Shown piece after piece: positions 1 through 64,000 of a DNA stretch of 64,000 nt. The notes beneath the pieces were generated by a model, which made no database searches, was not told where the DNA came from, and saw only the letters and a list, made by a program, of their open reading frames with translations. This stretch comes from Nitrospirota bacterium. Lineage in GTDB: Bacteria; Nitrospirota; UBA9217. The translations under genes were made by a program, and so were the position numbers. Position 1 is the first letter of the stretch. Every line of letters begins with the position of its first letter. The stretch lies in NCBI GenBank assembly GCA_963790205.1, contig CAWBNQ010000001.1:160001-224000 (forward strand), in the 5' to 3' direction.

Positions 1-410
1 CATGGAAGCTCCGCATGCACGTACCTGCCCGCTGCGAGACCGTTGGAAAAATCGCGTGAAAACAAATCAAGCGACGCATTTCGGAACGATATGATTTCAT
101 CCCTGTCTTTGTAGTACTTCCAGGTATACAGATGCCGCACCTCTTCGAGCTGATCGAAAACGTGCCCGATGTCTTTTTTGCCTTTCGCAAGCAAGTGTTC
201 GACAGGGAGTTCGTAGAGCAGATCGCATGCGATAACGTGATATCCGTATTGGCACGCCTCCGCGGCGAACGAGGACGGTCCCGCCGCACAGTCTAGCACC
301 GGGCCTTTCTGAAAAACGGTTTCGTCCAACCCGAACATCCGGCAATATTCGAAATACGTCCGGCCGATAAAGGCGATCCGGTCTATGTCCAATGCGGTTT
401 TTTTGTTCAT
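1..410 (-). CDS. SAM-dependent methyltransferase, 5' part (runs off window start)
   Basis: Manual translation from ATG at 410: MNKKTALDIDRIAFIGRTYFEYCRMFGL...VLDCAAGPSSF (motif I-like). Frame is open to position 1 and starts 3 bp after the stop of the upstream MTase. Confidence 0.8.
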   Translation of the reverse strand, partial: MNKKTALDIDRIAFIGRTYFEYCRMFGLDETVFQKGPVLDCAAGPSSFAAEACQYGYHVIACDLLYELPVEHLLAKGKKDIGHVFDQLEEVRHLYTWKYYKDRDEIISFRNASLDLFSRDFSNGLAAGRYVHAELP

Positions 411-413
411 GGC

Positions 414-1220
414 CTACTCTTTCACTGCCACGAGATATACCCTGTTGAATATCAGTTCCACTGTGCCGCCGTCGTTTGCCTGATCTCGAAATGATTCCCT
501 CACGATCTCCCGAAAAGCCGCTGTATATATGCCGTCAACCGGCGCGGCATAGTAATCCTGGTTCAGATACCCGGCCGCCGCTCCGGACTCGAAAATGACC
601 ATGACCTCGTCCGACGAGTGGAGCGTTTTGACCTCCTCGATCCTGGCAAAGGGCACGGAAAATCCCGCCCGCTCAAAGAGCGATGCATACTCCTCTTTCA
701 TGTCGAGGAACGTCCACGGCGGACTGAATTCCAAAAAGGTCTTCGCTGTCCGGGGATCGCGAGCGACCGCGTCCATTGCTTTCACGAAATTCGGGCAATA
801 CACTTTTTTTGCCGGGGCCTGGATGCCCATGCGTCCGCCTTTCTTCAGGGCCGCATGGCAGTTTCTGAGCGCCAGCCCGGGATCACGAAACCACTGGAAA
901 GCGGAATTGCAGAATATGGCGGTAAATCTGTCACGATAATCGAGCTCCTCCGCCGTCTTTACGTCATATATGATGTCCATGCTCCGCTGTCCCAATTCCG
1001 CTTCACGGATCATCCCCGCCGAGGAATCGACGCCGACAACGTTGCCATCGGTCATTGACCTGATTTTCCGCGCCAGAGCCCCGGTACCGCAGCCCAGGTC
1101 CAGGACATCGTCATTACGCCGAATGTCGAGCAGTCCGATCAGTTTCTCTGCCGCTGATTTTTGAATGACCGAGTCTTGTTCGTATCTCGCCACAATGTTT
1201 GTAAAGTCATTTGATTGCAT
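414..1220 (-). CDS. Class I SAM-dependent methyltransferase (Tam/BioC-like)
   Basis: VLDLGCGTG motif I, VGVDSS motif II, IFCNSAFQW. Confidence 0.9.
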   Translation of the reverse strand: MQSNDFTNIVARYEQDSVIQKSAAEKLIGLLDIRRNDDVLDLGCGTGALARKIRSMTDGNVVGVDSSAGMIREAELGQRSMDIIYDVKTAEELDYRDRFTAIFCNSAFQWFRDPGLALRNCHAALKKGGRMGIQAPAKKVYCPNFVKAMDAVARDPRTAKTFLEFSPPWTFLDMKEEYASLFERAGFSVPFARIEEVKTLHSSDEVMVIFESGAAAGYLNQDYYAAPVDGIYTAAFREIVRESFRDQANDGGTVELIFNRVYLVAVKE

Positions 1221-1260
1221 ATCCGAACTCCTTACTCCTTACTTCTTACTCCTAACTTCC

Positions 1261-2127
1261 CTATTGCTTCTGTCCTGCTATCACTAGCACCACGCCGGCC
1301 AGGATGATCAGCATGGCCGCGATGCCCATCGCTGTGATGCGCTCCCCGGCAAACCAGACGCCGAGGAAAACAGCCAGGACGGGGTTTACATAGGCGTAGT
1401 TGGTGGCCAGGGCGGGCCGGACGTTCTTCAATAGATACGTGTACGCCGTGTAGCCCAGGAGCGATCCGAAGACAGCAAGATAGATGAGCGCCCCCAGCGC
1501 GCGCGAAGACGGATGCAGGGGCACGCGCTCGCCCGTGGCGAAACCGATCGCAAGGACGAGCAGTCCGCCGCTGAACATCTGGGCCGCGCTCGCCATCGCG
1601 CCGGGGGGAAGGGAGAGCCGCGTGCTCAACACGGATCCGAACGCCCACGATGCCGCGGACAGGGCGAGCAGTGCCGCGCCCGCGGGATGCGTCCGCAGAT
1701 CGCCCTCGAGGTTGAGAAGGACGATGCCCGCAAGTCCGAGGACGATCCCGGTCCATTCATTCCGAGTCGGCCACTGTTTCCAGATACCGGCAAAGAGCAC
1801 GGTCCAGAGCGGCGTCGTGGCAAGCACCAGCGCGGCCATGCCCGAGCCAACCCACTGCTCGGCATACACCACCCCGCCGGTCCCTCCCAGGAGCAGGAAC
1901 GTTCCCACGATCGCCGAGCCCTTCCACTGCTCTTTGGTCGGCGGCGACGCGCCTCTCCACCGCATGTACACGAACATGATCAGCCCCACCAGCATGTAGC
2001 GGGAACCCGCGGTGAAAAAGGGCGGAAAGCTCTCAAGCGAGAACCGTATCGCGAGGTACGTGGAGCTCCAGGCGAGGTACAGCGTAATGAGCGCCATCGG
2101 TATTTTCCATTTCCGTTTTTCGTCCAT
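1261..2127 (-). CDS. yedA: EamA/DMT family transporter, YedA-like
   Basis: About 10 hydrophobic segments; WSSTYLAIR, YAEQWVGSG and YAYVNPVLAV signatures. Confidence 0.88.
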   Translation of the reverse strand: MDEKRKWKIPMALITLYLAWSSTYLAIRFSLESFPPFFTAGSRYMLVGLIMFVYMRWRGASPPTKEQWKGSAIVGTFLLLGGTGGVVYAEQWVGSGMAALVLATTPLWTVLFAGIWKQWPTRNEWTGIVLGLAGIVLLNLEGDLRTHPAGAALLALSAASWAFGSVLSTRLSLPPGAMASAAQMFSGGLLVLAIGFATGERVPLHPSSRALGALIYLAVFGSLLGYTAYTYLLKNVRPALATNYAYVNPVLAVFLGVWFAGERITAMGIAAMLIILAGVVLVIAGQKQ

Positions 2128-2403
2128 ATAAAATGAAGCCTTTCACCTGCAACCCGGCAGATCTTTTACCACCAGAGGGCACAGAGAAAATCCTGCTTCA
2201 AGGGCATTGCTCGATTGCCGCACAAGCACATAATTCACAAAAGAAGGTCAGTCTTTTTTGAGTTTTTGTGCCTTATGTGGCTAATCAGACCCAGTCTTTC
2301 AGTCTTCTCCGCGTCTGAGGCTCCGTGTGAGAATAAATTTTTACGACTCAATCCCCTGGCATCCTTCTCTGTGTTCTTCGTGCCCCCGTGGTGAAATGTT
2401 TTG

Positions 2404-2444
2404 AAAAACAAAAAGGCCACGGAATTTGTCTTTTCCGTGGCCTT
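2404..2444 (-). terminator. Intrinsic terminator (attenuator) upstream of yedA
   Basis: 12-bp stem AAGGCCACGGAA/TTCCGTGGCCTT (2413-2424/2433-2444) followed by a U-tract on the minus strand. Confidence 0.8.
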
Positions 2445-2479
2445 GTGGGTGTTTACTATTCTATTTAATCAGTAAAAAG

Positions 2480-2566
2480 TTAATAGAATCCCCCTTCGGC
2501 CACGGCACTAACGTGCCATGCTGCCGCCAGACCGCGCTTCGTAATGAGGAGATTCATAGCGAACAT
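2480..2566 (-). CDS. Putative attenuator leader peptide MFAMNLLITKRGLAAAWHVSAVAEGGFY (28 aa)
   Basis: Short ORF between a sigma70 promoter and a terminator; contains GCCGTGGCC, complementary to the terminator 5' arm. Confidence 0.65.
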   Translation of the reverse strand: MFAMNLLITKRGLAAAWHVSAVAEGGFY

Positions 2567-2572
2567 AGGATG

Positions 2573-2601
2573 AATATAGTTAAACTCCGGGAGCCTGTCA
2601 A
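2573..2601 (-). promoter_or_regulatory. sigma70 promoter TTGACA-N17-TATATT for leader/yedA
   Basis: Perfect -35, 17-bp spacer, near-consensus -10; ATG lies 7 nt downstream. Confidence 0.75.
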
Positions 2602-2746
2602 GTACTTTCTTACTTCCTTGGGTGTTTTAAGGGTAGTGTTTACTGCAAGTGAGAAGGAAGAAGTTAGAAGTAAGAAATAGTAGGGATTCTACGGAATCAA
2701 CTCAATTCATTCGCTCAGGATCGCAACATGATACCTGATCATGTTT

Positions 2747-2920
2747 CTACCCGACCTGCTTTCTATATTCCTTCGGCGTCATTTTGTATTGCTTCTGAAA
2801 ACACGCGGACAGGTATGACGGGCTTCCGAAGCCGCAGTCGAGGGCGACCTCGGTCATGGACTTGTCACCGGCAAGCAGCAGCTCCTTCGCGCGCTCCAGC
2901 CGGAGGTCCTGCACGAAAGT
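2747..2920 (-). pseudogene. Remnant of an AraC-family HTH C-terminus
   Basis: TFVQDLRLERAKELLLAGDKSMTEVALDCGFGSPSYLSACFQKQYKMTPKEYRK matches the AraC signature; in-frame TAA immediately upstream (2921-2923). Confidence 0.75.
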
Positions 2921-2963
2921 TTAGGGCCGTTGGTTCACGGGATGAGCCCCCACATCGATTTAT

Positions 2964-3362
2964 CTACTTCTTATACAGTTTGAGGTCACAAATTTTTGCG
3001 ATGGTGTCAAAATCCCGGTCGTTATGGAGGAGCGTTGCTTTATGCTCAACGGCTATTTGCGCAACCAGAAGATCAACGGTATTTCTGACGGTAGCGCCTT
3101 TTTTTCTGCATTTTCGGTACAAGTCCGCGGCGGCAATGTAGGAGTTGGTATTGGTCAAGGAGAGAATGGGAAACGTTAATAACGATAACTTTACTTCCGC
3201 ATATTCATGCTCGTCTCGAATCCCCTGCAGGATTTCTGTAAGTGAAATATCCGGGATCGCGATTTCGTCATTATCCGCGACGAGCTGCTCGACAATCCGA
3301 TCTTCGCGGCTTCCCGTGCGGTTCAGAAATTCGATAAAAGCACTCGTGTCAACGAGTATCAA
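2964..3362 (-). CDS. vapC: VapC PIN-domain toxin
   Basis: (L)ILVDTSAFI, EILQG, DLLVA, HNDRDF acidic PIN residues; TTG start overlapping the vapB end. Confidence 0.9.
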   Translation of the reverse strand: MILVDTSAFIEFLNRTGSREDRIVEQLVADNDEIAIPDISLTEILQGIRDEHEYAEVKLSLLTFPILSLTNTNSYIAAADLYRKCRKKGATVRNTVDLLVAQIAVEHKATLLHNDRDFDTIAKICDLKLYKK

Positions 3363-3561
3363 TTCTCCGCCTCCGGCTTTGCGCAAGATTCCCTTTCCAA
3401 AGGCCGGCATGGCGCATTGAAAGCAGCTTCTTTCGCTTTAGTTGCCTGAGCAATTCATTGAGAGCCAGATCCACCACGTCTTTCTTGGTCTTGAGCGCGG
3501 TCATCTGTTTTACTTCGTTGACCAATTGATCGTCAAGAACGATATTTGTTCGTACACCCAT
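3349..3561 (-). CDS. vapB: VapB antitoxin (RHH type)
   Basis: RTNIVLDDQLV...TKKDVVDLAL; GGAGGTG SD; upstream of and overlapping the PIN gene. Confidence 0.88.
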   Translation of the reverse strand: MGVRTNIVLDDQLVNEVKQMTALKTKKDVVDLALNELLRQLKRKKLLSMRHAGLWKGNLAQSRRRRIDTR

Positions 3562-3584
3562 ATCGATCACCTCCATACACATTG

Positions 3585-3613
3585 AATATACTGAATTTTC
3601 CGTATATTTGCAA
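3585..3613 (-). promoter_or_regulatory. vapBC promoter TTGCAA-N17-TATATT with overlapping palindromic operator
   Basis: AATATAC...GTATATT inverted repeat (3585-3609) covers the -10 and touches the -35, as in TA autorepression. Confidence 0.6.
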
Positions 3614-3666
3614 GTAGTTTCCGAGTTTGGATCACATTATATTCTACTATTGAGTAAGACAGCCGT

Positions 3667-4176
3667 TCACCGGCGCTCAACATTGTCTATTTCCCGGAAC
3701 AGGTTTTCGCAGGCTCTTGTCGTCGCTTCCCCCGAGTACAGATAGCGTACCATGCCGTTTTTATCGATGAGCACGATGTTGGACACCTTCGGGGCTAGGC
3801 CGTAGGACGTAAATACAACGCCGTTCCAGTCCAGAAGAACGTGGGCGGGGCTTTTTTTGAATTCGTTCTTGACCGCGGCCTTCATAAAAAAAGGGACGCC
3901 CCGCGTGTCCGCGATTCCGATGATCGCGATCCGGTCCTTATAGCGCCCGTTGATCGCATCGACCCACTGCCGATTGTGCTTCGCCCCTTCGCCGTCGCTC
4001 GCCAGGAGAACGATGGGCCTTCCCTCCCCCTGCCGCAGGTCGTAGGGTTGGTCGTACTGGTCGCGCAGCGAAAATTCAGGCGCTTTGGCGTTGATGATCG
4101 TCCGAGCTCCCGCGCTCGCGCCGGCTGCCGCAAGGAGGCAGAGAAAGAGCAGACGAACGATGAAGCGTTTTCCCAT
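3667..4176 (-). CDS. Exported redoxin/thioredoxin-fold protein lacking CxxC (YtfJ-like)
   Basis: Signal peptide; APEFSLRDQ, LLDWNG, VLIDKNGMVRY. Confidence 0.7.
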   Translation of the reverse strand: MGKRFIVRLLFLCLLAAAGASAGARTIINAKAPEFSLRDQYDQPYDLRQGEGRPIVLLASDGEGAKHNRQWVDAINGRYKDRIAIIGIADTRGVPFFMKAAVKNEFKKSPAHVLLDWNGVVFTSYGLAPKVSNIVLIDKNGMVRYLYSGEATTRACENLFREIDNVERR

Positions 4177-4287
4177 ACTATAAGCTAATCAATAATTATT
4201 CGGGTTGTCAAGTTGCCGCGCGCTTCCGGCCTTCTTTGCGTCCCCTGCTCGCTCCCCATACTCCTTGTTCAGGCCGCAGCCCGCTTT

Positions 4288-4605
4288 CTATCTCGCCCTG
4301 ACCTTCTTGTTGAACCCGGTGATCCTGGATACTATGTCTCTCGTCGACGGGAGGTCCTTTGCGGGCGCATCCGGGGCCGCGATCCCCTCGAAGAACGTGG
4401 CGCTGTACAGATCATAGAATTCGAGAATGTCCAGGCAGTCGTTGCCGACAGCCGTCCCATACCGGAGATGGTAAATTTCCCCTTTTTCAAAATAGATCCT
4501 GATCAGATCCTCGCTCGTTTCGACCACGCTGACATACAGGGCGCCGCTCTTTTTCTTGTCATAGAGCTCCCGCATCACATCTCCCAACATCCGCTCTTCA
4601 GCCAT
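4288..4605 (-). CDS. Small stand-alone DUF4388/PatA_N-like protein
   Basis: KKSGALYV...IRIYFEKGEIYH resembles the N-terminal domain of 11826-13334; strong SD. Confidence 0.6.
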   Translation of the reverse strand: MAEERMLGDVMRELYDKKKSGALYVSVVETSEDLIRIYFEKGEIYHLRYGTAVGNDCLDILEFYDLYSATFFEGIAAPDAPAKDLPSTRDIVSRITGFNKKVRAR

Positions 4606-4805
4606 AGCGTTCCTCCTCCCCCCTCCTTGTGGCAGTTCATCCCTATACGCGAAAAGCCCTTGTTCCCCTCACCGGCGACTCGCGTGAGGAATGAAACACC
4701 GGCTGACGGAGGACCGGATTTTCGCATAAACTCTTATGGAACATGGTACAACACACGCCATGCCTTCGCAAGTGGGCATCCGGCGGCCGAAGCTGACCAG
4801 CCTCG

Positions 4806-5345
4806 TCAGCGGCCGCGATCAGCCTGGGTCATGATTTTATAATTCTTAAAATCCGACCGGGAATAGATCCCCGGCATGGCATGATCTCCCTCCTCAAAAA
4901 TGAAATTCACTTTTTTTATCTCCGGATTTTCCGTCAGCGTGAACGTTACGGAAGCAAGATAGGCCTGCGCCCCCGAGGAACCCATTCTTTGAGTCAGGTA
5001 TTCGGCGTTTATTACCTCTACGGATGCCGTGTGATTCTTAACGTTCAGCAGTTTCACTTGCGGAGGGCCGTCCGGCCCTCGAGCTCCCTCCGTCCGGAAC
5101 GTCCCGGGGGCCTTGGCTGTTCCATTCAGGGCGGCGACGAGCTTTTTCTCGTCGTTCCTGATGGCGTCGATTTTCCCGCCGCGTACCAGCGCCTCTGTTT
5201 TGGCGTCGGAATCGACCTCAACATGCCAGATATAGTCGTTCTCCGGGAGCAAGGACCGGTGTTCCTTTAAATACGACATGACGCCGATAACGATGCCGAT
5301 GAAGGAAATAGTCAGCATCAAAGCAATAACCAGTTTTTTTTCCAT
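4806..5345 (-). CDS. Membrane-anchored protein, GerMN-like C-terminus
   Basis: N-terminal TM segment; MGSSGA...TLTENPEIKKVNF. Confidence 0.6.
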   Translation of the reverse strand: MEKKLVIALMLTISFIGIVIGVMSYLKEHRSLLPENDYIWHVEVDSDAKTEALVRGGKIDAIRNDEKKLVAALNGTAKAPGTFRTEGARGPDGPPQVKLLNVKNHTASVEVINAEYLTQRMGSSGAQAYLASVTFTLTENPEIKKVNFIFEEGDHAMPGIYSRSDFKNYKIMTQADRGR

Positions 5346-5411
5346 ACGATACCCCCGAAAATTGAAGTGACGGCAGTGCCCGTTCCTGTCTCCCGTAAGA
5401 TTCTGGTGAAG

Positions 5412-6674
5412 TTACCTCTGCCCCGTGAACTTTTTCCGTTCTCCTTCCTCGAAGATCCTTACCTTCCCATATTCCCCGTCATAGCCCGGAGCGATGTGGA
5501 CGCGGCCTTCGCGCATGCGGGCAACAGCCTCGCGGATGAGCGGCGTGCCCGCGCGCTCGATATCGTCGAGCGGAGCGTCCATGAGTATCTTGAATTCGCT
5601 CCCCAGTTTTTCGAGCAGGGCATAATAGACGGCATTCACCTTTTTCGTCTTCACGCCGCATTTCAGCCCCTCGGCGATGATCTCCGGCAACGGGATGATG
5701 GGAAAGTACGGCGGCGCGCCGGAAAGTTTGAAGCCCTCCTCGCGGTCGGCCAGTTTTTCGACCCGGTGCAGCACGCCCACGGTCACCTTCTTGCCGCACG
5801 CCGGACAAAGATAACCGTGGCGGATCGTTTCCCTTGGGGTAAAGCTTACTCCGCATGAGCGGTGGCCGTCGTTGTGATACTTCCCTTCCTCGGGAAAGAA
5901 CTCGATGGTGCCTGAAAAACCTTTCCCCGTTTTGATGGCTGCCATCATCGCGGAATAGGATATTTCGGTATCGAAGATATTCGCTTCGCGGCCGATCTTG
6001 GGCGCCGAGTGGGCGTCTGAATTGGACACAAGCGTTATACGGTCCAGGGCGGAGAGCCTGCGGTTCATGGCCGGGTCCGACGAAAGCCCGGTCTCGATGG
6101 CGTAGATGTGGGGCGTGAGCTCGTCGAAGCATTCTTCGAGCGTGTCGAAGCCCGAAACGGCGCCGAACACGGAAAAGTGCGGGGTCCAGGCGTGAGCCGG
6201 GATGAACAGGTTGTCCGGCGAGGCGTCGAGCGTCATCCTCAGCAGCTCCTTTGCATCGAGCCCCAGGATCGGCCTGCCGTCGGACTTGAGATTGCCGATC
6301 TTCGACAGGGAAGCATTCAGCCGCGCCGCGCTCGCGAGATCGGGCGAGAGAACGACCGCGTGCACCTTTCGGGTCTTGTCGTTCTTCCGGTAGATGCAGC
6401 TTATCTCCGCGGAGAGGATGAAAGAAACCTCGGACTTGCATGAATCGGGAACGCCGTCCGGCTGATATTTTTTCCTGAGCGTAAAGAGGCCGTTGTCCGC
6501 GGGCTCCAGCTTTTTTTGAAGCTCCCTGAGCCACTGGGGATGGGTGAAGTCGCCGGTGCCGATGACCGTGATGCCCTTGAGCTGCGCCCACTTCCAGATC
6601 CCTTCGGGCGACATGTCCTTGCTCGTTGCGCGGGAGTAGTGCGAGTGGACGTGAAGGTCGGCTATGAAGCGCAT
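5412..6674 (-). CDS. Endonuclease Q family / PHP-domain protein
   Basis: ADLHVHSHYSRATS, GTGDFTHP, PAHAWTP, SNSDAHS, GKYHNDGHRSC and CPACG zinc site. Confidence 0.88.
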   Translation of the reverse strand: MRFIADLHVHSHYSRATSKDMSPEGIWKWAQLKGITVIGTGDFTHPQWLRELQKKLEPADNGLFTLRKKYQPDGVPDSCKSEVSFILSAEISCIYRKNDKTRKVHAVVLSPDLASAARLNASLSKIGNLKSDGRPILGLDAKELLRMTLDASPDNLFIPAHAWTPHFSVFGAVSGFDTLEECFDELTPHIYAIETGLSSDPAMNRRLSALDRITLVSNSDAHSAPKIGREANIFDTEISYSAMMAAIKTGKGFSGTIEFFPEEGKYHNDGHRSCGVSFTPRETIRHGYLCPACGKKVTVGVLHRVEKLADREEGFKLSGAPPYFPIIPLPEIIAEGLKCGVKTKKVNAVYYALLEKLGSEFKILMDAPLDDIERAGTPLIREAVARMREGRVHIAPGYDGEYGKVRIFEEGERKKFTGQR

Positions 6675-7052
6675 GCGGGATTATAGCATAATAGTATTTT
6701 TTTTCCACGGATTTGCGCGGATAAGCCGATATTGTCGTCCTCTCCTTTCGGGCGGGTGAGGCAAGGGGAATCAATGCGGGGATAAAGACCTTATGAAAGG
6801 TCTCATGACGGCATTTACCTGCGTTTCTCTAAATCCCTCACAGCCTCCCTCGTCGGCTATCCTTGGGAGCTTTCGTGGGGATCATGACATCAGGCTGGGC
6901 CATGCTTTCGGCACCATCGTAGTAAAACAGTTGCTTCTTCCGGGTATCCTGCGGGTCACGGAAGGAATTTACCGAATAGCCGGTGCTTCGTATCCCCGGG
7001 GTGAAACAGGTGTTCTTGACATGCTCGTCCAATATGCCTGTCCCAGGCCTGT

Positions 7053-7412
7053 TCATACCACCTCTTCGTCTTCCTTGCGCCACGCCGGGTCCACGATGCA
7101 GATGAACACGAGGTCCCTTGTACCCGCATTATGGATACACTGCGTCGCCTTCGGCGGGATATAGACGGTGGAACCGGGGCGAACCGGCGCTGTCTCGTCG
7201 TCGATATGCATGATGCCCTCGCCCTCTATAATATAATAGACCTCGGAGGTCTTGAGCCGGTGCCTCCACGTGGTCTGACCGGGCCGAACCACCGCGTGAG
7301 CCAGGCTGTAGCGGAGGTCGAGGCCGGCCTTGTCAGGGTGCAGGATCTCCCGCAGGATGCAGTTGTCGCCGGCGATGAATTCGTCGCAGTCTTTCAGTTC
7401 GCGTATGAGCAT
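7053..7412 (-). CDS. Cupin domain protein
   Basis: HRLKTSEVYYIIEGEG cupin motif 1; PGSTVYIPP motif 2. Confidence 0.9.
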   Translation of the reverse strand: MLIRELKDCDEFIAGDNCILREILHPDKAGLDLRYSLAHAVVRPGQTTWRHRLKTSEVYYIIEGEGIMHIDDETAPVRPGSTVYIPPKATQCIHNAGTRDLVFICIVDPAWRKEDEEVV

Positions 7413-7657
7413 GGTTTTACTCCTTCCAACTCCTTCACCACGGAGGACACAGAGAAATTTTTGAGTTTAAAAGCACAATGCATCCTCGGTCATCCCCCTC
7501 TCTGTGTCCTCTGTGGTATCAGTAGCGCTGATTACCAGGATTCCATGCCGTACTGTACCATAGGTCATCGGGAGTGGCAAACGGCCGCATGCCGGCAGGG
7601 TGCCCGGGCCTTGACGCGGGCATGGTGATACAGTACAATGGGACGGATATCGCACCT

Positions 7658-8446
7658 ATGGACCGTCAAGAACTGGACAACCTGAAGCAGTGGTTCTCTG
7701 ATTACTGCAGGACCTTCCGCACGCCGGACGCCGAGGACCAGCAGAACATAACCCTGAAAGAAGAGCACACCCGGCACGTCTGCGACAACATGACGGCGAT
7801 CGCGCGCGACCTGTCTCTCGACGAGGACCGCGTCATGCTCGCCGGGGCCGTCGCGCTCTTTCACGATGTCGGCAGGTTCCCGCAGTACCGGAAATACCAT
7901 ACGTTCCGGGACAGCGTCTCGGTGAACCACGCGGCCCTCGGCGCCCGGGTGCTGATCGGGAACAACGTGCTCCGGAGCGTTTTGAAGCGCGAGCGGGACC
8001 TCATCCTCCGGGCCGTAACGCTCCATAACGTCTTTGCCGTCCCCGGGGGGCTCGACCCGGATGCGCTCCTCTTTCTCAAGATGGTCCGAGACGCCGACAA
8101 GCTCGACATCTGGCGCGTGTCGCTCGAATATTACTCGCAGAACGAGGCAGAGAGGGCATCTGCCGTCGGGCTCGACCTGCCGGACACGGACGGCTATTCG
8201 CCGGAGATCCTGGAATCGCTGCGCCGCAAAGAGATGGTGCAGATGTCGGCGCTCAGGACCCTGAATGATTTTAAGCTCCTGCAGCTCGCCTGGATTTTCG
8301 ACCTCAACTTCGCCGCCTCGCTGCGGATGGTCGCGGAGCGGCGCACCATCGACCGGCTGGCCTCTTTTCTACCCGATGCCGAAGAAATCAGGAACGCCGT
8401 GGACTTTGTGCGGGGCTATGCAGCGGGACGTCTTTGCGGGACCTGA
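7658..8446 (+). CDS. HD-domain phosphohydrolase
   Basis: KEEHT, LFHDVGRF, VRDADKLDI. Confidence 0.88.
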   Translation: MDRQELDNLKQWFSDYCRTFRTPDAEDQQNITLKEEHTRHVCDNMTAIARDLSLDEDRVMLAGAVALFHDVGRFPQYRKYHTFRDSVSVNHAALGARVLIGNNVLRSVLKRERDLILRAVTLHNVFAVPGGLDPDALLFLKMVRDADKLDIWRVSLEYYSQNEAERASAVGLDLPDTDGYSPEILESLRRKEMVQMSALRTLNDFKLLQLAWIFDLNFAASLRMVAERRTIDRLASFLPDAEEIRNAVDFVRGYAAGRLCGT

Positions 8447-8508
8447 GGATGTTTTCCCCGTGCGCCGCAGGCATTTTCCTCCTCAGTCGGGCACAGGCCC
8501 CTTGCTGA

Positions 8509-9348
8509 TCATTCACGTTTATAATACCAGGACAGCGCCTTCTGAAGGTTCCGGACGATGTCCTCTTTCGCGTTGATGATAAAGATCCTGTCCTGGACGG
8601 TGAAAAGCTCACGCTCCATGCGCGTGACCGCGGGCGGATAGGGCGACCGTCGCGCAAGCTCCGCTTCGAACATGGGTACGATCTTGTCCTGCATTCTGAG
8701 CTCCGTGTCCATCAGGAATACCGCGATCTCGGGCGAGAGGTCCTCGACCCGGTCGAGAAACGCGGCGATCTCGCTGTCGTAGATCTGCTTCGGAGGCGAC
8801 GATTTCACCTCGACGTAGAAAAGCGAGCCGTCGAACTTCGCGATCACATCGTAATCCCCTCCCACCTTCGGCCGCTTGAACTTCACGCCCCACGCCGCCT
8901 CCGAGCCAAGCTCCCGGGTAAACACCTGGGCGACATACCATTCAAGCGTTTCGCCGAAGCTCTTGACCGGCCCTTTGGCGAGGACGTAGCCGTTCGTCTT
9001 TTTTTGCAGGAGCCTGATGGACAGGAGATAGTCAAGATATTTTTTTGTGACGCCCGGGGTCGCGTACCGCGTCACCTGTTCGGAGGCGAACGGTTCTTGC
9101 TGCTTGATCACGTCTCGAAGAAGGAGCCGGAACGAGTATTTGTGCATCATCCGGTAATAACCGGCCTGAAATTTCCCGGCAGGGACCAGCAGGTCTTCGG
9201 AAGGTTCCTTCTTGTAGATCGTGAAACCGCGCCGCTTGAGGAATACGTTGAGACCGGAGGTAAGGCGGTTGATCGCTGCGCGAAGTCGTTTGACTTCTTT
9301 TCTCAGATAGGCGAGCTCTTCGCGGGTCTTGACGTCACGGGCAGGCAT
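8509..9348 (-). CDS. Hypothetical protein with C-terminal PD-(D/E)xK nuclease-like fold
   Basis: GETLEWYV...GGDYDV...YVEVKS catalytic-like spacing. Confidence 0.6.
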   Translation of the reverse strand: MPARDVKTREELAYLRKEVKRLRAAINRLTSGLNVFLKRRGFTIYKKEPSEDLLVPAGKFQAGYYRMMHKYSFRLLLRDVIKQQEPFASEQVTRYATPGVTKKYLDYLLSIRLLQKKTNGYVLAKGPVKSFGETLEWYVAQVFTRELGSEAAWGVKFKRPKVGGDYDVIAKFDGSLFYVEVKSSPPKQIYDSEIAAFLDRVEDLSPEIAVFLMDTELRMQDKIVPMFEAELARRSPYPPAVTRMERELFTVQDRIFIINAKEDIVRNLQKALSWYYKRE

Positions 9349-9450
9349 AGGAAGTAGCCGGGCGGCGGATATAGAAACAGGGGCCGCCCCTCACGCTTGA
9401 TTGATTATAACATAATAAGGGCGGAGGAAACGCCGGGAGACCTGTTGTTA

Positions 9451-9933
9451 TCACCTGGCACCTGCTTCCTGCTTCTTCTCAGCGAGCCGGACATCCCTTC
9501 TTCGCCTGGCCTCGATGTTTCTTCTCCGTTCCTCTTCCGTTTCCAGAATGAGCGGGGGCACTTCCCGCGGTTTTCCATTCAGGTCGATCGCAACATAGGT
9601 CAGATACGCTGACGCCGCGTGGCGCACCACCCCGGTGATCAGGTTCTCCGCTTCCACGCGAACGCCGATCTCCATGGAAGTTTTGCCCACGAGGTTCAGG
9701 CTCGCCTTGAAGAACAGGACATCGCCGACGAAAACAGGATTGTGAAAATCCATCCGGTCAATGGAGGCGGTGACCACGTTGCTCCGCGAGTGCCGCGCCG
9801 CCACCACACCCGCCGCCTCGTCGATGATCTTGACGACAACGCCGCCGTGCACGTTGCCGGCGGGGTTCGCGTCCAGGGGTATCATCATCTGGGCCATGGT
9901 GACGCTGCTGTCCTTTACTCGCTTCCCTTCCAT
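9451..9933 (-). CDS. Acyl-CoA thioesterase (hotdog, YciA-like)
   Basis: DANPAGNVHGG, VVTASID, VGKTSMEIGV. Confidence 0.92.
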   Translation of the reverse strand: MEGKRVKDSSVTMAQMMIPLDANPAGNVHGGVVVKIIDEAAGVVAARHSRSNVVTASIDRMDFHNPVFVGDVLFFKASLNLVGKTSMEIGVRVEAENLITGVVRHAASAYLTYVAIDLNGKPREVPPLILETEEERRRNIEARRRRDVRLAEKKQEAGAR

Positions 9934-9988
9934 TGTGTGCGCTCCTTCCTGTTCTGAAGACGGCCGCCGTCCTGCCGCGGCCGGAAAA

Positions 9989-11125
9989 CTATTTTTCTTC
10001 GTCCCCAAGATCCAGCTTTACCGAGAGAAGGCCCATGATGTCCTTGAGCGTAATAATGCCAATGAGCCGGCCGTCCTCAACGACCATGAGCCTGCTGTTT
10101 CCCGTCCGGCTCATGACCCCGAGCGCTTTTATCGCATCTTCGCCGGGTCCTATGGTATTTTCCGGAGAACACCGGACCGCGACCTCGCCCACGGTCCGGC
10201 TGCCCCACTCCCCCTGCGGGACCTCTTTCACCATGCGCGTCGTGATGCAACCCAGGAGCGATCCTCTTTCGACGACAGGAAACATTTTAAAGTGGTATTG
10301 GTACATATAACCTTCTACGAGGTCCTTCAGTGAGATGGAGCCGGGAGCGGTCACGGGCTCCTTGTTCATGAACTGCCGGACCGTTCCTCCTTCGAGCGCC
10401 TTGCGCATGATGACCTGTTGATAGGACATCCGGGCCGCATTCCCCAGGAACAGGCCTATCATGAATTGCCAGATGCCCCCGATGACGTTTCCGCGCAAGA
10501 CGTTCAGGATGCCCAGGAAGATCAGGACGGTCCCGAAAAATGAGCCTATCTTCGACGCGATACGGGTCGCCCACCGGAAGTTCTTCTTCCACTGCCAGAG
10601 CGCCGCGCGCAGCACGCGTCCGCCGTCCAGGGGAAAGGCCGGCAGCAGATTGAACCCCGCAAGGATAAAATTGATGACCGTCAGATACTCGAGCACGCCG
10701 GCGGCCGGGTCCGGCAGCCACGCCTCGCCGGTCGTGGCGACCGCGTACCCGATGGTCCCGAGAAGGATGCTGGACAGCGGGCCGGCAACGGCCATGAAAA
10801 ATTCAGCCTTCGGGCTCGGCGGTTCTTCGTCCATCTCGGCGACGCCGCCGAAAATGAACAGCGTGATGCCCTTCATGGGCAGCCCGAACCGGCGCGCAAC
10901 AAGGGAGTGGCAAAGTTCGTGAAAGATGATGGACGCGAACATGCCGAGGGCGCCCGCCGCGCCCATGGACCAATACATGAAGGAGGAAAGTTTTTCGTAG
11001 TGATAGGGGAAGTAGCCGCGGGCAAGGGACCAAGTAATGAGCAGCGCCAGCACCAGCCAGCTCATATCGACATAGACCGCGAACCCCAGAAGCTTGAACA
11101 GCCTGATGCGCCTGCCGAACATCAC
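9989..11125 (-). CDS. Site-2 (M50) zinc metalloprotease with CBS pair
   Basis: HELCH, FNLLPAFPLDGGR, C-terminal CBS repeats. Confidence 0.93.
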   Translation of the reverse strand: MMFGRRIRLFKLLGFAVYVDMSWLVLALLITWSLARGYFPYHYEKLSSFMYWSMGAAGALGMFASIIFHELCHSLVARRFGLPMKGITLFIFGGVAEMDEEPPSPKAEFFMAVAGPLSSILLGTIGYAVATTGEAWLPDPAAGVLEYLTVINFILAGFNLLPAFPLDGGRVLRAALWQWKKNFRWATRIASKIGSFFGTVLIFLGILNVLRGNVIGGIWQFMIGLFLGNAARMSYQQVIMRKALEGGTVRQFMNKEPVTAPGSISLKDLVEGYMYQYHFKMFPVVERGSLLGCITTRMVKEVPQGEWGSRTVGEVAVRCSPENTIGPGEDAIKALGVMSRTGNSRLMVVEDGRLIGIITLKDIMGLLSVKLDLGDEEK

Positions 11126-11233
11126 CGGCCTCCTCGTGCGCGAGAGCTTCTACTTCTTTAATAGTATAACAGATGCAGTAATTTACTTGCGGTTTTTTTT
11201 GATTTGCCGGGCAATGTCAACTTCATTCTCAGG

Positions 11234-11264
11234 AAAAAAGGCTTAGAGAATTTCTCTAAGCCTT
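11234..11264 (-). terminator. tmRNA terminator
   Basis: AAGGCTTAGAGAA/TTCTCTAAGCCTT hairpin followed by a U-run on the minus strand. Confidence 0.8.
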
Positions 11265-11290
11265 CCTAAACCGCAGATCAATCATTTAAT

Positions 11291-11645
11291 TGGTGGAGGC
11301 GGTGGGATTCGAACCCACGTCCGAAAACCGTCAGCCAGAAGCTCATACATGCTTATCCCCTCATTTACAGCTTTCGCCTCATCCGGCGCCTCAGGGAGAG
11401 CTTCGGAATCGGCCAGCCCGGTTTTTCTTATCTTCCCGCCCCGGACGACGTCGGGAAGACCAGCCTGGTTTGTGACGTCTCTGCGGCTGTTCAGGCGCCG
11501 GCCGCGAAACGCGCTGACTAGTTAATTAGGCAGCGTATGCCAGTTCGTTATTGGCAGTTCTATTTTGCCATGTGTTTTACGAGCCCCATGGCACCTCGGC
11601 ATGCAACTCCTGACCTCTGTGTCCCCGTCGAAACCTGTCGCCCCC
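11291..11645 (-). ncRNA. ssrA: tmRNA, tag (A)ANNELAYAA* at 11555-11526
   Basis: 5' GGGGGCGACAGGTTTCGAC; 3' GGTTCGAATCCCACCGCCTCCACCA; tag ends YAA; upstream TTGAAT-N17-TAATAT (11759-11787). Confidence 0.96.
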
Positions 11646-11825
11646 TTTTTTGGTGATACAGTTTTGAGTTCATACTTTTTAGTCCGGAGTACGGCAGAAA
11701 AGTACCTGAACTGCAAGGTTTCACTCTGAACTCTGCGCTCCGAACTCCTAACTGATATATATTACTCTATTTGCCCTCAAGATTCAACAGGCTTTCCGCA
11801 TCTCGTGGGTCGCCGCTGTGTGATA

Positions 11826-13334
11826 TCACGATGTTGAAGGCTCGGCATTTTTCCTCTTCGCCATACTGTCCACCGCGGAAAACCCCTTTCTGGCAGCCTC
11901 CGAAGCCGGATCTTTTTTCAATGCTTCCCTGAACTGGGACAGCGCAAGCGTTTTACGTCCGTACCGTAAATAGAAGTTGCCGAGCTCAAGGTGATACTCT
12001 GTTTTAGGATTGAGCTTGAGAGCCGTCTTAAGACTTTCTTCCGCATCACGTCCGCGCTGCGGTATCTTCTCCAGCGCGAGGCCGTTATAGTAGAAGTAAG
12101 CGGCATTATCCGGGTCGAAGGTGCAGGCCCAGGCGAAGGAGCCTTCCGCGCTTCGGAAGTCCCCCTCTGCGTATGCCTTCATGCCTAACTCGAACTGATC
12201 GGCTGCAACGACTTTTTTATCTACTGGTTTATCCGCCTGTTCTGTTTTCGCCGTGCCTTCGCTGAGGTCACGATCGTATCGGCTGCGGCCGGCCTCATTC
12301 CCGAGAGCCTTATATGCCTCGCGAACTTTGATGAAGATCATTTCGAGTTTCTCGTTCAAATCGTTCAACGTCGAGCCGTAGTATCGGTCCGGGTGATACG
12401 CCTTGACGAGCTTTCTGTAAGCCTTTCGCAGTTCCGCTTCGGTAAAATCCCTGCTGAGGCCCAGCATTTGATAGTAATCCTGTTTTTCCATCTGTTCATA
12501 TGCCTGCAGTATCTGCCGCCTGCCTGCGGCGTCCGCGCCCGCGTCGTCGGCGCCGCCCCGTGAAGGGGCGCGCGCTTCCTTTGCTGCAGCGGCGCTCTCT
12601 GCCGGGGCATGGATCTCCCTTGTTTCCGCCATGCGGAGCACAAGGAGCGTATAGGCTGTTTTCAAAACGTCGTGATCCGCGGCGCCGGAGAGAGAGCGGA
12701 GCTCCTCAAGGGTACGGGCCCCATTGATGAGGGAATGGATTTTTTTTTGTTCCAACGGGAGATCGGAGGCCTGAAAGAGCATCTTGGCGGAAGCCCGGGC
12801 CTTTCGGAGGACGGCCCCCCGCGGGAATATCGCCCGGACCGTTTGCTCTTCGATCCGGCTTAGGCCTTCGATGATCATGTTTTTAAAACTCGCGACGCTC
12901 ATGTGAAGCGGGATGATCTCTTCCGGCCGGAGAGGCCCTTCCTCGAAGCGATACGCGCCTTGCCAGGAGAACAGGCTGAGGACGATCCCCTTGACCTGGG
13001 ACCGCGCTCCTTCGACAAGGTCGCCCGGTGTTATATAACCCAGCTTCACGAGGATCACGCCGAGTTTTTTCCCCGTCTCCATCAACGCCTCGGCAGCTTT
13101 CTCATATTGATCTTCAGTGATTTTACCATCTCGAAGCAGGCACTCGCCCAGCAGTTCCTCATCCAGCGTCGATGAGGCATAGATGATGTCGCCCTGTTTA
13201 AAAAAAACCTTCTTGAGCGCGCCCTTCAGCTCAAACACCGCAGTCCCGGTTTTCTTTCCCGTGCAAATGTCGACAAAGAGCTGAGGAATGTTGATATGGT
13301 TAATCTCTTCTGCAGTAGTGACCGTGGATTTCAT
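11826..13334 (-). CDS. DUF4388 + DnaJ (HPD) + TPR protein
   Basis: KKVFFKQGDIIYASS N-domain; DYYQMLGL...YHPDR J-domain; C-terminal TPRs. Confidence 0.82.
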   Translation of the reverse strand: MKSTVTTAEEINHINIPQLFVDICTGKKTGTAVFELKGALKKVFFKQGDIIYASSTLDEELLGECLLRDGKITEDQYEKAAEALMETGKKLGVILVKLGYITPGDLVEGARSQVKGIVLSLFSWQGAYRFEEGPLRPEEIIPLHMSVASFKNMIIEGLSRIEEQTVRAIFPRGAVLRKARASAKMLFQASDLPLEQKKIHSLINGARTLEELRSLSGAADHDVLKTAYTLLVLRMAETREIHAPAESAAAAKEARAPSRGGADDAGADAAGRRQILQAYEQMEKQDYYQMLGLSRDFTEAELRKAYRKLVKAYHPDRYYGSTLNDLNEKLEMIFIKVREAYKALGNEAGRSRYDRDLSEGTAKTEQADKPVDKKVVAADQFELGMKAYAEGDFRSAEGSFAWACTFDPDNAAYFYYNGLALEKIPQRGRDAEESLKTALKLNPKTEYHLELGNFYLRYGRKTLALSQFREALKKDPASEAARKGFSAVDSMAKRKNAEPSTS

Positions 13335-13437
13335 TTTCCTGTAGAGCTGATATTGATTGTCCTGGAAAAAGCATTTAACCGTGGATTAAAACGGGTAACC
13401 GCAAATGTACCAAAAACAATGAATTATTTACAAAAAT

Positions 13438-13749
13438 CTATTCCTTCCTGTTATTCAACAGCCTGCTTGCGTCTGCCTCGCTTGTGCCGTGGATCCTGAC
13501 GATCTTGTCCCGCGAGGTGTGGCCAGAGATGATCTCGACCTGCGACTTGGAAATGGAGAGCGTATCCGCGAGGAAGCGGATAAGCGCCTCATTCGCCGCG
13601 CCGTCGACCGGTGGGGCCGTGAGCCTGATCTTGAGCCCGCCGTCTTCCCTGCGGACAAGTTCGTTTTTCGAAGCGCGCGGCTGGATGCGGATCGACAGCG
13701 TGACCGCCGCTGCCGCCTTATCCCTGGGGCGGCCCGCCCTTGATTTCAT
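13438..13749 (-). CDS. yggU: DUF167 protein
   Basis: IQPRASKN, TAPPVDGAANEAL, SGHTSRDK. Confidence 0.9.
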   Translation of the reverse strand: MKSRAGRPRDKAAAAVTLSIRIQPRASKNELVRREDGGLKIRLTAPPVDGAANEALIRFLADTLSISKSQVEIISGHTSRDKIVRIHGTSEADASRLLNNRKE

Positions 13750-14197
13750 TGCCGCCTTCTTCAAAGTTCACCATCTCCATGTGCATCTGGATGACTTTTT
13801 TAATGTCCTGCAGAAAGTGGTGCTTCCGCCGCCTCAACTCCAGCAACTCCGCCTCGATCCTCGCCCTTTCCTGCTGGGCGTTCGCCGTGGTCTGCTGGCC
13901 GCGGAGCTCGGCGTCCTTCAGGAGCAGCGCGGCCTCCTTGCGGGCGTTCTCCTTCAGGTCCTCCGCCATTTTCTGGGTCATGATCATCGTGTTTTTGACC
14001 GTCTCTTCTTTTTCATGAAGCTCCCGCATGCGGTCCTCGTAGGTCTGCCGGAACTCCCGGAGTTCGGTCACCTCGCGCAGGAGCAGCTCCATATCTTCCC
14101 GCACGAGGTCGAGGAACGTTTCCACTTCGCCGCGGTCATATCCGCGAAACCCCATATGAAACCGCTTTTGCTGGATGTCGAGCGGAGTAATATTCAT
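13718..14197 (-). CDS. divIVA: DivIVA domain protein
   Basis: ITPLDIQQKRF..GFRGYD..EV..FL followed by coiled coil. Confidence 0.92.
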   Translation of the reverse strand: MNITPLDIQQKRFHMGFRGYDRGEVETFLDLVREDMELLLREVTELREFRQTYEDRMRELHEKEETVKNTMIMTQKMAEDLKENARKEAALLLKDAELRGQQTTANAQQERARIEAELLELRRRKHHFLQDIKKVIQMHMEMVNFEEGGNEIKGGPPQG

Positions 14198-14234
14198 ACG
14201 ATTTCCTCCCCGGCCGCAGTACGCGGGCCGTCAC

Positions 14235-14534
14235 TTACCCCATCGAACGCCCGATACGAAACAGGGTATCGATCAGCGCATACTGCAGGAACATGATGAT
14301 AAGAACCGCTATGAGCGGCGAAAAGTCGATTCCCACTTTGTGAGGTGGCACAAGCTTTCTGATCGGCCTGAGCACGGGCTCCGTCAGCCGCGTGAGGATC
14401 TGGACGATCGAGTTGTAGGGGTCCGGGTTCACCCAGGAAATGAGCGCCCTGATGATTATGACCCACATATAGATGTTCAGCACCACTTCAAGAACCCTGG
14501 CAAGTCCCACTATGATATTTCCGAATACGAACAT
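14235..14534 (-). CDS. yggT: YggT family membrane protein
   Basis: ISWVNPDPYN, LTEPVLRPIR, IDFSP. Confidence 0.93.
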   Translation of the reverse strand: MFVFGNIIVGLARVLEVVLNIYMWVIIIRALISWVNPDPYNSIVQILTRLTEPVLRPIRKLVPPHKVGIDFSPLIAVLIIMFLQYALIDTLFRIGRSMG

Positions 14535-14605
14535 TGTTCCTCCCGCTGTTAACCGTTTAAACGGTTCGAACCGTTCAAACGGCTCAAACCGTTATGTCTT
14601 TTCTA

Positions 14606-15418
14606 TTACTTCCCCAACTCCTTGCTTCGCGCCGTGGCCGCTTCGACCGCGTTCATGAGCGTGGCCCGGAGCTTCCCCTTTTCGAGCGCATGAAGACCTT
14701 CGATGGTCGTCCCGCCGGGAGAGGTGACCATGTCCCGGAGCTTGCCGGGATGCTCCTTGGTCTCGAGCACCATCTTCGCAGAGCCGTACACGGTCTGGGC
14801 CGCGAGCTCGAGCGCGAGCTGCCGGGGCAGTCCCGCCTTGACGCCCGCATCGGACAGCGCGTCGATGATCATGAACACATACGCGGGCCCGCTTCCCGAA
14901 AGCCCGGTCACCGCATCCATCAGTTTTTCTTCGACCACCACGGCCCTGCCCACGGAGTTGAAGATGCTCTGCGCCACGGCAAGATCTTCACCCGTCGCGT
15001 TCTTTCCGCCAGCGAGCGCTGCCGCGCCCGCGAGCACCAGCGCGGGCGTGTTCGGCATCACGCGGACCACGCGGGGATTGGCCGTGAGGGCCTTCTCGAT
15101 CCTGGCAAGCGTGATGCCGGCGGCAATGGAGATGACCAGCTTGCCGCTGCCGGCCGCCGGAGCGATCTCCTCCAGCACCTTGTCTATGACCTGGGGCTTC
15201 ACGCACAGAAGAACGACGTCGGCCTGGGACGCTGCATCCTTGTTGCTCTTTTGTACCATGATACCATAAGTCTTCTTCAGATATTCAAGCCGGTCGATCG
15301 AGATGTCGGTCACGGACATCTGGCCGGCCCTGGCCGCACCCGCGGCAAGAATGCCCTTGATGAGCGCCTCGGCCATGTTCCCGCCGCCCAGGAATGCGAT
15401 CTTTTTATCAACTGTCAT
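14606..15418 (-). CDS. proC: Pyrroline-5-carboxylate reductase
   Basis: GGGNMA, RVMPNTP, GLSGSGPAY, VTSPGGTT. Confidence 0.96.
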   Translation of the reverse strand: MTVDKKIAFLGGGNMAEALIKGILAAGAARAGQMSVTDISIDRLEYLKKTYGIMVQKSNKDAASQADVVLLCVKPQVIDKVLEEIAPAAGSGKLVISIAAGITLARIEKALTANPRVVRVMPNTPALVLAGAAALAGGKNATGEDLAVAQSIFNSVGRAVVVEEKLMDAVTGLSGSGPAYVFMIIDALSDAGVKAGLPRQLALELAAQTVYGSAKMVLETKEHPGKLRDMVTSPGGTTIEGLHALEKGKLRATLMNAVEAATARSKELGK

Positions 15419-15529
15419 ACACCGCCCCCCATCCTTGGCCGCAAAGATGCACAAAAAAATGTCGCGTTTTAAATCGCTTTTCTTTTTGCGCTTCTTGCGT
15501 TCTTTTGCGGCTACGGCTCTTATGTTGTT

Positions 15530-16216
15530 TCAGTTTCTTTCCCCGAATATCGCCGTGCCCACGCGCACCATGGTTGCGCCTTCTTCAACCGCGACCTCGA
15601 AGTCACCGCTCATGCCCATCGAAAGTTCGTTCATCGAGACCCCGGGGATATTTTCCTTTAGTATAGTCTCCGCCAGTTCCCGAAGCTTCCGGAAAAAGGG
15701 CCTTGCGTCCTCGGGGTTCTCCGAATACGGCGGCACGGTCATGAGGCCCTTGATCGAAATGTTCTTAAACTTCGCCGCTTCGCGAACGAGAGTCGTAACA
15801 TCCTGCATTGCAACCCCTGCCTTTGCTGCCTCGCCCGCGATGCTCACCTCGATCAAAATATTCTGGACCTTTCCGATCTTTGCCGCCTGCTTGTCGAGCT
15901 CCTTTGCGAGTTCGAGATTGTCGACGGAGTGAATAAGGTCGAAGAGTTTAACGGCATATTTCGCCTTGTTCGTCTGGAGATGTCCGATCAGGTGCCAGCG
16001 TGCCATGCGGCCGAGCTTTTCTATCTTTTCTCTGGCCTCCTGGACGCGGTTTTCTCCAAGGACCGCTGCGCCTGCCGCCACGGCATGACGGATACTCTCG
16101 ACGTCAACGGTCTTGGTCACGACAATAAGCCTGACGGAGGACGGATCGCGCCCTGCGCGCTTCGCCGCGAATGCGATCCTGTCAGTGACCGTCTTGAGGT
16201 TGTCCGCTATCGACAT
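15530..16216 (-). CDS. yggS: PLP homeostasis protein
   Basis: VTKT, GENRVQE, HLIGHLQTNK, LSMGMSGDF, VRVGTAIFG. Confidence 0.96.
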   Translation of the reverse strand: MSIADNLKTVTDRIAFAAKRAGRDPSSVRLIVVTKTVDVESIRHAVAAGAAVLGENRVQEAREKIEKLGRMARWHLIGHLQTNKAKYAVKLFDLIHSVDNLELAKELDKQAAKIGKVQNILIEVSIAGEAAKAGVAMQDVTTLVREAAKFKNISIKGLMTVPPYSENPEDARPFFRKLRELAETILKENIPGVSMNELSMGMSGDFEVAVEEGATMVRVGTAIFGERN

Positions 16217-16342
16217 AAAAGCTTATCTCTCGCTAAGCCCGCCAAGAACGCAAAGAAAGAATAAAGGTTTTAACAGACCCTTTTAAAGCATCTGTGTTAC
16301 GAACTTCTTTGCGACCTTTGCGCCTTTGCGAGAAAACATGCT

Positions 16343-17098
16343 TCACGGTTTCAGCATTATCACCGACAGCATCCTGCCGGTCCTGCCCTCCGCGCGATAG
16401 GAGTAGAACAGGTCCTTCCGGCACGATGTGCACATGCCGACGGAATGGATGTTCTTTTCCAGCAGCCCGATCTGCATCAGTTCCATCCTGTTCGCCTTGA
16501 CCAGGTCCAGGCTCCAGCGGTCGCGTCCGCGCGGCGCCGTCACTTCCTCCCAGAACGAAAAGGCCTCCCTCACGGGGCCCATCACCGGCTCGTCCACTTC
16601 ATAGCACTCCGGCCCGATGGCCGGGCCGATGGCCGCGATCATCCGGGAAGGCTCGGAGCCGAACTCTTCGCTCATCCTGTTGATCGCTTTCTGGACGATC
16701 TTTTTGACCGTGCTCCGCCATCCCGCATGCACCGCAGCCACTGCCGGCTTTGCGGGATCGAAGAGCAGCACCGGAACGCAGTCGGCGGTCTCCACGCCGA
16801 TGGCAAGTCCGGGAACATCGGTAATCATGGCGTCGGCATGGACCGTTCGGACATTCGGGTAGTTCAATTCATCGACCTTCACGATATTTTCCCCGTGCAC
16901 CTGGTCCGCAGTGACCACGCGAGAGGTGTTGGTCCCGAATGCCGCAGCCACCACGTTCCAGTCATCAGGCATCCTGGCGCCCTTGTTTCTCCTGCCGAGG
17001 CCGTTCGCCCGCGTTGTAAATGCATGCCTGATAACGCCCGTCCGTTCCAGGGCGGGAATGGTTATATACTGAGTGTCCTTTTTTGTATCAGTTCTCAT
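16343..17098 (-). CDS. pgeF: Peptidoglycan editing factor PgeF (YfiH)
   Basis: QVHG, TADCVPV, HAGWR, GPAIGPECYEV, FYSYR. Confidence 0.93.
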   Translation of the reverse strand: MRTDTKKDTQYITIPALERTGVIRHAFTTRANGLGRRNKGARMPDDWNVVAAAFGTNTSRVVTADQVHGENIVKVDELNYPNVRTVHADAMITDVPGLAIGVETADCVPVLLFDPAKPAVAAVHAGWRSTVKKIVQKAINRMSEEFGSEPSRMIAAIGPAIGPECYEVDEPVMGPVREAFSFWEEVTAPRGRDRWSLDLVKANRMELMQIGLLEKNIHSVGMCTSCRKDLFYSYRAEGRTGRMLSVIMLKP

Positions 17099-17439
17099 AT
17101 CCAGGTAAATCCTGATCGGATCTCTACAAGTAGGCAAAAATTCAGCCACGAAGGCGCTAAGACGCAAAGTATAGCCTAAATTTAACCAGGAAAGCACATC
17201 TTAACAATTTTTGGTTTTCTTCGTGACTTCGCCTGCACCCGGCGGTTACAAGCCTGCACCCGCGTTTAAGAGCGGAACCGCGAATGCAGGGTGTGATAAC
17301 GTAGCCTGCTCTTACCTGTTGCCGCGATATGGCAACAGCAGGCTACGAAGACGCGGCCATCAACGAGTGCAGGGTGAGTCTTCGCGGCAAATTCTTGGTT
17401 CATGCTGTCCGGGTTCGGATTTCGATATCCGTACTTGCT

Positions 17440-19169
17440 TTACCTGCATACTCCGCACGTTTTACACGATGCCGGCCTGCACGGCGGCGTGAACTTGCCC
17501 TCGAGGGCCCGCTCGAATTCATTCCTAAGATAATCTTTCCGCACACCGATGTCAATAAAATCCCAGGGCAGGACCTCGGCAACATCACGCCGGCGCGTTA
17601 CGTAAAAATCCGTGTCGATCCCGAGCTCCCGGGCCGCTGTTTTCCAGTCGCCGTCCTTTTCATGGGCGGCACGGATGAGCTTCCCGAGCCGCCGGTCCCC
17701 GCGCGAAAGCGTGGCCTGAACGTACTCCCATTTGGGCAGGTCATGGATGATGTTCATGTTTCCGATCTTCTTGACCGCCTTTTCAAGATAACGGAGTTTT
17801 TTATTCAGGCTGTCAACGCGCTCCATCGGCTCCCACTGGAACGGCGTGAACGGCTTCGGCACAAAGGAGTTCACCGAAAGGGTGATGCGGCCGATCCTGC
17901 CCGCGGGCCGCGCGTGTTTGAGCTGGACCTCATGCGCCTTTTCCGCAAGCGCGATGATCGCGTCCACGTCCTCCTGCGTCTCGGTCGGCAGGCCGAGGAT
18001 GAAGTACAGTTTCAGGTTCGGGATGCCGCGGCCGAAGATCATGTCCGCTGCGCGGAGGACGTCCTCTTCGGTCACGCCCTTGTTGATCACCCTCCGGAGA
18101 CGCTCCGAGCCCGCCTCGGGCGCGATCGCGATGGTCTTGTGCCCGCTCTTGCGCCAGGCGGTCGATGAGCGCTTCGCTCACGGAGTCCGCGCGGAGCGAC
18201 GAGACCGAGACCTTGCCGTGGATCGCAGCGCAGAGTTCGCCGATGTCGGGATAGTCCGAGAGAGCAGCGCCCACCAGCCCGATCTTCCCGCACAGATCGT
18301 CGGCCTTTGCAGCCTGCTCCTTCGCCTGCGCGATATTGAGGTTCCTCGGCGGAAGATAGATGTATCCGGCCATGCAGAACCGGCAGTGCCTGCCGCACCC
18401 GCGCGTGATCTCCGAAAGGTACATATCGCTGAACTCGGTGTTCGGCGTAAGGATCACGGTTGCCGCGGGTGACGCGTTGAAATCCCCGACCGTGCGCTTG
18501 ACTATCGAGTCGGGCGCCGAGGGCTCAAGTTTTTTTCGTTCCTTGATCGTGCCGTCTTCATTATAGATGACATCATAGAACTCCGGCACGTATACTCCCG
18601 GTATCCGGATGAGCGCCTTAAGCAGCTCATGCCTGCCTTTTTCTCTATTCTCCCGATAGGCGTCCGACGAACTCACCCATGACCTCTTCGCCTTCGCCCA
18701 CGATCACGATATCGAAAAAATCGGCAAGCGGCTCGGGATTGAAGAAGGAACAGATGCCGCCGAGGAGCACAAGAGGGTCTTCGTCTGTTCTTTCTTCCTG
18801 AGCGAGAGGAATCCCGGAGAGGCGGAGGATTTCGAGGATGTTCAGATAGTCCTGCTCGAATGAGACGGAGAAGGCCAGGATGTCGAACTCTTTCACCGGC
18901 CGCTTGCTTTCGAGGGTGAAGAGTTTTGTGCCCGTTTTATAATAGTCTTCAATGTCTTCTTCGTCGGGCAGGAACACGCGCTCGCAAGCGGTGTCCTCCC
19001 GCCTGTTCAGGAGGGAATAGATCTGGTGCACGCCGAGGTTCGACATACCCACATGGTAGGTATTCGGATACGCGAGAACGATCTCAACCTGCGCGCCCCG
19101 GGCCTTGTGGACGGTCCCCCGCTCGGCGGCAAGCAATGCATCGGCTTTTTCTTTGAGCTTCCGCGACAT
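17440..19169 (-). CDS. B12-binding radical SAM protein; two +1 frameshifts (~18665, ~18155)
   Basis: YPNTYHVGMSNLG, RGCGRHCRFC CxxxCxxC, YFILGLPTE, FVPKPFTPFQW spread over three consecutive frames. Confidence 0.85.
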
Positions 19170-19407
19170 GGAAAGATTATACTATGCGGGAGGGCATTGC
19201 GCAAAGCAATTCAGGAATTGATTCCACGGTTGAATAATGAGAAAAAGAGAAGAAATTTTCTCGCAAAGGCGCAAAGGGCGCAAAGGAAAGCTTAATTCTT
19301 GGTTTTAAGAAAAATCCAAAGCTTTGCTTTTTTGTTTTACATTGTCTCTCTTTGCGAGCTTTGCGAGAAATGCCTTTTAGATTTTGTCTTTTGTCCGGTT
19401 TGCCTGA

Positions 19408-20316
19408 TCACGGCGGGCACTTGGCGCAGACCGACGTGAACAGCGCAGTGCTCAGGTACCGGTCGCCGCGGTCGGGCAGGACCACCACGACCGTACCGCG
19501 CTCGATCCGGCCGGCCATGGCGAGCGCGCCGAAGACCGCCGCTCCGCTGCTCATGCCCGCGAAGATGCCCTCCTCTAGTGCGAGCCGCCGCGTCGTGGCA
19601 AAGGCATCGTCGTCGTTCACCTTGACGATCTCGTCGGGAAAGGCGGGATTGAATATCTTCGGGACGATGGACTCCTGCATGTTCTTGAGGCCCTGTATCT
19701 TGTGGCCGAGAAAGGGCTCGACGCCCACGATCCTGATATTGCGGTTGAACTCCTTGAGCCGCTTGCCCGCTCCCATAAGCGTCCCCGTCGTGCCCATTCC
19801 CGCGACAAAGACGTCGACCTCGCCGTTGGTCTGGTCGATGATCTCCCGCCCCGTGGTCTCGTAGTGAGCGAGAATATTAGCGGGATTGTCGAACTGGTTC
19901 GGCATGAAATATCCGTCCGGAGACTCTTCCATCATCTTTCGCGCGCGCTTGATAGCGCCGTCGGTGCCCTCATTCCCCGGGCTCAAAATGAGCTCGGCGC
20001 CAAAGGCCTCGAGGACCTTCCGGCGCTCGAGACTCACGCATTCGGGCATGACGAGGACCACCTTGTATCCCAGGGCCGCGCCGACCATGGCGAGCCCGAT
20101 CCCGGTGTTGCCCGAGGTGGCTTCGAGGATCGTGTCGCCTTTTTTGATGCGGCCCGCTTCCTCGGCGCCCCTGATCATGTAAAGGGCAATGCGGTCTTTG
20201 ACCGAGCCGCCGGGGTTATTGCCTTCCAGTTTCGCGAACACCCTTATCCGTGGATTGGCATTGAGCTTTTCCAGTTTTACGAGCGGCGTATTGCCGATGC
20301 TGTCGAGAACTCCCAT
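19408..20316 (-). CDS. cysM: Cysteine synthase (CysM/CysK family)
   Basis: IGNTPLV, NPGGSVKDR (PLP Lys), EATSGNTG, GMGTTGT, PDRGDRYLS. Confidence 0.9.
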   Translation of the reverse strand: MGVLDSIGNTPLVKLEKLNANPRIRVFAKLEGNNPGGSVKDRIALYMIRGAEEAGRIKKGDTILEATSGNTGIGLAMVGAALGYKVVLVMPECVSLERRKVLEAFGAELILSPGNEGTDGAIKRARKMMEESPDGYFMPNQFDNPANILAHYETTGREIIDQTNGEVDVFVAGMGTTGTLMGAGKRLKEFNRNIRIVGVEPFLGHKIQGLKNMQESIVPKIFNPAFPDEIVKVNDDDAFATTRRLALEEGIFAGMSSGAAVFGALAMAGRIERGTVVVVLPDRGDRYLSTALFTSVCAKCPP

Positions 20317-20494
20317 AGGCCTTCCTTTACAACAAATACTAAAATCGAAATCCTGAATTTTAAACGGTCGCGCTTCCTTGATTAGAATTAGATATTCGGG
20401 CTTCGAATTTGCGGTAAGCACTATACCAGATTCGGCGGGAAGTTGGAAGGGGGAAATATGCTCACTACGTAGGCCTCGGGCCGGTCCATCACCG

Positions 20495-22807
20495 TCAGCT
20501 GCTGTCGAGGATCGACCGCACCTTCCTTAAAAGCTCGTTCACGGGGACGGGTTTCATGATGAAGTTCACTCCCGGCTCAAGCAGGCCCTTTCTCTGTACG
20601 GTGTCCGCGGTATAACCGCTCAGGAACAGAACCTTCATGTCGGGGCTGAAGATCCTGATCTTGGCGTAGGCCTCTCTGCCGTTCTTCTTCGGCATGATAA
20701 CGTCGAAAAGGAGCAATTTTATCAAGTCGCGGTGCTCCATGAACTTGTTTACCGCGTCCTCGCCGTCTTCGGCCTCGATGACCGTGTACCCGAATTGCTC
20801 CAGCACGTTCCTGGTGAGCTTCCGCACGACCTCATCGTCTTCAGCCACAAGCACGGTCTCGACGCCGCCTTGTATCGGCGGAAGCTCAAAAGGCTGCATC
20901 TGCCGCTCAAGCGCAGGAACGACGGGCAAATAGATCTTGAACGTCGTGCCTTTGCCCTCCTCGCTGGAAACGGTGATCGTGCCGTTGTGCTGTTTGATGA
21001 TGCCGTAGGCTATGGCGAGCCCCAGTCCCGTGCCCTGGCCCACTTCCTTGGTCGTGAAGAACGGTTCAAAGATCCGCTGCCGGGTCTTCTCGTCCATGCC
21101 CATGCCCGAATCGGTCACCGTGATGAGGGCGTAGGCGCCGTGCTTTCCGAATTCGTGGGCTTTCGCAGATTCTTCGGAGAACTCGATGCGCCCGGTTTCG
21201 ATGAAGAGATAGCCGCCCTCGGGCATGGCGTCCCGGGCGTTCGTCGCGAGGTTCATAAGCACCTGCTCGATCTGCCCGGCATCGGCCATCACGTTCACGT
21301 CGTCGTCGGTCAGCATGGTTTTGAGCTCGATATTCTCGCCGATGAGCCTTGTGAGAAGCAGGTCCACCTTCTTGATGATCGCATTCACGCTGACAGGCTG
21401 GGGGTTGAGGAGCTGCTTCCGGCTGTAAGCGAGGAGTCCCTGGGTAAGCGAGGCCGCCCGGTTGGCCGAAGAGAGGATCTGTTCGATATTGTATCGCAGG
21501 GGGTCCCCCTCCTTCATCTTCATCTGCAGCAGGCTGCCGTACCCGATGATCGCCGTCAGGATGTTGTTGAAGTCATGAGCAATGCCGCCCGCGAGCGTGC
21601 CGATGGATTCCATCTTCTGGGACTGGCGAAGCTGCTCCTCAAGCCGCTTGCGTTCCGATACATCGATTCCCACGGCCACAAGGTAGCGCTTGCCGATCGT
21701 GGTCATGCGGAACCCCGTCAGGAAGAACGGCACCGGTGTGCCGTTCTTCGTGGTGAGCCTCGCCTGGAGGGTGACTTTTCCCGAGGCAAAGAGGTCCTGA
21801 AGTGCGCTGTGCACGATGTCCCTGTCTTTACGAAAAAGCTCAAGCACGTTCAGGGAGCCCAGCTCCTCGCTGGAATAGCCGGTCACCGCCGCTTCGTTGT
21901 TGTTCCAGCGTATCAGGCGGCCTTCCTCATCACAGATGAAGAATATACCGGGCAGGTTGTCGATAATCGAGTCGGAGAAGCTTTTTTCCTGCAGCAGCGC
22001 CTCCTCGGCTTCCTTGCGCTTCGTGATGTCGCGCGTGATCCCCAGCAGGGCTATTATCTCATCCTTGTCGTTCCTGAGCGGGACCCCGTGGGTCTCGAGC
22101 CAGAGTTTGCGCCCATGGATGCCCGTCATCTCGAAATCGAGGGTTCCCGCTTCGCCTCGAAATACCCTCTCCGTGAGCCTGGTGAATGCTTCGCGGTGCC
22201 CCGCGGTAACGAGGGAACAGACCGACTGCCCCTTGACCTGGCTGAGCGACTCGGCCTCGATCATGTCGAGACCGGCCCGGTTCATCATGATGAGGTTGCC
22301 CTCGGCATCGATAAGCTTTACGCATTCCGGTTCGGTGTCGATGATCGTCTGGAGGAATTTCCGGCTTTCCCGCAGTTCCCGGTCGGTTTCGTCGCGGCCG
22401 GTTATGTCATGGATCATGGAGATGACGCCGTGAAGCTCCCCTGCCTCGTCCAGCACGGGCGTGTTGTGCCATTCGCAGGCGATCCGCTTCCCGCCCTTGT
22501 TGACGCCCGCGCACACGCCGAGCGTTGTCTTGCTCCCCTGCTGAATTGCGCGGCGCATGCACTCCGGCGGAGATTCCGCCCCCGGAAGCATAAGCTCACC
22601 CGCCTGCTTTCCCTTCGCCTCTGCTCCGGACCAGCCGAATATTTTTTCTGCGGCCGGATTCCACTCGAGGACGTGAAAATCCGCGTCCCAGACGATGTAC
22701 CCGAGGGGCATGCGATCAATAGAGAGGGCCAGTTGCCGATTACTATCGAGGATGTGCCCTGAGCGGTCGGAGAGGCCGGTGATATGTATTTCCTTGAGCT
22801 TTTTCAT
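20495..22807 (-). CDS. Hybrid sensor histidine kinase (3 PAS + HisKA/HATPase + REC)
   Basis: [12 protein letters not shown]-box, NARDAM, PFFTTK, GTGLGL, C-terminal receiver. Confidence 0.94.
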
Positions 22808-22900
22808 TCTGATAAAGATGGATGTGCAAGAGCGAGTCTTGTCTGTGTCAGCCTGCAGTCTGGAAATCGCAATGAGTTGTTTTCAAACGTAACCTGTCGC

Positions 22901-22948
22901 CTGCGCTCTGCCCCTGCATCTGCATCTGCATCTGAATCTGAATCTGAA
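22901..22948. repeat. Degenerate hexamer tandem repeat (TCTGCA/TCTGAA)
   Basis: ctgcgc tctgcc cctgca tctgca tctgca tctgaa tctgaa tctgaa upstream of the kinase. Confidence 0.7.
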
Positions 22949-23169
22949 TAAATCATAGCAAATCTATAAATGTCTGTGCAAACATTTTCTTTCAGAATCT
23001 CTGTCATTTTCTTTTACGATGTCTGTCTATGGGTGTCTGTCTATGATTGAGGGTCGGCGTAATACCTTTGTTACAGAGGAGGGCCGTCGCAATACTGTTC
23101 AAGGGGAAAAGCGACGAGAGAGGCGTGCTTTATGTAGAGGTGATGAACACGTGCTGTTCGGCCGGGGCA

Positions 23170-23946
23170 TTACACCGTGAAGACGCCGGACACCCTGTAC
23201 CGGTCTGCGGTATAGAGCGTGATACGTTCGGAAAGAACAGCGCGGTGGGTCTTGAGCGCCACATCGGGACTGTTGTTCTGCTCCGAGAGATGCGAGAGGC
23301 AGGCCCACTTAAGCCGCTTGCCTTCCGCTGCGCGTTGCAGGAGCTCGGCTGCCTCCAGGTTCGAGAGATGGCCTTTCGGGCCTTTGATGCGCTGCTTGAG
23401 GTAGGCGGGATAAGGTCCCGTGGCGAGCATGTCCGGATCGTAGTTGCTTTCGAGGAAAACCGCATCGAGGGAGGAGACGAGGCGGATGAGTCCCTGGAAC
23501 ACGTGGCCGAGGTCGGTCATGATGCCGAGCCGTTTCGGGCCCGCTTCGATCACGAACGCCGACCCGTCCGCGCCGTCGTGGGGAGTGGGGACCGCCTGCA
23601 CGTGCACGTCGCCGAACCGGAGCTTCTCGCTCGACCGGAAGTGGCGCACGTCCTTGAGTTTTCCGAGCGTGCACCGGGACGCGGCCGCGGCGAGCGTGGC
23701 CGGCGTGACGTAAATCGGCAGGCCGTATTTGCGCTGAAACACGCCGGCATGCCGGATATGGTCGCCGTGGTCATGCGAGATGATCACCGCATCGATCGTG
23801 CGGATATCGCGGCCATGGGCCGCAAGCCGCTCCGCGGCCTGGACCCCGGTGATCCCGGCGTCGAAAAGAAGTTTTACGCTCGGGGTTTCTACGTAAATGC
23901 AGTTGCCGCTGCTTCCGGACTGGAGCGAAATGGCGATTATACTCAT
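23170..23946 (-). CDS. MBL-fold metallohydrolase (YycJ/WalJ-like)
   Basis: SGSSGN, SHDHGDH, PHDG, LESNYD, GHLSN, HLSEQNN; upstream TTGACA-N17-TACAGT. Confidence 0.9.
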   Translation of the reverse strand: MSIIAISLQSGSSGNCIYVETPSVKLLFDAGITGVQAAERLAAHGRDIRTIDAVIISHDHGDHIRHAGVFQRKYGLPIYVTPATLAAAASRCTLGKLKDVRHFRSSEKLRFGDVHVQAVPTPHDGADGSAFVIEAGPKRLGIMTDLGHVFQGLIRLVSSLDAVFLESNYDPDMLATGPYPAYLKQRIKGPKGHLSNLEAAELLQRAAEGKRLKWACLSHLSEQNNSPDVALKTHRAVLSERITLYTADRYRVSGVFTV

Positions 23947-24304
23947 GACGACCCTACTGTATCAATCATCCCGCAGCTTGTCAACGTGAAACATTACCAG
24001 CTTCTGCGATACGCGGGCAGATTTTACAACGCCGAAAAACCTGAAAGGCTTTTCAGCCGCAAAAAGGCGCATAAAGCGCAAAGAAAGCTCGACTCTTTAG
24101 ACAAAGTTCGAAATCTTTCTCTAGCTTTTGTGTCTTGTGCCCCTTTTTGCGGCCAAACATTCCTTGTCTCTTTTGAAGAATTTGATTCTCGAATAATTCC
24201 CGAAGGCAAGATTGTTCTTGAGTAGAGCGGCTTTGTTCCTTATAATATGAAGAAATATTTTTGTGCCTTTACAGACAACGGGTTTCGCCGGACGCATTAT
24301 AAAA

Positions 24305-25045
24305 ATGAAATCATCCCTCGACAACATTTCCATCGTCCTGGTGGACACGAAAACGCCGGCCAACATCGGCTCGGTGGCCCGGGCCATGATGAACATGGGT
24401 TTTTCCCGCCTGGTCCTCGTGGACCCGCCGGAGGACCAGCACGGTGAAGCGCGCAAACTTGCCGCGGGCGCATACGAAATTCTTGATAAGGCCGAAGTCC
24501 GCGGTACGCTCAAAGACGCGGTGTCGGACCAGGGCCTCGTGCTCGGCGCTTCCCGCCACAAGGGACGTCGTCGCAGGAATATTCATACACCCCGGGAGAT
24601 GGCCGAGCAGGCCGTCCCCCTGCTCGGCCGGAACAAGATCAGCCTGGTCTTCGGCAATGAGGTGAACGGCCTCGAAAACACCGACCTCGCGCTCTGTCAC
24701 GAATTGATCTCGATCCCGTCGTCAGAGGCATTTTCGTCATTGAACCTGTCTCACGCGGTCATGGTAGTGATGTACGAATTCTTCGTCGCGGCAGCGGCAG
24801 CGTCCTGCCCGGAAAACACCGAGCTTGCCCTTGACCGGGAGCTTGAGCGTTTTTATGAGCATATGAAAAATACCTTGCTGGATATTGAATTTATTGACGA
24901 TCGCAGCGCGGAACACATGATGTTTTCCCTGAGGCAGTTGTTCGGGAGGACACGGCTTGATGCCCGGGAAGTAGGAATTTTGCGGGGAATCCTGAGTGCC
25001 GTGGACAGGACCTCCCATGCAAAGCAAAAAGAGGTCGGCAGGTGA
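24305..25045 (+). CDS. trmJ: TrmJ/LasT family SPOUT RNA methyltransferase
   Basis: NIGSVARAMMNMG, VFGNEVNGL, SLNLSHAV. Confidence 0.88.
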   Translation: MKSSLDNISIVLVDTKTPANIGSVARAMMNMGFSRLVLVDPPEDQHGEARKLAAGAYEILDKAEVRGTLKDAVSDQGLVLGASRHKGRRRRNIHTPREMAEQAVPLLGRNKISLVFGNEVNGLENTDLALCHELISIPSSEAFSSLNLSHAVMVVMYEFFVAAAAASCPENTELALDRELERFYEHMKNTLLDIEFIDDRSAEHMMFSLRQLFGRTRLDAREVGILRGILSAVDRTSHAKQKEVGR

Positions 25046-25223
25046 CTCAATTTTAAATTATTATATGTTCTTCATTTAAACTATGGCATTGACATATCTC
25101 TTTTACTACCAGTATATTATTCGATAAGTAAAACTAAGGATGGACAGCATACGTTACAAGGATTATCAGCTAGCGGAGACACGGTAAAGACATCATTACA
25201 GAATTAATGGAGGCATGGGTCAT

Positions 25224-25646
25224 ATGGGAAATCCGAAACAAGCTTCAGGGACCGGCGTACTCGAACCAACAACCAAAGTCAAAATCAACTGCTGGGAGCA
25301 CAAAAAATGCGGACGGCAGCCCGGCGGCCATAAGGTGGCGGACCTGGGCGTCTGCCCCGTCACTACCTACGCCGACTTGGACGGCGCTCACGGCGGAAAG
25401 AACGCGGGACGGGCCTGCTGGGCGATCGCGGGTTCGCTCTGCGGAGGAAAGATCCAGGGGACGTATGCAATGAAGCTCTTGAACTGCTGGCGCTGCGAAT
25501 TTATGAATTCCGTGAAACTGGAGGAGGAACCCACGCCTCTCGGCTTTTCACACACACGGCTCGGCATGGACAAGTCCGTTGAAAAACTGAGACACTCGGT
25601 AGGGGTCATGAGTCACGATCGCAACAGCGAAGCAAAACGTTCGTGA
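25224..25646 (+). CDS. Cys-rich two-CW domain protein
   Basis: NCWEHKKCGR...CP...GGKNAGRACWAIAGSLCGG...CWRCEF; own TTGACA-N18-TATATT promoter (25089-25118). Confidence 0.75.
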   Translation: MGNPKQASGTGVLEPTTKVKINCWEHKKCGRQPGGHKVADLGVCPVTTYADLDGAHGGKNAGRACWAIAGSLCGGKIQGTYAMKLLNCWRCEFMNSVKLEEEPTPLGFSHTRLGMDKSVEKLRHSVGVMSHDRNSEAKRS

Positions 25647-25774
25647 TATGACCGGCAGCGCGAGGTCTTCCCGCCTTGCCTGCCATAGGCCTGATTATCG
25701 TTTGATACATGAACCACAGCGACGCGGGGTTCAATGACTTTCGCCTTGCTGTGGTTTTCCTTTTTTATGCCTCG

Positions 25775-26893
25775 CTAATCCGCCTGTCTTCTCAGGAACG
25801 TGGGCTTGTCCAGGTCCTCACAGTCGATGCCGAGCGCCTCGTTCTTGAAGTCGAAGGTCTCCTGCCTGCGTTTCGGCTTCTCCACGACCTTCATGTACTC
25901 CTTCAGGTTCACGGGCCGCTTCACGAGCTCGCGGATGCCTACTTCGTCGAAGCCGGTCGCGATAACGGTGACCATCACCTCTTCGCTCATCACCGGATTG
26001 ATCACCGCGCCGAAAATGATGTTTGCGCCCGGATCAACCTCTGCCTTGATGATCGCCGACGCCTCGTTCAGCTCATAGATGCCCATGTCGTTCCCGCCGG
26101 TAATATTGATGAGCACGGCGCGGGCGCCCTTGATGGACCCGTCCTCAAGCAGCGGGCTCGCGATCGCTCTCTGCGCCGCGTCCGCGGCCCTGTTTTCTCC
26201 CGTGGCCACTCCGGTCCCCATGACCGCCCTGCCGCGGCTCGCCATAACGGTCTTCACATCGGCAAAATCCACGTTCACGTATCCCGGCACCATGACCACG
26301 TCGGAGATCCCCTTCACGGCCTGCCCCAGCACGTCGTCGGCGAGCTTGAAGGACTCGAGGAGCGTCGTTTTCTTTTCCGCGAGGTTGAGGAGGCGCTCGT
26401 TCGGGATCACGATGAGGGCATCCACGCTTTTCCTGAGTTCGGCGATGCCTTCCTCGGCCTTGTGCATCCTCGTTACGCCTTCGAAGCTGAAGGGCTTGGT
26501 GACCACACCCACGGCCAGCGCCCCCACCTCGCGCGCGAGGCTCGCGATCACCGGCGCGGCCCCGGTGCCCGTGCCGCCGCCCATGCCGGCGGTGATGAAG
26601 ACCATGTCGGCGCCGGCTATGGCCGCCTTGATTTTTTCGGCGTCCTCGAGCGCGGCCGATCTGCCGATCTCGGGATTGGCGCCTGCCCCGCGTCCGCAGG
26701 TGAGCTTGGACCCGATCTGGAGTTTGATCGGCGCGTGCGCAAGCTCCAGGGCCTGCGTGTCCGTATTCGCCACGATGAACTGCACCCCCCTGATGTCGGA
26801 GCGCACCATGGTGCCTACGGCGTTGCTTCCGCCGCCGCCCACCCCGATCACCTTGATGACCGCAGGCTGTCTTTCTTCCTCAAACTGGAACAT
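25775..26893 (-). CDS. ftsZ: Cell division protein FtsZ (alternative upstream start at 27013/27016)
   Basis: [21 protein letters not shown] tubulin motif, NVDFADV, C-terminal PTFLRR. Confidence 0.97.
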
Positions 26894-27088
26894 CCCGTTA
26901 GCCCTCCCTTCCGCGTGTATCTCCGGTCCGTCGTTTTCGCTCCTGGCGCCGCCTTCCGTGTCCGCGACAAATTCCATGATATCCTGGAACCCCAACTCGA
27001 GATTATCGTCCATCATCCCTCCACGGAATTGCGGATTGGCGGATCGCGGAATGAATTGCAAAAATCCGCAATCCGAAATCTGCAATTC

Positions 27089-28310
27089 TTAAATGTATTC
27101 TCCCAGCCACTTCCAGAACCTGCCGAGCATGCCGCTCGCTTCTGAACTTGCGCGGCGCCTCCTGCTGGTTTTCGGCGCCGTAGAGCACAAGCCCCACTCC
27201 AGTGGCGTAGATGGGACTATTCACCACGTCCATGAGGCCGCCGATATTTCGCGGCGTGCCGCGCCGGATGGGCAGGCCGAGAAAACGCTCGGCCGCTTCC
27301 TGCACCCCGTCCATAAGCGCAACGCCCCCGGTGAGCACGATGCCTGAGGCGAACATGTCCTCGAAGCCGGTCTTCTTGAGCCGCTGCTGCACCATGCCGA
27401 AGAGCTCCTCGACACGGGGCTCGATGATCTCGGAAAGGATCTGGCGGGAAAGGAGCCTCGGCGGCCTTCCTCCCACGCTCGGCACGTCAAGGGTTTCTTC
27501 ATTTTTTACGAGCGATGAGAGAGCGCAGCCGTATTTGATTTTGATCTTCTCCGCTTCCGAAGCGGGCGTGCGCAGCCCGATGGCGATGTCGTTCGTCAGG
27601 TGGTTCCCGCCGATGGGCAGCACCTCGGTATGCCACAGGCTGCCTTCGAGAAAAAGGGCCACGTCCGTGGTCCCGCCGCCGATATCGACGACCACCACGC
27701 CGAGGCTCTGTTCTTCCGCGGTAAGCACCGCGCGGGAGGACGCGAGCGGCTGGAGGACGAGGTCGTTCACGTGGAGCCCGGCGCGTGAGCAGCTCTTAAC
27801 GATGTTCTGGATCGAAGTGAGGGCGCCGGTGATGATATGCACTTTGGCTTCGAGCCGGACCCCGAACATGCCGAGTGGGTCCTTAATGCCGTCCTGGTCG
27901 TCGATGATGAATTCCTGGGGAAGCACGTGAAGGACCTGCTGGTCCATGGGGATGTTGACGGCCCGGGCGGCGTCGATCACGCGCGCCATGTCGGAGGGCC
28001 CCACTTCCTTGTTCTTGATCGCAACGACGCCGCGGGAATTGATGCCCTTGATGTGGCTGCCGGATATGCCCACGTACACCGAGTTGATCTCGACACCGGC
28101 CATGAGTTCGGCCTCCTGGACCGCTTTTTTGATGGACTCCACCGTGCTGTCGATATTTACGACCACGCCTTTTTTCAAGCCATGCGAGGGGCTGATGCCG
28201 ATGCCGATGATGTCGACCTGCCCGTTTTCTTTTACTTCGCCCACGATGGCGCAGACCTTGGTCGTCCCCAGGTCCAGGCCCACGAGCACATTGTCCGGTT
28301 TTTTTACCAC
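27089..28310 (-). CDS. ftsA: Cell division protein FtsA; +1 frameshift near 27138 hides the C-terminal amphipathic helix
   Basis: GLDLGTTKV, DIGGGTTD, LTGG; shifted frame gives SGMLGRFWKWLGEYI*. Confidence 0.95.
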
Positions 28311-28503
28311 GGCGCACCCCCCGTTTTACGATAAGCTCGAAATTCCAAAATCCGAATTCTGATTTAAATTACAACTTGTAACCAATCATCAAATTTCAAC
28401 AGGCGACGGCTTGGGTCTCCCTGTGGCCATTGGCGTCTGCCTGGATCTTGAAGATTTACTGTTTCGCGCTTTCTCCTTACTCCTTACTCTCTGCACCTGT
28501 TGG

Positions 28504-29397
28504 TTAACGTCTCCTTTTGGTCTTCTGCCTCGTACCTTGGTCTGCTTTTTTCACCACCATCGCCGCGACCTGGCGCTCGGGACGGAGATCCACGTAGGCG
28601 ATGTCGAGGCCCCGCTGCTGCACGTCCGCCATGACCTCGGAAAGCCTGCGGAGCTTCTCCGCGTAATTGCCGCTTCCGATCTTGAACTCGTGCGACGCGT
28701 ATACGACACTCAGCGTCTCGGGAGAGTTCGCCTTGACCATGACCTCGGAAAGCCGCCATCCGCCGCGGGCCGAGATCTCTGCAAGAAGCGTCAGCGCCTC
28801 GGCCGTGCTTTCGGAATTCACCGGTTCTCCCGCTTCCGCCTTGCAGTCTTTGACGGCAATGACCGGAAGCGGCCAGGCGGAAGCCTCATCCTGTGCAAGC
28901 CGCTCGATGACCACTGCCTCGTTGTCTATCAGATACCTGCCGGCGCCGGTATCCAGGATAGCGTCGGGAACGCGCTCGACAACGGTCATGCTGATCCTGT
29001 TCGGCAGGCGCCGGTAGACCCGGATGTCCCTTATCCAGGGATTCTCATGTGCCCGCCGGGCTGCGGCCTCGAGGTCTACGCGAAAGATGTTCTGCCCCTT
29101 AAACATGCCGGCGATGCCCTTAAGGTCTGCCTCGCTGAGGTGCCGCACGCCGTTCACGTCGACTCCGGATATCTGAAATATCTCTGCATGCGTGAGCAGC
29201 CGGTACGCTTGCCAGCACAGCCAGCTTCCGCCGGCAAGGACGACAATCGCCAGGATATTCAGAAGGGCCTTCTTGAATCCCGCCGCGCCGGTCCCCCTTC
29301 GCCCGCCGGCGCGGCCCGCCTCAACGCGTCTGACGGTTGCGCGGCCCGTAGTCGTCCGGTACTTCCTCGGGACTTTTACGTTCTTATAGTCTCGCAT
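28504..29397 (-). CDS. ftsQ: FtsQ/DivIB
   Basis: Basic N-terminus, TM segment, POTRA (PWI...RRLPN), YVDLR. Confidence 0.9.
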   Translation of the reverse strand: MRDYKNVKVPRKYRTTTGRATVRRVEAGRAGGRRGTGAAGFKKALLNILAIVVLAGGSWLCWQAYRLLTHAEIFQISGVDVNGVRHLSEADLKGIAGMFKGQNIFRVDLEAAARRAHENPWIRDIRVYRRLPNRISMTVVERVPDAILDTGAGRYLIDNEAVVIERLAQDEASAWPLPVIAVKDCKAEAGEPVNSESTAEALTLLAEISARGGWRLSEVMVKANSPETLSVVYASHEFKIGSGNYAEKLRRLSEVMADVQQRGLDIAYVDLRPERQVAAMVVKKADQGTRQKTKRRR

Positions 29398-29484
29398 ATA
29401 CGATTTCAGATTTTGGATTGTCGATTGCCGATTGAACGGCTGCAATTTCCATAAATCTGCAATCTGAAATCGACAATCGAAAAC

Positions 29485-30411
29485 CTATGTTCTCTCCAGC
29501 GCCAGTCTCAGTATCTCTTCCACCAGATCGGGAAACGATATCCCGACGCCCTTCGCGATCTCCGGCAGCAGGCTGGTGGCGGTCATGCCCGGCAGAGTGT
29601 TCACTTCGAGAATATGGGGCGCGCCGCTTTCGTCGATAATGAAGTCGACCCTGCTGTAGCCCCGGCCGCCGATGGCGCGGTGCGCGGCCATACCCGCTTC
29701 GAGCGTCCGTTGATAGTCCGCCTCGGGGATACGGGCCGGGAAAAAGTGGTCCGACATGCCTTTCTCGTACTTCGCCGCGTAATCATAGAATGCCCGCTTC
29801 GGGACGATTTCGATGGCGCCGAGCGCCCGGGCTCCGAGGATGCCGACCTGGACCTCCTTGCCTTTGATGAATTTTTCGATCAGGATCTCGTCCCCGTATT
29901 TGAACGCAAGCTCCACTGCCGGCGTGACTTCCTCGTTCTTGAAGACAAGGCTCACGCCCACGCTCGAGCCCTCGGCATGGGGCTTGATCACGACCGGATA
30001 CTGCAGATGGGAGACAATGCTGTGCACGTCGCCGGCGCTGCCGGCATAGATGACCTCGTAGGGGCCGACAAACAGGCCCTGCGACCTGAATACCTGCTTC
30101 GATACGGTCTTGTTCATGCCGAGAGCGCTCGCCAGGATGCCGGAGCCGGTATAGGGGATTCCCATGACTTCGAGCATGCCCTGGATCGCGCCGTCCTCGC
30201 CGAACTTGCCGTGAAGGGCGATAAAAGCGGCCTCGATGCCCTGTTCGTGGATTTTCCCGGCAACGTCTCTGCCCACGTCGACGGCAACGGCGTGGTAGCC
30301 CTTTTCATGAAGCGCTTTTAAAATGGCGGTGCCGCTCGCGATGGACACTTCGCGCTCCGAAGACAACCCGCCCAGGAGGACACCGATCTTTTTATTCGTA
30401 ACAAGAGCCAT
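29485..30411 (-). CDS. ddl: D-alanine--D-alanine ligase
   Basis: GGLSSEREVS, LHGKFGEDG, LEVNTLPGMT. Confidence 0.97.
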   Translation of the reverse strand: MALVTNKKIGVLLGGLSSEREVSIASGTAILKALHEKGYHAVAVDVGRDVAGKIHEQGIEAAFIALHGKFGEDGAIQGMLEVMGIPYTGSGILASALGMNKTVSKQVFRSQGLFVGPYEVIYAGSAGDVHSIVSHLQYPVVIKPHAEGSSVGVSLVFKNEEVTPAVELAFKYGDEILIEKFIKGKEVQVGILGARALGAIEIVPKRAFYDYAAKYEKGMSDHFFPARIPEADYQRTLEAGMAAHRAIGGRGYSRVDFIIDESGAPHILEVNTLPGMTATSLLPEIAKGVGISFPDLVEEILRLALERT

Positions 30412-30548
30412 GATTTAAAATTACAAATCCCAAATGCCAAACATCAAATAATACTCAAAATTCCAATGACCAAAACGTTTGGAATTTACAAGTTTCGTGC
30501 TTGTAGTTTATTTGGTATTTGGTGCTTGTTGTTTGGAATTTGTCCCTC

Positions 30549-31457
30549 CTAATCTTCCCCGAGGATCTTGATCTCCGGCTCGAGCCGCACGCCGTGCACC
30601 TCGAGCACGGTCTGCTTCACGACCTCCATGAGCGTCAGCACGTCCCTGGCCGTCGCTTTGCCCCGGTTCACGATAAAGTTGGCGTGCCTTTCGGAGACTT
30701 GCGCCTCGCCGACCGTTTTTCCCTTGAGTTTCGCAGTTTCGATGAGCTTGCCCGCCGATTCTTCATACGGGTTCTTGAACACCGAGCCTGCACTGGGAAA
30801 ACCCATGGGCTGTCGCTGCTTCCTCTTGTCGAAAAGGTCCTTGACGCGCGCTTTTATCTGTTCCTTGTCCCCGCGGCGCAGGACGACCCGTACTTCAACG
30901 ACAAAGTGGCCCTCGGGAATGTTCGCAGTGCGATAACCGAACTCCATCTCGTCCCTGTTTCTCGTGACGGACTCGCCGTCGGGCGCAACGAGCGCCACCG
31001 ACTCGACGATATCGCCGAACTCCCCCGCTGCCGTACCGGCATTCATGCACACGGCGCCGCCGACCGTACCCGGGATGCCTCCGGCAAATTCGAGCCCGGT
31101 GAATCCCTGGTCAGTGGCAAACGAATGAAGCTTGGGCAGGGGCGCTCCCGCCTCGGCAAGCACCGCGGCGAAAGCGCCTCCCACGGACCGGTACTCGCGC
31201 TCGATCCGGATGGCCCCCATGCGCTGCAGGGTGATCACCACGCCGCGAAAGCCGCCGTCGCGCACGAGCAGGTTGGTGCCGCCGCCGAGGATGAAATACT
31301 TCAGCCGTTGTTTGTTGATCTCCTTGAGCAGCGTGATGAGATCGTCGCGGTCGGCCGGATAGGCAAGTATGTCCGCCGGTCCTCCGATGGCGAACGACGT
31401 GTGCCTGCTGAGCGGTTCGTTTCTCTTTATCTCTCCCTTAAAGTTTGCGAGCTCCAT
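30549..31457 (-). CDS. murB: UDP-N-acetylmuramate dehydrogenase
   Basis: [33 protein letters not shown]. Confidence 0.97.
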
Positions 31458-32824
31458 GTTTTAGTTTCTCCAGTACCTCTTCCCCGACCTTCCACACGTC
31501 GCCCGCGCCAAGCGTGATCATGAGATCGCCCTTCTTCAGCACGGTTGCCATGTGGTCCGCAATTTTTTCCTTTTCTGCGATATACGTGACGTCCTTATGG
31601 CCGTGACTCTTGATGCCTTCGTAAAGCGCCTGGCCGGATACGCCGGGAATGGGCTTTTCCCCCGCCGCGTAGATGTCCGTAACGACCAGTTTGTCCGCCT
31701 GATTGAAGGCGGTAAAGAATTCCTCGAGCAAATGCTGCGTCCGCGTATAGCGGTGCGGCTGGAACACGACCACGACCCGGCGCTCCATGCCCGACGCGGC
31801 CGCCGCGAGCGTGGCCTTTACTTCCGTGGGATGATGGCCGTAATCGTCTACAACGATGATTCCGTCCACCTCGCCCTTGATCTGGAAGCGGCGCTGCACC
31901 CCGCTGAAGTCTTTGAGCGCTTTCCTGACAATTTCGAGGTCGATGTCCAGTTCCCGCGCCACGGCAATGGCCGCGAGGCTGTTGTTGATATTATGCACCC
32001 CGGGCACGGAAAGCTCGAACCAGCCCAGGTCCTCGTCATGGTGGAGCACTCTGAAGCGCGACCCGAGGGGCTTGAGGGAAACCTCTTTCGCCTGGTAGTC
32101 GGCCTGCGAGCTCAGACCGTAAGTCCGGTACCGTTTCTGCACCAGCGGAATGAGCGCCTGGATGTGGGGCTGGTCCAGGCACAGGACCGACACGCCGTAG
32201 AAAGGCACCTTGTTGATGAAGGCCAGGAACGCTTCCTTGATCTCGTCGATGTCCTTGTAATAATCGAGGTGCTCCGCGTCGATCGTCGTGACCACGGCAA
32301 TGGTCGGCGAAAGCTTGAGGAAGCTGCCGTCGCTTTCGTCCGCTTCGGCCACGAGGAATTCGCCCTGGCCGAGCTTGGCGTTCGTGCCGAGGCTGTTCAG
32401 TTTTCCGCCGATGACGACCGTGGGATCGATGCCGCCGGCGGCGAGCACGGTGGCGACCATGGAGGTCGTCGTGGTCTTGCCGTGCGCGCCCGCGATGGCC
32501 ACGCCGTATTTGAGGCGCATCAGCTCGGCGAGCATCTCGGCCCGCGGGATCACCGGGATCTGTTTCTCCCGCGCCGCCAGTGACCTCGACGTTGTCGTTC
32601 TTCACCGCCGAGGAGATGACCACGACGTGCGGTGAGGTGACGTTCTCCGCGCGGTGGCCGATCGAGATCTCGCCGCCCAGTTTTCGGAGCCGCTCCGTGG
32701 TGTCCGATTCCTTCATGTCCGAACCCGAGACCTTGTACCCGAGGTTCAACAGCACCTCGGCGATGCCGCTCATGCCGATGCCGCCGATGCCGACGAAATG
32801 AATGTGTTTAATTTTTTTGAACAT
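31438..32824 (-). CDS. murC: UDP-MurNAc--L-Ala ligase; +1 frameshift ~32580
   Basis: [12 protein letters not shown] in one frame; [24 protein letters not shown] in the next. Confidence 0.95.
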
Positions 32825-33885
32825 AGTCCTTGCAGATCCCTGCGATCTCCTCCGCCGCGGTATTCGCCATACGGGATGCGGAGGCCGTTCCCGTTACAGC
32901 ATATTTTTTTATCCTGTCTCTCAGCAGCTCCGCGGTCAGGTCTTTCTGCACAATGACCTCCGCGTTGCCGCGGTCGGCCAGTGCCCTTGCATTGTACTCC
33001 TGATGGTTGTCCGCCGCAAAGGGAAAGGGAACCAGCACTGCCCGCTTGCCGCAGACGGCAAGTTCCGCCACCGTCGTGGCGCCCGACCGTGAAATAACGA
33101 GGTCCGCGGCCGCATACGCGCCGGCCATGTCGTGGATGTAAGGAAGCGCCACGGCCCTGATGCCTGATGCGCCATATCGTGCGCTGACCTCGGCGAAGTC
33201 CTTCTCTCCGGTCTGATGCAGGACCTGGATATTCTCCGCATCTTTCAAATATGCCGCTGCCTGCATCATGGCCATGTTGATGGCATGTGCGCCGCCGCTG
33301 CCTCCCAGGACGAAGACCGTAAACCTTTCCGGTTCAAGGCCGAAGTCCGCAAGCGCCCTGCCGCGGTCGCCCTGGTCTATCCCTTTTCTGACCAGCGGCC
33401 CGAGCGTCGTTGTTTTCTTCAGGAGGGAAAAATCCCCGGGCGGCCGTCCCCGGAAAGCAAAGGATCACCCTGCTTGCCAGCTTTCCCAGCCTGCGGTTCG
33501 CCAGCCCGGCATAGGAATTCGGCTCCACAACGATCAACGGGATGTGAAGACCATACGCGGCCACGCCGACCGGTCCCGAGGAATAGCCGCCGACCCCGAT
33601 CACCACATCCGGTCTGACCTCGCGAAGCAGGCTCCAGGACTGGAGCAGGCCCAACGGAAGCGTAAGCATTGTTCTTATGCGTGAGAGAAGCTTCATGCCT
33701 TTGAGTTTCCCGACGGTTATAAAGCGCACCGGCAGCCCTTCCTTCGGCAGCACCTTTGCCTCGATTCCCTGTTCTGTGCCCACAAAGAGCACTTCATTGC
33801 CGCGATCCCTGAGAAGCTCGCGCGCTATGGCGATCCCCGGATACAGGTGCCCTCCCGTTCCTCCGCCTGCAATAATGATCTTCAT
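32808..33885 (-). CDS. murG: MurG glycosyltransferase; +1 frameshift ~33425
   Basis: [10 protein letters not shown] and GGYSS, then [21 protein letters not shown] in the shifted frame. Confidence 0.95.
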
Positions 33886-34011
33886 ACCGCCGTCCGGCGC
33901 TCCGCCTTGGTCCTGCTTTTATTCCGCATTCCGCCTGCGGCCAGCATTTACGAGCCTGCACCCGCGTTTGTGAGTGGAACCGCGAATGCAGGGTGCATCC
34001 CGAATTCCGCA

Positions 34012-35130
34012 CTAGTGTCTCACGCTCTCTCTCGACATGCTCAACAGCACCCCGAGCGCGCCCAACGTGACCACGAGTGACGAGCCTCCGTAGCTCACGA
34101 GCGGGAGAGCAATGCCTTTTGTCGGCAGCAATCCGGTAACGACCGCCATGTTGACCATGCCCTGGGCGCAGATAAGAACGGTGATGCCGAGCGCAAGCAT
34201 GCGGCTGAACATATCGTCCGCGGCGAGCGCGATACGGACCCCGCGCCACAGGATGACGAAGAACAGCGCAAGGACCGCGAGCGCCCCGATCAGGCCGAGT
34301 TCTTCGCCGATCACCGCGTAAATGAAATCCGAGTGCCGCTCGGGCAGGAACAGGAGTTTCTGTCTTCCCTCACCCAGTCCCCGGCCGAACACGCCGCCGC
34401 TGCCGAAGGCGAGGAACGACTGAATGATCTGGTGTCCGGCGCCCTGCGGGTCCGCCCAGGGATCGAGGAAGGCAAAAATCCTGCGCGCCCGATAGGCGCT
34501 GTGCGTTACGGCTATGTACAGAAAAGGCAGTATGGCCAGCGCTGTTCCGCCAAGGTGGAGAAGGTTCGCGCCGCCGGCAAAGAGCATGATGCTCACCACG
34601 CCCGCCAGCGTCATGGTCGCGCCGAAGTCCGGCTGGAGAATGACAATGACGAGAAAGATGCCGGTCACGACATAAGCGGGGACGAGGCCATTCATGAAAT
34701 CACGAAGGCGTCCTCCCTTTTTTGCGATAAAGTAGCTCATATAGACGACCAGAGCGAACTTCGCAAGCTCTGAAGGCTGGAACGAGAACATGCCGAAGCG
34801 CAGCCAACGCCGTGATCCGTTGATCATTTTCCCGATCCCCGGCATGAGGGTTGCGGCGAGCAGGATCAGGGAAACAGCAACGAGCCCGATTACGGCGCGC
34901 TGGTCCCCGAATATGCGATGGTCCATGCGCATCGTGACTGCCATCACCGCGAGCCCGACGAGCGCCCAGAGGATCTGGCGCTTCATGAAAAATGTCGGGT
35001 CGTTATAGGTCGTCAGCGCCACGACGCTGCTCGAACTGTATACCATCACGACGCTGATGACGAGCAGCATCAGGATGGCGAACAAAAGCGGTTTATCGTA
35101 ATGGGCCTTAAGGTTTGTACTGCTCCGCAT
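34012..35130 (-). CDS. ftsW: FtsW (SEDS)
   Basis: FQPSELAK, LQPDFG, LPERHSDFI, SYGGSS. Confidence 0.96.
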   Translation of the reverse strand: MRSSTNLKAHYDKPLLFAILMLLVISVVMVYSSSSVVALTTYNDPTFFMKRQILWALVGLAVMAVTMRMDHRIFGDQRAVIGLVAVSLILLAATLMPGIGKMINGSRRWLRFGMFSFQPSELAKFALVVYMSYFIAKKGGRLRDFMNGLVPAYVVTGIFLVIVILQPDFGATMTLAGVVSIMLFAGGANLLHLGGTALAILPFLYIAVTHSAYRARRIFAFLDPWADPQGAGHQIIQSFLAFGSGGVFGRGLGEGRQKLLFLPERHSDFIYAVIGEELGLIGALAVLALFFVILWRGVRIALAADDMFSRMLALGITVLICAQGMVNMAVVTGLLPTKGIALPLVSYGGSSLVVTLGALGVLLSMSRESVRH

Positions 35131-35149
35131 TTCACACTCCGAACTCGCG

Positions 35150-36487
35150 TTACAGCGCGTTCACCGCTTCCTTAAATTTCCTGCCGCGGTCTTCAAAGTC
35201 CTTGAACATGTCGAAGCTCGCGCATGCGGGGGACAGGAGCACCACATCTCCCTGTGAGGCCCGCGCCGATGCAAGCCGCACCGCGTCCTGAAGCGTTTTG
35301 GCGAACACCGTCTCCGTTGCCGTGCCGACCGCACGCGCCATCTTTTCCGCGGCCTTGCCGATCAGGACCAGGAGCTTCACTTTCTGCTTGAACAGCTCAT
35401 AAAGCGGACGGAAATCGCTCCCCTTGTCCAGGCCGCCGGCAATGAGGAGCACGGGCTGCGTGAACCCCTCGACGGACTTGACCACCGCGCCGACGTTCGT
35501 GCCCTTGGAATCATTGATGTACGTAACGCCGTCCTTTTCACGCACAAATTCGAGCCGGTGCTCGAGGCCGGGAAACTCCCCGAGCGCCGCAGCCACCGAT
35601 TCGATATCCGCACCTGCGCAGAGCGACAACGCCGACGCGGCCAGCGCGTTCTCTATGTTATGCACGCCCTTGATTTTGATTTCGTCGACAGGGATGATCC
35701 GTCGTCCGTTGAACATCAAAGAGCCGTCGAGCACGCAAGCGCCGGGGTTGAACCTCTGCAACCGCGAAAAGGGGATTACCGTTGCCGCAGTCCGCTTCGC
35801 CATCGGCTTGACGAGGGGATCGTCGAAATTCAATATCAAAAAGTCTTCCTTGTCCTGGTTCATGAAGATCCGCGCCTTGGCCCCGGCGTATTCGGTCATG
35901 TCCCGGTAGCGGTCGAGATGATCCTGGGTGACGTTCAGGACCGCGGCTACGCGCGGCCTGAAGGTCTCGATGTCCTCAAGCTGGAAGCTCGAGAGCTCGG
36001 CCACGATCCAGTCCTGCCCTGAAAGCAGGCGCGGATTATCGGTGAGGGCGTTGCCGATATTCCCGGCCACGAGTACCTTCTTCTTCGCCCGCGCAAGCAT
36101 AAGCCCGGTGAGCGTTGTGACCGTGGACTTTCCGTTCGTGCCCGTGATACCGACGTAGGGGGAATCCGACAGCAACCACGCCAGTTCCAGTTCGCTGATC
36201 ACCGTTACCCCGCGCCCTCGGGCTGTCACGATCTGCGGGATCTTCGGCACGCCGGGAGAAAGCACCACGAGGTCCGCCTCGATGAAAGTGCGGTCCAGGT
36301 GTCCTCCCGCTTCCACCGTGATGGCGCCGCTTCCGAGCGCCTTTACCTGAGCGGCGAGCTCGCCCAGCGGCTTCTTGTCCGTGACCGTGACCCGGGCGCC
36401 GAGCGCATGGAGCGCCCGCGCGGCGGCAATGCCGCTCCGAGCCATCCCGACGACCGTCACTTTCTTGCCTTGAAAATCAACCTTCAC
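35150..36487 (-). CDS. murD: MurD ligase
   Basis: GTNGKSTVT, ELSSFQLE, NDSKGTN, LSPACASFD. Confidence 0.97.
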   Translation of the reverse strand: MKVDFQGKKVTVVGMARSGIAAARALHALGARVTVTDKKPLGELAAQVKALGSGAITVEAGGHLDRTFIEADLVVLSPGVPKIPQIVTARGRGVTVISELELAWLLSDSPYVGITGTNGKSTVTTLTGLMLARAKKKVLVAGNIGNALTDNPRLLSGQDWIVAELSSFQLEDIETFRPRVAAVLNVTQDHLDRYRDMTEYAGAKARIFMNQDKEDFLILNFDDPLVKPMAKRTAATVIPFSRLQRFNPGACVLDGSLMFNGRRIIPVDEIKIKGVHNIENALAASALSLCAGADIESVAAALGEFPGLEHRLEFVREKDGVTYINDSKGTNVGAVVKSVEGFTQPVLLIAGGLDKGSDFRPLYELFKQKVKLLVLIGKAAEKMARAVGTATETVFAKTLQDAVRLASARASQGDVVLLSPACASFDMFKDFEDRGRKFKEAVNAL

Positions 36488-36620
36488 CGTGCCTCCGACC
36501 CAAATCTTTTCACCACAGAGATCGCAGAGGAAGGTATATCACGAATTTCTTGTCTTCCTCTTTTCGCCCTGCTTTTCTCGTTGTTCTCTGCGCCCTCTGT
36601 GGTAAAGAGTTTTTTTGTTC

Positions 36621-37703
36621 TCACCTCAGCTTCAGCGAGCCGATCGACATCAGCGCCAGGATGATCCCCACGATCCAGAACCGTACGATGACCTTGGATT
36701 CGGGCCAGCCGATCTGTTCGAAGTGATGATGAATGGGGGCCATTTTGAAAATGCGCTTGCCCGTAAGCTTGTACGACGCCACCTGGAGCGCCACGGAGAT
36801 CGTCTCGGCAACGAAAATGCCGCCGACCACCACGAGGATAAGCTCGTGCTTGGTCACCACGGCCACGGTGCCCAGCGCGCCGCCGAGCGACAGCGACCCG
36901 ACGTCGCCCATAAACACCTCAGCGGGATGGGCATTATACCATAGAAAACCGAGGCTCGCACCGAGCAGCGCGCCGCAGAAGATCACGAGCTCGCCGCTGC
37001 CCGGGATGTACAGGATCTTGAGGTACTCGGCGAGGATCCGGTTTCCTCCGATGTACACGATTACGGCATTTGCCGTAGCCGCGATCCCCACAAGCCCGAT
37101 AGCCAGGCCGTCCAGGCCATCCGTCAGGTTCACCGCGTTCGAAGAGCCCACGATGACCACGGCAACAAAGGGAATGTAGAACCACCCCAGGTTGATGAAA
37201 AATTGTTTCATGAAGGGCACGGAAAGGTAGGCTGCCTGGCGGTCGCCGGAAAAGTAATAAAGGAAAATCCCGATCGTAAGCGACGCGACGATCTGAAGCC
37301 CGAACTTGTGTTTGGCGCTCAAACCCTTGGACCGCTTTTTTACGACCTTGAGGTAGTCGTCCCAGAAACCGATTCCGCCGAAGGCGAGGGTGGCAAAGAG
37401 CACCACCCATACATACTTGTTCGTGAGATCGGACCAGAGCAGGGCAGAGCTTACGAGCGCAACGATAATCAGGAGGCCGCCCATCGTGGGCGTGCCCTGC
37501 TTCGACAGATGGGTCTGGGGTCCGTCGCCGCGCACGTGCTGGCCCACCTTGAGCCTCCGGAGCCAGGCGATCATGATTTTGCCCAGCAGGAAGCTCACGA
37601 TGAGCGCCGTAAGCACCGCGCCGGCGCTCCGGAAGGTGATATACTTGAAAACGTTAAAACCGCTGACACGGTTATGGAGCGGATATAATAAGTGGTACAA
37701 CAT
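36621..37703 (-). CDS. mraY: Phospho-MurNAc-pentapeptide transferase
   Basis: KQGTPTMGG, NLTDGLDG, FMGDVGS, APIHHHFE. Confidence 0.97.
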   Translation of the reverse strand: MLYHLLYPLHNRVSGFNVFKYITFRSAGAVLTALIVSFLLGKIMIAWLRRLKVGQHVRGDGPQTHLSKQGTPTMGGLLIIVALVSSALLWSDLTNKYVWVVLFATLAFGGIGFWDDYLKVVKKRSKGLSAKHKFGLQIVASLTIGIFLYYFSGDRQAAYLSVPFMKQFFINLGWFYIPFVAVVIVGSSNAVNLTDGLDGLAIGLVGIAATANAVIVYIGGNRILAEYLKILYIPGSGELVIFCGALLGASLGFLWYNAHPAEVFMGDVGSLSLGGALGTVAVVTKHELILVVVGGIFVAETISVALQVASYKLTGKRIFKMAPIHHHFEQIGWPESKVIVRFWIVGIILALMSIGSLKLR

Positions 37704-39070
37704 CAGAACTCCTCCAGAATCTTTTCCATTTTCATGCCGCGGGACCCCTTGATGAGCACCGCGTCGCCGTTCTTGGAATATTTTTTGAGCAGGTCCGCGG
37801 CCTCGGCGTGAGATCCGGCCGCGAACAGGCGGCTCTTCGGCATCCCTCCCTCGTGCGCGCCTTCAAGCATATAGTTCGACAGTACGCCCACGGTAATGAG
37901 CACATTCACCCCGAGCCGGGCCGCGGTCCTGCCGATCTCCCGGTGCGCCTCCTCGGTCGCGTCTCCCAGCTCGAGCATGTCGCCGAGCACGGCAATTGAC
38001 TGCATGCCCGTTCCGAGTGAGATCAGCGTTTCGAGCGCGGCGATTACCGAGCCGGGGTTCGCATTGTAATAATCGGCGAGCACGGTCCTGCCGTGGACAA
38101 GTTTGAGCTCGGAGCGCATGGCCACGGGCGCAAAGTCGTCGAGGCCGGATTTGACGGCATCCGGGGACATACCCGTAGCGATCGCCGCGGCGGCGGCCGC
38201 GAGCGCGTTGTAGATATTATGCCTGCCCACGGTCCGGAGCCTCACGTTGACCTTCGGGCCGCCGGCCGTGAGCGTAAAATCCGTGAAATCCCTGCCCTGC
38301 CTGGCCTCCGAGGCGCTCACCTCCGCCCGGGTATCGATCCCGAAGGAAATCACGCGTCCGTTCCATCTTTTCCTGAGCGTCTCGAAATACCGGTCGTCGG
38401 CGTTTAATACGGCGGTCCCGCCGGTCCTCAGGTTCCCGAGGATTTCCGCCTTGGCCTCGGCCACCATGTCCATGGTCCCCAGGAATTCGAGGTGCGCCGG
38501 GCCGATATTCGTGATGACACCCACATCGGGGCTCACGAGCCGCGCGAGAAGGTCGATCTCGCCGGCCGCGCTCATGCCCATCTCAATTACCGCTGCCCGG
38601 TGTCTCGCCTCGAGCTTCAGGAGCGTGAGCGGCACGCCGATGTGATTGTTCAAGTTGCCTTCGTTTTTGAGCACCGGCCCCTTTCGCATCATGATGCCCG
38701 CGAGCATCTCCTTGGTCGTGGTCTTGCCGTTGCTGCCGGTAATGCCGACCACGGGTATGGAATATTTTTTCCGGTTCATGTGGGACATCTCCTGGAGGCT
38801 GAAAAGCGTATCTTCCACCGGCAGGATGTTTTTGAGAACGCCAAAGCTCTCATACTTGTTCTCGAGTACCGACCGATCGACCAGGGCGCCCCATGCGCCT
38901 TTCCTGATCGCTTCGGGTACAAAATCATGCCCATCGAACCGCTCTCCCTTGATGGCAATGAAGAGTTCACCCTCTTTTATGCTCCTGGAGTCGATTGATA
39001 CTCCCTTAATAGCCATGCTCCCCAACTCCCCGACAATTTTTTCCAGCAGTTTTTTTTCAGAATCGATCAT
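37703..39070 (-). CDS. murF: MurF ligase
   Basis: GSNGKTTTK, NNHIGVP, DYYNANP, LGDMLELG, KGSRG. Confidence 0.96.
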   Translation of the reverse strand: MIDSEKKLLEKIVGELGSMAIKGVSIDSRSIKEGELFIAIKGERFDGHDFVPEAIRKGAWGALVDRSVLENKYESFGVLKNILPVEDTLFSLQEMSHMNRKKYSIPVVGITGSNGKTTTKEMLAGIMMRKGPVLKNEGNLNNHIGVPLTLLKLEARHRAAVIEMGMSAAGEIDLLARLVSPDVGVITNIGPAHLEFLGTMDMVAEAKAEILGNLRTGGTAVLNADDRYFETLRKRWNGRVISFGIDTRAEVSASEARQGRDFTDFTLTAGGPKVNVRLRTVGRHNIYNALAAAAAAIATGMSPDAVKSGLDDFAPVAMRSELKLVHGRTVLADYYNANPGSVIAALETLISLGTGMQSIAVLGDMLELGDATEEAHREIGRTAARLGVNVLITVGVLSNYMLEGAHEGGMPKSRLFAAGSHAEAADLLKKYSKNGDAVLIKGSRGMKMEKILEEF

Positions 39071-39124
39071 GGTTCAATTTCGGATTGGCATTGCCGTACC
39101 TGCGGCGCAACCGCAACGTTTGCT

Positions 39125-40669
39125 CTAATCCGCATTCCGCAATCCGCAATGCAAAATGCTTTTCCTGATTTCTTCACGCGCGGCCTCGCGGTCGTCGTAA
39201 TGGATTTTCGTGTTCCCGATGATCTGATAATCTTCGTGCCCTTTTCCCGCGAGCACGACCACGTCGCCGGGTTTCGCCATGCCGATCGCCGCGGCCACCG
39301 CAGTCTGCCGGTCGGGAATGACAGCGTACGGCGTCCTTCCTCGAACAGGGTCCGGCGCCGCATCAGGTGACGGCATTCTCATGCCCTCTGTCATGCCCTG
39401 CTCGATTTCGCCAATAATGCTCAGGGGGTCCTCGGTCCTCGGGTTATCAGAGGTGACGATCACGACATCGCTTCCGCGGATCGCGGCAGCGCCCATCTTC
39501 GGCCGCTTGGTCCGATCGCGGTCGCCTCCGCAGCCGAGGACCGTGATGATCCGCGAGCTCGCGAGCTCGCGCACCGCTTCAAGGAGACGGATGAGGGCAT
39601 CTTCGGTGTGCGCGTAGTCTACGACAACACCATAGGGCTGGCCCTCATCCACCTTTTCCATGCGGCCAGGAACGGCCTTCATATTTTTTATTCCGCGGCT
39701 GATCGCCTCCGTGCTGAAGCCCAGCGCCGTCCCGATCCCGACCGCAGTCAGGATGTTATGAATATTATGCCTTCCCACGAGCGGCGATTCTACGGGTACC
39801 GCACCCGACGGCGTAGTAACCTCGAAACTAAGACCGCGGATGCCGTGTTGAACGGTCCCTGCGGGCTGAACGTCCGCCCGGGCCGCCATGCCCGTCGTGA
39901 TGATCTTCGCCTTCGTTGCTTTGATTATTTCCCCGGCGCGTGCATCATCGAGATTGACCACTGCGCTCCGGTCCGGCGCAAGTCCGGAAAACAAGAGGAG
40001 CTTGGCCCGGAAATAAGCGTCCATGGTCCCGTGAAAATCAAGGTGGTCCTGGGTCAGGTTCGTGAACGCGGCGGCCGCAAATGTGCATCCGAGGGTCCTC
40101 CCGAGTTCAAGCGCGTGCGATGAGACCTCCATGACGCAGTGGGTCGCGCCGAGGCCGACCATTTCCGCAAGGAGCCGCTGGAGATCGAGCGATTCCGGCG
40201 TGGTGTTCGGCGCCGGGTACACGTTGTCGCCCACGCGGTAGTCGATGGTGCCGATCAGTCCGGCAGCGCCCCCTGCCGCCTCGATGATGGCTTTTACGAG
40301 GTAGGCCGTGGTGGTCTTGCCGTTCGTGCCGGTAATGCCGATGAGCGCGAGCTTCTGAGACGGATGGTCATAGAATGCATTCGCCAGAAGCGCGAGGGCC
40401 CGGCGCGAGTCTTCGACAACGATCTGCGGCGTGTTTGTGGCAGCCGCCGTACTGCTGTAACGCTCGGTGACCACGGCGACCGCACCCAGCTTTACGGCCT
40501 GTAAAATAAACAGGTGGCCGTCCGAGTGAAATCCTCGCACGGCCACAAAAAGGGAACCCGGTCTTACTTTCCGGGAGTCATAGGCAATATCCAGCACCTC
40601 CCTGTCCAGCCAGTCCGGCGGCAGAGACGATGGCCTTTCAAGCGTACCTGCTAATTCACCAAGCTTCAT
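39125..40669 (-). CDS. murE: MurE ligase (DNPR, meso-DAP type)
   Basis: GTNGKTT, MEVSSH, DYAHT, SDNPR, AGKGHE. Confidence 0.97.
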   Translation of the reverse strand: MKLGELAGTLERPSSLPPDWLDREVLDIAYDSRKVRPGSLFVAVRGFHSDGHLFILQAVKLGAVAVVTERYSSTAAATNTPQIVVEDSRRALALLANAFYDHPSQKLALIGITGTNGKTTTAYLVKAIIEAAGGAAGLIGTIDYRVGDNVYPAPNTTPESLDLQRLLAEMVGLGATHCVMEVSSHALELGRTLGCTFAAAAFTNLTQDHLDFHGTMDAYFRAKLLLFSGLAPDRSAVVNLDDARAGEIIKATKAKIITTGMAARADVQPAGTVQHGIRGLSFEVTTPSGAVPVESPLVGRHNIHNILTAVGIGTALGFSTEAISRGIKNMKAVPGRMEKVDEGQPYGVVVDYAHTEDALIRLLEAVRELASSRIITVLGCGGDRDRTKRPKMGAAAIRGSDVVIVTSDNPRTEDPLSIIGEIEQGMTEGMRMPSPDAAPDPVRGRTPYAVIPDRQTAVAAAIGMAKPGDVVVLAGKGHEDYQIIGNTKIHYDDREAAREEIRKSILHCGLRNAD

Positions 40670-42398
40670 CGTGTCACCAGAAGCATCCTGCCTCCGTTGT
40701 CATCGGGCGGGACCTGGAGATATGCCAGGCTCTGCTCCGCAATCGACTTAAACACCGGAGCCGCCACGCTGCCGCCGTAGATGTCCCCTTCGGGGCTGTC
40801 GACCATTACGAGGATCACGAGCTTCGGCAAACCGGCCGGCACGAAGCCCGCAAAGGAGCTGACGTAATACTTCTTTGAATAAGCGCCGGTCCTCTGGTCG
40901 ATCTTCTGCGCCGTGCCGGTCTTTCCCGCGGCGGTATAGCCGGACGGCCGCGCCTTTTCGCCGGTCCCCGCTTCGACGACCCGTTGCAGCATCTTATTGA
41001 CCTTGGCGCAGGTCTCCTCGCTCATGACGCGGCCAACGGCCTGGGGTTGGAATGTCTTCCCCTCGTTTCCGTCACGGTCCACGATCTTGGCCACGATATA
41101 GGGCTTCATGAGCGTCCCGCCGTTCGCGAGCGCACAGTACGCCGCGGCCATCTGCAGGGGGGTCACGCCGATCCCCTGCCCGATGGCGATCTCGCCGAGC
41201 GATACGCCGGACCACAGTCGAGGGTCCTTGAGCAGGCCCGCGATCTCTCCGGGGATGTCCACGCCGGTCTTGCTGCCGAAGCCGAAGGCGGTGATGTATT
41301 TGTAGAACCGCTCCCTGCCGAGCCTGAGCGCCACCTTGATGGTGCCCACGTTGCTCGACTCGGCGATCACGTCCGTGAAGGTCAGCACGCCGTTTTTGTG
41401 CGCGTCGCTGATGACCCGGTCCGCGACCTTGATCTTGCCGGCGCTGCAGTCGACCCGTTCGAGGGGGTGGACGACCTTCTCTTCGAGCGCCGCGGCGGCC
41501 AGGACCGGCTTGAAGATCGAGCCCGGCTCGAACGCGTCCGCCACGCAGCGGTTCCGCCATTCCTCGGGCCGGTAGTGCTGCGGCTCGTTCGGGTTGAAGG
41601 GCTGACCGGAGCGGGTATGCGTACGCACGGCGAGCGCGAGCACCTCAGCGGTCCAGGGATTCATCACGATGCAGACGCCGCCCCTGGCCCGGGCCCTGGC
41701 GAGCGGCGGCATCAAGTTCTTTCTCGACGATGTGCTGGATCACCTCGTCGATCGTGAGGATGATGTCATGGCCCGGCTTCGGAAGCTTGTACTGAAAGCC
41801 GGGGCCGCCGGGAAAAACCGTCCTGCCCACGGCGTCCTTCTCGGCGAGCACCCATCCGCTCACGCCGCGAAGCGTCTTGTCGTAGGCAAGTTCCAGTCCT
41901 TCAAGACCTTCGTTGTCCATGCCGGTGAAACCAAGCACGGGAACCGGCCAGCGTCTTATTTGGATAGAACCGTCTCGATTCGGCTTGCAGGCCCACCTCG
42001 CTCGAGTCGAGGTCTTTCACCTTTCTGGCTTCGGCAGGCTCCACCTTGCGGCTGAGCCAGACAAAATGTTTGTCCCCGGCGAGCTTCCGCTCGAGCATGC
42101 GGGGGTTCTCGTGCAAAATCCGGGACAGCTGCCGGGCGACCTCCCGCGGGTCCTCTATCTTCGAGGGGACGCCGTAGACCGAATCAACGTCCAGGCTCAC
42201 GGCCAGTTCGCGCCCCATGCGGTCGTAGATGGTCCCCCGCGTGGGTTCGAGTTCCACCAGGCGCTCCTGCTGCCGCTCGGCGCGCGCCGCGAGTTCAGCC
42301 CGGTCGTAGACCTGGAGATAGACGAGCCTCAAGGCCACGAGCGCGAAGCCCAGGCCCGCTATCAAGAACACTGCAAGTATGCGTCCCCGTCTCTCCAT
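40666..42398 (-). CDS. ftsI: FtsI / class B PBP; two +1 frameshifts (~41943, ~41706)
   Basis: RGTIYDR, GLEGLE, EPGSIFK (SxxK), SSN, KTGTAQ across three frames. Confidence 0.93.
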
Positions 42399-42502
42399 GG
42401 AGGTAACTTAATGAAAGGCTGTAAAACTCAACCGTCAAAATCCGGAGGTCAACTCAAACACCGATGATCGAACGTAAGCGCGCCATTAAACCTTTTTTGT
42501 TT

Positions 42503-42853
42503 TCATTTGGACGTTGAACTTTCTATTTCAGAATCCGTTTTCCTTTTCACAACCACGATATTATCTTTTGAAGGCATGACCATTCCCAGCTTCTTCTCCG
42601 CGATCTCTTCAATGCGCGCGGGAGACGCCAGGCTGGACGCTTCTATCCGGAGGGATCCGTTTGCGCGCTCCAGGTCCTTCTTCTCCCTCTCCAGTGCATC
42701 GATCTGGTACCCGAGCCGTACGATTTTCACCTTTCCGCCCACGTACAGCAACAACCCCGTGATGATGAGCAGGATGATCAGGGCCCTCCGCAGGCCCCCC
42801 CGCCTGCTGCGCTCGAATACGAAAAACCCGATGTCGTTTGTTCGTGTAGTCAT
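42503..42853 (-). CDS. ftsL: FtsL
   Basis: TM segment plus coiled coil, RIEEIA..KLGM; located between rsmH and ftsI. Confidence 0.88.
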   Translation of the reverse strand: MTTRTNDIGFFVFERSRRGGLRRALIILLIITGLLLYVGGKVKIVRLGYQIDALEREKKDLERANGSLRIEASSLASPARIEEIAEKKLGMVMPSKDNIVVVKRKTDSEIESSTSK

Positions 42854-43836
42854 ATCTTCTCAGCGGCCCTCAGCTTCGCGCTCCGTGCGGCCGGGTTTCG
42901 CTCCAGTTCTTCAGGCCCGGCAGTGATCGGCCGCGGCGTCAGCACCTTGAGCTCCGGCTTTTTGCCGCAGGAGCAAACCGGCATTTTCGGCGGACAGATA
43001 CAGCCTTTGGCAGACACTGCAAAGGTCTGCTTCACGATGCGGTCCTCGAGCGAGTGGAAAGAAATGACCGCGAGCCTGCCTCCGCGCTTGACGACCGGTA
43101 TGATGCGGTCAAGCCCTTCGCGGAGGGAACCCATTTCATCGTTCACCGCAATTCGCAGGGCCTGAAAGGTCAGCGTGGCAGGGTGGATGCGCCGGGGAGG
43201 GTAAGGAGGAAAAACGCTCGACACGATCCGCGCAAGTTGAGCCGTGCTCGTGATGGGCTCCCGGACCCTCGCCTTTTCTATGGCCCCTGCTATTGCCCAT
43301 GCCCTGCTTTCTTCCCCGTATTCGCGGATGATCCTCGCAAGCTCTTCGCGGGGAAGGGTGTTCACCAGGTCTGCCGCGCTCTGCGGCTTGCTTTGGTCCA
43401 TGCGCATGTCGAGCGGACCGTCGAGCATGAAGCTGAAGCCCCGCTCCGGGGACTTCAGGTGAAACCAGGACACGCCCAGGTCAAGCAGCACGCCGTCTAC
43501 CGATTCATATCCGAGCCCGGACAGAACATCGGGCAGGTCACGGTAGTTCGCCTGACGCGCCACCGCGCGACTGCCGAACGGCGCCAGAGCTGTCCTGCAT
43601 CGTTCAACGGCTTCGGCGTCCTGGTCCAGGCCGACCAGAATGCCGTCCGGCGCAGAACGTTTCAGGATTTCCGTTGCATGCCCGCCGGCGCCGAGCGTCC
43701 CGTCCACGTATACCCCGCCCGCCTTGGGGGCCAGAAGGTCGATGGACTCGCGGAGCAGAACGGGAACATGTTCCAATTGCGGACTGCGGAGTTCGGATTT
43801 CGGATTATTCCTTATCGGATGTTTTTTGTTTCTCAT
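42850..43836 (-). CDS. rsmH: 16S rRNA m4C1402 methyltransferase
   Basis: HVPVLL, DGTLGAGGH, LDMRMD, FQALRIAVN, FHSLEDR. Confidence 0.97.
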   Translation of the reverse strand: MRNKKHPIRNNPKSELRSPQLEHVPVLLRESIDLLAPKAGGVYVDGTLGAGGHATEILKRSAPDGILVGLDQDAEAVERCRTALAPFGSRAVARQANYRDLPDVLSGLGYESVDGVLLDLGVSWFHLKSPERGFSFMLDGPLDMRMDQSKPQSAADLVNTLPREELARIIREYGEESRAWAIAGAIEKARVREPITSTAQLARIVSSVFPPYPPRRIHPATLTFQALRIAVNDEMGSLREGLDRIIPVVKRGGRLAVISFHSLEDRIVKQTFAVSAKGCICPPKMPVCSCGKKPELKVLTPRPITAGPEELERNPAARSAKLRAAEKI

Positions 43837-43868
43837 TCTGCACTCCGCACTCTAAAATCCGCAATTCT

Positions 43869-44228
43869 TCAGAGTCCCAGCGGCAGGTTGGTCGCGGCCT
43901 TTGTTACGCCGAAGCTCTTGGCGGCCTGCTGCGCCGTGTCGAACACCTGGAACTCGTCAAGCACGCCGGTGGTGCGGAAAATATTCTTGATATAGTCCGA
44001 CAGGCCCGCGAGCCGGAGGTCGCCGCCGAAGGACTGGAGCCGCTTTTTCTCCTCCACGAGTGCCTGCAGCATCGTAAAATGGATGTGCTCCGCAGCCTCA
44101 AAGTTCAGGATCAGCCCGTACATCTCACCCTTGACCAGCTGACCGATCACGCGGCCGATCTCCGCCATCTTGGCCGCGTCGATCTCGCCTTCAAGGTTCA
44201 TCTGATATACTTTGAGTTTTGAGTCCAT
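43869..44228 (-). CDS. STAS domain (anti-sigma antagonist-like) protein inside the dcw operon
   Basis: LEGEID, LILNF, GGDLRLAGLS..IKNIFRTTG; starts 1 bp after the mraZ stop. Confidence 0.82.
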   Translation of the reverse strand: MDSKLKVYQMNLEGEIDAAKMAEIGRVIGQLVKGEMYGLILNFEAAEHIHFTMLQALVEEKKRLQSFGGDLRLAGLSDYIKNIFRTTGVLDEFQVFDTAQQAAKSFGVTKAATNLPLGL

Positions 44229-44229
44229 G

Positions 44230-44664
44230 TTATAGGCCCAGTGCGGCGAGCGCCTCGCCGATTTTGTTACCGTTTTGAGAATTTCTCGCCTCCCACGCCT
44301 TTGCGTCCCAGACTTCGATCTTATTCATGATCCCGACGAGCATCACGTTCTTATGAATGCTTGCGCGCTCGCGGTGCATGGTCGGGATCAGAATGCGACC
44401 CTGCTTGTCGAGTTCGCACTCGGTGGCGGAGGAGAAGAAGAAACGCATGAAGTCCTTCACCTCCTGCTTCATCATGGGGAGGGTCTTGATCTTTTCTTCG
44501 AGCTTTTCCCATTCCTCAAGCGGATAGATCGTGAGGCATTGGTCAAAGTCCATGGTCATCACCAGCCTGCCGTCGTAGCGGTCGGCGATGATGTCCCGGA
44601 ACTTGGACGGAACGCTCACCCTGCCCTTGGAATCCACGGTATGTTCAAAGCTGCCTCGAAACAT
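44230..44664 (-). CDS. mraZ: MraZ transcriptional repressor
   Basis: DSKGRVSVP and DKQGRILIP repeats. Confidence 0.96.
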   Translation of the reverse strand: MFRGSFEHTVDSKGRVSVPSKFRDIIADRYDGRLVMTMDFDQCLTIYPLEEWEKLEEKIKTLPMMKQEVKDFMRFFFSSATECELDKQGRILIPTMHRERASIHKNVMLVGIMNKIEVWDAKAWEARNSQNGNKIGEALAALGL

Positions 44665-44673
44665 CGCCCTCTC

Positions 44674-44748
44674 TCCAGACATACCCACTGCTTCCCACTT
44701 TACACCACCTGCTGGGCAAAGTATATCTTTCATGCCTATTGATGTCAA
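44674..44748 (-). promoter_or_regulatory. dcw promoter TTGACA-N17-TATACT plus MraZ boxes
   Basis: -35 at 44743-44748, -10 at 44720-44725; GTGG/GTGG/GTGG/CTGG at 10-bp period (44708, 44698, 44688, 44678). Confidence 0.8.
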
Positions 44749-44855
44749 GAAAATTATTAATTTTTTGAGATGTTACGCAGTGGGGCGAGGTGTCGGCTTG
44801 AAGCAACTTTTGTGATGACAATGAAGGGTAAAATAAGTATTATAAGCACACCATT

Positions 44856-45147
44856 ATGAATGATTTTTTCATAACCGCCGAAGAGGAACACATTAAACGG
44901 GAGAAGGCTAAAGCCCGCGAACTGCGCGCTTCCCAGTGGTGGAAGAGAAAACGCTCCTCGGGCCTGTGTTATTACTGCGGACAGAAGTTCAAGCCGGTAG
45001 AGCTGACCATGGACCATCTGGTCCCGATCACGCGCGGCGGGAAATCCGTCGCAGGGAAACCTCGTGCCTGCCTGCAAGGAGTGCAACAACAAAAAAAAAT
45101 ATCTCCTCCCTACCGAATGGGAGGAGTATCTGGAGTCTCTCAAATAG
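44856..45147 (+). CDS. Small HNH endonuclease; +1 frameshift ~45051
   Basis: CYYCG...TMDHLVP..RGG, then NLVPACKECNNKK in the shifted frame. Confidence 0.85.
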
Positions 45148-45221
45148 GGGGGGGAAAAGGCCTCACCGTACGTTTTGTTGCTTCACCCGGTCTCCCCTTG
45201 TCTTATTTACAACAGGTTTCC

Positions 45222-45746
45222 TCACGCCGCCCGCACCCAGTCCACACGGGCAAGCTTGTTGTCATGGGACCACTCGTACGTCACTTCTCCGTGGAAGGCC
45301 TTTTTGATCGCCCTGCCGAGTCGCTGCGCCAGCTTCTCGTTCGTCGTGGAGATGACGATGCTGCCGTAGCCGTTCTCTTTTACCGACATCACCCGCTCGA
45401 GGGGATTGAAGCCGCGCGCCCGCGCTTCCTCGTTCTTGATAAGGTTCATCAGCTCCTGCTTGTGCGGAAGCACATAGTCACCCTTCAGCGTCACAATGCC
45501 GCCGGGGAAATTATCGCGTATCTTGAGGCACGCCGGGCAGACAACTACCACGTTTTCAGGGTTCTTCAACGCAGCCTCGTAGACAGAGCCATTCGCATAC
45601 CACCGCTTGTTCTTGTATACTGAACGACACCCCTCGCACACCGAGATCTTGCGGCTCGCGCCTTTCGGGAGATAGGGATCCGGGGTAGATGTTTTCTTTT
45701 TATACGTCTGCTTGTATGATCTCTCTAATTTGCCGACCATCTTCAT
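45222..45746 (-). CDS. BCAM0308-like conserved protein with two CxxC
   Basis: DPY..CEGC..RW..CPAC..IRDNFPGG, NPLERVM, LAQRLGRA. Confidence 0.75.
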   Translation of the reverse strand: MKMVGKLERSYKQTYKKKTSTPDPYLPKGASRKISVCEGCRSVYKNKRWYANGSVYEAALKNPENVVVVCPACLKIRDNFPGGIVTLKGDYVLPHKQELMNLIKNEEARARGFNPLERVMSVKENGYGSIVISTTNEKLAQRLGRAIKKAFHGEVTYEWSHDNKLARVDWVRAA

Positions 45747-45791
45747 AGCGTCCGCCTCCTTAGTTTCAACAGAGCACTTGCCGGATCTTCG

Positions 45792-46010
45792 TTATTTCAC
45801 TTTTCGATGGATCTCGGGGAACTGCTTCTTGAACTCGGGGATGGTTCTTGTGAGGAACATTTTGAGCGCTTTCAGTTCCGTCTGGATGTCCCGGATCTCT
45901 TCGGCGTATTCGGCCTCCTGCCTCTTCAGCGTATCGGAGAGGTTCGAAAGGGCCTTCTCCTGGATCTTGAGTCGTTCCGCAGTCCCGTTTGTGCTCTTCT
46001 TGTTGTTCAT
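45792..46010 (-). CDS. Small coiled-coil hypothetical protein
   Basis: GAGGTG SD, operonic spacing with neighbours. Confidence 0.65.
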   Translation of the reverse strand: MNNKKSTNGTAERLKIQEKALSNLSDTLKRQEAEYAEEIRDIQTELKALKMFLTRTIPEFKKQFPEIHRKVK

Positions 46011-46027
46011 GGGCCACCTCGCTCTCG

Positions 46028-46339
46028 CTATTTTTTCAGCTTCATCCCAAGCTTCTTTTCCACTGACTCAAGCTTCTTCTCCAGCCGTTCTTCTTTGCCC
46101 TTACGGTCATCGATCGTGATAGAGGTGAGCACCCGTTCAGCATCCTTCATGACCTCTGCATGGCATTTCTTTACCACTTCCATCACGGCGTCCCACTCGC
46201 CCTCAAGCACGGTGCCCATGGGGTTGGCCTTATAGGGAAGACCGCTCTCTGCGACGATTTTGAGGACCCTGGCAATCTGCGGGCTGACGCTCACTCCGGC
46301 GCCGATCGGAACCACGCTGAACTCAACGAGCATGCTCAT
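46028..46339 (-). CDS. MTH1187 / thiamine-binding family protein
   Basis: EFSVVPIG, PMGTVLEG, IDDRK. Confidence 0.9.
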   Translation of the reverse strand: MSMLVEFSVVPIGAGVSVSPQIARVLKIVAESGLPYKANPMGTVLEGEWDAVMEVVKKCHAEVMKDAERVLTSITIDDRKGKEERLEKKLESVEKKLGMKLKK

Positions 46340-46577
46340 AGCGTTACCTCCTCCTCTCCTGAGATGGGATACCAGAAATCCTCCCGCATGCCCTGCACTT
46401 CTGCAACTTCTAATTCAAGTATAGCCGCTGTTCTCCGGCCTGTAAAGGATGCCGGACAAACGCTTTACCGTTGAAAATCATGATAATGTGTGCAATAATT
46501 TACTCAAGAACCAGTCACCACCGCGAGCGTCGAACAATAGCGATGTAATCAGTAAACGCGAAGGGCCGGCAAACACG

Positions 46578-47382
46578 ATGAATATGTTGCTCAAAATAGC
46601 GGGGACTATTCTTTTTCTCATCGCCTATCTTTTAACGTCATGCTTTATTAGTATACTCCCAGTGTCCGGCAAGTCGCGGCGCGCGATGCGGATACGAAAT
46701 GCCTCTTTTTTTTCAAGACTTGCCCTGGCGCTGTTCGGCATCCGGGTCCAGGTAGACCACGGCGAACGACTGCACTCGAACAGCGGCGGGCGTCTCATTG
46801 TTTCGAACCATCTCTCGTATGTTGACGTGCTGATCATCTCGTCGCTCATGCCGTCGATCTTCATAACATCGGTGGAGTTGAAGCGCACCTTTTTGCTCGG
46901 CGCGCTCGCGCGGTTAAGCGGCTGTCTTTTTGTAGAACGGAGAAAATTTTCCGGACTGAAACAGGAGATTGGTGACATTACGCGCGCGCTTGGTCAGGGT
47001 TTTTCCGTGGTCCTCTTTCCCGAAGGCACCACCTCGAATGGGGACTGCGTGCGGACAATTTAAAAACTCTCTCTTCGATGCTGCCGTGTCAGCGGGGTCC
47101 GACATTCTTCCTTTTTGTCTGCGGTATACTAAAATAAACGGCGAGTCCGTGACCGCCGGAAACCGGGACGCCGTCTTCTATTACGGCGGCATGACATTCT
47201 TCAGTCATCTTCCGAGATTCGTGTCGCAGAAGTCCGTCGACGTTGAGGTCATACCGCTCAAAACCATTGCGGCGACCACCGGTGTTTCTCGCAAAGAGCT
47301 TGCCGCTCAGGCGCACGACGCCATCTGCGCGGCGTATCGCACCCGGCAGGACCCGGGAAACGTCATGCTTGCCAGGATATAA
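46578..47382 (+). CDS. plsC: 1-acyl-sn-glycerol-3-phosphate acyltransferase family; +1 frameshift ~47056
   Basis: SNHLSYVD (HX4D) and FPEGT, then FKNSLFDAA in the shifted frame. Confidence 0.8.
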
Positions 47383-47392
47383 AAGGAGGATA

Positions 47393-47791
47393 ATGATGAA
47401 AAACGTGTCGTTGACGATTGCCGTTCTGTTGTTGCTCGCTGCCGCACCCTGGAGAGCGTACGCAGCCGGAGAGGCGAAGGGCACTGCATCGCCGGAGGCC
47501 GCACAGCAGAAGGAGCAGTACGAGAAGGGTCTGGAAGAGCGCCTCAAAAAGCTCGGCAGGGATCTGGACGAGCTTACTGCCAAGGCCGCGGCCATGACCG
47601 AACAGGCGAAGACAGACATAAATCGCGGTATCGCGGAGGCAAGGACGAAGCAGAAGGCCGCTTCCGCAAAGCTGGAAGAGATGCGGAAGAAATCAGTAAA
47701 AAAGTGGAAAAAATTCGCATCCGAGACCGATGCGGCCGCGGATGAGTTTGAAAAGGCATACGAACGGGCAAAAGCTCATTTCAAAGAATAG
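47393..47791 (+). CDS. Secreted helical hypothetical protein
   Basis: AGGAGG SD, signal peptide, Lys/Glu/Ala-rich coiled coil. Confidence 0.75.
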   Translation: MMKNVSLTIAVLLLLAAAPWRAYAAGEAKGTASPEAAQQKEQYEKGLEERLKKLGRDLDELTAKAAAMTEQAKTDINRGIAEARTKQKAASAKLEEMRKKSVKKWKKFASETDAAADEFEKAYERAKAHFKE

Positions 47792-47854
47792 CCGTACTGC
47801 AAAATTTGCGGACCTGCTCCCGGATAACAAATTGCTGCGTCCAGATGTCCCTCT

Positions 47855-47888
47855 CACTCCCCCTCTTCCCGCCGGGGAGAGGGGGTGA
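47855..47888. repeat. REP-like GC-rich hairpin
   Basis: TCACTCCCCCTCTTCCC-GCC-GGGGAGAGGGGGTGA. Confidence 0.55.
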
Positions 47889-48002
47889 TCGTATTGGCCA
47901 ACGCTCAATGGGCCCGGCTTTGGTTTTCTTGCAGTAAAACCCTTGACATTTCAGCCCTTAGTTGTTATTTTACATGGCCCGCTGAAAACGGGCGTACAGG
48001 CC

Positions 48003-49608
48003 ATGGATTACGCAGACGAAATAAGCAAACGGCGCACCTTCGCCATCATCAGCCATCCCGATGCGGGCAAGACCACCCTCACCGAGAAATTTCTTCTTTT
48101 CGGCGGGGCGATCCAGGTGGCCGGCGCGGTGAAGTCGAACAAGATCAGGAAGAGCACGTCCTCGGACTTCATGGACATCGAGCGCCAGCGCGGCATTTCC
48201 GTTGCCACGTCGGTCATGGGCTTCGACTACAACGGGCTCAAGATCAACCTGCTCGACACGCCGGGCCATAAGGATTTTGCCGAGGACACCTACCGCACGC
48301 TGACGGCTGTGGACAGCGTCATCCTCGTCATTGACTGCGTCAAAGGCGTCGAGGAACAGACCCTGCGGCTCATGGAAGTCTGCCGCATGCGCAAAACGCC
48401 GGTCATTATCTTCGTGAACAAGCTCGACCGGGAGGGCAAAAATCCTTTTGAGCTTCTTGACGAACTTGAAGTGAAGCTCTCCATCAAGGTACAGCCGCTC
48501 TCGTGGCCCATCTGCATGGGCACCTCCTTCAAGGGCGTTTACAATCTTTACAACAACAGCCTCTACCTCTTCCGCCCCGGCGGCGTCACGATCGCGAGCG
48601 ATGTGCTCGAGATACAGGGCATCGGCGATCCGGTCCTGGACCAGCAGCTCGGCGACTATGCGGTAAAGCTCAGGGAAGATGTGGAACTGATCGAGGGCAC
48701 GCACAACTCCTTTGACGTCAACGCCTATCTCACCGGCGACCTCGCGCCGGTCTTCTTCGGGAGCGCCATCAACAACTTCGGCGTCAAAGAACTGCTCGAC
48801 ACCTTCACCGAGATCGCCCCCACGCCCGGAAGCCGCCCCACGGACCAGCGCATCATTAACGCTCGTGAGAAGGATTTTACCGGCTTCGTTTTCAAGATCC
48901 ACGCAAACCTGGACCCGCGCCACCGCGACCGCATCGCCTTCATCCGCGTCTGCTCCGGCAAATTCGAACGGAACAAGATGTTCCTTCACGTGCGCATGAA
49001 CAAGAACATCCGCTTTACCAGCCCGGCAAGCTTCCTGGGCGCGCGCAAGAGCATCGTGGACGAGGCCTTTCCCGGAGACGTGATCGGCTTGTACGATACG
49101 GGGAATTTCAAGATCGGCGACACGCTCACCGAGGGCGAGAAGCTCATGTTCCAGGGCATCCCGACCTTCTCACCGGAAGTGTTCAAGGAGCTCGTGAACC
49201 TCGATCCCGTCGAAGTCCAAGCAGCTTGCGAAAGGCATCGAGCAGCTCACCGACGAAGGCGTGGCCCAGCTCTTCACCCAGCAGCAGGGGAACCGCAGGA
49301 TCGTCGGCACCGTGGGCCAGCTCCAGTTCGACGTGCTCCAGTACCGGCTGGAGCACGAATACGGCGCAAAATGCAGGTTCGAGCCGATGAAAATTTTCAA
49401 GGCATGCTGGATCACCGCGGATGATAAAATCGAAATGGAAAAATTCTGCAGGTTCAAGTCGGACCGCATTGCCACGGACAAGGACGGCAATATCGTCTTT
49501 CTCGCCGAATCGGATTGGGTGCTCCGGAACATGATCGAAGCCAGCCCCGAGATCAAGTTCCACTTCACCTCGGAGTTCAAGCGGGAAATGCAGGACGTGA
49601 AAAGGTAG
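48003..49608 (+). CDS. prfC: Peptide chain release factor 3; +1 frameshift ~49210
   Basis: [31 protein letters not shown]; promoter TTGACA-N17-TATTTT at 47943-47971. Confidence 0.95.
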
Positions 49609-49667
49609 TTTGCCGTACCAACCTTACACCCCATACCTCACAAGCCATTCTTTCCCAAAGCCTCCAT

Positions 49668-50159
49668 CTATCTACTCTCGGTCTTCGTTTCCTTTTTCCT
49701 GATATAAACCGTCTTTTCAATGGAAGCATGCACAACGCCTTCCGCATCGACAAGCTCGACAGGATAGATACGTTCGACTGAGGGAGCGGAGCTGAGGGCG
49801 TCTTTGACGGCGCTTATCTCTTCTTCCGTCAGGATAAACTTCGCAAAGAGCGTGCTTATGCCCGGCTTTTTGAAACGGAGGGAAGCCGCCTTGTCCCAAA
49901 TGACATATTCAGGGCCGAGGACCTTGATGAGCATCAGCATGTAGATGGGGTCCACCGCGCCGTACATGCTGCCGCCGTAGATCGTGCCCACGTAGTTCCT
50001 CGTCCTCCAGTTTAACGGCAGCTTGATCCGCACTTCGCGCCAATCACCGGCAATATAGGCGATCCGGGCGCCGGTGCCGCGGTAGGCCGGGAAAAAGTTG
50101 AAGCCCCAACGGCTGATTTTTGTTCTGAGCGATTCGGGCATATAGTTATACAGCCGCAT
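49668..50159 (-). CDS. DUF4442 / YiiD-C hotdog-fold protein
   Basis: RNYVGTIYGGSMY, IWDKAASLRFKKPG. Confidence 0.85.
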   Translation of the reverse strand: MRLYNYMPESLRTKISRWGFNFFPAYRGTGARIAYIAGDWREVRIKLPLNWRTRNYVGTIYGGSMYGAVDPIYMLMLIKVLGPEYVIWDKAASLRFKKPGISTLFAKFILTEEEISAVKDALSSAPSVERIYPVELVDAEGVVHASIEKTVYIRKKETKTESR

Positions 50160-50376
50160 TTACGCGTGCCGAAACCTGCTGCCGCAAAAAAAACGTTCTG
50201 GGCAACCTGCGGTATCTATTCTAAAGAAATTACCTGGGAAACCGACGGCCGTATCTTGACTGCGCATAATGCACTTGAGCGGTTGAAAAGCGATACCCGA
50301 ACAGAGCGCGGTTACTGCCTTCCTGTCCCTCCTGCTTTCCCCCGATTTATCGTCCACGCTTTCCATGAACGACCAT

Positions 50377-50426
50377 AAAAAAAACAGCCCGTGGTTGTTC
50401 ACGGTTCTCGCCCACGGGCCGTTTTT
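50377..50426 (-). terminator. Intrinsic terminator after trpB2
   Basis: ACGGCCCGTGG...CCACGGGCTGT followed by a long T-run on the minus strand. Confidence 0.7.
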
Positions 50427-50438
50427 CTCTATGAGAAA

Positions 50439-51791
50439 CTATATCTTCGGCAGCTTTTCGAGCGACCTTTTGATGTCCTCTTCGGGATGCTCGTGGTCCA
50501 TCAGCCTGCCCTCGCGGTAGTCTGCGTAGGCCTGGAGGTCGAGATACCCGTGGCCGCTCAGGTTGAAGAGGATCGTTTTTTGCTTGCCCTCTTCCCTGGC
50601 AATGATCGCTTCGTCGATGGCGGCCCGGATCGCATGCGCGCTCTCGGGCGCCGGGATAATGGCCTCCGTGTTCGCGAACTGCACGGCGGCCTCGAATACC
50701 GCCGTCTGATGATATGCCCTGGCCTCGATAAGCTTGTCGTGGTAGAGCTGTGAGATGAGCGGCGAGTCGCCGTGGTAGCGGAGCCCGCCGGCGTGGATGC
50801 CCGACGGCATGAAGTCGTGGCCGAGGGTATACATGGTCATGAGCGGCGTAAGGCCCGCCTCGTCGCCGAAGTCGTAGCGGAACGCGCCCTTGGTGAGCGT
50901 GGGGCAGGACGTGGGTTCGACGGCGATGACCCGGAGCTTTTTGCCGTTGATCTTGTCATGGAGGAAGGGGAAGCTGACACCCGAGAGGTTGCTCCCGCCG
51001 CCGCAGCATCCGATCACGATATCGGGATAGTCTCCCGCGAGCTCCATCTGTTTCTTGGCCTCCAGGCCGATCACGGTCTGGTGCAGGCAAACGTGGTTCA
51101 GCACCGACCCGAGGGCATAGTTCGTGTCGTTATGCGTCGCGGCGTCCTCGACGGCCTCGGAGATGGCGATGCCGAGACTGCCCGGGCTGTTCGGGTCCGC
51201 CTCAAGGACCTTTCTGCCCGAGTTCGTCACCTTCGACGGGCTGGCGTGGACCGTGGCGCCCCAGGTCTCCATCATGATGCGGCGATAGGGCTTTTGGCCG
51301 AAGCTCACCTTCACCATGTAGACCGTTACGTCGAGTCCGAAGAGCTTGCCCGCAAGCGCCATGGACGAGCCCCATTGTCCGGCGCCCGTTTCCGTGGCGA
51401 TGCGTTTGATCCCCGCTTGCTTGTTATAGAAGGCCTGCGGTATGGAGGTGTTCGGCTTGTGACTGCCGGCCGGGCTCACGCCTTCGTACTTGTAATAGAT
51501 CTTCGCCGGCGTGCCGAGGGCCTTCTCGAGCCGGTGGGCCCGGAACAGCGGCGCTGGCCTCCAAAGCGTATAGATGTCGAGCACTTCTTCAGGGATATCG
51601 ATCCAGCGCTCCCTGCTCACCTCCTGCTCGATGAGCGCCATGGGGAAGATGGGCGTAAGGTCCTGGGGGCCGATGGGCTGCTTCGTTCCCGGATGGAGCG
51701 GCGGCTTGGGCAGGTTCGGCATGTCCGCCATGATGTTGTACCATTTGGTAGGAATTTCCTTGTCAGAGAGAACGATCTTGGTCTGTTTCAT
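50439..51791 (-). CDS. trpB: TrpB2-type tryptophan synthase beta chain
   Basis: [39 protein letters not shown]; no trpA nearby. Confidence 0.93.
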
Positions 51792-52029
51792 TACTTCCTC
51801 CTTCACAAAGTAAGGTCGTGCCGCCGGAGCAACAAAGTGCGGCTATTTTAAACTATCTCTGAGACATACACAATGATATTTTTCGCGGTGAATAAGCGAG
51901 CGTGGGGAGCTGAACCGGGGGGAGGAGGGCTCGATCGTCCATTGCAATACCGTATGAACTCTGGAGCGAGCGCATCTCCGCGGATGCCTGTACGAACCTT
52001 CATGTGCCGCAGGGAGCTTCGATCAGCGC

Positions 52030-52305
52030 TTACAGGCCGATAGAGAACATGCTCTCCAGATCGTGGCGGGAATGCACGCGGAAGGCGACGAGCGTCTCCG
52101 AGGTTATGATCCCGTCCACCTTGAGCATGTGACTGGTCACCAGTTCCGCCAACTGCTCATTGTCCCTGGCCCTGATGATCACGGCCAGATCGTATCTTCC
52201 CGCGACCGAATAGACCTCGGTTATGCCTTCCATTTCTGCAAGCGCCCCGGCAATGGTGTTTACTTTGTCCCTCGAAACAGTCAGCAGTACCACGGCAGTC
52301 ACCAT
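52030..52305 (-). CDS. Stand-alone Lrp/AsnC ligand-binding (RAM) domain
   Basis: EVYSVAGRYDL, no HTH. Confidence 0.88.
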   Translation of the reverse strand: MVTAVVLLTVSRDKVNTIAGALAEMEGITEVYSVAGRYDLAVIIRARDNEQLAELVTSHMLKVDGIITSETLVAFRVHSRHDLESMFSIGL

Positions 52306-52348
52306 TTTTCTCCTCCACGAAACAGCCTATGAAACAGTATACCAGATT

Positions 52349-53275
52349 TTACCCGGCCGCAGTCCTCCCGATACAGCGCGGATCGGGGGCCGAAAGGCCG
52401 CCGGACAGATGAAAGGCATGGGCCGGACAGCCGCCGTGGCATTGCGTATGATGCTCGCAGGAACGCTGCGGACAGTTATTTTCCGTATAGGTGCGGAAAA
52501 ACGCGAGCACGCGACGGTTCCATATGGTTTCGAAGGGATCGGTGAGGATGTTTCCGAGCAGAAATCCGGCCCTTCCGAAGAAGAGGTTGCAGGGATAGAC
52601 CGAACCGTCGGGCATGACCCCGAGCTTCGTCGTGCCTGCGGGGCACCGGACCTGGGAAAGCTCGGGATAATTCTTCGTATCGGGAATGAAGCCCGAACAG
52701 TACACCATGCCGATCCGCGGGGAATGCGGGTACCGTGCCACGGCCTTACGGTAGTGAGGAAAGGACAGGGAATCAGCCAGTTCCGCTCGTTCCATGGCGT
52801 CCCGGTAGATCAGATAAAATTTCCCCGGATTGAGCGCAAGGATGTCCCGCATGAGCGTGTTGTCCATGCGTCGGGTATAAACGGTTTTTACAACAGGCTG
52901 ATACTGCTGTATGAATCCTCCGAGTTGCTTAAGCGTTCCCCGGTCATTGATGGATATCCCCAGGGTAACGTCCCGGCCCATCCCGCAGAGCTCCTTAAGG
53001 ACCGCGGTGTCCGTTCCGTTCGAGCTCACATTCACGCCAAAACCCTGCCGGCCCGCCTCCCGAACGATCCGGATGAGCTCCGGGTGCATCGTGGGCTCGC
53101 CGCCGATGATATCGATGGTCTTGACAACAAGCCCTTTCAGCCGCTCGAGCATCGCGCGAAAAGTTTCATAGGTCATGTCCTGCATGTCCGGCAGAGACCG
53201 GTTAAAACAGAAATCGCACGACCGGTTGCACCGCAGCGTGGGATAGAACTGTATGTAGTCGGGAGCGGTTCTCAC
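52349..53275 (-). CDS. Radical SAM / SPASM protein
   Basis: CNRSCDFC, GGEP, CPAG..DGSVYPC, C..CHGGC. Confidence 0.9.
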   Translation of the reverse strand: MRTAPDYIQFYPTLRCNRSCDFCFNRSLPDMQDMTYETFRAMLERLKGLVVKTIDIIGGEPTMHPELIRIVREAGRQGFGVNVSSNGTDTAVLKELCGMGRDVTLGISINDRGTLKQLGGFIQQYQPVVKTVYTRRMDNTLMRDILALNPGKFYLIYRDAMERAELADSLSFPHYRKAVARYPHSPRIGMVYCSGFIPDTKNYPELSQVRCPAGTTKLGVMPDGSVYPCNLFFGRAGFLLGNILTDPFETIWNRRVLAFFRTYTENNCPQRSCEHHTQCHGGCPAHAFHLSGGLSAPDPRCIGRTAAG

Positions 53276-53330
53276 TCCTTACTCCTTACTCCGCACTTCA
53301 CATCTCACACTTCACACTTCGCATCCGTGG

Positions 53331-54179
53331 CTATATGAGATATGTCTTTCCCTTCTTCCTGATAAATCCTTCCTGTTGCAGATCCGCGAGGTTCTTCTTC
53401 ACCCGCTCCGTATCCATGCCCGACCTCTTCACGATCTGCGCGGGTGTAAGCGGCGCCCCGGCAACGAGTATTTTGAGTACCCTCCCGCGCACCTGACGGT
53501 TGGAATTCTCGAACGGGCTTTGGCGCGCATAGTGGACGCTCCGTTGGTTGGGATTGATCTGCTCTTGCTTGAGCATGGTCCCGTAGTCCATGAGGGCATT
53601 ATACCATTTCCGCGGCTTCCCGGTGTCCAGCGTCTGCAGGACGAGCGGGACCAGTTCCTCGTCATGAATGCCGTCCCGGTCAGGAAAGAATTCATGGATA
53701 TAAACGCGCCTGATATTGGTATCCATAAAAACCACGGGCTTGTTAAAGGCAAAAGCCGCGATTGCGCCGGCAGTGTATTTGCCGATGCCCGGAAGGGCAA
53801 GAAGCTTTTCAGGTTCAGACGGCAGCTTGCCGCGATGATCATCAACGACCTTTTGCGCGAGCGCCCGGAGCGCGAGGGCCCGGCGGTTATAGCCCATGCC
53901 CTGCCAGATGAGAAGGAGTTTCGTGAGCGGCGCCCGCGCGAGCGAGGGAAAGTCGGGAAACGCGGCAAGGAACTCCCAATACTTTTCGAGCACGCGCCCA
54001 ACCTGCGTCTGCTGAAGCATCACTTCCGAGACCAGCACCCGGTAGGGATTGAGGTTCTTTCGCCAGGGCAGGTCCCGGCCTTCTTTGTCGTAGTAAGCGT
54101 AAACCTTTTTTCGAAATGCGCGGATTTGAGCCGGGGTCAGTTTCTTTTTGATGCTGATCCTCGTAGTCTTCTTATCCAT
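53331..54179 (-). CDS. mutY: A/G-specific adenine glycosylase (HhH-GPD), no Fe-S motif
   Basis: DLPWR, VSEVMLQQTQV, GMGYNRRA, LPGIGKYTA, DTNIRR. Confidence 0.88.
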   Translation of the reverse strand: MDKKTTRISIKKKLTPAQIRAFRKKVYAYYDKEGRDLPWRKNLNPYRVLVSEVMLQQTQVGRVLEKYWEFLAAFPDFPSLARAPLTKLLLIWQGMGYNRRALALRALAQKVVDDHRGKLPSEPEKLLALPGIGKYTAGAIAAFAFNKPVVFMDTNIRRVYIHEFFPDRDGIHDEELVPLVLQTLDTGKPRKWYNALMDYGTMLKQEQINPNQRSVHYARQSPFENSNRQVRGRVLKILVAGAPLTPAQIVKRSGMDTERVKKNLADLQQEGFIRKKGKTYLI

Positions 54180-54540
54180 AAAATGATGCCGGCAAAAGTC
54201 AACTTTCTGCAAAATGAGAAATAAGATTTACCGCGAAGTCGCGAAGTACGCGAAGAAAAGCTTTATAGAAACAGAACGTCTTTGCAAGCCGAAGGCGAAG
54301 CAATCTCGTTTTAAACATCAAACATGCTTAATCATTATTTTCCTGATGTGAAAGAAGATGATCTCGTAATAGGCCATAATCCACCGCAGAGACGTACCCT
54401 GCACTCGCGCTGAGCACTCGTCAACGCTGGGCACAGGCAGAGGCGCAGAGAAAATCCTTATCATGAAAATGTCTTTCTCCGTGTCTCCGCGCCTCTGCGG
54501 TTAAAAAATGACTTTTAAAAAGTCCATCAGAAAGGGACGC

Positions 54541-55194
54541 TTATTTTTTTCTCAAGAGCACATACAGAGCGCCCAGGCCGCCGTCGCACTGGCGCGCGGT
54601 CACGTAGGCGATGATGTCTTTGCGGAAATGGCCGGACAATCTTCTAACGACCGCGTGCTTCAGCCGGGCGCCCTTGACCGAGCGAAGGCCGCGGCCGTGG
54701 ATGATCTTGACGCAGCTAAAGCCTTTTTTCAGGGAACCAGTTATGAACTCGTCGAGTTCTTCCTCTGCTTCGGAAACAGTGCACCCGTGAAGATCGAGAC
54801 CTGCCTGGACCGAAAACCGCCCCTCGTGCAGGCTCCGGATGATGTCGTCGCGAAACTCGGGATGGATCCACTCGACATACTCCTGCGTGTCCGGCAGATG
54901 GATCGGCTGCAGCCCTTCCGTGATATTTTTCAGTTCCGCAAGCGCTTCCCGATCAGGGTCGCGGGGCGCTGCTGCCGTTTTGCTCGTCCGCGGACGGGGA
55001 GCGCAGGCAAGGGAACGGAATTCCTCGATCACCAGCACGTCGCCCATCTCGCGGCTGAAAAGCTCTTCGTCGGTGTAGTCCTCTTTCTTCTTCTGGCGCG
55101 GAGGCAAGGGCGCAGCAGCAGCCTCGCGCTGCTCCAGTGTCTTGCGGAGCTTGTCAAAAGGACGGACCGAGAATGTCGCCTTCTTATTGCTCAT
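54541..55194 (-). CDS. Smr domain endonuclease
   Basis: LDLHG, IIHGRG, DGGLGALYVLL. Confidence 0.9.
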   Translation of the reverse strand: MSNKKATFSVRPFDKLRKTLEQREAAAAPLPPRQKKKEDYTDEELFSREMGDVLVIEEFRSLACAPRPRTSKTAAAPRDPDREALAELKNITEGLQPIHLPDTQEYVEWIHPEFRDDIIRSLHEGRFSVQAGLDLHGCTVSEAEEELDEFITGSLKKGFSCVKIIHGRGLRSVKGARLKHAVVRRLSGHFRKDIIAYVTARQCDGGLGALYVLLRKK

Positions 55195-55207
55195 GCGGAA
55201 TTATACC

Positions 55208-55390
55208 CCACTCATCGCCAGGAGGCTACAGGGTTTTGAGTGGAGCCCCCTCTGGCAGGAGCCGGAGGCTCCCTCGAATAACGCGACCTCCCGGAACTGC
55301 GCACTCGCGCCTGCGCGGCACATTCGAGCCACGCGCGAGTAAGCGCTTTCCACCCCGGCAGGAGCCGGGGGATGCCAAGGCGCGGGATAA
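55208..55390. ncRNA. Candidate structured sRNA with three AGGA (or UCCU) tetraloop hairpins
   Basis: Hairpins at 55217-55226, 55250-55267, 55353-55370 plus a long GC stem at 55299-55346. Confidence 0.45.
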
Positions 55391-55915
55391 CTGACTGTTA
55401 AGTGACGGGAATCCCGGGCAAGGTATGGGAACTTGCGATATTGAAAATCTGTGCTATACTTCCAAGCAGGTATACATGATCTATTGAAATGACCGGTTTG
55501 CCTTGAGTTTTGAGGGGTAGAGGTACCGTAGTAGACAGAGCGCTTCCATGCATCATGCGGTGTGCAAGCCCTCACCAGCCACAGAGAGGGAAGCCTAAAG
55601 CATCTGCTGAGGCAAATACTTTGGAATCAGCCTCGCAAACGCTCAAAACTCAAGGCAGAACTTTTTCCTTCCTTTGTCAGCCTCTCCTTATGATGTGACC
55701 ATCAAATCGATCTTTTCTCTTCACGCAATTTCAACAACAACGTCCCTCTCTCAGAACACTTTTTGCAACGACGTTCCGCCTGCAAACTCCCGGGTAATTT
55801 TCACATTTATTATTCGATGATATTTTCCCTGTACAACTCGGTAAATTCACCCAATCGTGCCCCTTTTTTCAAAACAAGACGCAATAAGTCCTTGAAAAGG
55901 CTCCTTTCCTTTTTT

Positions 55916-55931
55916 TGGCACATTCAATGCA
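55916..55931 (+). promoter_or_regulatory. sigma54 (-24/-12) promoter
   Basis: TGGCACATTCAATGCA: GG-N10-GC spacing, ~35 bp before ORF 55965. Confidence 0.7.
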
Positions 55932-55964
55932 TTATATACAAGCAGAGAAAGGCGGTGATGCTCT

Positions 55965-56168
55965 ATGGATGCTAAAAAGAGTGCCGCTGTCGGGACCAAT
56001 GAGCAGAAGGAGGAGCTGAGAAACATATTGAGTGAAAGTCCTCTCTACCTTGATATGTCGTTTCTTGAGAGAGAGAACTTCGTGCGGTATCTTGCCGCTA
56101 TCTTTTTACATCAGAAACCGGGGGAAGATGCCGTCCTGCACATGGTACGAGAGAGGAGGCGCGTATGA
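55965..56168 (+). CDS. Small hypothetical protein
   Basis: Downstream of the sigma54 site; ATGA overlap with the next ORF. Confidence 0.6.
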   Translation: MDAKKSAAVGTNEQKEELRNILSESPLYLDMSFLERENFVRYLAAIFLHQKPGEDAVLHMVRERRRV

Positions 56169-56350
56169 CACGGTACAGGATCATATGTCCCGATTGCGGG
56201 GCGATCGTTATTACGGAAACCCGTCTCTCTGCTTTATTGGAAAACTGTCCGAAGTGCAAGCACCATATATGGGACATGTATGACGCGCTCCTGGCGGACC
56301 TTTACTCGCCGGAATCAGATGAGGTGGTCGGCCTGAATATGAGGGCCTAG
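56165..56350 (+). CDS. Small zinc-ribbon protein
   Basis: CPDCG...CPKC; AGGAGG SD. Confidence 0.7.
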   Translation: MTRYRIICPDCGAIVITETRLSALLENCPKCKHHIWDMYDALLADLYSPESDEVVGLNMRA

Positions 56351-56467
56351 AAATAAAAGGCGCGCAAGAAGGATGGGTTAAGAAGTGAGAAGTTAAATTT
56401 CATAATTCTTAACTCGTAATTCTTACTTGAGGTAACTCATCCTTCAAACTTCCCCTTCAGCCTTCTG

Positions 56468-56995
56468 CTATGCACCGGTAAGATTTTCCCGTTCATAGGC
56501 CATTACCCGCGCACGCTCCTCCGCCACCGACAGCGATTCAAGGAACTTCTGCATCGCAACCGCGTCAGGAAAAGAGGCCGGGATCAGGGCGTCCGGGACG
56601 CAGACCTTCAGGACCGTCCTCACGAGATCCATCACGCTGAATTCGAGGAGTTCGCGAATTTGATCGGGTTTAGCCCGTTCGAGCCGGAGAGGACGTTCAT
56701 GATACCATCCCTCGCCGTGGGGGGTGATGGGGGCCGAGTCGCCATTCTGCGCTTTTGTCACGCTCATGCCCTGTTTGGCCGCAAACCGGGACACATGCGT
56801 GCGGAGCAGCTGGATCCCCCTGACTGACGGATTGGAGCAGATGCCGCCCTTTCTCCAGGAGAGCCGGCAGAACCGGGAGAGATTGATCCCGCAGCAGAAC
56901 AGGAACCGGTCCCGGCCCGGTCCCGGTTCCTCACGGATCACGACATACAGGAAAGCGTTCTTATATTCGAACGAACGGATCGGCGCGGACTTCAT
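56468..56995 (-). CDS. Hypothetical protein
   Basis: AAAGGA SD; Cys-containing ORF with no recognised family. Confidence 0.55.
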   Translation of the reverse strand: MKSAPIRSFEYKNAFLYVVIREEPGPGRDRFLFCCGINLSRFCRLSWRKGGICSNPSVRGIQLLRTHVSRFAAKQGMSVTKAQNGDSAPITPHGEGWYHERPLRLERAKPDQIRELLEFSVMDLVRTVLKVCVPDALIPASFPDAVAMQKFLESLSVAEERARVMAYERENLTGA

Positions 56996-57078
56996 GATCA
57001 GATTCCTTTCTTTATTAATTGTCACGGTGCGTACCGCAGTATAATAATAAATTCCGGGACGATTCGCAATCTATTTGA

Positions 57079-57387
57079 GACCCTTGATTCCCATCTCCCG
57101 ATTCCAAGCGAGATGGTACGACAATGAGTCTACGCATTCCCCTTGATTCCCGTCTCCGCGGTCATTGATTCCCCTCGCCTGTTTCTCAGTGCGAGGGTAC
57201 TACAAAGCGTCTAAGCCTCTCCTTGATTCCCCTCGCATGTTCCTCAGTGCGAGGGTACTACAAGGAGTCTACGCCTTACCCAGCGAGATGGTACGACAAT
57301 GGGTCTAGGCATCAGATTGAGCAGATTGAGGGTCATGAGCAGATTGAGATTGAGGGTCCTGAGATTGAGGGTCGGGTCTTTACTGTT
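57079..57387. repeat. Array of ~57-bp hairpin units plus stuttered AGATTGAGGGTC repeats ending in GGGTCGGGTCTTTACTGTT
   Basis: TTGATTCCC x4; GCGAG(AT)GG(G)TAC.ACAA...GTCTA.GC x4; GATTGAGGGTC x3. Confidence 0.85.
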
Positions 57388-57985
57388 ACTTCCCGAGCTT
57401 GTACCCCCTATAGCCGCTGACATCCCTGTGGCGCGTCGGATCTTCCTTGTTTTCCTTCTCAAAATCAGCCTTAGCTTCCCTGAGGTCTTTCTCTGACAAG
57501 TCCTTGCCCGGTTTCTGGGTGTCATAGACATAATACGTGGCTTCCCTGATCTCCCTCTTTGCTTCTTCAAGGGTCATGGGAGCATAATGCGTCGTCACAT
57601 TATGGTAGCCTGGGTGTATCGCTTGATCCAGGAAGTATATCCTGCCGGCCTCAAACCTCATGCGCGCCGTATCTTTATTGCCGGCATCGGCGACCAGGTA
57701 ATGCGTACCCGGAACGACAGCGGTCATAAAGTAGCTTTTCCCCTGCGTCTGACCGATCAGCTTCCCGTCGAGATAATTGCTGACTACGGCGCCCCATCCG
57801 AATGACGTTGTCCGTATGATAACCAGCACGGCTTTGTCCGGCTTCGCAGCGAGCGCCGGCTTGGCGCCTTTCGCGATCATGTTCGTCCCGGCAACGCAGG
57901 CGCTCAGAAGAAAGAGCATGGTTACCAATGCAGACCCGAAGGGCCGTTTCGACGGAAACTTCTTCGATGCGGATAGCATGTTCAT
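57386..57985 (-). CDS. DUF2846-like lipoprotein
   Basis: Lipobox LSAC; YLDGKLIG, VVPGTHYL, EAGRIYF; GGGAGG SD. Confidence 0.75.
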   Translation of the reverse strand: MNMLSASKKFPSKRPFGSALVTMLFLLSACVAGTNMIAKGAKPALAAKPDKAVLVIIRTTSFGWGAVVSNYLDGKLIGQTQGKSYFMTAVVPGTHYLVADAGNKDTARMRFEAGRIYFLDQAIHPGYHNVTTHYAPMTLEEAKREIREATYYVYDTQKPGKDLSEKDLREAKADFEKENKEDPTRHRDVSGYRGYKLGK

Positions 57986-58012
57986 GATATTTCCTCCCTT
58001 TCAGACCTGATC

Positions 58013-58138
58013 CTAAGATGTTCCTTTGGATCCGCTTTTTGGTTGTTTATTCTGCTGATCTCTTAGATCTTGCGCGTGTTTGATCTCCTTCTGTTTATGG
58101 TCCTTGTCCTTGTTCTTTTTGCCGCCTTTGTCTCCCAT
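58013..58138 (-). CDS. 41-aa Lys-rich small protein MGDKGGKKNKDK...
   Basis: AAAGGAGG SD a few nt before the ATG; bounded by direct junction repeats. Confidence 0.65.
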   Translation of the reverse strand: MGDKGGKKNKDKDHKQKEIKHAQDLRDQQNKQPKSGSKGTS

Positions 58139-58278
58139 GAAGAGCCTCCTTTGGTGTTGATTGTCATATTTTTGCCTCGAGAACCTCTGTCCTTCATAGT
58201 AAATGCTAGCAGAAGTACGAGCCGAAGGCAAGGGCGAGATAGGCGAGAAGTAAGCTTATCAAGGCAAAAGGGACAAAG

Positions 58279-58473
58279 TCAAACATTAAATGACCCTAAG
58301 ATGTTCGGGCAGTAGGCGTGGCAGATCCAGTTGTAGCGTTTGTTGACATGCTGGAGAGTGTTTAAAAAGTTGATCCGGTCCTGGTCGCTCTTGAACACAG
58401 CCTTCTTTTCATTGCCGCGGGAAGTGATATGATAAACAGCACCGGCGTACTCTATGCGGAGAGGACGGGCCAT
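58279..58473 (-). pseudogene. Truncated Y1 (IS200-like / RAYT-type) HUH transposase
   Basis: MARPLRIEYAGAVYHITSRGN...HAYC; similarity stops just before the expected LM.NH.H motif; promoter TTGACA-N17-TATTTT upstream. Confidence 0.85.
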
Positions 58474-58519
58474 AATGGCTGGAAAATAGCAGGGGAAAAG
58501 GCCAATGTCAACAGTAAAG

Positions 58520-58648
58520 GGGCTGTTGCCCAAACTATTTTTTGTCACCCTGAGCAAAGTGAAGGGTCTGCAATCATATTGTAAATGCGAGATTCTTCGC
58601 TGCGCTCAGAATGACATTTTGGGCGCAAAGTGATTTGGGCAACAGCCC
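58520..58648. mobile_element. 129-bp MITE with IS1182-type ends and 6-bp TSD
   Basis: TIR GGGCTGTTGCCCAA/TTGGGCAACAGCCC identical to the IS at 59447-61045; GTAAAG duplicated at 58514-58519 and 58649-58654. Confidence 0.88.
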
Positions 58649-58652
58649 GTAA

Positions 58653-58959
58653 AGACCTGACCCTGATATGGTTGCTCCCTCGTAAAACCGATCTTCGCGA
58701 AACGCCTGTGGTAATAAGCTCCGTCTCCGCTATAGTCCGGATGCCGGAAAGGATGATGAAACCCTCTTGCCTTCCAGTATCGCACGCCGTCCTCAAGGTA
58801 CGAGATGATTTCCGAGAAGCAGCGTTGCGTATCTATTTTTTGATCGTAGTTTGCATCGAGCCCAAAGAACAAGAATTTGGCAGACGCAGGATCTGCACCT
58901 TGATAGGGTTTATGCGAGAAAAGCTCGTGGAGCTCGATATTTTGATGCCGGGAATACAT
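58653..58959 (-). pseudogene. 3'-truncated hypothetical gene ending at a GGGTCAGGTCT motif
   Basis: MYSRHQNIELHELFSHKPYQGADP...GLDANY; reading runs into the junction motif and MITE (QGQVFTGCCPN). Confidence 0.6.
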
Positions 58960-59093
58960 GCTGTATTTCTTTGAGGCCAATGTCAATATTAAGAACTTTG
59001 CCTTAAGAGGCCTTCTTATATTTCAAGACCTGACCCTAGTGACCTCTATCAGTTCTCACAGCCCAACTTGGCATTTTAATCTCCGCTCTTGAA

Positions 59094-59320
59094 TTAACTA
59101 TTTAATTCCCGTATTCCGGAAGGCGACAACACGGCTAGCTTCATTTTGCCATTGGCACGTAATCTATTGGCTGCCCATCTGACATCATATTGCCACGTAT
59201 AAAACAGATCGCCTGAGCTTCGCAATTCAGTCTCATGGGTTTCTCAAATCCCTTTACATATATCCGCGATTCTTCCTTTGCCTGATACAGCCAATCCTGT
59301 AAGCCAAGACGAGAAGCCAT
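59094..59320 (-). pseudogene. Degenerate small wHTH-like gene (Mrr-N-like)
   Basis: AGGAGG SD + MASRLGLQDWLYQA, then a frameshift and ICKGI*ETHETELRSSGDLFYTWQYDVRWAANRLR with internal TGA. Confidence 0.55.
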
Positions 59321-59446
59321 TTAAACCTCCTTTCTAAACACTACATATAAATAGCTAATAGAGGCAAGAATCAATGAAGTCAGGAGCATTACCCGCGCCT
59401 ATTGATGATCCTGTTTATCTAATAACCATGGGTGTCAAATCTTCAC

Positions 59447-61045
59447 GGGCTGTTGCCCAAAGGACTTCCCGCGAACGATCAAGCGCCTTGATGCGTAAAG
59501 AGGTCTAAGCTAATGACGGGCAATATCGGTTCTGTCTCAAGGGAATATGCAAAATGAGCGATCCGAAAGCCTTTGCCACTGTTCTTTGAACAACGAGCAG
59601 CCGTACCGCAGCTGCTTTCTTCGGCTTGGAAGCATGCGCTATTAGCACTTGCATGTTCTGGATGGCACAGGTCATATATTCCTGGACCCGCATTCGCCAA
59701 AGGCCTCGCCAGCGTGCTTGATCGAAGCCGTATCGGGTGCCCCTGGCAAAGGATCGCTCCATCAGGTGTTGTCTGGTTTTGATGTCGTACCGTGCATTGG
59801 CTGATCGACTGATTGCACGCATGCGCTCCAGAACATTCTGCCGGAGATGACGCTTGATCGTTCGGCCGGACTTGTTTTTCGTGCATTGCTCTCTAAGCTG
59901 GCACGCTGCGCAGACTTTCCTGGGCGCTGCGTAATCCCGGCTTTGTCTGGCTATATGCAGCGACTTCGGCTTGAGCTGAGTTCCTGCCGGGCACATATAG
60001 GAGTCGGTGGCAGGATCATAGGAAAATCTATCTTCCATAAAGATGTCGGTTTTCGCTATGCGATTGATCGCCACGTCTCGTAAATCCGGGATATGCGCCT
60101 TTATGCCCTTGTCATGGCAGGCAAGGAAGTTGTCGATCGTTCCGTACTTACTGTCCGCAACAACCGTTTCGGCCTCGACTTCCGTTGTTGCGTGGTGTTG
60201 CTCAAGCAGCGAAAGCATCAGATGGGCTTCGTTCACATCGCCGGGCGCTACGTCGGTTGCAGTGATGATTTCTTTTTTACCGTCAACGGCCCGATGCACT
60301 TGGTAGGAAAGTTTGGATTTCCCCCGGTTCACCAGGGCCGCGTCCGGGTCGGTGGTGGAGATATAGCGGTTGTTCTTTTTTTCGTAGGTCCTGGAAGGAT
60401 CAGTGCTTTCGGTGCGTTCTTCCAAGCGGGCTTCCAGCTTTTTATAATTTTTGTGCAACTGATGTTTCAGGTTCCGGGTATCGAGAACCGAACTGTTGGA
60501 GGCATTTGCATCCACCAGACTGGAGTCGACGAAGATCTTGCGGCCGTCAATAAGACCGGCTTCCGCGCACTGCAGAACAATACGTTCGAAGAACCTTTGA
60601 AAAACATCGAGGCCCCATTTTTTGCGGGCCTTGGATAGCACGCTATGGTTGGGAATTTCAGAATCAAGGTCATACCCGAGAAACCAGAGCCAATCCATAC
60701 GCTCTGGCAGGGTGTCCATCAGCTCCCGCTCCGAGCGGACATTATAAAAGATCAGGAGTAGCATCAGTTTCAGGATAATTGGTGGTGGCACTGAAACGTT
60801 GCCGTTGTTGCCGTACAAGTCCTTGACTTCGTCATAGGCGAAGTTGAAATCGATCAGCGTATTGACTTTTCTCAAAGGATGGTTCTCACGAACCCGTTTT
60901 TCTATATTGATGCCGATATAGAACAAGCTGCTTTGAGGCGGTTGCTGCAATCCCATCATGGCTATTGGCTCCTGATGTCGTGATTGACGTCGCAGCAATA
61001 TAGCATTACTGAGTGGCTTTCTCAATATCATTTGGGCAACAGCCC
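59447..61045 (-). mobile_element. IS1182-family insertion sequence
   Basis: 14-bp perfect TIRs at 59447-59460 and 61032-61045 enclosing the transposase; no matching TSD. Confidence 0.9.
59505..60959 (-). CDS. IS1182-family DDE transposase
   Basis: HPLRKV, SERELM, PNHSVLS, VDSSLVDANAS, STTDPDA, ADSKYG, CPAG..C..C...C, ERSFA. Confidence 0.92.
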   Translation of the reverse strand: MMGLQQPPQSSLFYIGINIEKRVRENHPLRKVNTLIDFNFAYDEVKDLYGNNGNVSVPPPIILKLMLLLIFYNVRSERELMDTLPERMDWLWFLGYDLDSEIPNHSVLSKARKKWGLDVFQRFFERIVLQCAEAGLIDGRKIFVDSSLVDANASNSSVLDTRNLKHQLHKNYKKLEARLEERTESTDPSRTYEKKNNRYISTTDPDAALVNRGKSKLSYQVHRAVDGKKEIITATDVAPGDVNEAHLMLSLLEQHHATTEVEAETVVADSKYGTIDNFLACHDKGIKAHIPDLRDVAINRIAKTDIFMEDRFSYDPATDSYMCPAGTQLKPKSLHIARQSRDYAAPRKVCAACQLREQCTKNKSGRTIKRHLRQNVLERMRAISRSANARYDIKTRQHLMERSFARGTRYGFDQARWRGLWRMRVQEYMTCAIQNMQVLIAHASKPKKAAAVRLLVVQRTVAKAFGSLILHIPLRQNRYCPSLA

Positions 61046-61728
61046 GTAGATGGATGACCCTGAAGGCGTCGTTGTTCAAAAGCGAGAACGAACATTTCTG
61101 CTTCCTTGCCAAGCTCTCCCTGACGGGCCAATTGGCTTTTTAGTTCTGAAAGTGTGAGCTTTCTCTTCGAGCTCATACTGCTCTCTTTTAGAGAATCTAC
61201 GACCAAAATCTGGAAAAGTTCGGAGGAATTCTGGCTGACGAATAGATTGTTTGATCTTAGTAGGGTATCCCTTTCAAAAAACCCGACCGATATCAACAGG
61301 TTTCTTATGGCAAAGAATCGAAGTGGGATAAGACTTCCCTTAACATAGAAGCAGTTTCTTCCGATATCAAATCTTAAGGCGTCCGGATTGATAAAATCAG
61401 CTATAGCGCCATCGCGCCTCAACGATAGGAAAAGACCTTTAATGAAATCACCCTGTTCAAGGTAATTATGTTGATTATCGATTTTAGCTGGTTCGAAAAG
61501 ATCGGTGTTTATTGAAACGATGTCATCGGATATAGTGATGAATGTCATGAACTCCAGCAGCTTCAACATCCCGACGAAAGATCTACTTATCGAGAAGTGG
61601 TTCGAGGCGCAGTACTTCTTGAGGTCGGATACATTTTGATTCCTGGATAAAGGAAGAGCCTTGAAAATCAAGAACAGTAACTCTTCCTTGCTACCGAGGC
61701 TATCATATTTGAGAAGATCTTCTAACAT
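61046..61728 (-). pseudogene. Gene cut by the IS at the likely start of a DUF3883/NOV-C-like nuclease domain
   Basis: ...LSELKSQLARQGELGKEAEMFVLAFEQRRL, then IS sequence; no continuation found beyond the IS. Confidence 0.6.
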
Positions 61729-63697
61729 AATCGCGAATTATTGCCTTAATATCGCTCTCCAGGTCAATATCGTAATCCATATTCTCGCTGAACAGTGGAA
61801 TCTCTTGGCTCTCTATAAGTTCAAGCATGCGTTGTTCCTTTTCAGCCAGCCTAAGGTGTATGGTCTCATCTATCGTATTTCTTGCAATGACATAATGATA
61901 ATAGGTCGTAGTATGGGGATCTAGACCAACACGATGAATTCTGTCTTTAGATTGTATGAAATGTGTCGCATTGAAGGTGCGTTCCAAATAGATAGCATTG
62001 TGAGCAGCCTTATGTAAAGAAATCGATTCCGAGACTGCAAATGGATTCGCAATGATTACCTTGAATGGCGAATTAGGCTGGTGAAACTCATGGATGATCT
62101 TCTCGCGTGTTAAAATGCTCTCCATTGGTACATCGTCTCTCTCAACCGGCACTTCCCCAATCAATAGCCTGGATTCGATCCCATGCTGCGTCAAGTAATT
62201 TTGAAGTTCTTTGATATTCTGAATAAAAGTACCCCAAATTATGACCTTCTCGTTCCTAGCGAGCAGGTCAACCACAATATCTTTCACTACTGTAAATTTA
62301 TGGGGAACACTCTCAAGCTCTGAGTAGTGCATGATTTTCTTGATGACCTCTGTGTCGTCTATATACAGCTCATCGCGCAATCCTTGGTCTCGAAAGAAGG
62401 TCTCGAGGGGCTGTCTAAGAAGATTTGGATTTGTAGCGGCTTGCATCAGTCGGATGAACCGTGCTTTTGTGAGCTCGGAATTCAAAGACAGGGACGTGTC
62501 GGTGCTACTGAAGTATGCTAAGTATTTATTTTCAATGAACTCGTAGATTTCACGCTGAACGGGTCCCATTTCTACGTAGGCTGGGGCAAGGTTAACAGCA
62601 GGAGGCAGGTTCAGATGGCTTTTTCTGATTCTTACAAAATAAGGCGAGACATTTTCAATAAGCTGGCTAATACGTGGGTCATATCGGTTGCTTGACATGT
62701 CTTTCAACTGGTATACGGAAAAGTCTACAATCTCCTTCCCCGGCCAGATAAATTCAAAGAGATTATAGATGTCTTCATATCCATTAGGGAGCGGCGTTCC
62801 CGTTAACACAACCCGCGAGCAACAGTATTTCGAAATGCTCAAGGCCGCCTGTGCCCACATACCGCCTTCGACATTTTTTATCCGATGTGCTTCATCAAGA
62901 ACAACCATAACTTTATTTTCAGAACGCTTTAAATAATGGATAAGACCCGAGAGATTGTACGAGAGGCTCTGATAAGACATCAATGTCAATTCGGGTGTAT
63001 CTTCTACCTTTTCAAAGGACAAGAGGTGCCTATCTCTCTCTTCTTTGGGCATTCCACCTGAAAGTCTTATTGCGTTCGGCTCGCGGCCGAAACACAGAGT
63101 AAATTCATCCTCCCAAGGTCCAAATGAGCTTAATGGACCAATCACTAAGAGTTTGTTGACTCTTTTAGGATGTTCATAAGGCAGACTGTTTAGATAGGCG
63201 AAGGCTGCATAAACAATAGACGTCTTGCCCGCTCCTGGAACAGAAAAATTACATGCATTTTGAGAAAAGGCTAAATGGAAAGCTGAAAGAAGTTGTTTAT
63301 CATACAACGTTCGTTTTGGCAACTTACGATCAACCAACTCCTTAAATTCTCTAAACTCTTTTTCGTCTAATTCATTATTCCATATGCCTCTAGCTTTGCG
63401 GCTGAATTGCTTGAAATTCTCCCTCTCCCTATAATAGAAAGTAAGGACTTTCATTATCTGATCAGAATCGGTTTGCTGTATCCCATATTTTTTTAACGAG
63501 TCATGTATTTTTTTTAGTATTTGCTCCTTGTCTTCATTTAAGTAAGGCACAACAATAGTTCCGGCAGTGTTAAAAACCGCCTTGAGATAATCACGAAAGA
63601 AATACTTTGCGCGATAATTCTTTGAGATGATATCAGTGTCACCCGAAAGAATGAAGTTATTCTGCTGCTCATCGATTGAGAGTTCAACAGAGGCCAT
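61703..63697 (-). CDS. SNF2-family helicase/ATPase
   Basis: SVPGAGKT (I), VLDEAHRIKN (II), LTGTP (III), SESISLH (V), QSKDRIHRVG (VI). Confidence 0.9.
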   Translation of the reverse strand: MASVELSIDEQQNNFILSGDTDIISKNYRAKYFFRDYLKAVFNTAGTIVVPYLNEDKEQILKKIHDSLKKYGIQQTDSDQIMKVLTFYYRERENFKQFSRKARGIWNNELDEKEFREFKELVDRKLPKRTLYDKQLLSAFHLAFSQNACNFSVPGAGKTSIVYAAFAYLNSLPYEHPKRVNKLLVIGPLSSFGPWEDEFTLCFGREPNAIRLSGGMPKEERDRHLLSFEKVEDTPELTLMSYQSLSYNLSGLIHYLKRSENKVMVVLDEAHRIKNVEGGMWAQAALSISKYCCSRVVLTGTPLPNGYEDIYNLFEFIWPGKEIVDFSVYQLKDMSSNRYDPRISQLIENVSPYFVRIRKSHLNLPPAVNLAPAYVEMGPVQREIYEFIENKYLAYFSSTDTSLSLNSELTKARFIRLMQAATNPNLLRQPLETFFRDQGLRDELYIDDTEVIKKIMHYSELESVPHKFTVVKDIVVDLLARNEKVIIWGTFIQNIKELQNYLTQHGIESRLLIGEVPVERDDVPMESILTREKIIHEFHQPNSPFKVIIANPFAVSESISLHKAAHNAIYLERTFNATHFIQSKDRIHRVGLDPHTTTYYHYVIARNTIDETIHLRLAEKEQRMLELIESQEIPLFSENMDYDIDLESDIKAIIRDYVRRSSQI

Positions 63698-63699
63698 TG

Positions 63700-64000
63700 T
63701 TAATCATCCGATCCGCGCTTAATTGCTTGTTGAAAGTTCCAAACAATAGTATTTATTTCTTTTAAGAGAGAGAGAACATTAGGGTCATCGATGAAAGCTT
63801 TTGAATTGACGTCAATCGATTCTAATGTGCTCTTGGCCCGCTTTAACAAATCCATAGGTTCTTCCTGTTGGTTCTTAAGATCAAGTCTATATCTCGTTTG
63901 TCCAAGATTTTTCTTTAGGTGCACGGAAGTTTCTTTTGCCCAGGCTTCGTCTCTATATTTTAATAATTGGTCTAGCTTTTCATCGGGATTTTGTCGTCGC
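63700..64000 (-). CDS. C-terminal part of an upstream operon gene (runs off window end)
   Basis: Frame open to 63999 (RRQNPDEKLDQLLKYRDEAWAKE...); stop 2 bp before the SNF2 ATG. Confidence 0.7.
   Translation of the reverse strand, partial: RRQNPDEKLDQLLKYRDEAWAKETSVHLKKNLGQTRYRLDLKNQQEEPMDLLKRAKSTLESIDVNSKAFIDDPNVLSLLKEINTIVWNFQQAIKRGSDD

Follow-up and report, generated by a model that had tools for sequence, protein, structure and literature searches.

The GGGTC(A) motifs that recur between 57.32 and 59.05 kb of the window, i.e. the 64,000-nucleotide stretch of DNA analysed here, are very probably the terminal inverted repeats (TIRs) of elements with a TIRYT-type Y1/HUH transposase (TIRtrons). 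The region would then be a nest in which five ends, representing at least three sub-families, surround a 55-codon transposase stump; it was likely built by elements inserting repeatedly beside or within each other, followed by end-anchored deletions. All five window sites align with the reference left ends. The element family is not new: the names TIRYT and TIRtron are already used in the passages of Di Nocera et al. 2013 (PMC3733652) that concern it, and it corresponds approximately to TnpA-Y1 subclass 2.1 in the relevant part of Quentin et al. 2018 (PMC6006769). A preliminary description of this DNA had connected the motifs, numbered (1) to (4), with a Y1/HUH transposase; the sites (5/5) are all present in the sequence where it had placed them, and the connection is borne out, the motif being the terminal inverted repeat of that transposase.

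The nest opens with a junction stutter outside right end (1) (57323..57368, +), consisting of three copies of (A)GATTGAGGGTC, the last of which runs into the TIR. End (1) itself, GGGTCGGGTCTTTACTGTT (57369..57387, +), overlaps the TAA stop of a lipoprotein gene and is the right-end partner of end (3), with which it forms an inverted pair (16 nt, 94 %). The lipoprotein gene lies between (2a) and (1) and is a complete DUF2846 lipoprotein-like ORF of 199 aa (57386..57985, -; PF11008, 36.4 bits, cut-off 34.3). End fragment (2a), GGAACATCTTAGGATCAGGTCT (58003..58025, -), comprises a left end's outer 11 nt and its first 11 nt and, except at one position, is identical to the left end carried by an intact element of genome G012 (L031). 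The ribosome-binding site of the lipoprotein gene follows directly after it, and its TAG is the stop of a 41-aa lysine-rich ORF, a conserved small gene with tblastn homologues (58013..58138, -). Left end (2b), with GAACATCTTAGGGTCA, a 5-nt gap and TTTAATGTTTGACTTTG...GATAAGCT (58245..58306, -), is of the L029/L031 type without GGTCT, matches the left-end profile at C1:218306-218250 and cuts the transposase gene; its outer border, 58306, is the breakpoint of a strain variant. The direct repeat TGA(T/C)CCTAAGATGTTC occurs at 58008-58023 and 58291-58306, with a spacing of 283 nt.

The TIRYT stump (58309..58473, -) retains only the first 55 codons and ends before the HUH motif and the catalytic Tyr. 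Left end (3) is split in two. Its inner part (58474..58518, -) holds the putative transposase promoter, TTGACA-17-TATTTT with a TG extension, and its outer part, GCAACCATATCA-GGGTCAGGTCTTTA (58650..58675, -), cuts the gene upstream, with the motif AGACCTGACCC at 58653-58663. Between them sits a 131 bp MITE derived from the IS1182 family (58519..58649, unstranded), with GGGCTGTTGCCCAAA as its TIR and a 4-bp duplication, TAAA, on both sides (58515-58518 and 58650-58653). When the MITE is read out, site (3) becomes an inverted copy of (1) at 18 of 19 positions. Ends (3) and (1) thus pair, yet two foreign genes and two more end fragments lie between them. The gene cut by (3) is a 3'-truncated hypothetical gene of a ~212-220-aa family (58606..58959, -), of which 58669-58959 (~97 codons) is native and the rest is read from TIR and MITE. 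Upstream of it follows left end (4), GAGGTCACTA-GGGTCAGGTCTTGAAATAT...TTGACATTGGCC (58975..59049, -), where GAGGTCACTA stands before the motif at 59026-59036 and a short stutter lies outside. The parent of the MITE, a full IS1182-family IS (59446..61046, -; NF033551, 328.8 bits, cut-off 270), is located outside the TIRtron nest, with ends at C1:219447 and C1:221045. Four more MITE copies occur in the genome at 97-99 % identity. IS and MITE end in (C/G)GGGCTGTTGCCCAAA with 4-bp duplications, and possess the IS1182-family features of a DDE transposase model, inverted ends and a short target duplication.

The motif is concentrated at this locus and at one other. The exact 11-mer GGGTC[AG]GGTCT is found at 10 sites in the genome (4.34 Mb), of which three fall within 1.7 kb in the 57369-59036 region and four within a 3.4-kb stretch of contig C3. 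With up to one mismatch, GGGTCRGGTCT matches the window five times versus 1.9 expected (at least five in 4 of 100 shuffles), and four of the five matches fall in 57369-59036. Summed over 41 family genomes, GGGTCARGTCT occurs 324 times versus 74 for the reversed pattern. A search of the genome with the TIR profile gives ~30 sites, clustered at the locus and on C3. The exact 24-mer of end (2b) has no match in the metagenome contigs, and an Rfam search of 56000-60000 at E <= 1 returns none.

A Pfam scan of the stump gives no match, and its identity is taken from an intact copy on C3, to which 47 of 55 residues are identical (85 %); the identity stops at residue 55, just before the second copy of the direct repeat. 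The intact copy is a 289-aa ORF inside a perfect 22-bp inverted repeat, GGGTCAGGTCTCTTTTGTTGCA, and passes the NCBIfam model REP_Tyr_transpos NF047646 (95.8 bits, cut-off 80) as well as Pfam Y1_Tnp (E = 6.5e-14), with the sequences NHYHLL and CRYVVLNP. Its residues 251-286 are matched by HTH_23 (21.4 bits, cut-off 24.6), HTH_28 and HTH_3, each below cut-off. Three more copies carry TAGGGTCACGTCTTGT.. at both ends. Among the 41 family genomes, 28 contain a TIRYT copy at E <= 1e-40, with up to 18 matches per genome. In 27 of 40 relatives, as in this genome, intact copies bear the motif at either end. Full-length ORFs, 19 of which were picked by pattern from 30 loci and the genome's own copies, possess the left end in 18 cases, and 17 of those 18 also possess the right end. 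The intact element accordingly comprises a gene of ~286-289 aa with a Y1_Tnp fold and a C-terminal HTH-like tail between inverted repeats of 20-30 bp. The motif forms the outer portion of these repeats, which begin (GGAACnnnTA)GGGTCA(G/C/A)GTCT. In most ends the sequence is (A)GGGTCAS, in some GGGGTCAG or GGGGTCAA (L023 RE, L033, L041).

The left ends have a promoter-like architecture. In 18 of them a -35 box (TTGAC/TTGCA) and a -10 box (TGnTAnnnT) are found, the latter ~7 nt before the ATG, and left end (3) of the window agrees at 10 of 12 positions, being the only strong promoter-like site on the minus strand. The earlier suggestion that the motif supplies a promoter is therefore borne out at the level of sequence. 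TTGACATTGGCC, which occurs three times in the genome, twice at the locus, precedes two different genes because the left end holds the transposase promoter. A sigma-54 reading of GG..TTGCA, made by eye, was dropped, the spacing being off by one. Single-strand folds of the five ends do not exceed those of shuffled sequences (z -1.1 to +0.8), hence hairpins of the REP or attC kind were dropped.

Left ends also occur away from intact elements. Several unrelated genes have a solo left end upstream that points in their direction, and short TIR doublets are spaced 62-78 nt apart. Of the metagenomic left ends, 41 in all, six are followed by a full TIRYT, 12 by a broken one and 15 by something else; the remaining eight are cut off where the contig ends. 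In one genome (G005, L064), a TIR pair encloses a foreign gene, a cupin-like ORF, with a 3' TIRYT stump. Another TIR pair of that genome (G005:C3) was rejected as a cargo carrier, since there an ORF for a group II intron-type reverse transcriptase interrupts the TIRYT. Overall, the copies are numerous, fragmentary and nested, and introns and IS elements have inserted into them. This state is that of selfish elements and makes it very unlikely that the TIRYT is a domesticated regulator whose HTH binds the repeats as operators and whose solo left ends link host genes, namely the 212-aa family, the 41-aa gene and DsbA, to its regulon, in a regulatory rather than recombinational array: the repeat does overlap the promoter, the co-directional solo ends would suit such a role and the 212-aa family has TIR-like sequence nearby in 5/5 loci, but the ends truncate genes, and the strain breakpoint and stutters described below are left unexplained.

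Judged from sequence comparison, the outer borders of the ends are genuine joints of rearrangement, because a strain breakpoint, anchored partial duplications and stutters all fall at such borders. The preliminary description had taken the motifs for recombination joints; this stands for the outer border, whereas the joint lies 8-12 nt outside GGGTCA and not at GGGTC itself. A strain contig with 99.6 % identity leaves the window exactly at the outer border of (2b), 58306|58307. Contigs X1 and X2, which go back to peat samples, show five differences in 1185 nt up to 58306, followed by 217-236 nt unlike the window; the contigs are from Logan and can be chimeric, although the repeat that both sides have in common at the breakpoint measures no more than 16 nt. 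No RNA data set is listed among the sequencing runs containing the region, and in X1-X3 the bins of 58688-59415 have no cover at >=90 % (a data gap). Anchored partial duplications at end borders are found at the DsbA junctions of C3 and in genome G009 (L027). Junction stutters are present at 10 of 36 TIR ends of full-length copies versus 6 of 2000 random positions. The ends do not, as a rule, cut a co-directional upstream gene. This candidate rule was rejected on 31 metagenomic left ends with at least 400 nt upstream, in which no bias for a co-directional truncated gene was detected: the median upstream open run is 42 codons on the same strand versus 44 on the opposite one, and runs of at least 80 codons occur at six ends on each strand.

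On the explanation favoured here, the repeat would be bound by an intact TIRYT supplied from another site in the genome. The enzyme would nick a single strand 8-12 nt outside GGGTCA and remain linked to the 5' end of the element, and rejoining of this end to another free 3' end would yield the anchored duplications, deletions and promoter-gene fusions of the locus. A decayed element would then carry the lipoprotein gene and the 41-aa gene as passengers, and neither would be a cassette. A border-anchored event alone does not explain the replacement of the 3' part of the transposase, as the joins behind (2a) and (2b) are situated within the ends. A more far-reaching reading, less likely than not, is that TIRYT ends act one-sidedly: a nick would be made ~10 nt outside GGGTCA, the enzyme would stay bound to the promoter-bearing left end, and this end could be ligated to any free 3' end, with a nascent strand, a neighbouring element or incoming DNA as possible partners. 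The products would form a continuum from stutters of 9-18 nt to kilobase-sized anchored duplications, deletions and promoter-gene fusions, and the elements would provide a HUH-driven route of gene capture and rewiring that differs both from integrons and from the read-through of IS91/Helitron.

The genes between the ends bear on the integron-like system of discrete gene cassettes that had been proposed for this locus. There, each left end and its gene would form a cassette, which the Y1 enzyme excises between two direct left ends and re-inserts at another, supplying a promoter. Direct arrays of left ends, each followed by a gene or fragment, do exist at the locus, on C3, and in G005 and G009; the left ends carry a promoter-like sequence, 15 of the 41 metagenomic ones precede sequence other than TIRYT, and the strain breakpoint coincides with the border of a left end. 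Cutting at two direct left ends would, if the chemistry resembles that of IS608, release a circle. However, no unit is seen moved whole. Homologues of the lipoprotein align up to residue 195-196 of 199, and none of their seven loci (L048-L054) has a TIR nearby, for which reason the gene was also rejected as a regular TIRtron passenger (0/7). Homologues of the 41-aa ORF (51 % over 35 aa in L015, 71 % over 31 aa in L014, and a further one in L056) likewise lack an adjoining TIR in L014 and L015. The units end in arbitrarily truncated genes; full-length relatives of the truncated gene at 58959 have 220 and 222 aa, and its family counts 138 relatives, with no Pfam family among the 120 listed. Furthermore, the transposase at the locus is a 55-codon stump, no integrase is encoded by the eight window ORFs of 56468-61728 and no folded attC-like site is present in the motif regions. 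As the ends belong to at least three sub-families, separate insertions are favoured over one shuffling array, and part of the gene order is common to another genus, which indicates age rather than active shuffling. Together with the equal strands at the 31 metagenomic left ends, this speaks against cassettes, which we regard as unlikely.

Comparably improbable is that the ends serve as splice points, at which the enzyme joins DNA from relatives onto resident ends, so that the fragments before the ends are foreign alleles and not local duplicates. The divergence between copies would agree with it. DsbA copies differ at 13/339, 20/339 and 49/828 nt (4-6 %), with many synonymous changes, and the visible 30 nt of the X1/X2 variant flank are identical at 27 positions to the start of the window's Smr-like gene, compared with 99.6 % for the rest of the contig, which makes a simple recent in-situ duplication doubtful. 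Only these 30 nt of the flank are visible, though, and old duplicates formed in situ would diverge too. In G009 L027, the left end of the upstream partial copy is one base off that of the full copy, as in a recent local duplication.

To our knowledge, TIRtrons are widespread and yet have only ever been catalogued, and we know of no transposition chemistry for a Y1 enzyme working on inverted repeats. A literature search, with subscription journals outside its coverage, returned no paper on rearrangements at TIRtron ends. The locus and the DsbA array of the same genome offer concrete, testable substrates: an end that is defined together with its outer extension, a zone 8-12 nt outside GGGTCA in which the cut is predicted, and a strain variant, found in nature, whose break falls exactly at the border. 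Should the ends join foreign 3' ends, they would be a new route by which genes of environmental bacteria are duplicated, truncated or fused to promoters; otherwise, the locus is a graveyard of an already known element and nothing out of the ordinary.

Among known systems, the TIRtron is the closest. It shares the RAYT-like Y1/HUH gene flanked by TIRs instead of REP hairpins, and repeats that are solo, paired or clustered in moderate numbers. Its C-terminal HTH has a candidate counterpart here in the HTH-like tail, whose profile matches stay below cut-off. The C-terminal extension of TnpA-Y1 subclass 2.1 is given as Bac_DnaA_C, HTH_23 or HTH_28 in the part of PMC6006769 devoted to it. The TIR word in the TIRtron passages of PMC3733652 is GGGGWSAS, whereas the word found here, GGGTCAS, is G-rich and close to it but one G shorter. 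The TIRtron passages of PMC3733652 and PMC6006769 make no mention of a left-end promoter, a conserved outer extension of 8-12 nt, stutters at junctions, partial duplications anchored at a border, foreign genes lying between two ends or breakpoints between strains. REPtrons, i.e. RAYTs with REP/REPIN (Nunvar 2010, Bertels and Rainey 2011), belong to the same protein superfamily, whose REP_Tyr_transpos model is passed here, and likewise have a gene bracketed by inverted repeat copies and a repeat that also occurs solo and as short doublets. In contrast to them, the present repeats are not palindromic hairpins and number ~30 rather than hundreds, and the transposase gene is multi-copy and often broken instead of single-copy.

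The IS200/IS605 group (IS608, ISDra2; 'peel and paste') resembles the elements in its Y1 HUH enzyme, in a conserved short sequence just outside the left end and in the lack of a clear target duplication. Its members possess subterminal hairpins, no inverted repeats, and a TnpA of ~130-150 aa. Here, the NF033573 match reaches 17.6 bits, below the cut-off of 55, and inverted repeats without hairpins form the ends. Integrons (IntI, attI, attC) share the direct array of gene units, the recurring site between them and a promoter at the head; unlike in integrons, a tyrosine integrase and folded attC-like sites are missing from the eight ORFs and the motif regions, respectively, the units consist of truncated genes where integrons have complete ORFs without a promoter, and the putative promoter lies in each site. 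IS91, ISCR and Helitron elements, which belong to a different protein family (Y2/Rep-helicase), are alike in having an HUH enzyme, one fixed end with a variable border, and capture or duplication of adjacent DNA. Their ends are not inverted and their capture runs past the terminator end, whereas here it is the left end of a TIR element, with its promoter, that provides the fixed border.

The preliminary description's array of GGGTC-type motifs at gene and fragment boundaries is confirmed, as sequence reading, ORF listing and repeat search of window positions 56400-60200 recovered every item in it. Read along the minus strand from 59049 to 57369, the array consists, in order, of end (4) (58975-59049; GAGGTCACTA-GGGTCAGGTCTTGAAATAT...TTGACATTGGCC), an ORF with its start at 58959, end (3) (58474-58675; GGGTCAGGTCTTTA), a Y1 transposase ORF, end (2b) (58245-58306; GAACATCTTAGGGTCA-TTTAATGTTTGACTTTG), a 41-aa ORF, the end fragment (2a) (58003-58025; GGAACATCTTAGGATCAGGTCT), a ribosome-binding site with a complete DUF2846 lipoprotein ORF (PF11008) and, inverted over the lipoprotein stop codon, end (1) (57369-57387, plus strand; GGGTCGGGTCTTTACTGTT). 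End (3) is split by a 131 bp MITE (58519-58649) with a TAAA duplication on either side, and continues as CTGTTGACATTGGCC...ATG. The transposase ORF matches an intact copy over 55 codons only, 47 of them identical, and the TAG of (2a) is the stop codon of the 41-aa ORF. Outside end (1), GATTGAGGGTC is present three times.

The motif is assigned to the ends of a known element family, the TIRtrons, i.e. RAYT-like Y1/HUH transposase genes (TIRYTs) with their terminal inverted repeats (TIRs), whose activity here is predicted from sequence. On contig C3 of the source genome, a cluster of such ends and DsbA-like gene copies contains a 289-aa ORF flanked by two perfect inverted copies of GGGTCAGGTCTCTTTTGTTGCA. 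This ORF matches Pfam Y1_Tnp (E = 6.5e-14) and the NCBIfam REP-associated tyrosine transposase model (95.8 bits, cut-off 80), with sub-threshold HTH matches at residues 251-286. The source genome holds nine matches to this transposase; in the three further full-length ones and in one with a frameshift, both flanks carry TAGGGTCACGTCTTGT... as an inverted pair. Matches at E <= 1e-40 occur in 28 of 41 family genomes. Among 19 full-length ORFs, chosen by pattern from 30 returned loci and the source genome's own copies, the left end is present in 18, of which 17 have the right end too. Aligned left ends read GGAACnnnTA, GGGTCA(G/C/A)GTCT, 7-9 nt, TTGAC/TTGCA, 17 nt, TGCTAnnnT/TGATAnnnT, about 7 nt and ATG, an architecture predicted to be a promoter whose extended -10 lies very near the start codon. 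Its window copy has 10 of 12 matches and is the sole strong promoter-like site on that strand. The -35 boxes described earlier behind several motifs were thus correctly noted, and they and TTGACATTGGCC ahead of two different genes are found because the left end carries this putative promoter. None of five ends tested for single-strand folding formed a fold.

Ends (3) and (1) are of the same rare sub-type (..GGTCTTTACTGTT..), inverted, with 18 of 19 positions matching; the 1295 bp between them shrink to about 1160 bp once the MITE is subtracted, and an intact element measures about 925 bp. End (2b), which has a 5-nt gap, belongs to a left-end type found in two family genomes, G016 and G012 (loci L029, L031), and (2a) comprises the outer 22 nt of a G012-type left end with one change. 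End (4) belongs to a further sub-type (..GGTCTTGAAATAT..) carried at two other places in the genome. Because the sub-types differ, the window ends probably derive from separate elements rather than from one copied site.

Two other repeat families occur in the same region. The IS1182-family IS (59446-61046) and its MITE (58519-58649) have a strict target: in the flanks of 38 ends, G, T, C and A stand at -13 to -10 in 36, 36, 33 and 28, with T at -5 and A at -2, giving the consensus GTCA-N4-[4-bp duplication]-N4-TGAC. This target is matched exactly by TIRtron left ends (GGGTCA-N4-TTnn-N4-TTGACA); 7 of 39 IS1182/MITE ends adjoin a TIR, and a metagenome contig (L072) has the same insertion. Positions 57079-57312 hold 3-4 units, about 58 nt long, of another repeat family; every unit consists of a hairpin (e.g. 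CCCTCGC..GCGAGGG) followed by TACGACAATGGGTCTA-like sequence. This family, unrelated to the TIR motif and with no Rfam match, occupies 22 bins of 300 bp on 7 contigs, often as short tandem arrays, and is also present in the family genome G005.

In the window, GGGTCRGGTCT with at most one mismatch has 5 matches against 1.9 expected, a number reached in 4 of 100 shuffles, and 4 of the 5 are packed in 1.7 kb. The exact word occurs 10 times in the 4.34-Mb assembly, three times in the window array and four times in 3.4 kb of C3. GGGTCA.GTCT has 19 matches in the assembly (about 9.6 expected from base composition). Across the 41 family genomes GGGTCARGTCT has 324 matches, the backwards control 74, and counts are highest in the genomes richest in transposase copies.

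Three lines of evidence indicate that TIRtron ends are rearrangement joints. The first is a strain breakpoint: in two runs of a peat study, a contig equals the window over 57122-58306 with 5 base differences, and continues past 58306 with 217-236 nt of non-window sequence. The breakpoint 58306|58307 is the outer border of end (2b), and the repeat shared there, at only 16 nt, should not lead a 31-mer assembly astray. Thirty letters of the new flank can be read, and 27 of them agree with the beginning of an Smr-like gene of the window (minus strand, 54541-55194), which is encoded on the strand of end (2b) about 3.1 kb further downstream. Secondly, partial duplications are anchored at ends. On C3, ACATCTTA-GGGTCAGG... 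is fused to each of two DsbA-like 5' fragments, 113 and 276 codons long, and leads into the next copy. In another family genome (G009), the full TIRYT copy is preceded by a fragment of 30 codons whose left end is nearly identical. Thirdly, ends show stutters, the 8 nt just outside GGGTCA recurring up to 60 nt farther out at 10 of 36 ends vs. 6 of 2000 random positions; window ends (1) and (4) both do so. The earlier claim that the motifs are recombination joints is therefore supported at the level of breakpoints, with the border displaced from the motif: in all three kinds of case it lies 8-12 nt outside GGGTCA, in a stretch that is itself conserved (GGAACnnnTA) within the inverted repeat.

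Y1 HUH chemistry is established for IS608. By analogy with such enzymes, an intact TIRYT would recognize the repeat and nick one strand outside it; the 5' end, held by a phosphotyrosine link, would then be ligated to a 3'-OH. Joining to a nascent 3' end downstream would yield an anchored tandem duplication, joining upstream an anchored deletion, and very short excursions would leave stutters. Such nicking and rejoining would explain why one border is fixed while its partner varies; the joins within ends (2a) and (2b) are not explained in this way. The 4-6 % divergence between DsbA copies, and a variant flank that agrees with the Smr-like gene start at only 27/30 letters, leave room for a less likely alternative in which imported alleles were spliced onto TIRtron ends.

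End (3) cuts an ORF that belongs to a hypothetical protein family of about 212-220 aa and lacks its 3' part. Of 138 relatives, some bear the source label Thermodesulfovibrionales or Nitrospirae MAG, and no Pfam family is assigned to any of the 120 that were listed. TIR-like sequence lies close by at 5 of 5 loci in family genomes (window 58606-58959; L055, L056, L058, L059), in G047 a left end stands immediately upstream of the gene, and left ends cut it at different codons in the window and in G023. The latter genome (L013 820-1488, G023:C6) combines the truncated gene with a TIRYT stump cut at nearly the window's codon, followed, as read by eye, by an AbrB-like/Doc-like toxin-antitoxin pair. 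G053, of another genus, has the full-length gene, a left end with TIRYT remnant, a homologue of the 41-aa peptide whose 3' end carries a TIR-like word, and another TIR unit; since this order matches the window's, the array is probably partly old. The 41-aa peptide is kept without TIRs in two other genomes, and lipoprotein homologues have no TIR nearby at 7 of 7 loci. The next gene past end (1) is a 175-aa ORF (56468-56995; MKSAPIRSFEYKNAFLYVVIREEPG...); on a metagenome contig (L100), a TIRtron left end lies immediately upstream of a homologue of this ORF.

The integron-like system run by a HUH enzyme that had been proposed is not supported and seems improbable: no whole unit was seen moving, units end in arbitrarily cut genes, the order is partly conserved across genera, end sub-types vary along the array, the local enzyme is dead, the 8 window ORFs (56468-61728) include no integrase and the motif regions no folded site, and 31 metagenomic left ends have no excess of co-directional open frames upstream.

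Decay and derivatives of TIRtrons are seen elsewhere. In 41 distinct metagenomic instances of ACATCTTAGGGTCAGGTCT, the left end is followed by a full TIRYT (6), a broken one (12), the beginning of a TIRYT that runs off the contig (4) or something else (15), with 4 too close to a contig end for judging; these contigs repeatedly contain nested left ends, stutters and an IS at the same position. One TIR pair of G005 encloses a cupin-like gene and a 3' TIRYT stump. In another (L063, G005:C3:359500-362000), the TIRYT is interrupted after about codon 44 by an opposite-strand, reverse-transcriptase/maturase-like ORF of 454 aa, group II intron-like from its sequence. Mini-pairs, i.e. inverted motif copies 62-78 nt apart (start to start), occur in L066 (G005:C12:213393-213465), G022:C14, G004:C102 and G007:C117; they resemble minimal TIRtron derivatives of the REPIN or MITE kind, and the one read (L066) has an outer stutter. 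A unit of TIR (GGGTCAGGTCTCTTTTGTTGCA), about 45 nt (..CTTGAATCTGTAGTTATTT..) and a GC-rich terminator hairpin (L001 4629-4700, 5651-5722; L056 3119-3250) is conserved between the source genome's DsbA junctions and G053, and could represent either a short transcript or a small, non-autonomous derivative.

Among known systems, the intact transposase differs from IS200, scoring 17.6 bits against that model (cut-off 55), and the ends differ from REPs in lacking the hairpin. Di Nocera et al. 2013 (PMC3733652), in passages that introduce the names TIRYT and TIRtron, describe RAYT-like genes between inverted repeats in place of REPs, with a common word GGGGWSAS and with solo, dimeric and clustered repeats. 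In passages of Quentin et al. 2018 (PMC6006769), most TIRYTs fall into TnpA-Y1 subclass 2.1, with HTH-type C-terminal domains and without REPs. As far as these passages go, the published description fits the elements of the source genome.
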